A stretch of 64,000 bases of DNA from Antechinus flavipes (taxonomy: Eukaryota): assembly GCF_016432865.1 (NCBI RefSeq), contig NC_067399.1, positions 470,952,001 to 471,016,000 on the forward strand, written 5' to 3'. Made by a program: the position numbers and the translations under genes. Under the pieces are notes generated by a model. That model saw only the letters and a program-made list of their open reading frames with translations. It searched no databases and had not been told where the DNA came from. Numbering within the stretch: position 1 is the first letter of the stretch; each line of letters begins with the position of its first letter. This document shows positions 1 through 64,000 of the stretch, in pieces.

Positions 1-918
1 TGATTAGAGAAGTGCAAATTAATTAAGATGACTCTAAGGTACATTTCACACCTCTCAGATGGGTTAAGATGACAGGAAAAGATAATGATAAATGTTGCTG
101 GGGATGTGGGAAAATTAGGACACTAATACATTGTTGGTGGAGCTATGAACTGATCTAACCATCTAGAGAGCAATTTGGAACTATATTCAAAAGGCTATTA
201 AACTGTTCAAAACCTTTGATCCAGCAGTATCTTTAGTGGGCCTGTATCTCAAAGAGATCATAAAAAAGAGAAAAAGACCCAGATGTGCAAAAATGTTTGT
301 GGCAGCCCTTTTTATATTGGCAAGGAACTGGAAATTGAATGGATGCCCATCAGTTGGAGAATGGCTGAATAAATTATGGTATATGAATGTTATGGAATAT
401 TATTGTTCTATAAGAAACAAGCAGAAGGATGATTTTAGAGAGATTTGGAGAGATTTGTATGAACTGCTGGTGAGTAAAGTGAGTAGAACCAGAAGAACAT
501 TATCAATAGCAGCAATAAGATTATGGGATGATCAACTGTGATGGGCTTGGCTCTTTTCAACAGTGAGGTGATTCAAAGCAATTCCAATAGACTTGTGATG
601 GAAAGAGTCATCCACATCTAGAGAGAAAACTGTGGACACTCAATGTGGATCAAAGCATGGTATTTTCACTTTGTTGTTGTTGATTGTTTGCTTATTTTTT
701 TTCTTATTGTGTTTTTTTCCCTTTCATCTTTTGATCTGATTTTTATTATATATTTGGAAGTATTGCACATGTTTAAGCTTTAGGGAATTGCTTCCTGTCT
801 ATGGGAAAGAGTAAAGGTGAAGGAGGGAGAAAAATTTGGAGCACAAGGTTTTTACAAAGGTGAGTGTTAAAAACTATCTTTGCATATATTTGGAAAAATA
901 AAAAGCTACTTAAAAAAG
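1..918 (+). mobile_element. Old L1 LINE 3' portion (ORF2 C-terminus, 3' UTR, A-rich tail); runs off the window start
   Basis: ORF 236-541 reads like the L1 ORF2 C-terminus (CAKMFVAALF...WKLNGCPSVGEWLNKLWY) and matches the L1 ORF2 segments elsewhere in the window; A-rich end near 895-918. Confidence 0.9.
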
Positions 919-1763
919 AACTATCAGATATGTAGAGAATAGATAGAAGGGAGAAGTTGAAAGTGGGGAAACCAATTAAAAAACTATTACAATAATTCAG
1001 TTGAGAGGTGATGAGGGCTAATTTGGGGGAGAAGAAATATGAGAAAAGACAGAAAAGAGAGATGATGCAAAGGATTTTATAGAGATAGAACTGACAAAAC
1101 TCAGAACCTGAATGTCTAAAATCTAAGAGAAAAGATGACTCCAAATTTGTAAATCTGTGTGAACCAGAATCATGATTGTTTCATTAATTTGATGGAAGGA
1201 AGTTTGTAGGATAAAAGAGTTTTGGGAAAAACATTATGAGATTCATTTTTGACATATTGAGGCCATCAGAGACTTAAAGTATAGACTTAAAATACTGTTG
1301 GGATATCTGGTATGCTGTTGATTGTACTAGAAAGAGTTTTATTAAGTAGCAGTTATGTCCTAGGCATTTTGGAAGATATAAAGAAGCAATCCTTGCACTC
1401 TACAGTTTATAGTTTTATAAGTCTCTTTCTCTTCAAATATATCTTTCACATACTGCCTGAGTAATTTTCCTTAAGCACAAGTGATTTTCTCCAGGTTGGA
1501 TGGCCGATAAGTCTCAGAATCGGCTCTGGCAATATAAAGTTCAGTCCCTTTCCACATCACTTTACATTGCCTCTCAAAGTAAAAGAATTCCCCAATATTT
1601 TTTGTAAAGGTCATAAGTTTTCTTTTTCCTAATGAATCAAGTTAATAAGGGTAAGGAGCATGTATCTCATTTTCCTATCCACCCTATTCCTCAGCCAAAG
1701 ACATAAAAAGTGTTTAACTATACTATTATCTAACCCATATCTTATCTACAGGCAGCATAAAAA

Positions 1764-2160
1764 GTTGTCACATGCCTTGTTGACTTCAGATTTACTTTAT
1801 CCACAATTATTTTAAGCTGCCAGTCTGGTAATTCTATCAGAAATGAAAAGGAAACTAGACTGACATGACCTGTTCTTGAAGAAGCCAAGCTGGCTCTTAG
1901 CAATCATTACTTCCATTTTTAAATGCTTATGAACTAAACTAGAATTCTGCCAGGAATCAGCCAAACTTATCTACCAGTCTATAGTATATAATTTCTACTT
2001 TCTCCTATTTTTAAAAAATTAGAATATTTGCCCATCTCCAATTTTTAACACTTCTCTTGTTCTCCTCAGGTCACTGATAACACCTCACCAGTTACATCAG
2101 CTTGGGATGTGGTGACATCCTGGGATGTTGTTTGTCTGTAATTGGTGACTTGAACTTATT
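1764..2160 (-). mobile_element. CR1/L3 LINE reverse-transcriptase fragment
   Basis: Minus-strand translation of 1895-1764 gives SQLGFFKNRSCQSSFLFISDRITRL...NKACDN, matching the CR1 RT motif SQHGFxKxxSCxTNL...FDRVT...FSKAFD; right boundary approximate. Confidence 0.75.
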
Positions 2161-3714
2161 AAGTACATGACTAAAGCTTTCTGGCATGCTGTTCCCAGTC
2201 TCTGATTCATTCTTCTCCTCCAGCCACCTGCCAAGCATCTCCTTTCATTCAAAGTCTTTCTTTTGTTCATTGTGATCTTTTTGTCAGTCCTCTTTAGTCT
2301 CCTGTCTCATGCCTTGTCAACAAATTTTATCATATTCCCTAACCTTTCTGTTTCCTCACTGAGTTAACTTAAGATGCCTGTCAAGGATAAAACTTCTATT
2401 TGGTTTCCATAGGGTAAACATCCAAGGCCTGTACCATTTTTAACTAATATAAATATATGATAATATCAGGGTATAGTTATAATCAAATCGGTTTAATAAC
2501 TGATTAGATGTGTAAGAATAAAAAAGAGAAAAAAGCCAACTCTTTCACCAAGACATGGAAACATCACTCATGGAAGAGCAGATTTTGGAGGAAAAACAAG
2601 TTTATTTTTTGGTGCATTAAAAATGAAGTGTTAAAGGAACAAAAAGATAAAGATACTCATTAGACAGTTGAAAATACAGGATTGAAACCAATAATAATAC
2701 TGGAGGCTAAAGACACTGATTGTTTGCCTATAAGTGCTAGTAAAAGCTATGGAAGTGAAAGAGGCATCAAGAAGAGAGAATAGAAAATGAATAGAAGAAG
2801 GTAAAGAAAAGAACTTTAAAGAACTGTCATTCAGGGATTGGGAAAAAGGAGACAGACAAAAAACAGAGAGGTAAAATGCTGGTCATAGAACCCAAAGGAA
2901 GGGGGAAATATATAGTAAGAGAGTTTTTCCACAGTATCAGATGCTTCAGAGATGTCAAAGAGGATGAAGATCTAAAAAAAATATATCATTGATCATTGGG
3001 AAGTTATCAGTGATCCTGGAGAAGACAGCTTCAGAAAACCAATGGAAGCTTCAAATATAGACTTTTCTTTGCAAAGAGTTTGGAAGAGGAAGGAAGCAGA
3101 GAACAACTTATATTCTCTGATCCTCCCAACAATATTTTAAGGAAGTCCAAGCATTATTGTCTCTAGTTTATGTATGAAAAAACTGGGACTTAGAGAAAGA
3201 AAAAGATTTGACCATTGTCAAAAAAGCTAGTTAAAGTGGTAGAATTGGGAATCAATTGGGCATCAGCTCATCTGGCTGAGTTTCTCTCACTTCCCCACCT
3301 TTGCATTGTCTATTTTCTGTTTATCCAAGAACCTTCCAGAAGCCCGATTTCAGTTTGAGTATTTAGGCCTAGAACTGACTGGAGAAAGGAAACTATTTCC
3401 AAGTGTTTGCAAAGCAGCCCTTTCTTCTTGGTGACATTCTTCTTGTTTTATTATCTGCTCGATCATGGATAATAGATCATAATCTATTAGTAATGATAGT
3501 GTGATTCAACATCAAAATGTTCCTCTTTGGGTATTTAGGCAAAGTCCAGGCATTGCTAATGTGTAATTTATTTGATCATATGAAAACCAAGTAATGCTTG
3601 TTGGTCCCTGTGGTTGTAATCAAATATCCAATCTGTGAAGGCATAAGAGAATCATACAGTGGTCTGAGGGCAAGACAAAAATGTTGATAATGATAATAAT
3701 AACAATAACAATCA

Positions 3715-3940
3715 ACCTCTCACATTTTTATAATGCTTTAAGGTTTACAAAGCACTTTACTCCTCATAACAACTCTGTGAGATAGGCAGTAGAAGTTTGG
3801 TCAAACCTATTTATAGATAAGAAAAGTGGTGCTTGAAAGGGGAAAATGGCTTACATGCATGTTTACACAAAGGTAGGAAATACCAGGCCTGAGACCTGAA
3901 CTCAGCTCTTCTGACACTAAGTGTAGGGCTTTAGCCCATG
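3715..3940 (-). mobile_element. MIR/MAR-type core SINE remnant
   Basis: Antisense core-SINE tail pattern (taatgctttaaggtttacaaagcactttac...ataacaactctgtgagataggc). Confidence 0.55.
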
Positions 3941-4374
3941 TTCTCTTCTTATCTCTGTTTATATAACGTTTTATATTATTATGAAAAGAAATCATATTAT
4001 GAAAAAAAATCATTATACATAATTACAATTACACATAAATCCCAAGTGGCCCTTGGATGGGAGACTATGAATTTATGACTAAAAAAGTAGTGTAATGGAG
4101 ATAGTCTTAAGCTCTCTTTTCCTTTTCTTATCCTACCTTCTCAGGTCTCCATGCCTTTGCTTCCACTGATAGCCAGATCTTCACTGGACTTCCCCAGAAG
4201 TCTTTCCCTTTCCTTATAGGTGCAACTCAACTATCATTCTCATAAGGAAGTCTTTTTTTCTTTCCTCAAGGACAAAAAAGTAGTTTTTTCCTCTACATAA
4301 TAGAAAATTCTCAGAGAACTTTGCCTGTACTTTTGCTTATTTCTGTCATGCTCTCCTATATAAGTTATTTGTGG

Positions 4375-4545
4375 ACATGGATTTAGGATCAGAAGATCTG
4401 GATCTGAATCCTTGCTCTACTACTTTCTTTGTAACGTTGAGCAGGTCACTTAATCTAAATAAACTGGTTTTTCATTTGAAAAACTTGAGAGTTGGACTAA
4501 ATTATCTTTAAGGTTCTTTTCTAGCTTTAAATATTCTGAGCATTG
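4375..4545 (+). mobile_element. MIR-type SINE remnant
   Basis: tRNA-like head and core (ggatcagaagatctggatctgaatcc...gagcaggtcacttaat) plus MIR3-like tail. Confidence 0.55.
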
Positions 4546-4729
4546 TACCTTGCACTTATCAATTACTAAAAAAAAATTTTTGAGATGCATTTAAATTGAA
4601 TTAATCGTGTAGTCAGAGTATTTACTGCATCACTGTCTAGTGACTTTGGTTGTCACATTTTTCCTCTGGTGCTATCTTTTCTCCCCTATATTTAAGTTTT
4701 TTCTTTAATGTTTGTTTTTTGTTTTCTTT

Positions 4730-7400
4730 TTTAGGTTTTTATGTACTAGCACAAGGTCAATTTTTATAAAGATGCTATGCCCAGCTAAGATGTGTACATA
4801 CTCATTCTTTCCTGTTCCCATTTAATAATCATGCTAGATCTATCATTACCTAACTCTTCTAAAATTCTATCCAGATTCTTAATGTTTTTCTTGTTTATGT
4901 TTTTAGATTTATCTAGGTCTGAAAGTCATTGAATCCAATTATTACAGTTTTGTATATATATATGATAGTCTATTCTCTTTGATTTAGCTCCACTAATTTT
5001 TCTTAAAATATCTATTTTCTATGTTATTATCTCTATAGACATAAAGTATTGATATTATGCTATTGCCTGTGGTATCTATAAGTAATTTTCCTATTTATCT
5101 GCTTCACATATATCTATTCTTAGTATTATCTAAGATTATGCTTGCTACTCCTCATTTTAATTGTGTCAGCTATCACACTTAAATACGTTCCTTATCAAGA
5201 ACATATTATTGGATTCTATTTTCTGGTTTTCTTCCTTTACTTTACAAATGAGTTCATTCCATTCATGTTTCTGGTATGTGATTGTTAACTGCATATTTTG
5301 CTCCATTGGATCAGCAGACTTTTTTTTTTTTTTTTTTTTTTGCTCTCCATCTCCTTCTTTACAAAGAAAAAAGTGATAAAAGAGAAAGAATGCAATAAAT
5401 ACTAGTAATATATAACTGAAGTTCTCATCCATTCCACAGTCCATCATCTCTTCCCCTCATCCAAATTCCAATCATTAGTTCTTAGTTTTTCTTTTAAATT
5501 TTCCCTTCATCATCTATTATTATTATTTCCATCTTTCTTCCTCTTCTTTCAATTATTACTCCTATATCTGTTTCCATATTGATTTTAATATACTCTACAC
5601 CAAACTCTGTGTGTGTGTGTCTGTGTGTGCAATATCTGTTAGGTTCATATAAAATGTTCATGAGCTCATAAATCTTTGCTTTATCCCTTTTGTCCCACAT
5701 TAGTTCACCTTCACTCTTGTCTTGTTCACTCAATTACAAGAAATAATAAGTTTCACTCTCTTAGCCCCACTGTATTCTTTTTCTTTCCCTTTTCTTACTT
5801 TCTTAATATCATCACAGCAAAACAAAAAAAATCCCCTCCTAGGCCTTTTGTCTTGTTTAATTCTTTCTTGCCCACTGAAAATATTAGAATTCTGAAGAAA
5901 CATATGTTTCCCATTAGAATATTAGTACTTCTTCTTCTTCATCACCATCATCATGATCATGTACTTTCTAAGTACTTAAATGTATTTGCCTTCCTATATA
6001 CCGTTTGACTTCTGTGCTTTCATTTCAAAGTTTCTACTCAACTCTAGTCTTTTTGTTTTTAAATTTAACACTGGTCTTTTTGTCAGAAATGCTCAAAACT
6101 CCTTTATTCCATTAAAAATCCCTCTCCCCCAATTGTACTCAATTTTGAAAGTTGTTATTATTAATTGTAAATCTTTATCTTTTGTCCTTTGAAATAACAT
6201 ATTCCAAAATTTCTTCTCTTTTATGGTAGTAGCTACCAAGACTTATGTGATCTTAATTGGTTCCTTGCTATTTGAAATCAACCAAAAATTACTTACAATA
6301 TTTTTTCTTTAAAACTTTGAATTTTGACTATAACATTCATAAGAATTTTCACTTTGAGGTTTCTTTGACAGGATGCTTGATGGATTTGTTCTATTTTCAC
6401 ACTTTCCTTTGATTATAATAAATAAGAGCAATCTATATTTCTGATTTTTTGAAATATGGTATCCAAGTTTTTTATAGTATTTTTCAGAGAATATGATGAC
6501 TTAAACTATATTTTTTAACAGCTTTTCTAAATCAATCACTTTTTATAGTAGATAGCTTGCATTTTCTTCTACTTTGTCAGTTCTTTGATTTTGTGCTAAC
6601 ATTTCTTGTCTCATGGGGTCGTTGATTTCTTTTTTGTCCATTCTAAGTTTCCCTAAGTCCATAAGTCTGGTAGAATTTTCCATTCTCTTCTCTAAGCTTT
6701 GTCCTATTACTCCTGATTCTTTCCTTTAGATCCTTTATTTCACTTATACTTTTTTAACTCTTCATTTATTCTAGATAATCTTTTATTTCAAGATATTGTT
6801 ATTCTCTGAACTTCTACTTATAACTGTTATGAAGTTATTTTATTTTTCTGGGTTTGTCACTTGGCCTCCTTTTCAGACTGTTTAGTGTCTTATTTTGTTC
6901 ATTCATATCCATCAGTTTCTGATTTGAGACTGTGTGCCAGCACAAATTTGGTGCTGTGATTTGGACCCACTTTGTCCTGATCTCTATTTCCTTGATCCCT
7001 GCTGATGGCTTCCATTTATCTTAGTGTGTTTGTGTTTAGAACACTAACATGTTTTAGGTACCCAGAGATCATCCAAGTTTATACTGTTGCAGTATTCAAA
7101 GCCCTGTAGGCATCTCAAGGCAGAGAACTTAGGTTTCTAATAACAGAATTTTTTATCTAAACATTGAACCTTCTTGTCTGAGGTACTGCAGGCTTCAAGT
7201 GTCCCAGAGTGTCTCTAATCTGTCTTCATAGGCTTCCAGCTTGTTTACCCGCATTTACATTTCCTGTTTATTTGGGACATCTTTCTGATTGGCAAAAGGC
7301 TTCTTGTCCTTTTGTGCGTACTAGGTCAATTGAGTGTAATAATTATAGTTGTTCTTTGAGTTTCTTAAGTATTATTTAGTAATGATCTCTCTTCAGAGGT
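4730..7400 (-). mobile_element. Heavily decayed old L1 5' half (endonuclease domain, ORF1, 5' region)
   Basis: Minus-strand reading near 4740-4950 aligns with the L1 endonuclease (TVIIG-FN...IDL...LNG.RK...KID.VL); T-rich antisense L1 composition continues to ~7400; boundaries approximate. Confidence 0.7.
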
Positions 7401-7456
7401 TTTCTGGAATAGTTGTGTAAAATATGAGCTATATTAGCTGAAAATCCACTTCTTTC

Positions 7457-7584
7457 AAATTACCCTGGCATGGATTCTGTCAATACAAAGTTATTATTAA
7501 ATAAAATAAAATTTAAATTAAAAAAAAAGAAAATAAATAAATGCTGTGATCTTGTAAAAAAAAAAAAAGAAAAGAAAAGAAAAA
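7457..7584 (+). mobile_element. Extremely 5'-truncated young L1 tip with a double poly(A) tail
   Basis: Begins with the L1 3' end (ttaccctggcatggattctgtcaatacaaagttatt); perfect 17-bp TSD gaaaatccacttctttc at 7440-7456 and 7585-7601. Confidence 0.93.
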
Positions 7585-8261
7585 GAAAATCCACTTCTTT
7601 CTTCATCTGCATTCTCTCATTCATCTGCATTTATCTTCATCTGCTTTCTCTAAATCCTAGAATTCTAATTAATCCTTTGGTCAATTCAGAAGAATAGGGA
7701 TCATGGAACTTGGACCTTAGAAGTTGTTACATCTACATTTATTATGACACAAATTCCTACAACAAGGTAGAAATAGTTGAAATTTGCATGTACTTAGCAC
7801 AAATAGTTAAGAGTAAGTAGTTTTCAGATTCCATGGTTCCTTTTCTGCTTTTTTTTTCTTTTAACCACATTCTAAATGAGTTACTTCCTACCTGGCCCCA
7901 CCCCACCAGATGGCAGCCTTCCCAACCCATTAAGAGTCCTTATACTGAGGTCTATTCTACCTTGGGACTAGTTTCCAGTCCCTCCCAATGGACTACATTT
8001 CTCTTATTTCGTCTATCTTTTCATTAGATATATTTTACAGTTTACAGTTGATTTGAAAAGCATTTGCAAACTGCTTCCCTGATCTAGTTTGTGTTGCTTA
8101 CCCTGAGCTTGACAATGACTAAATATGGCTTCAGAACCAAGATTCAAATCCCAGTCTTTTGACTCAAAATTCAGAGTTCTTACCACGATATCACAATGAA
8201 TATTTATGATGAAACTATACAGATAGAAGGCACTTTCCAGAACAGTTTGATTATTTATTTT

Positions 8262-8448
8262 GGCATTTTGGAAAGAACATTAACTCCAAAATACAGGTAT
8301 TCCAATTCTACCTCTTGCACTATTTTTGTGACCTTAAGTAAAACATTTACTTTCCTGGAACCTCTGTTCCTTGACTGCAAAATAAATGGGTTGAATAAGA
8401 TGTACTCTCACATCCCTTCCAGCTCTAAATCTCTTATCCTATGATCCT
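8262..8448 (+). mobile_element. MIR-type SINE remnant
   Basis: Core and tail motifs (gtgaccttaagtaaaacatttac...ctctgttccttgactgcaaaat...cccttccagctctaaatc...ctatgatcct). Confidence 0.6.
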
Positions 8449-8476
8449 AACATGTCTGTATTCATCAGACTCACTG

Positions 8477-8605
8477 NNNNNNNNNNNNNNNNNNNNNNNN
8501 NNNNNNNNNNNNNNNNNNNNNNNNNNNNNNNNNNNNNNNNNNNNNNNNNNNNNNNNNNNNNNNNNNNNNNNNNNNNNNNNNNNNNNNNNNNNNNNNNNNN
8601 NNNNN
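8477..8605. other. Assembly gap (N-run)
   Basis: Run of N. Confidence 1.
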
Positions 8606-9625
8606 CACTGCTCTGTGAGGAAAGTAAGAGAAAACTACCTATTTCCCCTTGAGAAAAAAGCTCTTTTGTTCTAAAGCAAAAACAGAAGCTTAAAATCAAA
8701 TAGTAATCCAGCTATCAGTCTTCTTTGTGAATTTTTAAATCATGGGTCAGCTTATGTCACCATGAAGACAGCCTTGTTTCCACCTCGCTTTGCCAGGTCT
8801 TGATATAACAGGTTAGATTTAGCCAAAAACAATTTTCATCATACTTGGAAAAAAATTTCATGATGGAGTACTGTTGTTGGGGAGTGTCAGCCTACATGTG
8901 ATAACCATCCTCCTCCCACCCCCGGATCTAATACACAGTCCTCAATCCCTGAGGGATAAAAAACAAACTGGGATCTGCCTTTTCCTTTCCTCATCTGCCA
9001 GTCCTCTTCCTTCCTAGAGAGCCATGAGTTTGGGGCACCTTCTTTTTCATTTCCAGAGAGCATTTAACAACATTAAGATACAATCCTACCTTTCCCCATT
9101 CCAAACCCCAAACCCCACAACTTCCTGTTCACATTTAAACCTAAATTCAGTCCATCTCCATTTCCCTGTCTGCAGAAGCATTTTATAAACAGAATGCTTC
9201 AGCAGAGACATGCTGGAAGGGGAGAATCCCAGCTGACAAACCAGACATTTCTATTTTAGTCCTGTTGTTGTTTTGTTTTTTTCCTTCCCTGTAGGTTTGT
9301 AGAGAGAGTATTTGAGGTCCCATGTCCAGCCCAGAACACAATCAGCAAATTTACTTTATGTTGCTTTCGTAGTTTAAAAAAAGAAAAAAGCTTTACCCTG
9401 GGATCCAACCTGGGTTCTAGACCTGGTCCTTTCCCTGACTAGTTCTGTGACCTTGAGCAACCTTCTCTTCAGGGAACGTGACTTTTCTCATGCAGTGAAA
9501 GTATTAAGCTACATATATAAATATATAAAATCCCATTTAGAACTTCCACTCTCCATGTTCCGTGTTCTACCATTCTGTGTAATTTTTTTTACAAACATTC
9601 TATATTCTATTCATCATTAAACTGA

Positions 9626-9831
9626 TTTTAGAAAGGCCTAGAAAGATTTACATGAACTGACGCTGAGCAAAACAAGCAGAACCAGGAACTCATTGTACAC
9701 AATAACAATAAGAATGTGCAATGATCAACTATAAAAGACTTGGTTCTTTTCAGTGGTTCAGTGATCCAAAGCAATCCCAATAGACTCTGGATAGAAAGTC
9801 CCATATGCATTCAGAAAAAGAATTGTGGAGA
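9626..9831 (+). mobile_element. Old L1 fragment (ORF2 end / 3' UTR start)
   Basis: Similar to 425-625 and 21080-21200 (gatttacatgaactga...agcagaaccagga...gatcaact). Confidence 0.75.
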
Positions 9832-10097
9832 TTCAAAGACCACCAAAGCTACTACCCTGCAATTCCATCCACTAATTCTTTCATTACCTAGAGATCCAGA
9901 CTGTCCAAGTCTGCTTGATTTGATCTCATTAGGGAATTTAGTAGCTGCTTGCTGAAATAAATGTTAAAAAATAACATGTGAAGGGTTTCTTGCTATCTTC
10001 TAAAAAAAGAGTAAAATGAAAAGTTATGTTCCTTTGATTAGAGAGTTTTCTATGGAGATGAATGCCCTGTCAGTAGCAGCACAGTGCTAGGTGAGTG
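9832..10097 (+). repeat. Copy A of a local ~260-bp direct duplication
   Basis: Aligns by eye at roughly 90% identity with 11556-11807, from ttcaaagaccaccaaagc to gtgagtg. Confidence 0.92.
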
Positions 10098-11181
10098 CAC
10101 ATTTATATGCATATATGTAAATACTGTAGAGTATGTACATGTATGTGTACCACATATACATAAATACAGGTATACAGTTATACATATTATATAGACATAT
10201 ATGTGTGAGTACATGTGATCATATAACTTCATATGTAACTTGTTTTTATTTGTTGTTTCCTGTTTGCTATGCTAAGCTGTTTTAATAGATTTCACAAAAG
10301 ATGTAGTTAGCACTCTTTCTGCTGTACCACACTAGAATAGTCTGATTCCTCATTTTGGATCTTTAGGAAAAAGAACTGACTCCAGAGTCAAAAGACTTGA
10401 GTTCAGATTCTGCCTTTGATCCTCCCTGTGTGACCTTGAGCACATCATCTAACTTTCCATGATCTCATTTTCCTTGACTATAAAATGAGAGGGCTGAATG
10501 AAACATATGCACACATACATCCCAGAATTTGACAGCTTCAGGACTTTGTGATTTCCTATGCATAGATATGTTTATGCATATACAGATATACATATACATG
10601 CATACAATCACAGAATAAAATCATGTTCATGAAAAAGTTTGTAGTCCCTGCCCACACCCTTTCCATTTTTCATAGAGACAGAAAGTATGTCTTGGTAGCT
10701 ACTTTGTCAATACTGTTGTCATGTACTCTAGGACATTCATTTTTCCTATGTGAATGATGTGATTCAGTAAATAAGGTCAGGCACAGACTACAAGAAAGGA
10801 TGTATTCAGTGTAGTCAGTTAGTTTATGGGCACCATGAAAACGTAACCTTGGATCCTGCCCACCTTTAGGTTAGAGAAATCCAGGGATGCCAGGGGGTCC
10901 ATCCGGAGACAGTCTGCACCCAAACCACTCTGCACAGACAGGCTCTCTCCTGTTTCTAAAACTCCAAAGAGAAGATGCCTCAGCTTCTTTTGGTTATGGC
11001 AGTGAGACCAGTTTGAAACCTATGTTCACAAAGCTCTGATCAAATGTGGTTTAGAAATGTTCTGTGGGAAGAGATACAGACTCTCTGAGTAAATTACTTC
11101 TGGGAAAACCCATGTCAAAGACTTGTGGACCCAAGGCCATCTTTGCAGAGGTGGGGACTATGCATACAAGGTATTGCCTAT

Positions 11182-11373
11182 CAGGGGTCCTCAAACTCCG
11201 GCCTGTGGGCCAGATGTGGCAGCTGAAGACGTTTATCCCCCTCACCCAGGGCTATGAAGTTTCTTTATTTAAAGGACCACAAAGCAAAGTTTTTGTTTTC
11301 ACTATATTCCAACCCTTCAACAGTCTGAGGGACAGTGAACTGGCTCCCTATTTAAAAAGTTTGAGGACTCCTG
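11182..11373. mobile_element. Non-autonomous hAT MITE, OC1/OposCharlie1-like
   Basis: 192 bp with 16-bp TIRs CAGGGGTCCTCAAACT ... AGTTTGAGGACTCCTG (15/16 match); no coding capacity; 8-bp TSD not preserved; family name recalled from the TIR sequence. Confidence 0.8.
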
Positions 11374-11555
11374 GAGATTGTCAAACTGTTGATTTATTGG
11401 TGAGTTTTACTGAGCTGATTTTTTGCTTTATCTTTTAAAGACCTGGATGATTAGAATTAAGATGTAGGTGGACATAAAGGTGATGTAAACCCCAAAGATA
11501 TCAACAATTTTTAAAAATTGAGACAATTTTTTCAGAGGTCCCCGTCCAATAGTAT

Positions 11556-11807
11556 TTCAAAGACCACCAAAGCTGCTACCCTGCAATTCCATCCACTAAT
11601 TCTTTCATTATCTAGAGATCTAGACTGTCCAGGTCTTCTTGATTTGATCTCATTAGGGAACTTAGTAGCTGCTTGCTGAAATAAATATTAAAAAGTAACA
11701 TGCGAAGTATCTCTTGCTGTCTTCTAAAAAAGAATATGTTCCTATGATTAGAGAGTTTTCTATGGAGATGAATGCCCTGGCATTAGCAGCATAGTACTTG
11801 GTGAGTG
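11556..11807 (+). repeat. Copy B of the local ~260-bp direct duplication
   Basis: Matches 9832-10097 with substitutions and a ~14-bp deletion. Confidence 0.92.
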
Positions 11808-12588
11808 TTTCTTAGTCTTTCTTTATCCTGCCTTGCAGCCTCCTAAGGGAGCTGAGACCTCTGAGGGTGACTTCAGCAGCAAACGGTGAAAGAAAGTAGT
11901 CACAGGAATATTTCTTAAGTTACCACAATTGGCAGCTTTGAGACACTGGGAAAACTTTCTTTAGTTAACTTAGCCTGAATCCTGGAGCCACATTCCAATC
12001 TCAGTGGGGATCTGACTCTAATATAGGATTCCAGGTGAGTTAGAAAATTATACTCTAATCAAAGATTAGAATTGGGATTGGAGATAGGATAAATTGATAG
12101 ATAATAGTTAAAGGTGAAAGGCATCAAACTATACCTAAGTATTTAAGACTTAATCTTTAAGTATTTGTTTTTTCATGTTTTCTGTGATTAGTTCTTTCAA
12201 TAGATTTCTTTTTAAAACTCATAAAAGATGAGAAAACACAAATATCCATCTGTTAAGCTTCTGAATTAAAGCTGGTAATTGAGTCCATGTAAATCAAAGC
12301 ACATGGTGGCAGCATATACTGCATTTCAAATCTCTGATGTCCTCAATGTGAGTACTAAGTCATCCACATCCACAGATGGAATTCAATTCATCCAACATTT
12401 ACTGAATGCCTACTGTGTGCAAAACACAGTGTTGGAATTTGAAAATGCAGTGACAAAAACAGATCCTGCGTTAAAAGGCTTACGAGAGTTTGAGCTATTA
12501 CATGTATATAGATGAGTAAATACAAGGTCTTTTGAAGAGATGAAGAGAAGAGAGAAAGAGAGACATACTGACATACAGACAGACACAC

Positions 12589-12591
<3 letters not shown>

Positions 12592-12655
<64 letters not shown>
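12592..12655. repeat. (AG)n microsatellite, about 32 units
   Basis: Uninterrupted agagag run. Confidence 0.98.
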
Positions 12656-12657
<2 letters not shown>

Positions 12658-14593
12658 CAATTATTGGGTATATCTTCACATATCCAATATGAGGAAAAAA
12701 CTTCAAATGGGAGATGGCATGTGTGGATAGTCTATCCCAAGGCACAGGGATTAAATAAGATGAGATGTTTACTGAGTTTTAGGAACAACTCTAGAACAGT
12801 TTGTTTAGGACAGAAAGTATATGAAGTATAATAATATGAAATAAACCTAGGAGGTAGGTTGTAGAAAACTTGACATGCCAGAGTGTGGAGTTTCTATTTT
12901 ATCTTGGATCCACTGAAAATTTTTGAGCAAACTAGTGACATAGATAAAGCTATAGGCAAGAAATAGTCAAGGATGATGCCAAAGCTTCCAATGAAACAAT
13001 GACTAGTGCTCTCAACTAGAAATCTGGAAGTTTGATGGAAGGTAACAGGAGTTAAGGGGAGGCTAGTGAGATTCAGGTGGAAAGTTCAATAGGAAGTTGA
13101 TGATACTTGACTGGAATTCAGGGGAAAAAAAGATTATACTCACATTTATGGATTTGGAAATCATGTGTATAAAGATAATGGTTTGGAATTATAACCCCTC
13201 TCTTACTTAATGGATCATCTTCATGAACTGGTGTATCAAAACTTACATAAAAATGTTTGTGCCTCTCCTCATGTAACCAAGACAATCCTCAAACACATAT
13301 CAACAATCTATTGCCTCAGTCTTTGCTCAAAGTTCTCTAGTTTGGTTGGAGCTGCTAGACATTATACTCTGCTAGCAGAGACGTTAAGAATCCATGATCA
13401 GCTCTGTATCATAAAGACACCAGAGTAGAACACGAATGGAGTATATAATTTAATTACAAGAAAATTACCTAAAGGAGTGGTGGAGAGATGTTTAAGTGCT
13501 GTACAATGGGAGTGATAAAAGTGATGGCCATTGTCTCAGTCACAGTTAGTGGTATCCCAGTATCTCACAATCTCACGTGGGATCCTTGGATCTGGAGCAG
13601 ATTTTAAAGGTCACCATGGTCAGCCCCCTCAAGAGTATCTTCTATCTCTAAATCTATATCTGTCTCTTGTGACTTTTCATGCAAAATTCTTCTGTTTTTT
13701 CCCCTTTAATTTGTTAATTATATTTGATTCTAACATTCAGGAGAAGGCTGTAAGATATTACATAGGGTGGGAAAGGTAACTTCCATCCCAAGGCAAGTTC
13801 CAACCCTACTTCCAGAATTCCTTTGCCTAGGCTTGTACATCCCTAGAGAAAGGTTTAGCCCAAAGGTGGGTCACCCTGTCTTTGTGCTGACATGAAATAT
13901 ACCTGGGTAGAAAAAGTAGGAGTAATTTGTAATACAACCATTGCTACCTGGCAGAAACTTGGGGTAGAAAGAATTGTCAGCTGTCCTTCTTATTTGGGAT
14001 TGGGTCTGATTTAGCAGCTATTCATGCATGTCTTTGAAAAGTCAGTCATCAGGGAACAAACTCTCTTTTTTCTAACCCTTCAGTTAGTATCCTTGGTTTC
14101 TGTCAACATCACTTATTTATGATGAGGAATTTTATGCCGCACCTATTCTTGGAAACCTATTAATCCTTTCATTGGCCCTTCTTAGATACCTCAAGCTACA
14201 CTCAATCTCAACTCCTTTTTGGAGCAATCATTTTGGATTCTTTCTTAATCCTCCTATTGCATTCCCCACTCTCAACAGGACGAACAGATTGTGTTTATCC
14301 ATGTATTGGCAACTCCAACTCTTTCAGACTAATGAGAAGCTCAAATGCTATTAGGGATGTAGTAGGCAAGGGGAGTTAGAGTGAAGTATGTACCCCAAAT
14401 CAACAACAAATTGAGAAAGAGCTCATTATCTTTCTTTCCCAGAATATCCCTGAAACTCTATGTCATCCTCTTCTTGGATATGTTTGAGATAGATTCACCT
14501 ATCATCCAGTCTCTGGGAACATCTAAGATAAACTCATGTACCACCATGTCTTTAGATACATCTGAGATGTTTTGGAATTCTTTCAATGGATAC

Positions 14594-17343
<2,750 letters not shown>

Positions 17344-18092
17344 CAATGGATATTCTTAAGACGAGTTTATCTTCCTCTCTGAGATATTCCTCTTTGAACA
17401 TAGAAGAAAAGCACTTATCACTCTTTTCCTGAGGATAAGAAGACATTCCTGAAAGACGGTCATAGATTGTCCTAAAATGGGTTTATAGCTTTTTTTCTGT
17501 ATATCTGAGACAGGATTATCACCCTTTCCTTAAAGAATTAATAAATGGGTCTGAGCAGATATTTGGAATATTCAGCATTTGATCCATTCCTCCTATTGAT
17601 TTGAGCTACATTGTTTCCCCATGGTATCGTGGCATAGAGTTTCCTAGATGGCAGAGTGGATATTTTTTAAGACTTGGTCTAGTCTGTGTACCTTGAAATG
17701 AAAAACTCAGATCATACATAGTTCCATAGTTATGGTCATCCAAAATTCTCTACCAGCACTGAATACAAATAGTGAAAGGTTCCACTGTTGAGTAGAATCT
17801 CCTATTACATAAACAAATTTGTAAGGAAGTTCAGAGTGAGAATGGGTAACTTCCTGTTGAATCAGAGAAGGCTACAAAGAGTAGATGACATAAAGATATA
17901 TAAGATTTGACCAGAACTGATGGACAGAATTCCAGGTAAGAAGAGTTCTTTGAACAATTCTCCAAGGATAGAAAAAGTACAGAATGTTCCCAGGAATTAG
18001 TTAGTTGTCCTTTCATGCTATGGCAATTCATGTGAAATGGTCAGATTGTAAGAGATAAAGTGCCATAAGTGTACCATATAATGGTACACTTA

Positions 18093-19054
18093 GAGTTACA
18101 AAGAGAAATTCCATTTAAAGTAACTACTGATAGTGTAAAATACTTAGGAATCTATCTGCCAAGGGAAAATCAGAAACTTTATGAGCAAAACTACAAAACA
18201 CTTTCCACACAAATTAAATCTGTTCTAATTAATTGGAAAAATATTAAATGCTCTTGGATAGAGCGAGCAAATATAATAAAGATGACAATATTACCTAAAC
18301 TAATATATTTATTTAGCGCTATACCAATCAGACTCCCAAAAAACTACTTTAATGACCTAGAAAAAAATAACAGCAAAGTTCATATGGAAAAGGTCATAGA
18401 GTCAAGAATTTCAAGGGAATTAATGAAAAAAAATCAAATGAAGGTGGCCTAGCTGTACCAGATCTAAAATTATATTGTAAAGTGGCAGTTACCACTTGGT
18501 ATTGTCTAAGAAATAGACTAGTTTGATCAGTGAATAGGTTAGGTTCAAAGGACAAAACAGTCAATAACTTTAATACTCCACTGTTTGACAAACCCAAAGA
18601 CCCTAGCTTTTGGGATAAGAACTCACTGTTTGACAAAAACTGCTGGGAAAATTGGAAACTAATATGGCAGAAACTAGTCATTGACTCACACTCAACATTG
18701 TACACTAAGATAAGGTCAAAATGGGTTCATGACCTAGGCATAAAGAATGAGATTATAAATAAATTAGAAGAACATCAGATAGTTTACCTCTCAGACCTAT
18801 GGAAGAGGAAGGAATTTATGACAAAGAAGAACTAGAGATCATTACTGATCACCAAAGAGAAAATTTTGATTATATCAAATTAAAAAGTTTTTGTACAAAC
18901 AAAACTAATGCAAACAAGATTAGAAGGGAAGCAATAAACTGGGAAAACATTTTTACAGTCAAAGGTTCTGATAAAGGCCTCATTTCCAAAACATATAGAG
19001 AATTGACTCTAATTTATAAGAAACCAAGCCATTATCCATTTGATAAATGGTCAA
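18093..19054 (+). mobile_element. Older L1, 5' part (ORF2 C-terminal half), interrupted by a younger L1
   Basis: ORFs 18069-18452 and 18530-18835 are L1 ORF2 (VKYLGIYLPR...KMTILPKLIYLFSAIPI) with frameshifts and stops; the element resumes at 20569-20582. Confidence 0.93.
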
Positions 19055-20568
19055 ACCTGTGGAAGAGGGAGGAATTTATGACCAAAGAAGAACTAGAGAT
19101 CACTATTGACCACAAAATAGAAAATTTTGATTATATCAAATTGAAAAGTTTTTGTACAAACAAAACAAATGCAAACAAGATTAGAAGGGAAACAATAAAC
19201 TGGGAAAACATTTTTACAATCAAAGGTTCTGATAAAGGCCTCATTTCCAAAATATATAGAGAATTGACTCTAATTTATAAGAAGCCAAGCCATTCTCCAT
19301 TTGATAAATGATCAAACCTGTGGAAAAGGGAGGAATTTATGACCAAAGAAGAACTAGAAATCACTATTGACCACAAAATAGAAAATTTTGATTATATCAA
19401 ATTGAAAAGTTTTTGTACAAACAAAACAAATGCAGACAAGATTAGAAGGGAAACAATAAACTGGGAAAACATTTTTACAATCAAAGGTTCTGATAAAGGC
19501 CTCATTTCCAAAATATATAGAGAATTGACTCTAATTTATAAGAAATCAAACCATTCTCCAATTGATAAATGGTCAAAGGATATGAACAGACAATTCTCAG
19601 ATGAAGAAATTGAAACTATTTATAGACATATGAAAATATGCTCCAAATCATTATTAATCAGAGAAATGCAAATTAAGACAACTCTGAGATATCGCTACAC
19701 ACCTGTCAGATTGGCTAGAATGACAGGGAAAGATAATGCAGAATGTTGGAGGGGATGTGGGAAAACAGGGACACTGATACATTGGTGGTGGAGTTGTGAA
19801 CACATCCAGCCATTCTGGAGAGCAATTTGGAATTATGCTCAAAAGGTTATCAAACTGTGCATATCCTTTGATCCAGCAGTGTTTCTACTGGGCTTATACC
19901 CCAAAGAGATACTAAAGAAAGGAAAGGGATCTGTATGTGCCAAAATGTTTGTGACAGCCCTGTCTGTAGTGGCTAGAAGCTGGAAAATGAATGGATGCCC
20001 ATCAATTGGAGAATGGTTGAGTAAATTGTGGTATATGAACATTATGGAATACTGTTGTTCTGTAAGGAATGGCCAGTGGGATGAATACAGAGAGGACTGG
20101 CGAGACTTACATGAACTGATGCTAAGTGAAATGAGCAAAACCAGGAGATCATTATATACCTCAAAAACGATACTGTTTGAGGATGTATTCTGATGGAAGT
20201 GGATCTCTTCGATAAAGAGAGCTAATTCAGTTTCAAGTGATCAAGGATGGACAGAAGCAGCTACACCCAAAGAAAGAACACTGGGAAATGAATATAAACT
20301 GCATTTTTGTTTTTCTTCCCAGATTATTTATACCTTCTGAATCCAATTCTCCCTGTGCAACAAGAGAACTATTCGGTTCTGCACGCATATATTGTATCTA
20401 GGATATACTGTAACCTATTCAACATGTAAAGGACTGCTTGCCATCTGGGGGAGGGGGTGGAGGGAGGGAGGGGAAAAATCGGAACAGAAGTGAGTGCAAG
20501 GGATAATGCTGTAAAAAACTTACCCTGGCATGGGTTCTGTCAATAAAAAGTTATTTAAAAAAAAAAAA
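19055..20568 (+). mobile_element. Young L1 (5'-truncated) nested in an older L1, with a 261-bp duplicated 5' unit
   Basis: Open ORF2 from 19339 to ...TILFEDVF* (20193), young-type 3' UTR and poly(A) to 20568; 13-bp TSD gataaatggtcaa at 19042-19054 and 20569-20581. Confidence 0.93.
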
Positions 20569-20581
20569 GATAAATGGTCAA

Positions 20582-21610
20582 AGGATATGAACAGACAATT
20601 TTCAGACGAAGAAATTGAAACTATTTCTAGCCATATGAAAAGATGCTCCAAGTCATTATTAATCAAAGAAATGCAAATTAAGATAATTCTGAGATACCAC
20701 TACACCTGTCAGATTGGCTAGAATGACAGGGAAAGATAATGCAGAATGTTGGAGGGGATGTGGGAAAACAGGGACGCTAATACATTGCTGTGGAATTGTG
20801 AATACATCTAGCCATTCTGGAGATGATTTGGAACTATGCTCAAAAAGTTATCAAACTGTGCATACCCTTTGATCCAGCAATGTTACTCCTGGCTTATATC
20901 CCAAAGAGATTTTAAAGAAGGGAAAAGGACCTGTATGTGCAAGAATGTTTGTGGCAGTCCCCTTCATAGTGGCCAGAAACTGGAAAGTGAGTGGATGCCC
21001 ATCAATTGAAAAATGGCTGAATAAATTGTGGTATATGAATATTATGGAATATCATTGTTAAGTAAGAAATGACCAGCAGGATGATTTCAGAAAGGCCTGG
21101 AGAGACTTACATAAATTGATGCTGAGTGAAATGAGCAGGACCAGGAGATCATTATATACTTCAACAACAATACTATATGATGATCAATTCTTATGGACTT
21201 GACCATCTTTAGCAATGAGATGAACTAAACCAGTTCCAATGGAGCAGGAATGAATTGAACCAGCTATACCCAGAGAAAGAACTCTGGGAGATGACTAAGA
21301 ACCATTACATAGAATTCCCAATCCCTCTATTTTTGTCCACCTGCATTTTTTATTTCCTTCACAGGCTAATAGTACACTGTTTCAGAGTCCGATTCTTTTT
21401 GAACAACAAAATAACTGTTTGGACATGTATACTTATTTTGTATTTAATTTATACTTTAACATATTTAACACGTATATTCAACCTGCCATCTGGGGGAGGA
21501 GATGGGGGGAGGGGAAAGAGGGGAAAAATTGAAACAAAAGGTTTGGCAATTGTCAATGTTACAAAATTACCCATGCATATATCTTCTAAATAAAAATCTA
21601 TAATAAAAAA
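20582..21610 (+). mobile_element. Older L1, 3' part (rest of ORF2, distinct 3' UTR, A-rich tail)
   Basis: Continues exactly where 18093-19054 stops; its 3' UTR differs from the young L1 and matches the antisense copy at 48293-50087. Confidence 0.92.
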
Positions 21611-21691
21611 TATATATACCATATTGCTTAACTGGGGGGAAAAGTGAAGTAACAAAGTAACAAAATCTCAAAGTCTGGCTGAAGCGAGGTA

Positions 21692-21836
21692 NNNNNNNNN
21701 NNNNNNNNNNNNNNNNNNNNNNNNNNNNNNNNNNNNNNNNNNNNNNNNNNNNNNNNNNNNNNNNNNNNNNNNNNNNNNNNNNNNNNNNNNNNNNNNNNNN
21801 NNNNNNNNNNNNNNNNNNNNNNNNNNNNNNNNNNNN
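21692..21836. other. Assembly gap (N-run)
   Basis: Run of N. Confidence 1.
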
Positions 21837-23734
21837 GAATCTCATAGTAACATCGAAATTTGTTGATTATCCTTCTATTAACAGCCTATCAGAGTAGGTT
21901 CATGAGGCTGATTCACCACAACATCAGATAAAAGAGAAGAGGTTGTTAGAATACTAATGAAGGATTTCCTTTTGTGAAGTTCTAAAAAGAGCCATTATTT
22001 GTTGTGCTGTGGTGCCAAGAGTACTGGGCTTAAAGTCAGAAGATTAGATATTATCTAAGTGGTCAGGGAGGAAGACACTTTCCCTCCCTGGAGTTCAATT
22101 TCCCGATTGGTAGATAATGCACATTAGTTGAGATTCTCTAAGTTACTTTCTATGACCCTATGATTCTCAATCAACAAAATGTACATTTTGCTAATGATAA
22201 GGTTGACATGTTGTTGGCCAAACAGCATGCAGATGGCCTTCTTGATTCCATTCTTGGATTTTAGGTATTTCATTAACTCCCAACTAGAGATAAACCAATC
22301 CAAAGTGGATTACATTTAACAGATCTAATGGTATTTATCAGCTTTGATTACTGCTCTATAAAGTAATTTATATTCTATAAAATAATGTTATAAAACAATA
22401 AATTCCTATAAATTCCTGTTTATCATATAAATTCTATGAATATCTATCAAGATTCCTCTTTTTTAAAACAAAGAAATTTAATTTTTCTATGGTTGTCCTA
22501 GGCCAATGAACTCTATTTCCTCAATATTGTGCCTTTTTAACGAGGATACTTTCCAAATCTGTTATGATCCATTTTAACATTCCGAAAATATTCATTAAAA
22601 CTTGTATTTCACAGATGCTAATTGTTGCAAATACATTCTTGCCATTTTGCTTTGATATCAGGATGTCATTAAATCTTTTAATGTATTTGGCCAAGTGTCT
22701 TCTCTTAGATTTTTTAAATGCCTTATGAGTTTGGCTTGGATAAGACTAAGGTATTTGCAGGTATTTCCTTAATCCATGGATTTAATGAGACCTCTGAATT
22801 CAGTCTTTAAGCATTCAGGCTCTATTTTAGCCCTGATGGAGCATTTTCAGCATGCCCTAAAGCACTACCCTGAGCCCCTTTTTTTCCTTTCCCTTTCACT
22901 TAGTAATGTCCTTAGCTCCCAAGAGTTTAATTATTCCCTTTATGCAGATTGCTCCTAGATTGATGTGTCTGGCTCTTGGATCTTCCATTTAGTCTTAGGT
23001 CACCAGAAGCCATCATGCTTACTGAATTCCAAAGAAAAGTAAAAGACAGTCCCAGTCCTTGAGGAGTTTATGATATAATGGGTAGAAAGCAAGTATACAA
23101 AAAAGATACACACAAACATACATACATACAAAGATAAATTTGAGGTAATCAACAAAGGGAAGGCATTAGTATTAAGGAGAAACAGGAAATTCCTAAACTC
23201 CCTAAATTTTCTCCTTCCATAATGAGCCTCAGATAACTTAAAAACCTATGGCTTTGTTTTCTCTCTCATAACATTTTTGCCTCTTCCTTGCACATTTAAA
23301 GGATGGAAATTGTATACACAAATAATATTTTTAAATTTTTGTTTGTTTTTTACTTAGGTAAGTGTTATCTGGAACTTGAGGGGAGATAGAGAACAGATGA
23401 GGAGGAAGATAGAAAGAATATTTGAGAAAGAATGAATTTGAGTAGCAAAAATGTTGGGTAGCTTGATCTTATATTAGTTGATTATTCCCTTATTTTGCCA
23501 TTGTCTTCTTCCTTCCCTCACATATCCAATCACATGGATAATACTTTTAAATTTACAAAGTACATGCCTATCTATGCTCTCATTTGAGCTTTGCAATTAC
23601 TCAGAGTGAATGAGAGACATGGGGAGATAGAGATGCATTATCACACCCATATTGCAGGAAGGAAAATGAAGCCAAAAAGGTAGTGCCTAGCACATCATAG
23701 ACACTTAATAATCATTTGTCAAAAATCATTTGAT

Positions 23735-23968
23735 GCAAGTAGATGGTGCAGTGAATAGAATGCTGGGTTTGAAGTCAGGAAGATTTATCTTCCTAAATTC
23801 AAATGTGGCCTTAGACATTTACTAGTTGTGTGATGTTGGGCAAGTCACTTAATCCTGTTGGCTTCAGTTTCTCCTTTATCTTTGCCAAGAAAACCCCCAA
23901 TGGGGTCATGAAGAATAGGACATGCTAAAATGACTGGACAACAACAACAACAACAAAAAAAAAAAAGG
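23735..23968 (+). mobile_element. MAR1-type core-RTE SINE
   Basis: tRNA-like head, core, RTE-type tail (tctttgccaagaaaacccccaatggggtcatgaaga) and (CAA)n/A tail. Confidence 0.75.
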
Positions 23969-24388
23969 AAAAATTGCCTGTGTAGTATAATGAATAGGCT
24001 GGAAAGTTTAGAGTGTAAGGACCTGTGTTGAAACTTAACTATACAATTAAATGTGTTTTGGACAAGCCCTTTAACAAACTCTTTGAGCCACAATTTTCTC
24101 ATGTGTAAAAATGAGGGTGTTGGGTAAAATGATATCTTAAGGTCCATTCCCACTTTAAGTTCTTTGATATTTTAACTAAGTTGCCCACAGCTAGTCACTA
24201 GCTAAGCTAAGATTGGAACCCTGATTTCTTCCTGCTGTCCCAAATTATAGCACTAATAGGTCATAATAAATCTGGCTAAAGACCAGTGGTATGATATATG
24301 ACATTTTGATTATGTTCAGCTTGATGCTTATAATAACTTCTTTCTTAAGTTAGGGAAGCAAATAAAAACTTGAGAAAAAGGGCAAAGA

Positions 24389-25207
24389 CCTGTTTGTAGT
24401 GGCTAGAAACTGGAAAATGAATGGATGCCCATCAATTGGAGAATGGCTGGGTAAATTGTGGTATATGAATGTTATGGAATATTATTGCTCTGTAAGGAAT
24501 GACCAGCAGGATGAATACAGAGAGGCTTGGAGAGACCTACATGGACTGATGCTAAGTGAGATGAGCAGAACCAGGAGATCATTATATACTTCGACAACGA
24601 TATTGTATGAGGATGTATTCTGATGGAAGTGGATTTCTCTGACAAAGAGACTTAACTGAGTTTCATTGGATAAATGATGGACAGAAACAGCTACACCCAA
24701 AGAAGGAATACTGGGAAATGAATGTGAACTATTTGATTTTTGATTTTCTTCCCGAGTTATTTTTACCTTCTGAATCCAATTCTCCCTGTGCAGCGGGAGA
24801 ACTGTTCGGTTCTGCAAATATGTATTGTATCTAGGATATACTGCAACATATTTAACATATATAGGACTGCTTGCCATCTTGGGGGGGGGAGGAGGGAGGG
24901 AGGGGAAAAAACGAAACATAAGTGATTGCAAGGGATAATGCTGTGTAAAAATTATCCTGGCATAGATTCTGTCAATACAAAGTTATTATTAAATAAAATT
25001 AAATTTAAAAAAAAAATCTACTTCTTGATCTTTGTAGGCTTCTTCTCTATTCCAGGAGTCCTAAAATGAAAAAAACCAAGTCCTGTAAACAGGAACAATG
25101 TTATTTCTTTTTTTCCTTTTAATTAATTTTACTTTTGATTTATGGAATGAAATAAGAATCCCCATAACATAGTACAATAAAAAATATGATTATACCTGAA
25201 AAAAAAA
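24389..25207 (+). mobile_element. Young 5'-truncated L1 with a 182-bp 3'-transduced segment
   Basis: ORF2 end (...TILYEDVF*) and 3' UTR to poly(A) 25007-25016; extra sequence 25017-25198; second A-run 25199-25207; perfect 17-bp TSD gagaaaaagggcaaaga at 24372-24388 and 25208-25224. Confidence 0.93.
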
Positions 25208-26018
25208 GAGAAAAAGGGCAAAGAGCTTTCAGTAATAAATAGTAAAAATAAATAGTAAAAGTTTCCAGTAATACTTGTTACTCATTTATGTACTAGTTTG
25301 TTTTGGGGAGGGGGAAGGTTAGGGAGAGATACCCAGTGGTAGATGCTGCTATGCTGTTGAGGGTTTGCTGATTTTCTTTCCCTGCCACTTGGAATGGTAA
25401 GTATCAGATGCAAAGCCTGAAACTAGATCTCAGTAATTAGAAAGAAAGTTTTATTTTACTTAAAAGGTTTCAAGAGAGGGAAAAAAAACATAGAGACTCA
25501 GAACTTCTATAAATAGGCTTGGCGATTAGCCTAATTTTGTCCAGAAAGGTTGCAGCAAAGACTGCAGATTTTTATACAAATTATATTTGCGTCTGATTTC
25601 ACTTCTTTAAACTATCTGAAGTTGAAACTGCACTGTGTATTTTATCCTTTGTGAAAAGCCATGACTTTGTGCCTAGAATTTCCCTCAGTTGCATGATCTG
25701 TTGGGAGGGAGACAGAGACCAGAAGACAAAATGAAATGGGTGCTGCTGGAGGTGGGGTGCCTCCCCCCATTCTCACTTCCCACACTCCTCCAGAGAGAAA
25801 TGGTCATTTGGTAGCTTTCTACTTAAACTAGTCTTACTACTTCGATCTCAAGAATAATTAGTTGTTTCTTCTCATTGAGCATCAGGAAACCTGATGACTT
25901 GAAGAATAAAAGTAGAGCAGAACTTGAAAGCAAGCAAATAGATGCTTTGAGGGAAGGACCTGAATGAGGATTTGAAGCCATCACCACAACCAACCCCAAC
26001 TTTCATAGTTTCATTTTA

Positions 26019-27837
26019 TTTTATTTTTTTAATTACTTAAAATATAATTTTATTTATTATTTAACAAGTATTATAATTTTTTTGGATGTTAACATTTTTT
26101 AAATATTTTATTTTATTTTATAATAACTTTATATTGACAGAACCCATGCCAGGGTAATTTTTTTACAACATTATCCCTTGCACTCGCTTCTGTTCCGATT
26201 TTTCCCCTCCCTCCCTCCACCCCTTCCCCTAGATGGCAAGCAGTCCTTTATATTAGATATGTTGCAGTATATCCTAGATACAATATATGTGTGCAGGACC
26301 GAACAGTTCTCTTGTTACACAGGGAGAATTGGATTCAGAAGGTAAAAATAACCCGGAAAGAAAAACAAAAATGCAAATAGTTCACATTCCTTTCCCAGTG
26401 TTCTTTCTTTGGATGTAGCTGCTTCTGTCCATCATTTATCAATTGAAACTGAGTTAGGTCTCTTTGTCAACGAAATCCACTTCCATCAGAATACATCCTC
26501 ATACAATATCGTTGTCGAGGTGTATAATGATCTCCTGGTTCTGCTCATTTCACTTAGCATCAGTTCATGTAAGTCTCTCCAAGCCTCTCTGTATTCATCT
26601 TGCTGATCATTTCTTATATTACAATAATATTCCATAACATTCATATACCACAATTTACCCAGCCATTCTCCAATTGATGGGCATCCACTCAGTTTCCAGT
26701 TTCTGGCCACTACAAACAGGGCTGCCACGAACATTTTGGCACATACAGGTCCCTTTCCCTTCTTTAATATTTCTTTGGGATATAAGCCCAATAGAAACAC
26801 TGCTGGATCAAAGGGTATGCACAATTTGATAACTTTTTGGGCGTAATTCCAGATTGCTCTCCAGAATGGTTGGATTCGTTCACAACTCCACCAACAATGC
26901 ATCAGTGTCCCAGTTTTCCTGCATCCCCTCCAACATTCATCATTATTTTTTCCTGTCATCTTAGCCAATATGACAGGTGTGTAGTGGTATCTCAGAGTTG
27001 TCTTAATTCGCACTTCTCTGATCAATAATGATTTGGAACACTCTTTCATATGAGTGATAATAGTTTCAATTTCATCATCTGAAAATTGTCTGCTCATATC
27101 CTTTGACCATTTATCAATTGGAGAATGGCTTGATTTCTTATAAATTTGAGTCAGTTCTCTATATATTTTGGAAATGAAGCCTTTATCAGGACCTTTAGCT
27201 GTGAAGATGTTTTCCCAGTTAGTTGCTTCCCTTCTAATCTTGTTTGCATTAGTTTTGTTTGTACAAAGGCTTTTTAATTTGATATAATCAAAATTTTCTA
27301 TTTTGTGATCAGTAATGGTCTCTAGTTCATCTTTGGTCACAAATTTCTTTCTCCTCCACAAGTCTGAGAGATAAACTATCCTATGTTCCTCTAATTTATT
27401 TATAATCTCATTCTTTATGCCTAGGTCATGGACCCATTTTGATCTTATCTTGGTATATGGTGTTAAGTGTGGGTCCATGCCTAATTTCTGCCATACTAAT
27501 TTCCAGTTATCCCAGCAGTTTTTATCAAATAATGAATTCTTATCCCAAAAGTTAGGATCTTTGGGTTTGTCAAACACTAGATTGCTATAGTTGACTATTC
27601 TGTCTTGTGAACCTAACCTTTTCCACTGATCAACTAATCTATTTCTTAGCCAATACCAAATGGTTTTGGTGACTGCTGCTTTATAATATAATTTTAGATC
27701 AGGTACAGCTAGGCCACCTTCATTTGATTTTTTTTTCATTAATTCCCTTGAGATTCTCGACTTTTTATTGTTCCATATGAATTTTGTTGTTATTTTTTCT
27801 AGATCATTAAAATATTTTCTTGGAAGTCTGATTGGTA
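26019..27837 (-). mobile_element. Young 5'-truncated L1 with an uninterrupted ORF2 C-terminal segment
   Basis: ORF 26486-27841 (451 aa) has no stop and ends TILYEDVF*; perfect 16-bp TSD tcatagtttcatttta at 26003-26018 and 27838-27853. Confidence 0.95.
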
Positions 27838-28999
27838 TCATAGTTTCATTTTAGAGCTGAGAAAGGCATCATCTAGTTCAAGCTTTTCATTTTACAGAGG
27901 TGGAAACTGAGGACCCAGAAATGCAGTGAATTGCATAAATTTAAAGAGTCATTCAATTCTAACTGAAATAAAATCTGGGCTGAGGTAGAGTCTAATAGAA
28001 ACCAAATCTCACATACTTAAGGACTTTTGGTTGTGGAAGAAATCTTAGAGAATGCTTTGTCCAACCCTCTTATTTTACAGAGGAGAAAACAGAGACTTGG
28101 AGTTCAAATCAGAAAAGGTACTAGAACTAGTTCTCCTTACTCCAAATCCAGAATTCTTTCAGTCAGGATGTTGAAATTTGTGGTTTTTAGGGTAAGAGGG
28201 TGAGGAGAGGAGGGAGAAGGATGGACTAAGGACTCCCTAAGGTTTCATCTGTGTAAGAGAGGATCTCTTTTATTTTTCAAAGTAGAGTCAGATCCCAAGC
28301 TCACCATCATTCTACCACCTCTGGAAAAGCAGGTGGGCAAAGCTTCCAGAGAAAGAAGAGGACCAGGGATAGGAAGAGGCAGAAGAATTAATAGTAAGGC
28401 ATGTCTCTCCTACAGAGAGCTTTCTGCCTTACATGGCTTCAGATCTACTCCTCACCACTATCCCACACCCTCGGTTGTAGAGAACATCAGACCTGAGCAT
28501 CTAACCCATAATGTACCCAGACCACAGTTTCTAAATTGTGGAAAAGTTTGGAAAATTGGGGAGAGTAAAAGAAAATTTCTGGGATTAATGTATAAGATAG
28601 TTTTCTCAGGAAAGCATAGTGCACTAACTATGAAAGGTCTGAAAGGCACTGTTTCCCTTACTCCACTTTCTTATCAGAAAGGATTCCATTTTGGTAGGTG
28701 TTGTAGAAGGAGGTAAAGAAGAACTCTCCAGGGGAGAAAGTTTCTGGTTCTATTGCTTCGCCCTCTCCCCAGGTAATGTGATTTATGACAAGATAATGAA
28801 GGAGCTAATGCTGTTGTATTGGGCCAAGATTTAGCCTTTCTTTCTATCCATTGGATAACCTTAGGAAGCAATGAAACTATTCCCTCCGTGGGAAGCCTGT
28901 CTCTGCTTCCACCCTCACATATCTAGCCACCTATTTGTGGCGGTAGCCATACCTCAGCTTTCTTACCACACGTCCTCAAAGTAGTTTCCTTGCCAGTTC

Positions 29000-29790
29000 C
29001 TTCTTCCTTTAAACACATGTTTGATGCCTTTTATTTCCGTGTTGCCATTATTTTCAACTATATCCATCCCCACTCCATCTGGCAACCAAATATTGTAACA
29101 AAGGCTAAAAAAGAAAGCAGGGGAGGAGAGTTCAGGATAACTAAAACATAACCTGAATTGAATATGCTGTTCTGTAGTTGTAGTTTCCCCTCTATTCCCT
29201 ATTTCTCTGCAAAGAACAAAGGGAAGCACATTTTCTTATCTCTTTTCTAGGGTTGAACTTGTTATCTAAATGCTAATTATCTAGCATTTAGGTTTGTAGT
29301 GTCACAGAGCTAGAACCTCAGAGACAATCTAGTCCAACCTCATTTTTTGGTTGAGACTTGGTTGAGACAAGTTAAGTAGCTTGTCCAATGTCACAGACAT
29401 AGCACATGTCAAAGATGAGATTTGAATCTAGGACTTCTAACACCTCAGGCAATGGGGGCTCTTTCCACTGTATCCTCTGGTATTTGTTGTTACACTTCTG
29501 CATATGTGCTTGTTGTCATTGTATAGATTGTTTTCCTGACTCTATTTACTATACTCAGAATCTATTTCTGTAAGTCATCCCATGCTTCTATGAATTTTTC
29601 ATATCCATTGTTTCTTGTAATATATCAATATTACATTCATATGCCACACTATGTTCAGCTATTCCCCCAAATCGTAATTATCTACTTTGTTTCCATTTCT
29701 TTGCTACCATAAAAGTTCTGTTATTAATATTTTGGATTATAGGGGACCTTTCTTTCTGTTTCATCTACATGGGATATATTCCTAATATTG
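29000..29790 (-). mobile_element. Ancient marsupial L1 3' end, interrupted by a core SINE (~29290-29480)
   Basis: Antisense L1 3'-end pattern (aatattacattcatatgccacactatgttcagctattcccc...ttgctacc); boundaries approximate. Confidence 0.6.
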
Positions 29791-30567
29791 GGATTATATT
29801 CCTACTTCTTCAGAAGAATACAATTATTTGACTGCAGCTCTTTAAATTTCCTGTCCTGGAGCAAATGTTCCCACCCCCCACTCCCACCCCTTTGCCCCCA
29901 AAGTTGTTGCCCCTTGTCCTTTTTTTGATTACAATTCTGCCTTAATGCCAGTTTGAAAGTAAAACCTGTGTCAAAGGCAAGAGACCATTATGATGAAGTA
30001 AAAAGGCTATTTATCAAGAAAAAGACCAGGCAAGGGCAGAGGCAGGAGAAATAATAGAGGTCCAGGAATATAGGTTGGCTATGTGGAAGTTTGGAGGTTC
30101 AAATGGGTAAAAAGTAGAAGCAGGGTCTGTCAGTCAAGAGTTAAGGAAAATGTATATCTAAATGTGTTTAAGCTCATAAAATAATATTTTCTGCTATGAT
30201 TGTTCATAGTGAGTCTTATCAGCAATCTTTTGAGCTCGACCTAACCTTGCCCCTCTTTATCTTATGCATGAGCTTCAGCTATGGACAGCTCCTACCCACT
30301 CCTGACTTTCCCTGCAATGGGAGAGAAGCTAACATAGTTGCAGACAGTGATATATTTACAGAATGTAAAGAAAGGTTAGAAAGAAACTTAAATCCCAAGA
30401 ACTCGAAACCATACCTGATCAAGGATCCCCCCTATAGCAGGATAGCAAGTGGTCATTCAGACTTTGACTATAGTTCTCCATTGAGGATTCTTCACTCTAT
30501 CTACTAGGGTAAGCCATTTCAGTTTTGGATAACTTTAATTATTAGAAAATGTTTTTCTTCAGTGAAA

Positions 30568-30651
30568 ATTAATGATTGCAAGCTGCAAGGATTCAGATTT
30601 ATTTTCTTCAGTGAAAATAAATCTGAATCCTTGCAGCTTGCAATCATTAAT
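30568..30651. repeat. Perfect inverted repeat: 39-bp arms, 6-nt loop
   Basis: 30568-30606 attaatgattgcaagctgcaaggattcagatttattttc is the exact reverse complement of 30613-30651; loop ttcagt. Confidence 0.98.
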
Positions 30652-32010
30652 CAATCACTATGCAAAACACTATCCTAAGTATTAGGAATGCAAAGAAGGT
30701 AAAAAGAATACCTTATAAAATAAGAAACAGTCAAAATTTATTAGAACGTGATAAAAGGGGATCACTTGTGCCTATAAAAGTGTTTGCTTTAGTAAGAAGT
30801 TTTCATTGAGACAGGAGTGAAGGAAGACATAATAAGGGAAGGCATATGAGTAAAAAAGGGGGGACAAGAAGGAGCTCTTGGCAAATTGTATCAATTTTTT
30901 TTCAGTGAAATGTGAAGCAAAATTCTCAGTTGAGAAGATGGTAGTATAGGGTGCCATGGGAAGTTTGAGGAGGAATGAAAAGATTTGGAAAAGCTGTTGC
31001 ATTGAGTGGGATGCTGAATATAAAAGGTGAGTATAAAAGGATGTGTTTATAACTTGTAAATAACTAGGTATGTACAAGATACATACAGAATAGATGGAGG
31101 GTAATCTTAGATAAGAAAACTCTGGCAGTTCAAGGGATCAGAAAAAGTCTCCTGAAGAAAATGACATTGGAGCTGATTCTTCAAAGAAGCTAGGGAAACT
31201 CAGAAATACAGAAGATAGGGAAGATCTTTCTGGGACAAGTAACAGCCAGGGCAAAAGTACAGAATTAGAATGTCACATGTGAAGCATAGTAGATAGACCA
31301 GTATAATTGGATATGTAGAGTGTGCAAAGAAAAATAAAGTATGAGAAAATTGGAAATGTGGGAAGGGCTTTGTGCCTTTGTGATTGTGAAGAACTTTAGG
31401 TGCAAAAGGCCAAATAAAAGACTTTGTGTTTGATTTTTGAGATAATAGGAAGCTTGTAGAATTTATTGAGTAATAAGGTGACATGGTCAGACATGCTTTA
31501 GGAAAATCACATTGGTAAATTGGTAGAGCATAAATTACAGTTGGGGGTGGGGATGACTTGAGATATAACTAAATATAAGAGAATAATTGCAGTAATATGA
31601 GTTGAGATGGAAATCTGAGAGATGATGAGGGTTGTATGGTTGGGGAGAAGATGAAATATGTTAGAAATGTTGTAAATGTAGAAATGACAAAATTTGACAA
31701 CTAATTGGATATGCAAAATGAATGAGATGTTGAGGCTGATGCCATAGCTGAAAGTTTTGATGCTTGGGAGGATTATGGTACCCTAAACAGTCATAGATGA
31801 ATTGGGAAGAAGGCTTTCAAAAATATTGAGTTTAGGATATCCAGTTAGAAATGGCCAAAAGAAAGTTAGTGATGCTCAGAAGAAAGATTAAGGCTGGATA
31901 AGTAAAATTGTGAATTATCTAAAAAACCAAAGATTGCACCCATGGGAACCAATGAGATAATCAAGATGGTGATCCTCTAAAGAGGAGAAACGGGGGCCAG
32001 AACAGAAAGT
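30652..32010 (-). mobile_element. L2 LINE remnants (3' end and ORF2), antisense
   Basis: Purine-rich antisense L2 pattern starting with an L2 tail (aatcaatcactatgcaaaacactatcctaagtattagg); boundaries approximate. Confidence 0.6.
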
Positions 32011-32133
32011 GTCCATGGGGGACACTCATGGATCCTACTTCTGTCATCTGCACCAAGACGAACATGTCTGTACCTTTCCAATGAATATATGTCACTTTAG
32101 CACTTGAAGACAGCTGTCATTTTCCCTTTAGGA

Positions 32134-32919
32134 TTTTTCTTTTTCTTTTAAATGATTCACCATTTCCTTTATTTGTACAAAATAGTGATTAATTATAGCC
32201 TAGCTAAGAAAAAAAATGGTAGTTTAGGGTCTAAACAAGTCCTTCTGTCCTGAAGCATCTATTTTGATGTCTTGGTATTAGTAAACTTTAGCCTCAGAAT
32301 CTTTGGGTTTGGCACCCTTAAGTTTGGTAGACTTGACAAACTTGGATTCAATAGGCTTAGCAGCCTTGGAATCATGGGGCTTTTGTGACTTTTGAATCAG
32401 ACTTGGCAGTCCTAGGATCAGGCTTGGTGACTTTAATGTCAGACTTAGTGGCTTTGGAGAACTTGGAGTCAGATTTGGTGGCTGTGGGCCAGATTTGGTG
32501 ACCTTCAGGCCAGACTTACTGACCTTGCTGTCAGATTTGGTAACCTTTGGGTAAGTGGTCTTTAGTAGTCTTGGGATCTGTGGGCTTGGCAGGCTTGGGT
32601 TCAGTGGTTCTGATAATCATAAAGTTGGACCTGGGGCCTGGGCATTTACACCAATCCTATGACCTGGACCTAGTGTGCCAGCATTGACCTCGAAGATCTT
32701 GGGCCTGAGAATCTTGACCTTGAAAACCTTGGTGCTCAGGGGCTTGATAGCCACTACTCAGGCCTTTATAGCTTTGGTGTTGCATCTTCTTCAGCCTCTT
32801 GTTTCTCAGAAACTTGAGTTTACCAACCCTTTCAGATACTTATATCACTGTTACCTACATTTCTTGATGCCATTTATGGGCCATTTTTGTGATTAGTTGT
32901 GGGTAATATGGTTCTTAGA
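32134..32919 (-). pseudogene. RPL29: Decayed processed pseudogene of ribosomal protein eL29 with a long Lys-rich repeat C-terminus
   Basis: Minus strand from 32919 reads SKNHITHN*SQKWPINGIKKCR*Q*YKYLKG..KFLRN/KxLKKMQ, against RPL29 [39 protein letters not shown]...KKGLKKMQ. Intronless; stop at 32280-32278. 3' UTR contains ggacagaaggact and ctattttgtacaaataaa, as I recall from mammalian RPL29 3' UTRs. AATAAA at 32173-32168, then an A-rich tract 32149-32134. Confidence 0.9.
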
Positions 32920-34679
32920 AGAGACCAAGAATAAGAGAGAGAATCAATCCACCCCCAGTATTTTTCAAGGTCAAACATTCCATCTGTAACAAAAACATCT
33001 CTATCACTATTGCTTATTTTTTCATGGAACATCCCTTTATCAAAGCCAGCACCACATTACTGTGAAAATATTTTACAGTGAGACTAGATGCAATCAAAGT
33101 CAAGTAACAAACATGTATAAAGGAATTTTTTAAAGCATAATAAAGTTGTTTCCATGCCAAAACATACCATCTCACTCTATGGGATTTCCCTGAAACTGAG
33201 AGCCGCAGGAAACTACAATAGGTAGAGGGTTGGAGGGTAGAAACCCCGTAGCCTAAGTCTGACCGATATTGCAGTTTTCTGAGTTCTTGAGAAAGTTCCC
33301 TCACATACTTGAGATCTTGGACATTGGAGGTTTAACTGCATTTGTTAATAATAGCCAACAGGGATAGGATTCTGAGCACTATCCAGTGGGAAAGACATGG
33401 TCTAAAGATCTACAGAGAGAAGCCTTTCTCTGTAATATAGCAGGAGGTATAAGGTGTCAGAAATGTCCACTGAGCCTCACCCAGTTCACCCTATTCTGAT
33501 GCAAGTAATATGAGTACGTCCTTTAGCAACATGAGGGGTGATATGGATTGTTACAGACCCTGTGAACATCCACTCACCTACCACAAGGATAACACAAGTG
33601 AAGGAAATACGGCAGCCAACCTAATGATCACATCAAATAAGTTGGATCTCCATACTTCCCCAGCCTTTCCTGGTCTCTTCCTCTGAATTCACTCCAGTGT
33701 CACTTAGCAACATACTTTCTCAACCACTAAGAACGAATCCCCAGTGAGTACCATCAAGCTTCCCCTACACTAGCAGCTTTCTTACGCTTGGGGATTAAAA
33801 TCTTAGGAAGGCCCTTAAGTACTCTGGTAGAAAGTCTGGTGCTATTATATGCTCCAAATAATAGCAGAAGAAGCTCTGACTACCCTCTCCCCACCCCACT
33901 GTCACCCTCACCCCCCCCACACACAATTCTGTATACAGTGTCCTAATTTGACACAGTGGGTGGAGGGCAAAGTGAGCATTCCATTCATTCTAGCTGACCT
34001 GCTCCATTATACTATTATCCAATGGAGGGGGTTTAGGGTGGATAGGGAAGGAGCTGAACAATGTTTGTATCTTTAGGGATTGGTTGCTGCCCCTGCTCAG
34101 ATCCCTGCCACACCCGTGGTCTGTGTAACTTATCTGCCCAGGTTCCCTTATTTTAAGTCAACTCCACCTTAATTGACACCCTGATGAGGTTCAGTATGTG
34201 GGAGGGAATAAAAGAAAAGATTTATTATGCTTTATAACATTTAGTGAAAACACTGATGGTTAGCTCCTCTGATGTCAGAGCATTCAGGACTGGGGGGAGA
34301 GGAGAAATTTCATGTTCCTCACTCAATCAGTCACCAAAAGACACTCGTTCTTTCTTCCTAAAGTCTTTTTCATTTTCCTATTTTTTTCCCATTCCTATTA
34401 ACACCACAAGCTTGTATTTATTATTTCTCACCTAATTAATAGACTAGAATAGAATTTCTCTGGATTGGTAGAGTGAGCATTATATTAGGAGCTATAGGCC
34501 CTAGGTTCTACTCCTGGCTCTGTTTATTTGCTACCTATGTGAACTTAAACAAGTCACTTCATTTGTCCCTCAGTTTCTTCATCTGTAAAATTGAGAAGGT
34601 TAGATCAAATAATCTTTTTTTCTAAAGTCTCTCGCAGCTCTAAACATATGATCCCATACAATGTATTCTGAAAAGGCTA

Positions 34680-36230
34680 CCATATTAATTTTCAAGAAAC
34701 ACAGCTCTGGTCCCTCCCTACTCAACAACTTGCAATGGTTCCTTAGTGCCTAAAGGATAAAGTGGCATTGAAGGCTCTCTGAAATATGATTCTAAAGAAC
34801 CTTTCTATCTTATACTATTTCTCATCTTGTAGTCTATATGCCAGCAAAATTATCTTTATTACCCCCCAAAAAAAAGCTATTTCTTCCCTCACTTCTTTTT
34901 ATGCTATTCTTCTACCTGAGATGCCATCTTTTTTTCCTCCCTAACTAATTTGATTCCTCTTTTAAAAATTTTTTTAGAAAAGCTTTTTATTTACAAAGCA
35001 TATGCATGAGTAATTTTTCCAACATTGACCCTTGCATAACCTTTTGTTGCAAATTTTCCCCTCCTTCCCCCCACCCCCTCCCCTAGCTGGCAGGTAGTCC
35101 AAAATATGTTAAATATGTTGAAATACATGTTAGATCCAATATATGTATACATATTTATACAGTTATCTTGTTGCACAAGAAAAATCCAATAAAGAAGGAA
35201 GAAAAGGAAAAAGTGAGAAAGAAAACAAAATGCAAACAAATAACAAGAGAAAGAGTGAGAATGTTATGTTGTGTTCCACACTCTATTCCCACGCTTCTCT
35301 CTTTGGGTATAGCTGGCTCTCTTCATCACTGAGCAAGTGGAACTGGTTTGAATCATCTCAATGTTAAAAAGAGACACGTCCATCAGAATTTATCATCATA
35401 TAGTCCTGTTGTTGCCATGTATAATGATCTCCTGATTCTGCTCATTTCACTGAGCATCAGCTCATGTAGGTCTCTCCAGGCTTCTCTAAAATCCTCCTGC
35501 TAGTCGTTTCTTACAGAACAATAATATTCTATATTATTCATATACCACAATTTATTCAGCCATTCTCCAACTGATACATCTACTCACTTTCCAGTTACTA
35601 GCCACTACAAAAAGACCTGCCACAAACATTTTTGCACATGTGGGTCCCTTTCCCTTCTTTAGTATCTCTTTAGGGTATAAGCCCAGTAGAAACACTGCTG
35701 GGTCAAAGGGTATGCACAGTTTGATAACTTTTTGAGCATAGTTCCAAACTGCTCTCCAGAATGGTTGGATCACAACTCCACCAACAATGTATTAGTGTTC
35801 CAGTTTTCCCACATCCCCTCCAACATTGGTCATTATCTTTCCCTGTCATTCTAGCCAATCTGAGAAGTGTGTAGTGGTTTCTCAGAGTTGTCTTAATTTG
35901 CATTTCTCTGATCAATAGTGATTTGGAGCACCTTTTCATGTGGCTACAACCTATTACTCTTTAAGCTATAAATTTAGTCTTCCATGAAGCCTTCCCTTGC
36001 TAACCCAACATATAGTGGATTTTCATTTCTCTGAATTTCATTTCTCTGCAGTCATGATTTGTCCCGTCATTGATGATCCATCTTGTCTTGTGTATTGTTT
36101 GCTTTCTGTGGATACATGCCAACTCTCCCAAGGAAATAATAAGTTCCTCAAGGAAATGTCTTCTTTCTCCCCTATGGTATAACCTAGTACACACAGGTCA
36201 ATAAATGTTTCTTTGTTGATTTGATTAGTC
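34680..36230 (+). mobile_element. L2 3' end split by an antisense L1 (L2 pieces ~34680-34960 and ~35950-36230)
   Basis: L2 motifs (ccatgaagccttccct; caataaatgtttctttgttgatttgatt) on both sides of the L1. Confidence 0.6.
34975..35946 (-). mobile_element. Intermediate-age L1 3' portion
   Basis: ORFs 35552-35773 and 35703-35939 on the minus strand are L1 ORF2 (QPFWRAVWNYAQKVIKLCIPFDPAV); T-rich tail at the left end. Confidence 0.9.
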
Positions 36231-36350
36231 ATCAAATTTGACTGTCATTTGCTATATTTATTGCTAAGATATTGTAGAGAGTATTTCTACTCAATTATTC
36301 AGTGATTCAATTCAACCAACAATATTTATTAAGTAGCCACAACTATTTTC

Positions 36351-36491
36351 TTTTTTGTTATTTTTTTGGTTGGGGGGCAAAGTGACTTGCCCAGGCTCAC
36401 ACAATTAGGCAATGTTAAGTGTTTGAGGTCAGCTTTGAACTCAGATCCTCCTGAATTTAGGGCTAGTGCTCTATCCACTGCTAGCTACCCC
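36351..36491 (-). mobile_element. WSINE1-like tRNA-derived SINE
   Basis: Reverse complement ggggtagctag...cagtggatagagcac...gagttcaaa...gtgagcctgggcaagtcac with A tail; 14-bp TSD ccacaactattttc (36337-36350) / ccataactattttc (36495-36508). Confidence 0.85.
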
Positions 36492-37849
36492 TATCCATAA
36501 CTATTTTCAGAGATAGTTTGGATATGTATGTATGTGTATGTATATATATGTATATACATACATGTATTTTATATATAAAAGATATATATGAGATAACCTC
36601 TGTTTTTATGTGTATACACATATATGTATATTGTGTATGTGAATATGTATACATACATGTGAGTATATGTGTAGGTGTTGATGTGTGTTTGTGACCGAAA
36701 AATTTCACAGAATGAAAATGTTGGTTGTGATCTACTTTGGTAAAGGTCAGACTCTTATTAATCCATCAGAGTTCTATTATTAATGCTGCTGCTACTGCTG
36801 TTGTTACTATTACTACTGCCACAATAAATAGATCATAGGGTCTGTTCTTGAGAGAGACAGAATCTTCCAATAAGATATAATACCTTCTCTCATGCAGGAA
36901 AATGGTATAATGGGGTAGCCATGTGGTACAGCAGAAAGAGTGATGATTTGGAGTCAAAGAAGCTAGATTAGAATCGTTCCTCTGCCACTTGCTATTTCTA
37001 GTATTTTGGGCCAGTCACAGCATCTGGGAGCCTTGGTTTCTTCATTTACAAAATGACAAACTCAAAGTATTCTAAGGTCCCTTCCAGTTCTAAAGCTATG
37101 ATCTCCTGACTTAACAAGATTTCTGAGCTCCCAATATATGATTCTATGATACATAGGTGACCAATATGTAGGAAATCTATTAAATAATTCTAATTCAGGT
37201 CTGAGAGAGAAGATTTTTACCTGTGATGTGCAATTGGAAGCATTAAGGGAAATAGCAGCATTTGACTTTGCCTTTAAATGATTAGTAGATATCAAATATA
37301 TAAAAAGGGCCAGAGAAAAGGTTTTAGTAAGAGAAGACAGCATAAACCATGACAGGGTATTGGGAAAGTACAGGACTGATTCAGGAAGAGATATATAAGG
37401 GTCCAGTTTGACTGAAGTATAGAGCAGACGCCCAAATAAAGGTTGGACCATGTGATCCTTTTCAATCCTGAGCTTCTATGATGCTTTCATAGTTTTAATC
37501 CAACTAGCTGGCCTGGGAAGCAATGTTGGCCGCTAATGTTAGATTAGGACTTTCTTGGGGTTAACTTTTGATGCTCTTTGGCTTGTGAATTTTGTATTCT
37601 CTGCATTTGTTTTACTGGTACATTCAACAGACGTATTTAGCATCTCTTATATGTCAAGCAATATGGTAGGCATTAGGGGAGGATACAAAATTAATATAAG
37701 ACATAGTCACTGTTCTCATAATTGCAGTCTAATGGGGAGGAATATACAATAATGTATAAGTGTGATTGATGTGAACTCTAAATTACATGGATTGAGAGAG
37801 TTAGTAATCCTGGGAAACCCTTGATATGTTGATGGCATTAAAAAAAAAA

Positions 37850-38118
37850 NNNNNNNNNNNNNNNNNNNNNNNNNNNNNNNNNNNNNNNNNNNNNNNNNNN
37901 NNNNNNNNNNNNNNNNNNNNNNNNNNNNNNNNNNNNNNNNNNNNNNNNNNNNNNNNNNNNNNNNNNNNNNNNNNNNNNNNNNNNNNNNNNNNNNNNNNNN
38001 NNNNNNNNNNNNNNNNNNNNNNNNNNNNNNNNNNNNNNNNNNNNNNNNNNNNNNNNNNNNNNNNNNNNNNNNNNNNNNNNNNNNNNNNNNNNNNNNNNNN
38101 NNNNNNNNNNNNNNNNNN
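37850..38118. other. Assembly gap (N-run)
   Basis: Run of N. Confidence 1.
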
Positions 38119-38811
38119 CCTGTGTTAACAAAGATGCAGAAGTAGGAAAGCAGAGAATGCATATGGGAGATACAGGATAGTTTTTCTAGATTGGGAAGTA
38201 ATATATTGAGGGCAGTAAGTTGAGATAAAATAGAAAAGATAGATTGGATTGAAATTGTAAAGGATCTGAAGTGCTAAAATAAGGAGTTTAAATTATATTA
38301 ATTAGTGAGAAACTATTGAAAGTGTTTGAGCAGAGAACTTATAGGAGCAGCCCCTGTCTGTTAGGAATATTATTATGGCAGCTGTATGAAAGACAGGCTG
38401 GAGAGAGAAGAAAGTGTAGTTAGGGGCCGTTAGGGGACTATGACAGTGCTTGAAGCAAGAAATATTGGGTCATCAGGCTGGGAGCAGTGTAGATGGTAAG
38501 GAGGGCATAGATTCTAAGCTCTATGAGGTACAAAGAATTAAAAATACTCTGATTGAATATGGGGATGAAGGAAATGGATGCAAGGTTTTGGGTTTGGTTG
38601 CCTGAAAAGCTGATTTTTCTATCAAAAGTAATAAAGGTGCTTGTTTATAGAAGAAGAGGATGAATTGGAAGTGCTGAAGAGACATCCAGTTAGAGATTCC
38701 AGCACATATACTTGTAGATACAAGATTGAAATTTCAGTGGGGATGAAAATATAGATTTGATTGCTATCTGAATTGAGGTGATCATTAAAATGGAGAAGGA
38801 AGGAGAGTGGA

Positions 38812-39045
38812 GAGACAGAGAGACAGAGACAGACAGACACAGAGAGATGAGAGACAGAGTCAGAGACAGAGACAGAGAGAGAAGGAAGTAGGGAGGGAAG
38901 GAGAGGGAAACAGAGAAAGTTGCAAATGGAGAAAGGGAGAAGAGACAGAGAGATGAGACAGATAGAAACAGAGAGATAGAGACAGAAAAAGAGACAAAAG
39001 GTGGGAGAGAATCAGAGAGAGAAGAGAGATAGAGAGAAAGGAGAA
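38812..39045. repeat. Degenerate (GAGACA)/(GA)n purine tract
   Basis: gagacagagagacagagac... low complexity. Confidence 0.9.
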
Positions 39046-41507
39046 CCCAACACAGAGCCTTGTAAGATTCTCATATTAAGATGACAGGAACAGGAAGATG
39101 AGCAGAGAAAGAAGACTCAGGAAGGGTCACATGGCTTAGAAAGAGAAACATAATAAACCAAAGATTGGAAAGGTATTTACCAAGCTAAAAAAAATGAGAG
39201 TATCTAACAGTGTTTATTGCTATTCAAAGATAAAGGATGAGAGCTGAAAAAAGAATTGTGATGTATTTTGCAATTGAGAAGTCATTAGTGACCTTGGAAA
39301 CAGCAATATTAGTAGGGCCAGAAGTCAACATTCTAAGGAATGAGGAATGAGCAGATAATGAGGTGGTCAAAGTAGAGAATGCAGATTACTCTCTTTAGAA
39401 GTTAAACAGTGAAAGGAAAGGGGGAAAGAGGATGATAGTTTAAGGTCACTGTCAAAGGAATTTTTGTTTATCTGTTTTAGGATATTAGCCAGCAATGGGA
39501 ATTAGCCATCTTCTCTAGCAGGGGAGGAGAATTTGAAGGGGTGAGACTACAGAGAGAGAATGATAGAACAAAGAACAAACATCAGCAACATTTTCTGTTT
39601 ATTCCAACTCCAACTCATCGGTATCGAAATAATCTATATTTATCCTCCAGAAGAAATCCTCAAACTCCCAGAAATTCCATTCTCTTGAGAGAAAAAAATG
39701 AACGAAAATCTATTTGCCTCTTTCATCTGCCCTATTATTATAGGCATCTCTACCCTACTGGGTAAGCATTATTAAGAAGTCTATGTCATCCTTTGAGATG
39801 CAGAGAGAGGAAAGGATAAAGACAAAAGTCTTGAGATATGGACGTTAGAAAATATGGGACCTCTTAACATACAGAAGAATTTGGGGTCTTCTGCCTAGAA
39901 AAGCAATAGGGACAAAATGGAGCTGAAGCAGTTAAAAATGACAGCAAAATCTAAGGGGTGATCATGTAAATAGCTGTAAATAGCTTGTAAATAGCTGAGG
40001 GAAAATGGAGAGAGAGCCAGTGGGAACTGAGGAAGTAACTGAAAAGCCAGAATGAATAAAGATTGAAGTCACCTAGAATCAACCAATCAAGAAGCACTTA
40101 TTAAGTGCGTATTATGTTCACTACTATGATGGCAGAGCTTGAATGACAGAAAAGACTGTGAGAAAGGTGCCAAATTCCTTAAATGAGATTGAAGAGTAAC
40201 CTGAAGGAAGGAAAATAGTTGGGTAGATCAGAAGAGAGTAATGGAGCTTGAAGGTTTGGAGTTCACCAGAGGTGTGGTTATATGATTATAGAAGAACAAG
40301 AACTTAGAAGTGGCTCCGGGGAGCAAGGAGGATGCTGTGAATCAAGGTTCTTGAGTGGAAGAGCCAGCTAGTGTTGGAGAGGGTGGGTGAGGGATGAGAT
40401 GTTGTCAGGGTGGAGTCAGATTCCAGTGAGAATGCAAAGATAGGAGCAGAAGAGGAAGTAATTGGTGATAAAATTGCAGATACTGCAAGAGACCTTTGCA
40501 GCTTGGGGGAGCTTTCATATGCTGGTGGTTGCAAGGTCCTGGGGCCAGCCTAATTCAAAGCTGTATTTGAAAAGTTACTGGAAAATACATCCTTCCTCAC
40601 CCCCCCATCCCTTGGCAACATGAGTTTGCAACCATAGCAACAGCAACAGATAATGAGAGCAACAAATCTGTCCCAACCTGGAAAGAAATATGTTTATCAT
40701 CATTTAAAATGAGAAAAATCACATTTTCTCTGGCTCTGGGGCCCAGGTAGAGGGGTCATCATCTTCCCACTGCTTCAGGATAATGGGAGACTTATGTGGT
40801 ACTAGTTCTGGGTCAGTAAGGGCCAGAGGGAACAGACCTAACCCATCTTCTCAGAGTACGATAGCTATAGGAGCAGCCTCTTCTACACAACCTCTATTTA
40901 TCAGTCTGGGCTAGGATATTTCTTGAGCCTGTAGTCAGTACATTGTCTCCCATTGAGACAATGGGATGGTGATTATATTGGGAAGAGAATGCCATAATTC
41001 CAAGGGTATAACTGTCATTTTTGAGGTCAGAAGAAAAAAAAAAGTTAGTCAATAAACATTTATTAAATACCTACTATGTGCTAGGAAGTAATGAGTGCTG
41101 TTACAGTTTTCAAAAGTTTACAACTTATATTGGTAATTATGTTTACAAAGTATTTTCCTGTGAGTTAGGTGGCATAAGGATTAAAACCATTTTATAGAAA
41201 CTGAGGCTCATAAAGAAGGCACTCCAAAGTTTCAAAGTACTTACCACCTTCCACTCTCATTCCATCTCTGAGCATTTGTAAGATAGATATAATCATTTTT
41301 GCACTATTTATCTCACAAAGTAATTTCCTAGCTAGTCTTTATGCTTCCAGTTTCTCTCTATCCCCATCCCCATTCCATCTTATATAGACTGCCAATTCAA
41401 TTTTCCTTAAATACTGCTTTCAACATGGCATTCCCCTGATCAGTAACATTTAATGACTCCCTGTTCTGTCTCCCGAATCTGGTTTCCAAAGCCCTTTGTA
41501 ATCTAGC

Positions 41508-41701
41508 CAAGGGTCCTAACCCCTGGGATCTGTGAACCTTTCTTTGAAATGTTTAGATGTCTTTGTTTTAGTGCAGTTGTTTTGCATTGCAACCCCACCT
41601 ATTTTATTTCATACATTTGAAAACATCATTCTAAGAAGGGGGCTACAGACCTCACCCAACTGCCAAAGGGTCTATGATACAGAAAAAGTTAAAAAGCCTT
41701 G
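41508..41701. mobile_element. Old hAT-Charlie-like MITE (related copies at ~51148-51330 and ~61076-61300)
   Basis: Degenerate TIRs caagggtcctaacc ... aagttaaaaagccttg; the internal motif attctaagaagggggctacagacctcacc..actgccaaagggtctatgatac recurs in the other two copies; inserted at atctagcc (NTCTAGAN-like). Confidence 0.55.
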
Positions 41702-42599
41702 GCCTGGCTTCACCTTGCCTGTCCAGTCTTACTGCCCTCTCTACCAAGCACACAGCCTCTGTTCCAATCTGGCCAACATCTCTCCTATCTCATGAATATG
41801 CAATGTGTAGCCCTTCCTCTTTACCTTTACTCAGGTTAAGTTCTCTTGCTTAAAGTGTCCTTCTCTCCTTCCTTATCCCAATCTACTTATCCTTTAATAC
41901 CTGGATCAAATTCCACTTTTTCCATAAAGCTTTCCCTTATCATTCTAGCCACACAGACATCTCTCTCCATCCTCTAGGCGTCTACAATCCCCAGTGTCTA
42001 TACTTTTCATTGGGTCTGGAACAGATCTGAGATATATCCATAAGGTAATAAGATAGATTTTGTTTTGTTTCTTATAAAATCAGTCTCATTACTTAATAAC
42101 AACAACTCCTTATACTACCTTGTTATGAACTAATCCACATGCTTATAGTGCTCTCAAGTTAATAAAATGCTTTCCTCACATAATAACCCTATTAAGGTAG
42201 GTAACATAAATAAATATTATGTCTATATTATAGATAAGAAAATTGAGGCCCAGAGAAGTAGTCACATAGGTAACAGTTCCTTGAGAACAACAACTGGTTT
42301 GGGGGGTAGGTGTTTTTGTCTTTTTGTTCCTTTTATACCCCTAGAACTTAGCCCAATGTCTGGCTGTAATAGGTGAATAGATGCTTAATAAATGCTTACT
42401 TACTTAACTAGCATATGTTAGAACCAAGACTGAAAATACATTTCTCCTGGTTCCAAGTCCAACACTCTAATACACAGAATGCCTTTTATTATCAGATAAT
42501 TTTTCAAAAGTATTGATCCAATTTCCAATTTGCCATAAAATTCACAGAGGGCAAAGATTATCTCTGTGAACCCCCTGGAGGGCAGAGGGTTTTGACACT

Positions 42600-42830
42600 G
42601 TGGCATATAAAGTGTATGTGAAGGAATTAAAGATGACTTGGGAGAATATGTTGGCTCTCTTTAAGTAACTTAAGGGTTATTATTTGGAATAGAAATTAGA
42701 CTTAAATGATTTAATCACACATAAAGAAAAATTTAGCTGTCCCAAAGTGGAATGAACAGTCTTGGGGAGTTTCTATTTTCTGGGAGGTCTTCAAAGACTA
42801 GATAACAGTTTGTCTGGATTCTGATAGAGA
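42600..42830 (+). mobile_element. CR1/L3 3' end remnant
   Basis: agctgtcccaaagtggaatg...gaggtcttcaaag...ctagataac pattern typical of the L3 3' end. Confidence 0.55.
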
Positions 42831-44002
42831 AGACTATAAAATGGGAATTACACCCATTTCTGAATTACACCTTTGGATCTTTGCAATCCCTTACCACTAT
42901 AGCTTCAAAAAACTTAGGATTTATCACTCAACCTTCTAAGAATCAACCAAGAGGCAAGTCTGGCTCTGAATTGTAAATATTTCTTCTTCTAAATCAGAAT
43001 ACAGTAAATAGCCCCCAAAGACCTAGAGACAAAGATCCAGGAACCTCTTCTTCAGAAGAATAAAAATAAAAAACCAAGCAAGCAAGAGATTCAAAATAGC
43101 TCCAGGATTTTGAGTGTCCTTGGCAAGCTGTGTTTTATTTTCCACTGAAGTCTTTGAGATGTGAATAAATAATAACTTTCATTTTGCTAGCTATCCAAGA
43201 TTTTACAAGTCCTTCTTACAAACAACCCTACCAAGTAAATGTGCAAACCCATTTTTTAGACAAGGAAACTTTGTTTCACAGTATTTGAATGACTTACTCA
43301 GGGTTATACATTAATAAGTGTAACTTTATTAATAATAATAAACTGAGATTTAAACCCAAGTCTGTACTTATATCAACTCAAATGCATTTCCCACTACACT
43401 CTGCCATCTCTTCATGTACTGTAGTCCAAATAATTCAGATATCTCAATATCCTAGAATCTATTCCTACAATCTTATATGTATAATCATATTAATCTATTA
43501 TTGTGTTCTAGTGTTAAAATGTATAATGTTTGAAAGTTGTATTAAAACATATCTCTCATAAGGCCTCTTTATATGTCATATCTGCCTTACCTATTCCTAC
43601 GTCAATGAAAGATAATGAGCCATTGTAGACGGTAAACACAGCAATGGACTCATTTAGGATTTACTGATGTGAACTACAAAAAGTATTAGTAAATACTGAT
43701 GCTAATATACTTTTGTAGAATCACAGAATCTTAGGGTCAAAAACAATTCTAGGGATAACCTTATCTAAGAAACACCAGAACACATAAAAAAGTATTAGGA
43801 CTGTGGCTTCCCATGTGATATCTTTAAGTCATTGGGTAAGACAGCATTTTATCATAAAAAGAATATTGAACTTGGAATGAGAAGACCAGGTCTGAGTTCT
43901 GATTCAGATTCTTAACAGCTTTGTCACCCTGGGCACAGCTTACTTACTGACCTATAAAATGGAAATAATGTGCTTTATAAATTTTTACAAATATTGATGG
44001 GA

Positions 44003-44093
44003 CTAGGGGAGGGGGTGGAGGGAGGGAGGGGAAAAAAATCGGAACAGAAACGAGTGTCAATATAAAGTAATTATTAAATAAAAAATTAAAAAA
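44003..44093 (+). mobile_element. 91-bp young L1 3' tip with an internal deletion
   Basis: G-rich L1 3' UTR tip and A tail; perfect 16-bp TSD acaaatattgatggga at 43987-44002 and 44094-44109. Confidence 0.92.
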
Positions 44094-45048
44094 ACAAATA
44101 TTGATGGGAATATAAGCTTTAATTATATTAAGTATGATTCCCATGTCCTGGTTCTCTCTCCAAAAGGGGGAAAAGACTAATGCCTCCTTGTCATTTCAAA
44201 ATTAGTCTCTACCAGTAGCCTATCTTTATGTGATTTCTTTGAACTTTTTCATAGCCTTGGCCTTTGCCTTTTCCATTCTTCACTGTTTTCTTTGCTATTC
44301 ACTTACTTTATTGAGAATCATCTTTTTTTTTTTTTTTGTATCGTCTTATAATTGACCCACCACATTTAACTTTTGTTTCTGTCTGTGACCATGGATCTGC
44401 CATTTTGGTTTCTTCCCTCCCTCAATGCCTGGGTACCCTGCCTATCAGAATCCCATGGTCATCTCCAGCTCAAAGGAACTTCTTTAAAGTACTTTTTTTA
44501 TAACTCCATCATGGCTGTGGCAGCTGGCTCCTCACCCAGCCCCTGCCTTTATACTAAAGATCTTCCTTCTCCTCTATGTCTCCAACCCACTCATGCCTTA
44601 GCAAACTATTTTCATTCTGGTGATTCGACCAACTTTCACAACGATTTAAATAATTTTAAGCATCTGCTATTTATTCTTTATACTAAATTCTGGGTGATGA
44701 GCTTCTTTACTAAATCCTGAATGACAAATGTGCAATCGACATCAGGTTTGTACTTGAAACCTTCCTGGTCTAGTCCAGTAGCGTCTAACCAGGAACCTCT
44801 AGTAGAGGTCACAGGGTATAAATGACTGATAGTAAGTCTCATCAAGACATAAGAGGTTTGGTAATTTTGCTGATTGGGCACTTTACATTTCACCTTTAAC
44901 TGAGCTCTGCAGTGTAATTAGATACCATTCTTTTCTTGAAGGGTTCTGTATGTGTGTGTCTCTGTGTGTGTCTCTGTTTCTCTCTGTCTTTATCCTTTGT
45001 CTCTGCTTCTGTCTCTGTCTCCCTCTCTCCCTCCCTTCTCTTTCTCTC

Positions 45049-45183
45049 NNNNNNNNNNNNNNNNNNNNNNNNNNNNNNNNNNNNNNNNNNNNNNNNNNNN
45101 NNNNNNNNNNNNNNNNNNNNNNNNNNNNNNNNNNNNNNNNNNNNNNNNNNNNNNNNNNNNNNNNNNNNNNNNNNNNNNNNNNN
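45049..45183. other. Assembly gap (N-run) next to a (CT)/(GT) microsatellite
   Basis: Run of N after tgtgtgtctctg...ctctctc. Confidence 1.
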
Positions 45184-45412
45184 CTGTAGCACTTGATAAA
45201 ATGGTAGCCAAATATTCTAGTAGCTATTATAGTCACTGCCTCACTGACGTTTTCCAGGATCTTATAACCTTCTGAAGCCCCATGATCACTTGGACTTATT
45301 TATCTTGTGGTGGCTGCTTAGTTACCTAGTAGGGAAAGGAAATAGGGAAAGGAAACACGCACAAAAAAGAGGTGGCCCCATGCCAAGCACAGACTTGCCT
45401 AGGTAGGATATA

Positions 45413-45737
45413 CAGTTGTCCCTTCTACATCTTGGGGGTTGGGGCACAAAACCCCTGTGATCTGAAAAATCCACATAAAATTTTTTGACCCTTTATACTA
45501 GAGAAGAAATCTAAATTATTACAGTATTAAAAAATAAAGTATCTTGATATTATGTAACATCATACACATTATTTTATGCGTTTCTGAGTTTCTAAACTTA
45601 TTCTGTGTTGTGTACTGGCTTTTGTGTGTCATCTGCAGCTTTTGCAAGATTCCCAAAAAATTCCCATTTAATTTATTATGCTGACCCATGATATCAAAAC
45701 TGTGATAGGGAAAGTCATGATGTGGAAGGGATCATTT
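45413..45737. mobile_element. Tigger/pogo-like non-autonomous DNA transposon
   Basis: TA then CAGTTGTCCCTTCTACATC at the left; gatgtggaagggat at 45719-45732 is its near reverse complement; right terminus degenerate. Confidence 0.6.
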
Positions 45738-47459
45738 TTTGTACACAGCTATATGGGGCCAGAGAATGGATAAGGCTTCTACTATTCTACTACTTGACTC
45801 TACCAGGTTAATCTTGGAATAGGCCAGATTGTTAGAAGTCAGAAAGGAAGAAAATGCCTGTACATATTCCACAAGGGGAAAGGCATCCAAAGGAAACTAC
45901 TACACTAGCTTGACAGTATCTTCCAGAGACTTTGCTCTCTTGGCTTCTCGTGTTAATACCCAGCATCATTTCCATTCCATCATCAGGCACTGGAGCAAAA
46001 CTTTAATTTAAAAAGCTGTGACAGAGCTGTCTACAATTTCGGTGTGGTTGTTCTTATCAATGCTTTTACATTTTCATTAACTCTGTCATATAAGGATGGA
46101 AGTAGACACAGTTCTGTGACTTTGGGGATCTTGTGGAACAACACAGTTGCATTTTAGCTTTCTCTTTGAACTATGTGCTTATGAAGATGCCATTCGTTAC
46201 TTCCAAGCCACATCTTGAATTTGATTCGATGGTATATTATTAAAGTCTAAGCAACTTCTCCATCAGTCTCTACAGAAAAACTTTTATCCCTGGAATTCAC
46301 AAAAAGCATCATCTTGTTTTCCCCAGACCCCAAAAACCACCTAAGTGAATATTTTCTGACTTTGAGCTAATCTCCAGAAAACGATGTTTTGGGTTTCTTA
46401 GACTGCTGACTACGGGAATTTGTCGGGTTTATTGGTTAATAGCAAATTGCTAAGTTGACTTCTCTTGCCTTCCTCAGTTTAAACTAGAGTGGTGCAACCT
46501 CACAGATTTTATGTGGAAAAAATGCTAATGAACCAAAGTTTCTGGAAATTTAAACCATATTTTTGTCTTTCCTGGTTTTCTTACTCACATATTGATGTGG
46601 GTACTTCTACACTTCTGGAGTACAAGGGTATGTGATTTTACCCACATGGCAACTCTGTCCACAGAGACATACAGAATACAGAACACAATTCCCTCCATGT
46701 CTTAGCAGATGGCTTAATAAGTTCCTTTTGTTTAGCCCACCCTCTCAGTACCACTCGGCTTCTCCTCCCTCAAAAAGAAAAATCATCTTCTTGTGGCGAA
46801 GGCTCCAGGGAAGAAACTTCCTGCATTTAGCTAAGTTTCTCTTTGACTTGAAGCTCTCCAGTGATGGGAAATTCATTACCTAATGAATTAACCCATTCTA
46901 TTTTCAGACATCTCTCAGTATTAAGGTTTTCTTTTCTCTGTATGTGGACTCTAAATCCATCTTTTTGAAACTTTTACTCATGATTTTGAGGCCAACAGAT
47001 CAAGTCTAATCCCTATTGTGCAGAGCCCTTCAAATAATTGAAATTATCATATCCATAGGGAGACAACATGATATGATAGAAAGGAACCTTTGGCTCCTAG
47101 GTTAGAGGACCTGAATTCACATTCCATTGCTGAAGCTTACTATCTGTGAAACTTTGGGAAGTCACTTAAATTCTTTGTACCACAGTTTCATTAACAAGAA
47201 AGTTTTGGTTTAGATGGCCTCCAAGGTCCCTTTCAACTCTAGATCTCTGATCCTGTGTGATCTCTGTTCCATTCTCCATGCTAAATAACTCCAGTTCTTT
47301 AATATAGCATAGTCACCAGCCTTTCCATTATCCTTTGGATATGCTTCATCTTCTTGGTATCCTTTGTAAATTAAGGTGCCCACAACTGGACATGATGCTC
47401 TAGATGTGGCCTCATAAGGTTTTAATAGGAGTTAGAATAGCCTGTGGTTATTTTTTCCA

Positions 47460-47990
47460 TTCAGTAGTATTTTTTTTTCCAATTACATGGAAGCATTCAT
47501 TTTTATAAGATTTTGATTTTCAGATTTTTTTCTCTTTCCCTCCCCAAGATGGCATATTATAGATTATATATGTACAATCATATTAGACATTTCCACATTA
47601 GTCATGTTGTAAGAGAAGAATCAAAAACAAAAGGGAAAACTGTGGAAAAGAGAAAACAACAACAAAAATGAAAATAGTATGCTTGGATATGCATTGAGAG
47701 TCTATAGTTCTTTTGATGTGGATAGTGTCTTCCTTCATGAAACTTTTGGAATTATCCTGGATCTTTGTACTACTGAAAAAAACTAATTAATTTATAGTTG
47801 ATCGCTATCCAGTGTTGCTCTTATTATGTACAATGTTTTCCTACTTCTGCTTACTTCACTTAGCTTCATGAAATCTTTTCAGGTTTTTCTGAAATCTTCT
47901 TGTTCATCATTTCTTATAGAACAATAGTATTCCATTACATTCATATACCACAATTTGTTCATCCATTTCTCAATCACCTTGTGGTTCTAA
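47460..47990 (-). mobile_element. Old L1 3' end fragment
   Basis: Antisense L1 3' UTR/ORF2 end (agaacaatagtattccattacattcatataccacaatttgttcatccatt). Confidence 0.75.
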
Positions 47991-48292
47991 GCCTATATTC
48001 ATTCTGTAGGGGATTAGAAATACGCTTACTTTCAAGAAAGTATCTTGAAAAACTTATCTCCATTTTGAGAATAGTTTATATTTAGCTTGAGCTTTTTTTC
48101 CCAGTTAACCTTGGGTATTTATGTTTAAAAACTTTGCCACATGATCTATGAAGACTTAATATCCCCAACTTCATATCCCTAACATCCCCTTCTACAAGCT
48201 AATTCATCAAGTTCTTCAAATTCCATAACCTCTATTTTCACTCCATTTCAGCTACCATCACCAACTAAAACAACTTTATGATGTAGAATTTT

Positions 48293-50087
48293 TTCTTTTT
48301 TTTATTATGGCTTTTTATTTACAAGATATATGCACAGGTAATTTTTCAGCATTGATAATTGCAAAATCTTTTGTTCCAATTTTTTCCCTCCTTCCCCCTC
48401 TCTCTCCCCTGACGGCAGGTTGACCAATACATGTAAAATATGTTAAAGTATAAGTTAAATACAATATATGTATACATGTCCATACAGTTATTTTGCTGTA
48501 CAAAAAGAATTGGACTTTGAAATAATGTACAATTAGCCTGTGAAGGAAATCAAAAATGCAGGCAGACAAAAATAGAGGGATTGGGAATTCTATGTAGTGG
48601 TTCATAGTCATCTCCCAGAGTTTTTTCGCTGGGTGAAGTTGGTTCAGTTCATTACTGCTCTGTTGGAACTGATTTGGTTCATCACAATGCTGGAAATGGC
48701 CACATTCATCAGAATTGATCATCATACAGTATTGTTATTGAAGTATATAATAATCTCCTGGTCCTGCTCATTTCACTCAGCATCAGTTCATGTAAGTCTC
48801 TCCAGGCCTCTCTGAAATCATCCTGCTGGTCATTTCTTGCAGAATATTCCATAATATTCATATACCACAATTTATTCAGCTATTCTCCAATTGATGGGCA
48901 TCCACTCAGTTTCTGGTTTCTGGCCACTATGAAGAGAACTGCCACAAACATTCTTGCACATACAGGTCCCTTTCCCTTCTTTAAAATCTCTTTGGGATAT
49001 AAGCCCAGTAGTAACACTGCTGGATAAAAGGGTATGCACAGTTTGATAACTTTTTGAGCATAGTTCCAAATCACTCTCCAGAATGGCTTGGATGTAGTCA
49101 CAATTCCACCAACAAGGCATCAGTTTCCCAGTTTTCCCACCTCCCCAGCATTCCTCATTATCTTTCCCTGTCATTCTAGCCAATCTGACAGGTATGTAGT
49201 GGTATCTCAGAGTTGTCTTAATTTGCATTTCTCTGATTAATAATGATTTGGAGCATATTTTCATATGGCTAGAAATAGTTTCAATTTCTTTGAGAATTGT
49301 CTGTTCATATCCTTTGACCATTTATCAATTGGAGAATGGCTTGATTTCTTATAAATTAGAGTCAATTCTCTATATATTTTGGAAATGAAGCCTTTGTCAG
49401 AACCTTTGACTGTAAAAATATTTTCCCAGTTTATTGCTTCCCTTTTAATCTTGTCTGCATTAGTTTTGTTTGTACAAAAATTTTTCAATTTGATATAATC
49501 AAATTTTTCTATTTTGTGATCAATAATGATCTTTAGTTCTTCTTTGGTCATAAATTCCTTCCTCTTCCACAGATCTGAGAGGTAAACTATCCTATGTTTT
49601 TCTAATTTATTTATAATCTCATTCTTTATGCCTAGGTCGTGAATCCATTTTGACTTTATCTTGGTGTATGGTGTTAACTATGGATCAATGCCTAGTTTCT
49701 GCCATACTAATTTCCAATTTTCCCAGCAGTTTTTGTCAAACAGTAATTTCTTATCCCAAAAGCTGGGGTCTTTGGGTTTGTCAAACATTAAAGTTATTGA
49801 CTGTTTTGTCCTATTCCACTGATTGACTAGTCTATTTCTTAGCCAATACCAAATAGTTTTGGTAACCGCTGCTTTGTAATATAATTTTAGATCAGGTACA
49901 GCTAGGCCACCTTCATTTGATTTTTTTTTTCATTCATTCCCTTGAAATTCTTGACCTTTTGTTTTTTCACATGAACTTTGTTGTGATTTTTTCTAGGTCA
50001 TTAAAATAGTTTTTGGAAGTCTAATTGGTATAGCACTAAATAAATAGATTAGGTAGTATTGTCATCTTTATTTTATTTGCTCACCCA
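48293..50087 (-). mobile_element. Intermediate-age 5'-truncated L1
   Basis: Minus-strand ORF2 pieces with frameshifts; poly(T) at the left; 16-bp TSD tatgatgtagaatttt at 48277-48292 and 50088-50103. Confidence 0.94.
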
Positions 50088-50103
50088 TATGATGTAGAAT
50101 TTT

Positions 50104-50950
50104 GATCATAGTTTCCTATCATTCTGTCCCTCTCTTGACTTGGATCTCCTAAACTTATTTTTTATTCTCAGTGTCATTTCCAGTCCTTTCCCACTTTCCA
50201 TTATCTTGCTCTGGCCTCTTTTTCCTTCTTTTATATTCTTGATTCTATAATTAATTCAACTGAACATTGGCTTTTCCTTTTGACTCGTTCATCTCTTTTG
50301 TCCTACTGTCCATGCCCTGTGAACTCCAGCCTGGTTCCTTCATCAATTTTCTCAACTTATAACCAATAAGGTATAACCTTAGACACTGTGACACATATGA
50401 CACTGTGCTAAATTTATGTCCTATAATCTTAACTGGAACCTCACTGATAACAAAATTTACTACTTATCCCATTCCCTTCAATAATCATTCCAAGATTTTT
50501 CTACTCAGTTCCTAAGTACTATGTCCTTTTTTTCTATATATATATCTTTGCATGTCATTGCTTTGTACATTAAAATTAAAGTTGCCCATTTTGAGTTATC
50601 TCATCTTATACTCTGCTGCCTCAAAACCCCTCAACATGTTTATTTGTCATCTCCTTTATTCCTCACTCTTTGGAATAGTTGGGCCTTTGTCTTGATGAGG
50701 CTAAACTATTGTGCTCTTGATTATATCTACAGAAGATTGCTTCATTTATTCTCTCTTTGTCTTGATCATCAGTCTCTGTCTTTTTGCTCTTTCCCCAAGA
50801 TGCCTTCAAACATCAGACCTGTTCAAGTCCACCCTGTTCTTTAAAAAAAAAAACAAAATCCTCACATGTCCCTATTATCTTCTCAAGATATCATTTACCT
50901 TTATTGTTCTTCCCTTTTATTGCCAAACTCTTGGAAAGTCTCATTTACCT
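50104..50950 (+). mobile_element. Decayed L2 ORF2 fragment
   Basis: Pyrimidine-rich L2-like sequence (ccttttattgccaaactcttggaaag); boundaries approximate. Confidence 0.55.
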
Positions 50951-53507
50951 TTGCTGCCTCTGCTTCCAGCCACAGAAGCATAGAATTTTAGATTTATAAG
51001 GACCGTCAGGGGCCATCTAGACTAAACTATTCTGAACAAGTATTTTCTGTACATCGCACCTGACAAGTGACTTTCCAGGCTTTCCTTGAACATCTCAAGT
51101 AAAGGACAATCTGCTGCCTTTTTATCTTATTCTACCTTTGGACAACTCAAGTTCAGGATTTCACAGGGTCCATGAACTTGAATAAGGAATAAGTTCATTT
51201 TCACTAACCTTTAATTGAAATTTAGCATCACCTTCAATTGTTTAAAACCATTTTTTCCAAGAAGAGACCTATAGACTTCCCCATACTGTCAAAGAGGTCC
51301 ATGACACAACAAAAACATTAAGAATCGCTATTGTGGAGGAAAGAACGCTAGACACAGCATCAAGAGACCTGGCTTAAAATCCTGTCTTTGATACTTAGTA
51401 GCTGTGTGACTACTTGCTACCCATCTCTGAATGCTGATTTCCTCTTTTTCAAACAAAAATGATAATCTTTTCATTCCTATCTCATGCAGCAGTGGGGGAG
51501 AATATATTTTTTTAAAAGTGTGAGTTGTTATTACTACATACAGTATTTCAAGCTTATTCACTCAGTGGGCATCTCTGAGAAGCATTCTGGGAAGCAGAGA
51601 GCATCTGGGTGTCATGGAGCAGGATGCTGCTGCCCAGACCTAACTATGGCAGGCCTTCCCTGCAAGGGGTCGAAGCCCCTTGGCTTTATTTTCCTTTCAC
51701 TAAAACAGAAAAGACTTTGCTTTGCTCGATGTGGGTAGTCTTCTGAAAAGCTGAGGCAAGTTTTCCATACTTACAGCTGACCCCTAATTGCTAAGGCTTA
51801 TTATCTCATAGTGTGTTACATTGTCTCCTGTGGGTAATGAATACAAAGAACACTGTCTTATTGCCGTCCATTTGCTTTGCTGAAAGACTGGGCTCAGTGT
51901 GGTTGGAAGATAATCTGGGAGTGTTAGTGGAAAGGCTATTGAAGCTCGATCCATGAGCTCACCCCTTGGCCAGCCTCCTGGTAGCCTCAGATGTTAGGGG
52001 AATCTTTTTTTTTTTTTGCACAGTAGCTCATGTATGAGCCAAAATTGGAAAGCCCAACTCTGAGACGGGCTCTGAGAGTGTTTGCTTTGGCACTCAGGCA
52101 GACTTGCTTCTTCTACCTCAGGCTACGTAAGTTCCTAAGACTGTCCTTTGGGGAAACATTTTGCATTTCCTCTTGGTGATGTTAACAGATCCTTTGGAAG
52201 GTGGTTTTGCCACTCGCTCAGATATATGGATTTAGCTCTGAAACATAAGACCATCAAGTATGTCTTCAATTCAGGAGCTGTTGAGTGGAAAATGGGAGTG
52301 TTTCTTGGATTCCGCAGCTTTTAAAAACTGGGCAGGAGAATTCCATCATGGTTAGAATTAGGTGTCAGAAGCAGACAGAGACCTGAGGATGTAGAGTGTA
52401 GAGATGAAAGGGCCCTCAGATCTTAGGATAACATAAAATACTCAAGCTGGAAGGAGCCTTAGAAGTCATTTTGTCCACCTCCTTCTTCGTATAGAAACCC
52501 TAGGCCTATGTGGAGAACTTGGAGTGTTTAGTCTGGAGAAGAAAAAACTTAGAGCTAACATTACTTATGGCTTCAAATCTTTGAAGGACTGTCATGTGAA
52601 GACAGATTGAATGTGTTCTACTTAGCCTCAGAAAGAAGAAGTAGGGACAAGGATGGGAGAAGAAGGAGTTGCAGAGAGAGGCAGGCTTTGGTTCAGTTCA
52701 AGGACAAGTTCCTAATAATAATTTTGTCCACAAAATAATTAGGTGGTATATAGCATAAAGTGATAACTTGAAGTCAGGAAGTCTTGAGTTTGAATCCTGC
52801 AGCAGATACTTACTAGCCATGGGAACTGACTTAACCTCTCAGCCTCAGTTACCATGTCTGTAAAGTGAGGATGAAAACAATAGCAGCTATCTCCATTGTT
52901 GTATAAATCAAGTGAGATAGTATATATGTAAAAATAAACAAATTGTAAATTAGTATATATGTAGAAATAAATAAATAAATGTGTGTATATGTTTACAAAC
53001 CTAGAAGTTCTTTATAAAAGCTATTAATGATCATGTGATCTGCCTCAGAAGCCACTAGGTTTCTTGTTTTGGATTTTTTTAAGAAAAATGCTAGATATAA
53101 AATTCAACATGTATTAAGCATCTTCTCTTTGCAGAGTACCTTTGGAAGCTACAATCAGTTGAAACCAAAGCCATCCATTGCAATAGGAAAAGGCAAGTCA
53201 ATGGTAGTCCTAAAATGAGATTTGAACTTAGATCTTCTAAATCCAAATCCTGAGCTTTTTCTATTATAGCACAATGGTTTCTAAACTATAAATGCCTCTT
53301 TGAACCACCCAGCCAGCCTATGTTCTTATTTTATACATCTGAGGATGTTCAGAAAGGGAATGCTGTTCAAGTAAGGGTTAAACTAGATGTCCTTTGAGGT
53401 ATCTTCTTGAGGCCTTTAAAATTCTGTACAGTTTCAGGACCAGGAATTGTCCCCTGCTCTCCTGACCTCCTATAATGCAATATTCTTTCCCTCTACAGGA
53501 TGATGCC

Positions 53508-53839
53508 TGTAAAGGGCTGAAACTCTTGAGTCGTTGCACTGAGGTCGGTTCAAGCACTTAGGGCTAAGTACTGATTAGACAATACTCTATGGGCATATGC
53601 TTGGAAAATGGTCCTTCCCACTATCCTGTGCTGGCTCAATGATTGCTGTATACAGAGGATTGTAGGAGGGACTAGGGGTAGAGTAAGATGAGCCAGAGTC
53701 ACACTTTGGTGGTTGGGGAGATTCTGCTTCCATTGTGTTCAATCCTTGGTCTAAAGACCAAGAATAAAGACTAAGGACTTTTGCTTATCCTGACTCTGGC
53801 TGATTCTGGGGTGTCCTGGGTGCTAGCGTGGTCATCACA
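53508..53839 (+). mobile_element. Solo LTR of an endogenous retrovirus (332 bp)
   Basis: TG...CA termini (tgtaaagggc...gtcatcaca), AATAAA at 53763-53768, flanks gatgcc / gatgca (6-bp TSD, one mismatch). Confidence 0.8.
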
Positions 53840-55495
53840 GATGCATCTTGCCAGATCCAAAGAATGATTCTTCGCTGTCAGATTAGGGAAATGACTCTGA
53901 TTAGTTCCTTAAAAATCTTCCTTCATTAACATTTTAATAGTAAACTGCTAGACCTTTACAAACTAATATAAGAACATTTCTTCCCATTGGGTCTATCTCT
54001 ATTCCTGATTTCTGAGAACACATATAGGCTTTCTGACCTGAGGCCTCAGAATTGAGTATATGCTTAGAGTTAATGTTCCACATCACCCATGATACTAAAA
54101 CTAGGAAGGTTGTAAAATGAAAATACTGGATTTGGGATATAAGGCCCCTTTTAGCAAGAAGAAAAGCCCCTGGAAATAAAGATACCATTGAAGAAGCTAA
54201 GGACCAAAGAAGAGAACTGACTTGCCCAAAGTCACACATCCTGGGTCAGAACTCAAAGTTGAATCCCAGTCTCCTGGATCCATGTCTAGCATTCATGAAA
54301 ATACAATAAAGTCTGGAAAATCTGTTTCTAAATATGTTCTTTCTTCATTTTTGGTTGTATTTTGAGCACACAGAAGATATGTTAGTGAATATCATGGACA
54401 CTTCTATTTATATAATTTTAAAGTATATAAAGCACCTTTCACATAGTAACTCATTGCAACCTTATCAGATAAATAATACAAATGATAATAACCCCATTTT
54501 ACAGAGAAGGAGATTGAGACTTAAGAAGTCAAGTGAATTGTCTGAAGGTCATATAATTATTAAATTGCAGAAACAAGATTGGAACCCAAGTCTTCTGACT
54601 CAAGTTTAAATCAGGTTCAATCAAGTATCATAGTACTACATAACCTAAAATTTTTGCAAAAGAATTTAATAGAAATAACTTTTGAATTTAGCTAACGATC
54701 TGAAATCAAAATTCTAGAATATCAAAAGTGGTTTGCGTAAAAAATGGATTGGGAATTATAAACATATATGATTATATAATTACAATAAAATTTAATAATA
54801 AGAGCAGATCTTTATAGCACTACTATTATCTTCATCTTACAGATAAGGAAACCGAGTTAAAGGAGTTACATGAGGTCAGAAAGTTACCAGGTGTCTGAGG
54901 TAGGATTTGAACTCAGTTCCCCCTAATTCCAAGTTCAGCATTCTTTCCCTTACATCATACTGCTTTTGCATCAACTAGAAGGAAAGCAGGAATAACTTTG
55001 CTTGTGACAATCCTTCTCCTTGACTTGTGCTATAAAATAAGAACATAGGCTGGCTGGGTGGTTCAAAGAGGCATTTGTAGTTTAGAAACCATTGTGCTAT
55101 AATAGAAAGAACTCAGGACTTGGATTTAGAAGATCTAAGTTCAAATGTCATTTTAGGACTACTATTGACTTGCCTTTTCCTGTTGCAATGGATGGCTTTG
55201 GTTTCAACTTACTGTAGCTTGGTAAGGATTTCAAAGTAGAAACATTCCTTACATATGGAGTTTTTCTGTTGCCTGAAATCTAGATCACCAGTGTGATAGT
55301 CCCATAGTTCTTTTCCCTGGTTAAATTATATCTGGGGTAGCAGGGTCAATTCTATCTTCCATGTTTTAGGAAGTAAATATTGAGCTAGAGCCTGTCTGGA
55401 GGAAAGTGACCAGAACAGAAAGGGAACTAGAGACCATATCATTTGAGAATGGGTTGAAGGAACTGTTGCTTTCTAGCTTAGAACAGTAAAGACCT

Positions 55496-55742
55496 GGCAG
55501 CTTGGTGACACCTTAGTGCACAGTGTTACAGAGTCGAGAAGACATCTTCCTGAGTTTAAATCTGGTCTCAGACACTTACTATCTGTCTGACCCTGGAAAA
55601 GTCACATAACCCTATTTACCTCAGTTTCCTCATCTGTAAAATGGGCTGGAGAAGGAAATGGCCAACCACTTTCCATATCTCTGCCAAGAAGACCCCATAT
55701 GGGTGCAGGAAGAGTTGGATATGACTCTACAGCAAAAACAAA
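55496..55742 (+). mobile_element. MAR1-type SINE
   Basis: ggcagcttggtg...ctcagacacttact...cctcagtttcctcatctgtaaaatg...ctggagaaggaaatggccaaccact RTE-type tail. Confidence 0.8.
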
Positions 55743-58700
55743 GGAAAGGCCCAGGACAGACTTAGGATGTTGCTTTAGAGCTGAAATATCATCTGCTTTA
55801 ACCTTTTCATTGATAAGAAATGAGTCCCAGATTATTTGTGATTTGACCAAGATGATACAGGTAACAAGTCACTAACCATTTAACCTTAGTTGTTCTGACT
55901 CCAAAGTCACTATCTTTCCACCACCCCACACTGCTCCATGATGACTGTTTCCAGGATTCCATAGTCATAGACTGTATAAGACCTACAAGGGAATTAAGCA
56001 ACCATCAATACTAACTCCTCATTTTAAAGATGAAGAAATTAAAATCTGTGTCTCTTGACCAAGGTCATCCTACTAGTGAGTGGCAAAAGTGGAATTCAAT
56101 CACAAGTTTCCTAACTCCAGGCTCAAGGGTCTTTCCACTCCAGCACATTGCCAGACCATCATACAGAAGAAAAATGAGACTTTTTCTGCTTCTCAGCCCT
56201 ACAGGAAACAACTAGAATTAAAAGGCATAGATTGAAAAGAGGCAGTTTTGGCTGGCTATAAGGAAACATTTCCTAATAACTAGAGCTATCCCAAAATGGA
56301 ATGGGTTAGCTTGGGAGGTAGTGGGTTCCCCTACTAAGGAAGCTTTCAAGTAGAAGCTAGATGATCACTTATATGGTATGTTATAGGAGGACTTAGTCAA
56401 ATACAGATGGGATTTGATGCCTTTGAGGTAGGTCCCTTCTAGTTCTGAAGTTCTGCACTTGGGTGTGTGTTAATAAGTGGTTTTAACTACAGGATTTCTT
56501 GGTCCTCCTATGATAATTTTGTACAAAGAAATGGGGGCTGTTGTTTCCTCTCTTTTAAAAACAACCACTTCTGTTAGTATTTCTCACTTTTTATTTAGAA
56601 TTGATTAGGTTAGTTTGTGTAAGAAACTCACCCAACCATAGCTCTGTAAGCCAGCAGCCTTCAATTCACAAATCAGAATTGGATTGTTATTGCAGGGTAA
56701 GGGAACGTTGAAAATGTCTTTTATCCTCTACTTCTGGAAAGGAAAAGAAAATGAGAGACAGAGACAGAGAAAAATAGAGACAGAAAGAGAAACAGATTAA
56801 AAAGAGACAGAGAAAAGAGAGAATGGAAAGTTTAATATGGAAATGTGGCAAAAATTTATGCTGTGCAAGTTTTTTTTCCTCTCTACACAGCAGAATTTTC
56901 CTTATTAAATAGATAACTGTGTGAGAAAAACCAAAACCAGACTATGGAGCTAAATGAGACAGGAGAGGATGTGGCAGGAACAGTCATGCGTGACTCTCAG
57001 GGCTTGTGGCAAATGCACGATGCCAGACATGGGACTTAGGGTTTGCTCTGCAAAGCCCAGGAGCTTTAGGCTGAAAAGAAATACTGTGCTCTTCTCCCAG
57101 CACACCACAGAGCAGGGCTCCCAAAGGAGGTGTTGTGCCCTGTCTGAATGAAGGCCACCTCTTCTGCCAGCCCAGAGCCACACGTTCCTCTGTCTAGGGA
57201 GCTTGTTGGAGCGGTTGCTGTGGGGACCCTCCCTGCACTTATTTCGCTGTTGATTTGGGTTTGGCAAAAGCATCCCTCTCTCTCTGTTGCCAGTCGGTCT
57301 GGGAAGGTTTTTCTTAACTGAGCTGAAGCAGGAGCTGCACATTCATTCCCTCATGCTGTTTGTTCCCATTCCTGGGTCTCCATCTCCATCTCACTTCCTG
57401 CACATGGGACTGCCACATGCAAGCTAACTGAACCAACCATGGTAGAGGATCAGAGGATCATAGGTTGTTGAATTTGAAAGGAACTTTAGAGACCATTTAG
57501 TCCCTTCTAGAGACCATTTAGTACAATTTCTTTATTTTATAGGAGATGAAAGGGAGGGAGTGTCTTGCTCAATGTCATAAGCTAATAGAAGAGCCATAAC
57601 TGAAACCCAGATTCTCTGACACTAAAGCAGTGCTCTTTCCAGCAAAGAAGAAAAAAAAAATGCTGAGAGTGACTGGGAGCTGAGAGATAAGGGTGGATGA
57701 TAAGATTGGTGGAGGAAAAATACAAGTAAGGAGTATTACTATTGATCAAACTCCAGATGGGTTTAAGAAGGACTATATAGGTAAGTTTACCTAATTAGTT
57801 TGGAAACAACCTAGTTAGGACAAAATAGGTTTCCTATGACATATTTTCATCAACTTTATCCCTTGTTATTAGGTCTATTTAGCAATTGAAAACCTTGATG
57901 GAGAAAGAGGGGTGGAACTTTGTGTCTATTGTCAAATTTTTTCAATTGGTTTTGCTGATTTTTTCCCCCTCTTTTTCTTTTTTTTCAAAAATATCTGTTA
58001 TAAGGAATGAATCTCTGAGGGAGGGATTCAAAGAAATCTTTAAGCTGTATAAATACAAAGATAACAGTAAGATTATTTTTTCAAACACCACTGCTCAAGG
58101 GGTTGTGGCTATGTGTTCATTCTTTCTTTACTAAGGATCCCCTTGGCTCTGACATGGGTTCAGTCCAGGGAGAGCCTGACCTCTAATGGAAAGGGTCGGG
58201 CTTCTTTTTACACACACTTTGACTCATTATAACCTATCCCAATAGTCTTAGGGGGAAATATTAGAGTTTAGATTAATTCTTTTTTTCAGGTCTCCTTCCA
58301 AAGAGGGAGAAGAAAGAAATTCAATACAATATAAATCGGGAAATTTTTATTTCCTACACACAAAAGAAATGCTAAACATAAACCACTCACAAATGCATGC
58401 ACCAAGAGCCTTAAAACAGGGTTCAGTCACTTGACTTACTGTTAAGGATGAGGTTGGATCTTAAATCTCATCAGTATGTGAAGTATTTTGCAGGACTACT
58501 GACTAGACATTGTTCCATTTCACCTCATTACTGTATTGTCTCCTCAAAATCTTTGTCTTCAGGTTATCCAGGCTAGGTCTTGTTCTCTTCCTCTTGCTAG
58601 GGATTATCTTTAATATTGAAATTCTCCCTATCATCAATCAGCTCTAAGAGATTCTTTTGAATTCACAAATGTAGATATGTGCATCTCAAGATCAATGTTT

Positions 58701-59931
58701 AGTCACCTATATTCAGGAAAGAGACACAAAGTAGAAGATGCATCCAAAGCTGTGACATCCAGTCTCAGGCTTGCTTAGTAGGACAAAGGTTTCAGCTGAC
58801 ATATGTACTCACAACTGAAGTAGGGAAAGAGCAAACCGCCCTTACCTCCAATCTATAATGGAAAGCCCCAGAAATACAAGATGCCTCCTAGGTCAAAAAG
58901 AAGGTCAAAAGAAAAGGGCCAGAGGACAAATTCACTTTCTTTTTAAAGGCTTACTGAGTCATCAGTTCTTCCTGTTCAGGGACCAATAATTTTATACATA
59001 CACACATATACACAAATACACATCATATACACATCGATGTATGTATTTATATATGTCTATATGTACATTATATCTACCCACATATATACATACATGTATA
59101 TCTTAGAGTATTTTGAATTTCTCTCTTAACTCTAATTCTGCTTTGAGTACCCCCCCAATTCACCCTTATTCAGAAGTGTAAGCTTTGGAGGACATAGATT
59201 GTATTATTTTCCTTTTTATGCATCTAGTATAGAACCTGGGACATAACTGGAGGAGAGGGTTAACAAATATTTATGGAATTAAATTTATGTAGATAGATCC
59301 TTTTATGTTCAAATCTGATGAAAAATGAAATTAATCAAGGGACTGATCTGTGGGATTCTTCAGCTTATTTGGAAAACATTATGTAAACAGAATCCACCTA
59401 AATGGACTCCAGAAACTGTGAGGGAAGAGGAATGGATCTCTGAGGTTCAGTTTGGTGGGGGTGGGGGAGAGGCTAAGGAAGGAAGAAGAAACTAGAAAGG
59501 ATGCATGGAGGGAAAAATAGTGGGGCTACATTGTTCCTGGAGCACAGTTGGTCGGGAGTATGGAAAGGGATTGCCTCTGTTCTCATCTGTTTCGGCAAAG
59601 TCAGCAGAAGGATACCATCTGGCTTAGGGACATCTCTGTAAATAGAGAAATAAACCCCAAAATATCTCCTGGCTTTTACCAATCTATGGGGTGACTGCCA
59701 ACCCTGTTACCATGCCTGATGCAACAGGCCCACCCAAGAGTGATGGCAATCAAAAAGCCTGCATCTGGTGCCACTTTCTGCCCCATGGTGTCAAAATAGA
59801 CTTCTGAGCCCAGTTAGAGCCACTCGGGCTCCCTAGAAAAATCACTTGGGTGGGATGAATTTAGGACGCTAAATGTATCCCTTGCCTGCTTTTCACAGTG
59901 CCTAAAATTTCACCATTATAGCATAATAAAA

Positions 59932-60180
59932 AGGCAACTAAGTGGTACAGCACATAGAATGCCATGCCAAAGTCAAAAAGATACATCTTCCTGGGTTCAA
60001 ATCTGGCCTCAGATATTTACTGGCTATGTGACCCAGGGCAAGTCAGTTAACCCTGTTTACCTCAGTTTCTTCATCTGTAAAATGGTCTGGAGAAGGAAAT
60101 AATAAACATTCCAGTGTCTTTGGAAAGAAAATCCCAAATGGAATCACAGTCAGACTGGACTGAAAAATGACTGAATGATT
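59932..60180 (+). mobile_element. MAR1-type SINE
   Basis: Same head, core and RTE-type tail as 55496-55742. Confidence 0.8.
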
Positions 60181-60228
60181 GCTCAAAAAAACACCTAAGG
60201 GCCCAATATTAGGCCAAAAAAAATGTAT

Positions 60229-60452
60229 TTGTTCTTGTCACTCAGTAATGTCCAACTCTTTATGACCCCATGGGGTTTTTTTTATTGACAAAGATAGTTT
60301 GCCATTTGCTTCTCTGGTGGATTATATTAAGGTAAACAGAGGTTAAGTGATTTGCCCAATGTCACATAATTAGTAAGTTTCTAAGACAACATTTGAACTT
60401 GATTCTTACTGATACTAGGCGCAGCACTATGTCCATTGAGCCAACTAGCTGT
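60229..60452 (-). mobile_element. MAR1-type SINE (antisense; inverted relative to the copy at 59932-60180)
   Basis: gtccaactctttatgacccc...gccatttgcttctc...gtccattgagccaactagctg. Confidence 0.75.
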
Positions 60453-63400
60453 TTCTTGTAAGTCAAAACTGATACATATAGGGCTTTAAGATTCATAAAG
60501 TGTATATAATATATATACATATATATATATGCATATATATACACACATTATATATTTCTTTATATGTTTTATACATTCATATTTAATATGTATACATATT
60601 TACTTATATATTTCTATTATGTACATTATTTCAATTATTCCCATAATAACTCTGTGAGGAATTAATCCCATTTTATAGATTAAAAAACTGATTTTCAGCA
60701 AGTTTAAGTGACTTGCCAAAGAGTCACACAGTAATAAGTGTAAAAAGGTGGATTAAATCTCAGGTTTTCCCAAATATATATATCTGTAGCACTCTACATT
60801 CCTTGCTAACTCTTATAAAGTTTTTACTGTATGTATAAAAACACTGTTCTCGGAGCCACGGATGAAATACAATTTAAATCAGACTCATTTTTTTATTCAA
60901 GGATGAAATTGAAACAGCAGCAAATTTGAAGGCAACTATACTAATGACTTAGGTAAATTGTACTATTTAGAAATTCAGCTTCCATTCTTTCTGCACACTC
61001 TAATGTGCTAAATGAAGCATCATAACAATCAAGCTCCAAATTCTGACAGAAACATACATACCTATATACCAGTTAGCAAGGGTTTGTAACCTGACTTACA
61101 TGGAACCCTTAGAAATTCATGTATAGATTTCAAAGAGTCTGTAAACTTGAAGAGGAAAAAAAATGTATTTTTATTTTCACTAACTCCAAACTGAAATATA
61201 CATTTCCTCCAATTGTGTAAAAGCATTATTCTGAGGTGTCCATATGCTTCACCAGTTTATCAAAGGAGTGCATGATACAAAAAAAATTTAAGAATTCATA
61301 GCATAAGAGACTAGGGCCCAGTAAGCTGCCTGCTTCCACCTGCACTCATTCTGGTCAGATATATACACTCAAATATACACTCAGGGCAGCTGTTCCCTCA
61401 GCTTCCTTTCTTTTCCTTTCCTACTGTAGCCAGAGCATCTTCTAACTCTTCCCCTTTCTCCATTTTCTCACAACCTGAACATTTCCTGATAGCCCTAAAT
61501 CTCACCCCAGCTGGAATTTTTTTTCACATGTCCATCTTTTAGGCAGCATCCAAAAAAAGAAGGGAAAGGAACAAGGGAACAAGAATTTATTAAGTACTTT
61601 CTATGTGCCAGATACTATGCTAAGTACCTGTGAATTAGGTAGTATTATGATCTCTGTTTTACAGCTGAGGAAACCGAGATAAATAGGTTGTGACTTACTC
61701 AGAGTCACAGCTGGTACTTGTCAGAAGCCAGATTTTAATTAAGGTCTCCCAGGTTCTAGGCCTAGCACTGGAGAAAATAAGGAATAGGATTTTCCTGGAT
61801 AAGTGGCAACAAGTACATCTCTCTCCTGCTTCCTGTCCTGTATTATCCCAGTCTCCTGACACCAGGAACCTAACAAAAAAGTGGACTGTTCTGACAATTA
61901 TACACTGGCACTGAATGTAGCTCAAGTCTAATTCAAAAGAATCTTTTTCCTTAAACCAAATGAAGGTGGAGAATCCAATCTCAGTCATGGTCCACAGTCC
62001 CACATGTGTTCTGCCATGTCAACTATGTAGCTCTGTCCTCACCTTTACATGTGAACAAAATGGTACAGTTCTTGATGTTAGCCTGCCCTTACTACTTACT
62101 AACTGCTACTGCCGAAGAGAAGTGGACTTTTGCCTAAACACCAAACAAGCTTCTCAGTGACTCATGGGCTGAATTTCAGCTTAAAGTCTGTACTAACAGA
62201 TGGTGAATCTACATTTCATTTGTACAGAAAGTTTCCTCTATGTTCTCTCTTTTTTTTTTTTCTAGTTTTGAGGTTCCATTAAGACTATAGAAAATGCTTT
62301 GATAATTTGTGCATTTTTCCATTTAGTCGACTAGGTTTTCTTTCTATTGATACTATTAATTTTATTGACAGCTATGGTGGTGCATATTGGATTGAATATA
62401 GGCTATGCTATTCACTCCCTATTGTCCTCTCCAAACAAACAAATAAATAAAAAAAGAACAAAAAACCCCTGGCTCATATAAAATTCAAACGAGAGTAGTG
62501 AATATCAGGTTTCATCATGTCCCTATGTCTGTTTCCTTTTAAAGTGATATCATTTTAGACTTAGAATTTAAAAAAAAATCTCTCAGGGATTACCAACAAG
62601 GATAGGATACTTAGAAGCAGAGAGACAACGATGTGAGAAGTATCTGAAATCTGATTGGCAAAAAGATGAATACAAGTAGGTTGTGGTGAGAATTGGCCAG
62701 ACATCAAAGTTCTCCTAAAGACTGTTCCACAGACAATAACAGAATGGTTGAACAATCTAGTTATCCTGAGACAGAGCCCATCATCACCAGAAGGGTAGAC
62801 AGTGTGGCAAACAAGCAGCTTGCCATACCAGTTTACTGTGGTGGTTTGTCACAAGAATGCCACGGACTGAGGATGTCACTTCCAGCTTGTGTGGAGGCCA
62901 AAATGGAGTTTTCCAGTTGATCCAAAGCAAATATGAAAGGTTTGTGTTTTGCCAATGTCAAGGAATAAATAGCTCCAGACACTCAAAATGATGAATTTTT
63001 TTGACTACAATAACCTAGGAGACCATCTACCAAAATTTTGGTCTGGAAAGGATTGTGTTTTACATAAGTAGAATCTCCGTACTGATAAAGCATAAGTCTT
63101 TGTGAAACACTGAGATATTTGATACAAGAGTTCTTTTCTAGAGCATGATACTTTATACTTCCAAGAGTCTGGTTAACACCACATGGCATAACCTCTGACC
63201 TTGGCTCAGAGCATAGGAGAGCCAAATGGAAGTGAAGCTGGTGGTTGAAAGACTGACGTGGATTCTCAATGGCTGATGTCCTTGCTTCTAATTCGTATGC
63301 ACTTAGCTATATTTTGCATATTTTACCTTTCCATTTCTGAGCTTTTGCATAGATCTGTGACATATTTTGTCCAAATATCTGTCTATTCAAATTATTATTT

Positions 63401-63524
63401 TCATCTAAGGACTCAGTCAGGTGCCACAAACTCCAGGAAAAAGTGCTCCTTCTTCACCCAGAACCCTTTGTCTGAATTTCTCTTTTTGCCCCCATCTTAG
63501 TATTGATTTTTCAATCATTTTCAC

Positions 63525-63762
63525 TCTTTGTGTTCACTTCAACTCTTTGTGACCCCATTTGGGTTTTCTTGGCAAAGATACTGGAGCAGTTTGTCATTTT
63601 CTTTTCTAACTCATTTTACAGATGAGAAAATTGAGGCAAAAAGGGTTGTGACTTGTGCAAAGTCACACAGCTAGGAAGTATCTGAGGCTAGATCCGAACT
63701 CAGGAAGATGAGTTTTCCTGGTTCCAGACTCAGTGCTCTATCCACTGTGACACTTAGCCATC
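63525..63762 (-). mobile_element. MAR1-type SINE (antisense)
   Basis: caactctttgtgaccccatttgggttttcttggcaaagatactggag...tctatccactgtgacacttagcc. Confidence 0.8.
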
Positions 63763-64000
63763 TCTATCCTGGTCTCTCATCATATTTATTTATATACTTG
63801 ATGTATGCTAAGTATTAAACTGTAAATTCCTTTGAGCAGAATGACTGTTTTCATTTTTTTCCTCTAGCAACCATCATAGGATCTGGCATGTAGTAGATAT
63901 TCCACAGATGTTTCTTAAATTTTCTGTTTAAAAATTGTGCCTCCCTTCCCCTGCTCCACTTAACTGCCTCAGTTTGCTGTATTTCTCCCTGGCAAGAGAG

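What the first reader, a model, noticed from the sequence alone, without database searches (positions are those of the whole stretch)
30553..30651. Perfect 84-nt hairpin created in one step by a replication template switch: candidate de novo pre-miRNA
Two 39-bp arms are exact reverse complements around a 6-nt loop. The 17-mer ttttcttcagtgaaaat is also directly repeated (30553-30569 and 30602-30618). One event explains both. Synthesis left the template after ...gaaaat, annealed through AT microhomology to the opposite strand at attaat, and copied ~39 nt backwards. It then returned via the small pre-existing stem ttttc/gaaaa, for a net gain of 49 bp. No mismatches means the event is recent or conserved. 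Template switching is an established route to instant hairpins and has been proposed as a source of new miRNA genes. The size fits a Drosha/Dicer substrate on either strand, and the AT-rich palindrome could also extrude as a cruciform. Expression is not shown by the sequence.
Basis: partly seen in the sequence, partly recalled or inferred. Interest (0 to 1): 0.75.

Follow-up and report, generated by a model that had tools for sequence, protein, structure and literature searches.

The report
Young DNA hairpin from copying slip
A perfect 39-bp hairpin in this marsupial's non-coding DNA is real and most likely arose in one step when DNA copying briefly switched templates, because a sister species still carries the shorter original; nothing shows that it makes a microRNA.

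Summary
Arms 30568-30606 and 30613-30651 are 39 nt and 100% complementary around a 6-nt loop. A 17-mer is repeated 49 bp apart. The structure is single-copy and not low-complexity.

It is not an assembly artefact. Contigs from a second sample of the same organism (X2) and from a close relative (X4) carry the new junction. They break at 30597 and 30622, exactly where a k=31 graph must break at a perfect inverted repeat.

A more distant relative (X7, about 1.9% diverged) has one contig crossing the site with exactly 49 bp missing and a single 17-mer. One switch-and-return event converts that allele into the window's with no residual difference. It uses 2-nt and 5-nt microhomologies, and point 4 precedes point 1, a class already described in great apes.

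The event falls on the branch shared by organisms A and C, so perfect arms need no selection. No outgroup could be laid, so a precise deletion in D (about 8%) is not excluded.

The microRNA idea is untested and unlikely: no expression evidence, a 6-nt loop, no CNNC motif, and a published base rate of about 1%. This is a clean but ordinary example.

The parts
30553..30569 (+). 17-mer, copy 1 of the direct repeat. It marks the segment that was copied twice because the return point lies upstream of the departure point.
   Evidence: family D1; the 49-bp skip in X7 fits at 17 alternative places ('both' = 17).
30570..30601 (+). 32 nt found only in the derived allele: a reverse-complement copy of 30620-30651. 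With the microhomologies on either side it forms arm 1 (30568-30606).
   Evidence: Absent from the X7 contig. Present in the left contigs of X2 and X4, which run to 30597.
30568..30606 (+). Arm 1 of the perfect inverted repeat (the copied arm).
30607..30612 (+). 6-nt loop. It was already the loop of a 5-bp mini-stem, TTTTC (30602-30606) paired with GAAAA (30613-17), in the ancestral allele.
   Evidence: the fold of the 49-bp-less allele shows the 5-bp stem with a 6-nt loop.
30602..30618 (+). 17-mer, copy 2 of the direct repeat. It overlaps the inner end of arm 1, the loop and the inner end of arm 2.
30613..30651 (+). Arm 2, the native arm that served as source for the inverted copy.
   Evidence: It is retained unchanged in the X7 allele. 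A profile of four other copies of the flanking old repeat aligns through the 17-mer into this arm: 27.8 bits, against 23.0 when the arm is flipped. This support is weak.
30402..30559 (+). Decayed copy of an old interspersed repeat in which the left flank and the start of the 17-mer lie. It is context, not part of the hairpin.
   Evidence: nhmmer against the copy at 56000-56450(-), E 1e-6. blastn 30497-30554 against 56321-56264, 78% identity. Contig depth over 30471-30604 is about 10 times single-copy in all four runs.

Best explanation
The hairpin is the product of one short-range template-switch mutation (switch-and-return) in non-coding, repeat-derived DNA. It happened on the branch shared by organism A, which by word share (0.99 and 0.93 in X1 and X2) is the window's own species, and its close relative C. 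That places it after their split from organism D.

The ancestral allele had one 17-mer followed directly by what is now arm 2. It already had a 5-bp mini-stem (TTTTC/GAAAA) with a 6-nt loop.

In one reading, the nascent minus strand frayed from its template and snapped back on itself through the 5-nt GAAAA/TTTTC pairing. It copied about 34 nt of itself, then re-annealed on the original template through a 2-nt AT microhomology 15-17 nt behind where it had left, and so copied the 17-mer twice. Both readings give the same sequence, with a net gain of 49 bp and a 39-bp perfect stem.

Shown: the two alleles, their distribution among organisms, and that one event is sufficient. Inferred: replication as the setting, which strand was nascent, and neutrality. 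The hairpin most likely does nothing. Its perfection reflects youth.
For:: X7 (organism D) has one 3,062-nt contig at single-copy depth covering 29600-30552 and 30602-30994, reported as 'skips 49' with 17 nt fitting either side. X2 (a second sample of A) and X4 (C) have left contigs that contain the new junction and end at 30597, and right contigs that start at 30622.

a k=31 simulation predicts exactly these ends for a perfect inverted repeat, and predicts no break for the shorter allele.

18 equivalent one-event solutions (3 x 6, from 2-nt and 5-nt microhomologies), with 32-39 nt copied and zero residual differences. The minimum free energy drops from -20.4/-23.5 to -80.0/-84.2 kcal/mol.

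tables 3 and 8: divergence from the window is about 0.2% for X2, 0.75% for X4 and 1.9% for X7. Four differences are shared by X4 and X7, 5 are X4-only and 17 are X7-only. This fits the tree ((A,C),D).

0.2-0.7 substitutions are expected in the 78 arm bases over that time, so perfect arms have probability 0.5-0.8 under neutrality.

Against: No outgroup beyond D could be laid. X9 gave no orthologous cover. Polarity therefore rests on parsimony and on the youth implied by perfect arms. Contigs show presence and not absence, so either allele could still segregate in any of the organisms. Sequence alone cannot separate replication-fork switching from repair synthesis at a break. The inner 8 bp of the arms and the loop were not among the contig pieces listed for X2 and X4; only the outer 31 nt of each arm are proven perfect there.
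Confidence: 0.78

Rival explanations
1. Reversed polarity. The palindrome is older than the split between A and D, and organism D lost 49 bp by slippage between the two 17-mers, perhaps helped by hairpin formation. That loss would restore the pre-switch sequence exactly.
For: A deletion between the 17-nt direct repeats gives exactly the X7 allele ('both' = 17). Perfect arms over the longer time still have a probability of about 0.48.
Against: It needs two events (an earlier template switch, then a precise reversal) where one suffices. My rough weighting of branch lengths against plausible slippage rates gives odds of 4:1 to 40:1 against it; this is inference, not a measurement. The origin of the structure would still be a template switch.
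Confidence: 0.08
2. The same sequence outcome arose during double-strand-break repair and not at a replication fork. A resected 3' end snapped back on itself, was extended by a low-fidelity polymerase (polymerase-theta-type templated insertion), and was then joined through microhomology.
For: The junction microhomologies are short, 2 nt and 5 nt. The insert is a reverse-complement copy taken from within 50 bp. By established knowledge, both features are typical of templated insertions in alternative end joining.
Against: The 17-bp flanking duplication without any deletion is not the usual scar of end joining, which normally loses sequence. [quoted passage not shown]
Confidence: 0.12
3. The hairpin is transcribed and processed into small RNAs, as a lineage-specific proto-miRNA or hairpin siRNA locus.
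For: The 39-bp stem lies within the 30-55 range and the loop is central, meeting the criteria for 'miRNA-like' template-switch hairpins in PMC10710096. The fold is very stable on both strands.
Against: No listed RNA run of organisms A or C holds the stretch. Rfam gives only hits far below gathering scores. The loop is 6 nt where 10 nt or more is preferred. There is no CNNC motif on either strand and no mismatch motif. The surroundings are L1 and retrocopy-rich AT-rich DNA with no detected host gene. The published base rate is 0.9% even within genes.
Confidence: 0.02
4. The structure is an assembly or chimeric-read artefact, or a multi-copy MITE.
For: Fold-back chimeras in long reads can create perfect palindromes. 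Perfect terminal inverted repeats are typical of MITEs.
Against: Contigs of two other samples from two studies carry the junction and break where a true inverted repeat must. The arm is single-copy in the window, and contig depth over 30605-30671 is near single-copy. The empty site lacks one arm only (49 bp) and not the whole 84-nt unit.
Confidence: 0.01

Closest known systems
[quoted passage not shown] 2021, PMC7954356)
   Same: A single switch-and-return event. It appears as one large insertion in a linear alignment. It leaves a direct repeat (here 17 nt) together with an inverted repeat, and the return requires the newly made duplex to be open.
   Different: This one is in a marsupial lineage. 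The copied fragment of 32-39 nt extends a pre-existing 5-bp mini-stem into a 39-bp perfect stem.
Template-switch-generated miRNA hairpins, for example hsa-mir-4713 and mmu-mir-3086 (Monttinen et al. 2023, PMC10710096)
   Same: [quoted passage not shown] Stem length and loop position meet their 'miRNA-like' criteria.
   Different: Those loci have small-RNA evidence, 89% are intragenic, and most have gained mismatches since. Here there is no expression evidence, no known host gene, a 6-nt loop and a still-perfect stem.
Classical quasi-palindrome correction (Ripley 1982, as summarised in PMC5453318)
   Same: The nascent strand uses itself or the opposite strand as a transient template and produces a perfect inverted repeat.
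   Different: The classical model needs a pre-existing near-perfect repeat and only corrects it. Here only 5 bp pre-existed and 49 bp were added.
Template-switch hairpin in the SWI5 intron of the same genome
   Same: According to that note, a young lineage-specific inverted copy made by a copying error in the same genome, with no evidence of function.
   Different: That one is far longer (263-bp arms) and intronic. I did not re-examine it.

Membership tests
Template-switch mutation (four-point model) | The new fragment is a reverse-complement copy of nearby sequence and long enough not to be chance (at least 14-15 nt) | tested here: met
   32-39 nt at 100% identity, with the source 0-50 bp away. 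0 chance matches in 100 shuffles.
Template-switch mutation (four-point model) | One switch-and-return event explains every difference between the ancestral and derived alleles | tested here: met
   18 equivalent solutions with zero residual differences, using the allele seen in X7.
Template-switch mutation (four-point model) | A related lineage carries the allele without the inverted copy, and descendants inherit the derived allele | tested here: met
   X7 (D) skips exactly 49 bp. X2 (A) and X4 (C) carry the junction.
Template-switch mutation (four-point model) | Direction of change fixed by an outgroup | tested here: inconclusive
   X9 gave no orthologous cover. Routes through proteins and metagenomes found nothing. 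Only weak support comes from collinearity with other copies of the flanking repeat.
Template-switch mutation (four-point model) | Not within a simple or low-complexity repeat | tested here: met
   No tandem repeat. The arms contain all four bases at 31% GC.
microRNA gene | Hairpin precursor with extensive arm complementarity and a stem of about 35 bp | tested here: met
   A 39-bp perfect stem on either strand.
microRNA gene | Reads of about 22 nt from the arms with 2-nt 3' offsets and uniform 5' ends | not tested
   Reads were laid on the DNA runs. No RNA run of A or C was offered. Contigs could not show read ends anyway.
microRNA gene | Unstructured apical loop of about 10 nt or more, plus processing motifs (CNNC, basal UG, apical UGU/GUG, mismatched GHG) | tested here: not met
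   The loop is 6 nt. No CNNC within 25 nt on either strand. No mismatch in the stem. Only a UG near the base, and a GUG at the loop edge on the + strand. The preference is as stated in PMC10710096.
microRNA gene | Match to a curated RNA family | tested here: not met
   The best Rfam hit scores 50.2 bits against a gathering score of 245. All hits are generic perfect-hairpin matches.
MITE / DNA transposon | Many copies, and the whole unit absent from the empty site, flanked by a target-site duplication | tested here: not met
   Single-copy. The empty site lacks 49 bp, that is one arm, and not the 84-nt unit.

The most novel reading that the evidence does not exclude
The hairpin, born on the branch shared by two sister species and absent from a third, is transcribed and already diced into small RNAs. 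That would make it a dated de novo small-RNA locus in a marsupial, with the pre-birth allele still alive in a relative.
Probability: 0.02. Interest if true: 0.55.

Novelty: new member of a known kind. Interest (0 to 1): 0.25.

Why it matters
This is a very clean, fully resolved example of a one-step template-switch mutation outside primates and rodents. Both alleles were recovered. The event is placed on a defined branch. Both microhomologies are visible, and a pre-existing 5-bp mini-hairpin sits exactly at the switch point. It shows that long perfect stems in neutral DNA need no selection. [quoted passage not shown] It does not open a new question. Tens of thousands of such events are known in primates, and about 1% of suitable hairpins become annotated miRNAs.

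Tried and rejected
1. Outgroup loci through proteins. The 103-aa ORF beside the hairpin has no relative in the protein collection. The 450-aa L1 ORF 2.7 kb away is not on record. No orthologous loci could be fetched this way.

2. A scan of metagenome contigs for a 24-mer from the arm found 0 matches.

3. X9 (organism F) was chosen as the distant outgroup but gave no orthologous cover of 29801-30200 or of the hairpin. Its 0.21 word share was mostly repeats.

4. Rfam gave only generic hairpin hits far below threshold.

5. MITE and assembly-artefact readings were tested and rejected.

6. Polarity from the flanking old repeat. One paralogue alone gave no significant similarity beyond the 17-mer. 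A four-copy profile gave only a 3-5 bit preference for the short allele. I recalled a repeat consensus that seemed collinear with arm 2, but did not use it because it came from memory.

7. Gene context. A Pfam scan of the ten longest ORFs found only a ZDHHC-like pseudogene, and by eye an L1 ORF2 tail. Whether the site lies in an intron remains unknown.

Full report
**Observation**

The window holds a perfect inverted repeat with arms at 30568-30606 and 30613-30651. Each arm is 39 nt, they are 100% complementary, and 6 nt lie between them. There is also a direct repeat whose first 17 nt are identical at 30553-30569 and 30602-30618, spaced 49 bp apart.
- The arm occurs nowhere else in the 64 kb, even allowing 3 mismatches, and no shuffle gives a match.
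- There is no tandem repeat.
- It is the only inverted repeat of this quality in the window that is not low-complexity.
- As RNA the region folds at -70 kcal/mol (+ strand) and -78.9 (- strand), z about -14. As DNA it folds at -46.6 kcal/mol.

**Real, not an artefact and not a mobile element**

The run search listed holders from several coded organisms with falling word shares: A 0.99 and 0.93, B and C 0.77, D 0.52, E 0.35, and F, G, H about 0.2. Earlier notes of this scan call the genome a marsupial, the yellow-footed antechinus. I did not verify that.

I laid the contigs of X2 (a second sample of A), X4 (C), X7 (D) and X9 (F) on 29600-31600.
- In X2 and X4 a long contig runs from the left through the first 17-mer and 28 nt into arm 1, and ends at 30597.
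- Another contig in each run starts at 30622.
- A k=31 simulation on the window sequence shows that the 31-mers starting at 30568-30576 and at 30613-30621 are the same canonical words. A de Bruijn assembly must therefore end its left contig at 30597 and start its right one at 30622. The 49-bp-less allele has no such collision.

The observed ends match to the base. The hairpin allele, with arms perfect over at least their outer 31 nt, therefore exists in two further samples from two studies. Depth over 30605-30671 stays near single-copy, so this is not a multi-copy element.

**The predicted ancestral allele exists**

In X7 one 3,062-nt contig at single-copy depth covers 29600-30552 and continues at 30602-30994. 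The tool reports 'skips 49' with 17 letters fitting either side.

Differences from the window in the laid contigs are about 0.2% for X2, 0.75% for X4 and 1.9% for X7. In unique sequence, 4 differences are shared by X4 and X7, 5 are X4-only and 17 are X7-only (tables 3 and 8). This fits the tree ((A,C),D).

The hairpin allele is thus shared by A and C and absent from the D contig. Contigs show presence only, so residual polymorphism in any of the three cannot be excluded.

**One event is enough**

I took the X7-type allele (window letters with 30553-30601 removed) and enumerated all single switch-and-return events. There are 18 equivalent solutions, all with zero residual differences.
- Departure (point 1) is at 30616-30618.
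- Copying starts on the complementary template (point 2) at 30649-30651.
- The copy ends (point 3) at 30613-30618.
- The return (point 4) is at 30602-30607.

The 3 x 6 ambiguity reflects a 2-nt microhomology (AT) at one junction and a 5-nt one (TTTTC/GAAAA) at the other. The copied fragment is 32-39 nt.

In every solution point 4 precedes point 1, which is why the 17-mer is duplicated. The ancestral allele already folds into a 5-bp stem with the same 6-nt loop. The event extended that stem to 39 bp and dropped the minimum free energy from about -20 to -80 kcal/mol.

Two mirror readings give the same product.
- If the plus strand was nascent, the switch was to the opposite strand, entered through AT and left through TTTTC.
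- If the minus strand was nascent, its 3' end snapped back on itself through GAAAA/TTTTC, copied itself, and re-annealed through AT.

I mildly prefer the second reading, because it puts the longer microhomology and the pre-existing mini-hairpin at the initiating step. That preference is inference.

**Context**

The left flank, 30402-30559, is a decayed copy of an old interspersed repeat. It matches a copy at 56000-56450(-) with nhmmer E 1e-6, and further copies lie near 46.8, 51.0 and 42.8 kb. This explains the roughly tenfold contig depth over 30471-30604 in all four runs.

A profile of the four other copies aligns through the 17-mer into arm 2 of the short allele at 27.8 bits. It scores 24.8 bits for the window allele and 23.0 for a control with the arm flipped. 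This is weak support that arm 2 is native and arm 1 is the copy.

The wider window is AT-rich and holds L1 pieces and retrocopies. I found no host gene, but an intronic position cannot be excluded.

**Polarity and age**

No outgroup beyond D could be examined.

A precise deletion in D between the two 17-mers would give the same picture. It needs two events instead of one. Weighting branch lengths and the chance of keeping 78 arm bases unchanged against plausible slippage rates, I put it at roughly 8%. This is an inference.

On the preferred reading, the event lies between about 0.35% and 0.95% per-lineage divergence ago. Only 0.2-0.7 substitutions are expected in the arms over that time, so perfect arms have probability 0.5-0.8 without any selection.

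**The microRNA idea**

The stem length (39 bp) and the central loop meet the 'miRNA-like' criteria of Monttinen et al. (stem 30-55, loop in the central third; PMC10710096). The same paper reports that only 0.9% of such hairpins within genes are annotated miRNAs. It also reports that 89% of template-switch miRNAs are intragenic and that a promoter is the limiting factor.

At this locus:
- The loop is 6 nt against a stated preference for 10 nt or more.
- There is no CNNC motif on either strand and no stem mismatch.
- Rfam hits are far below threshold.
- No listed RNA run of A or C holds the stretch.

Small-RNA reads could not be examined. The idea is untested and improbable, at about 2%.

**Comparison with what is known**

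The four-point model is from Loytynoja and Goldman 2017 (PMC5453318). [quoted passage not shown] Walker et al. 2021 (PMC7954356) later found many such events in great apes. They noted that these events look like one large insertion with direct and inverted repeats, and that the earlier method could not capture them.

This locus is a textbook member of that class in a marsupial.

**Verdict**

The functional claim is unsupported. This is a clean new member of a known kind and of modest interest.

Noticed in passing
window:16238-17055 (-): A ZDHHC9/14/18-like palmitoyltransferase reading frame with no introns. It is broken by stops or frameshifts after about 180 codons, and the DHHC domain (Pfam E 5e-23) continues in another frame. 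It is probably a processed pseudogene, sitting in the GC-richer block 14-18 kb.
   Followed up: partly
window:26486-27841 (-): An open 451-codon frame that reads as the C-terminal, cysteine-rich part of L1 ORF2. It has no Pfam hit and is not on record in the protein collection.
   Followed up: partly
window:30891-31140 and 30896-30916: A third, degenerate copy of the 17-mer (14 of 17) sits at the start of a high-copy repeat whose contig depth is about 100 times single-copy. One X2 contig joins 30550 directly to 30895. The 17-mer-like motif may therefore belong to a repeat family, or mark an old target-site duplication around 30619-30894.
   Followed up: partly
window:30550-30567 versus 30652-30669: Imperfect complementarity continues beyond the perfect arms (TGTTTT/AAAACA and CAGTG/CACTA), lengthening the predicted stem. 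It is present in the ancestral allele as well and may be chance.
   Followed up: no
window:29801-30470: Organism F (X9) gave no contig at 80% likeness or better over most of this unique stretch, although it holds the flanking repeats and 31223-31600. This could be a deletion, faster divergence or a filter.
   Followed up: no
window:8477-8605, 21692-21836, 37850-38118, 45049-45183: Four runs of N, 678 letters in all.
   Followed up: no
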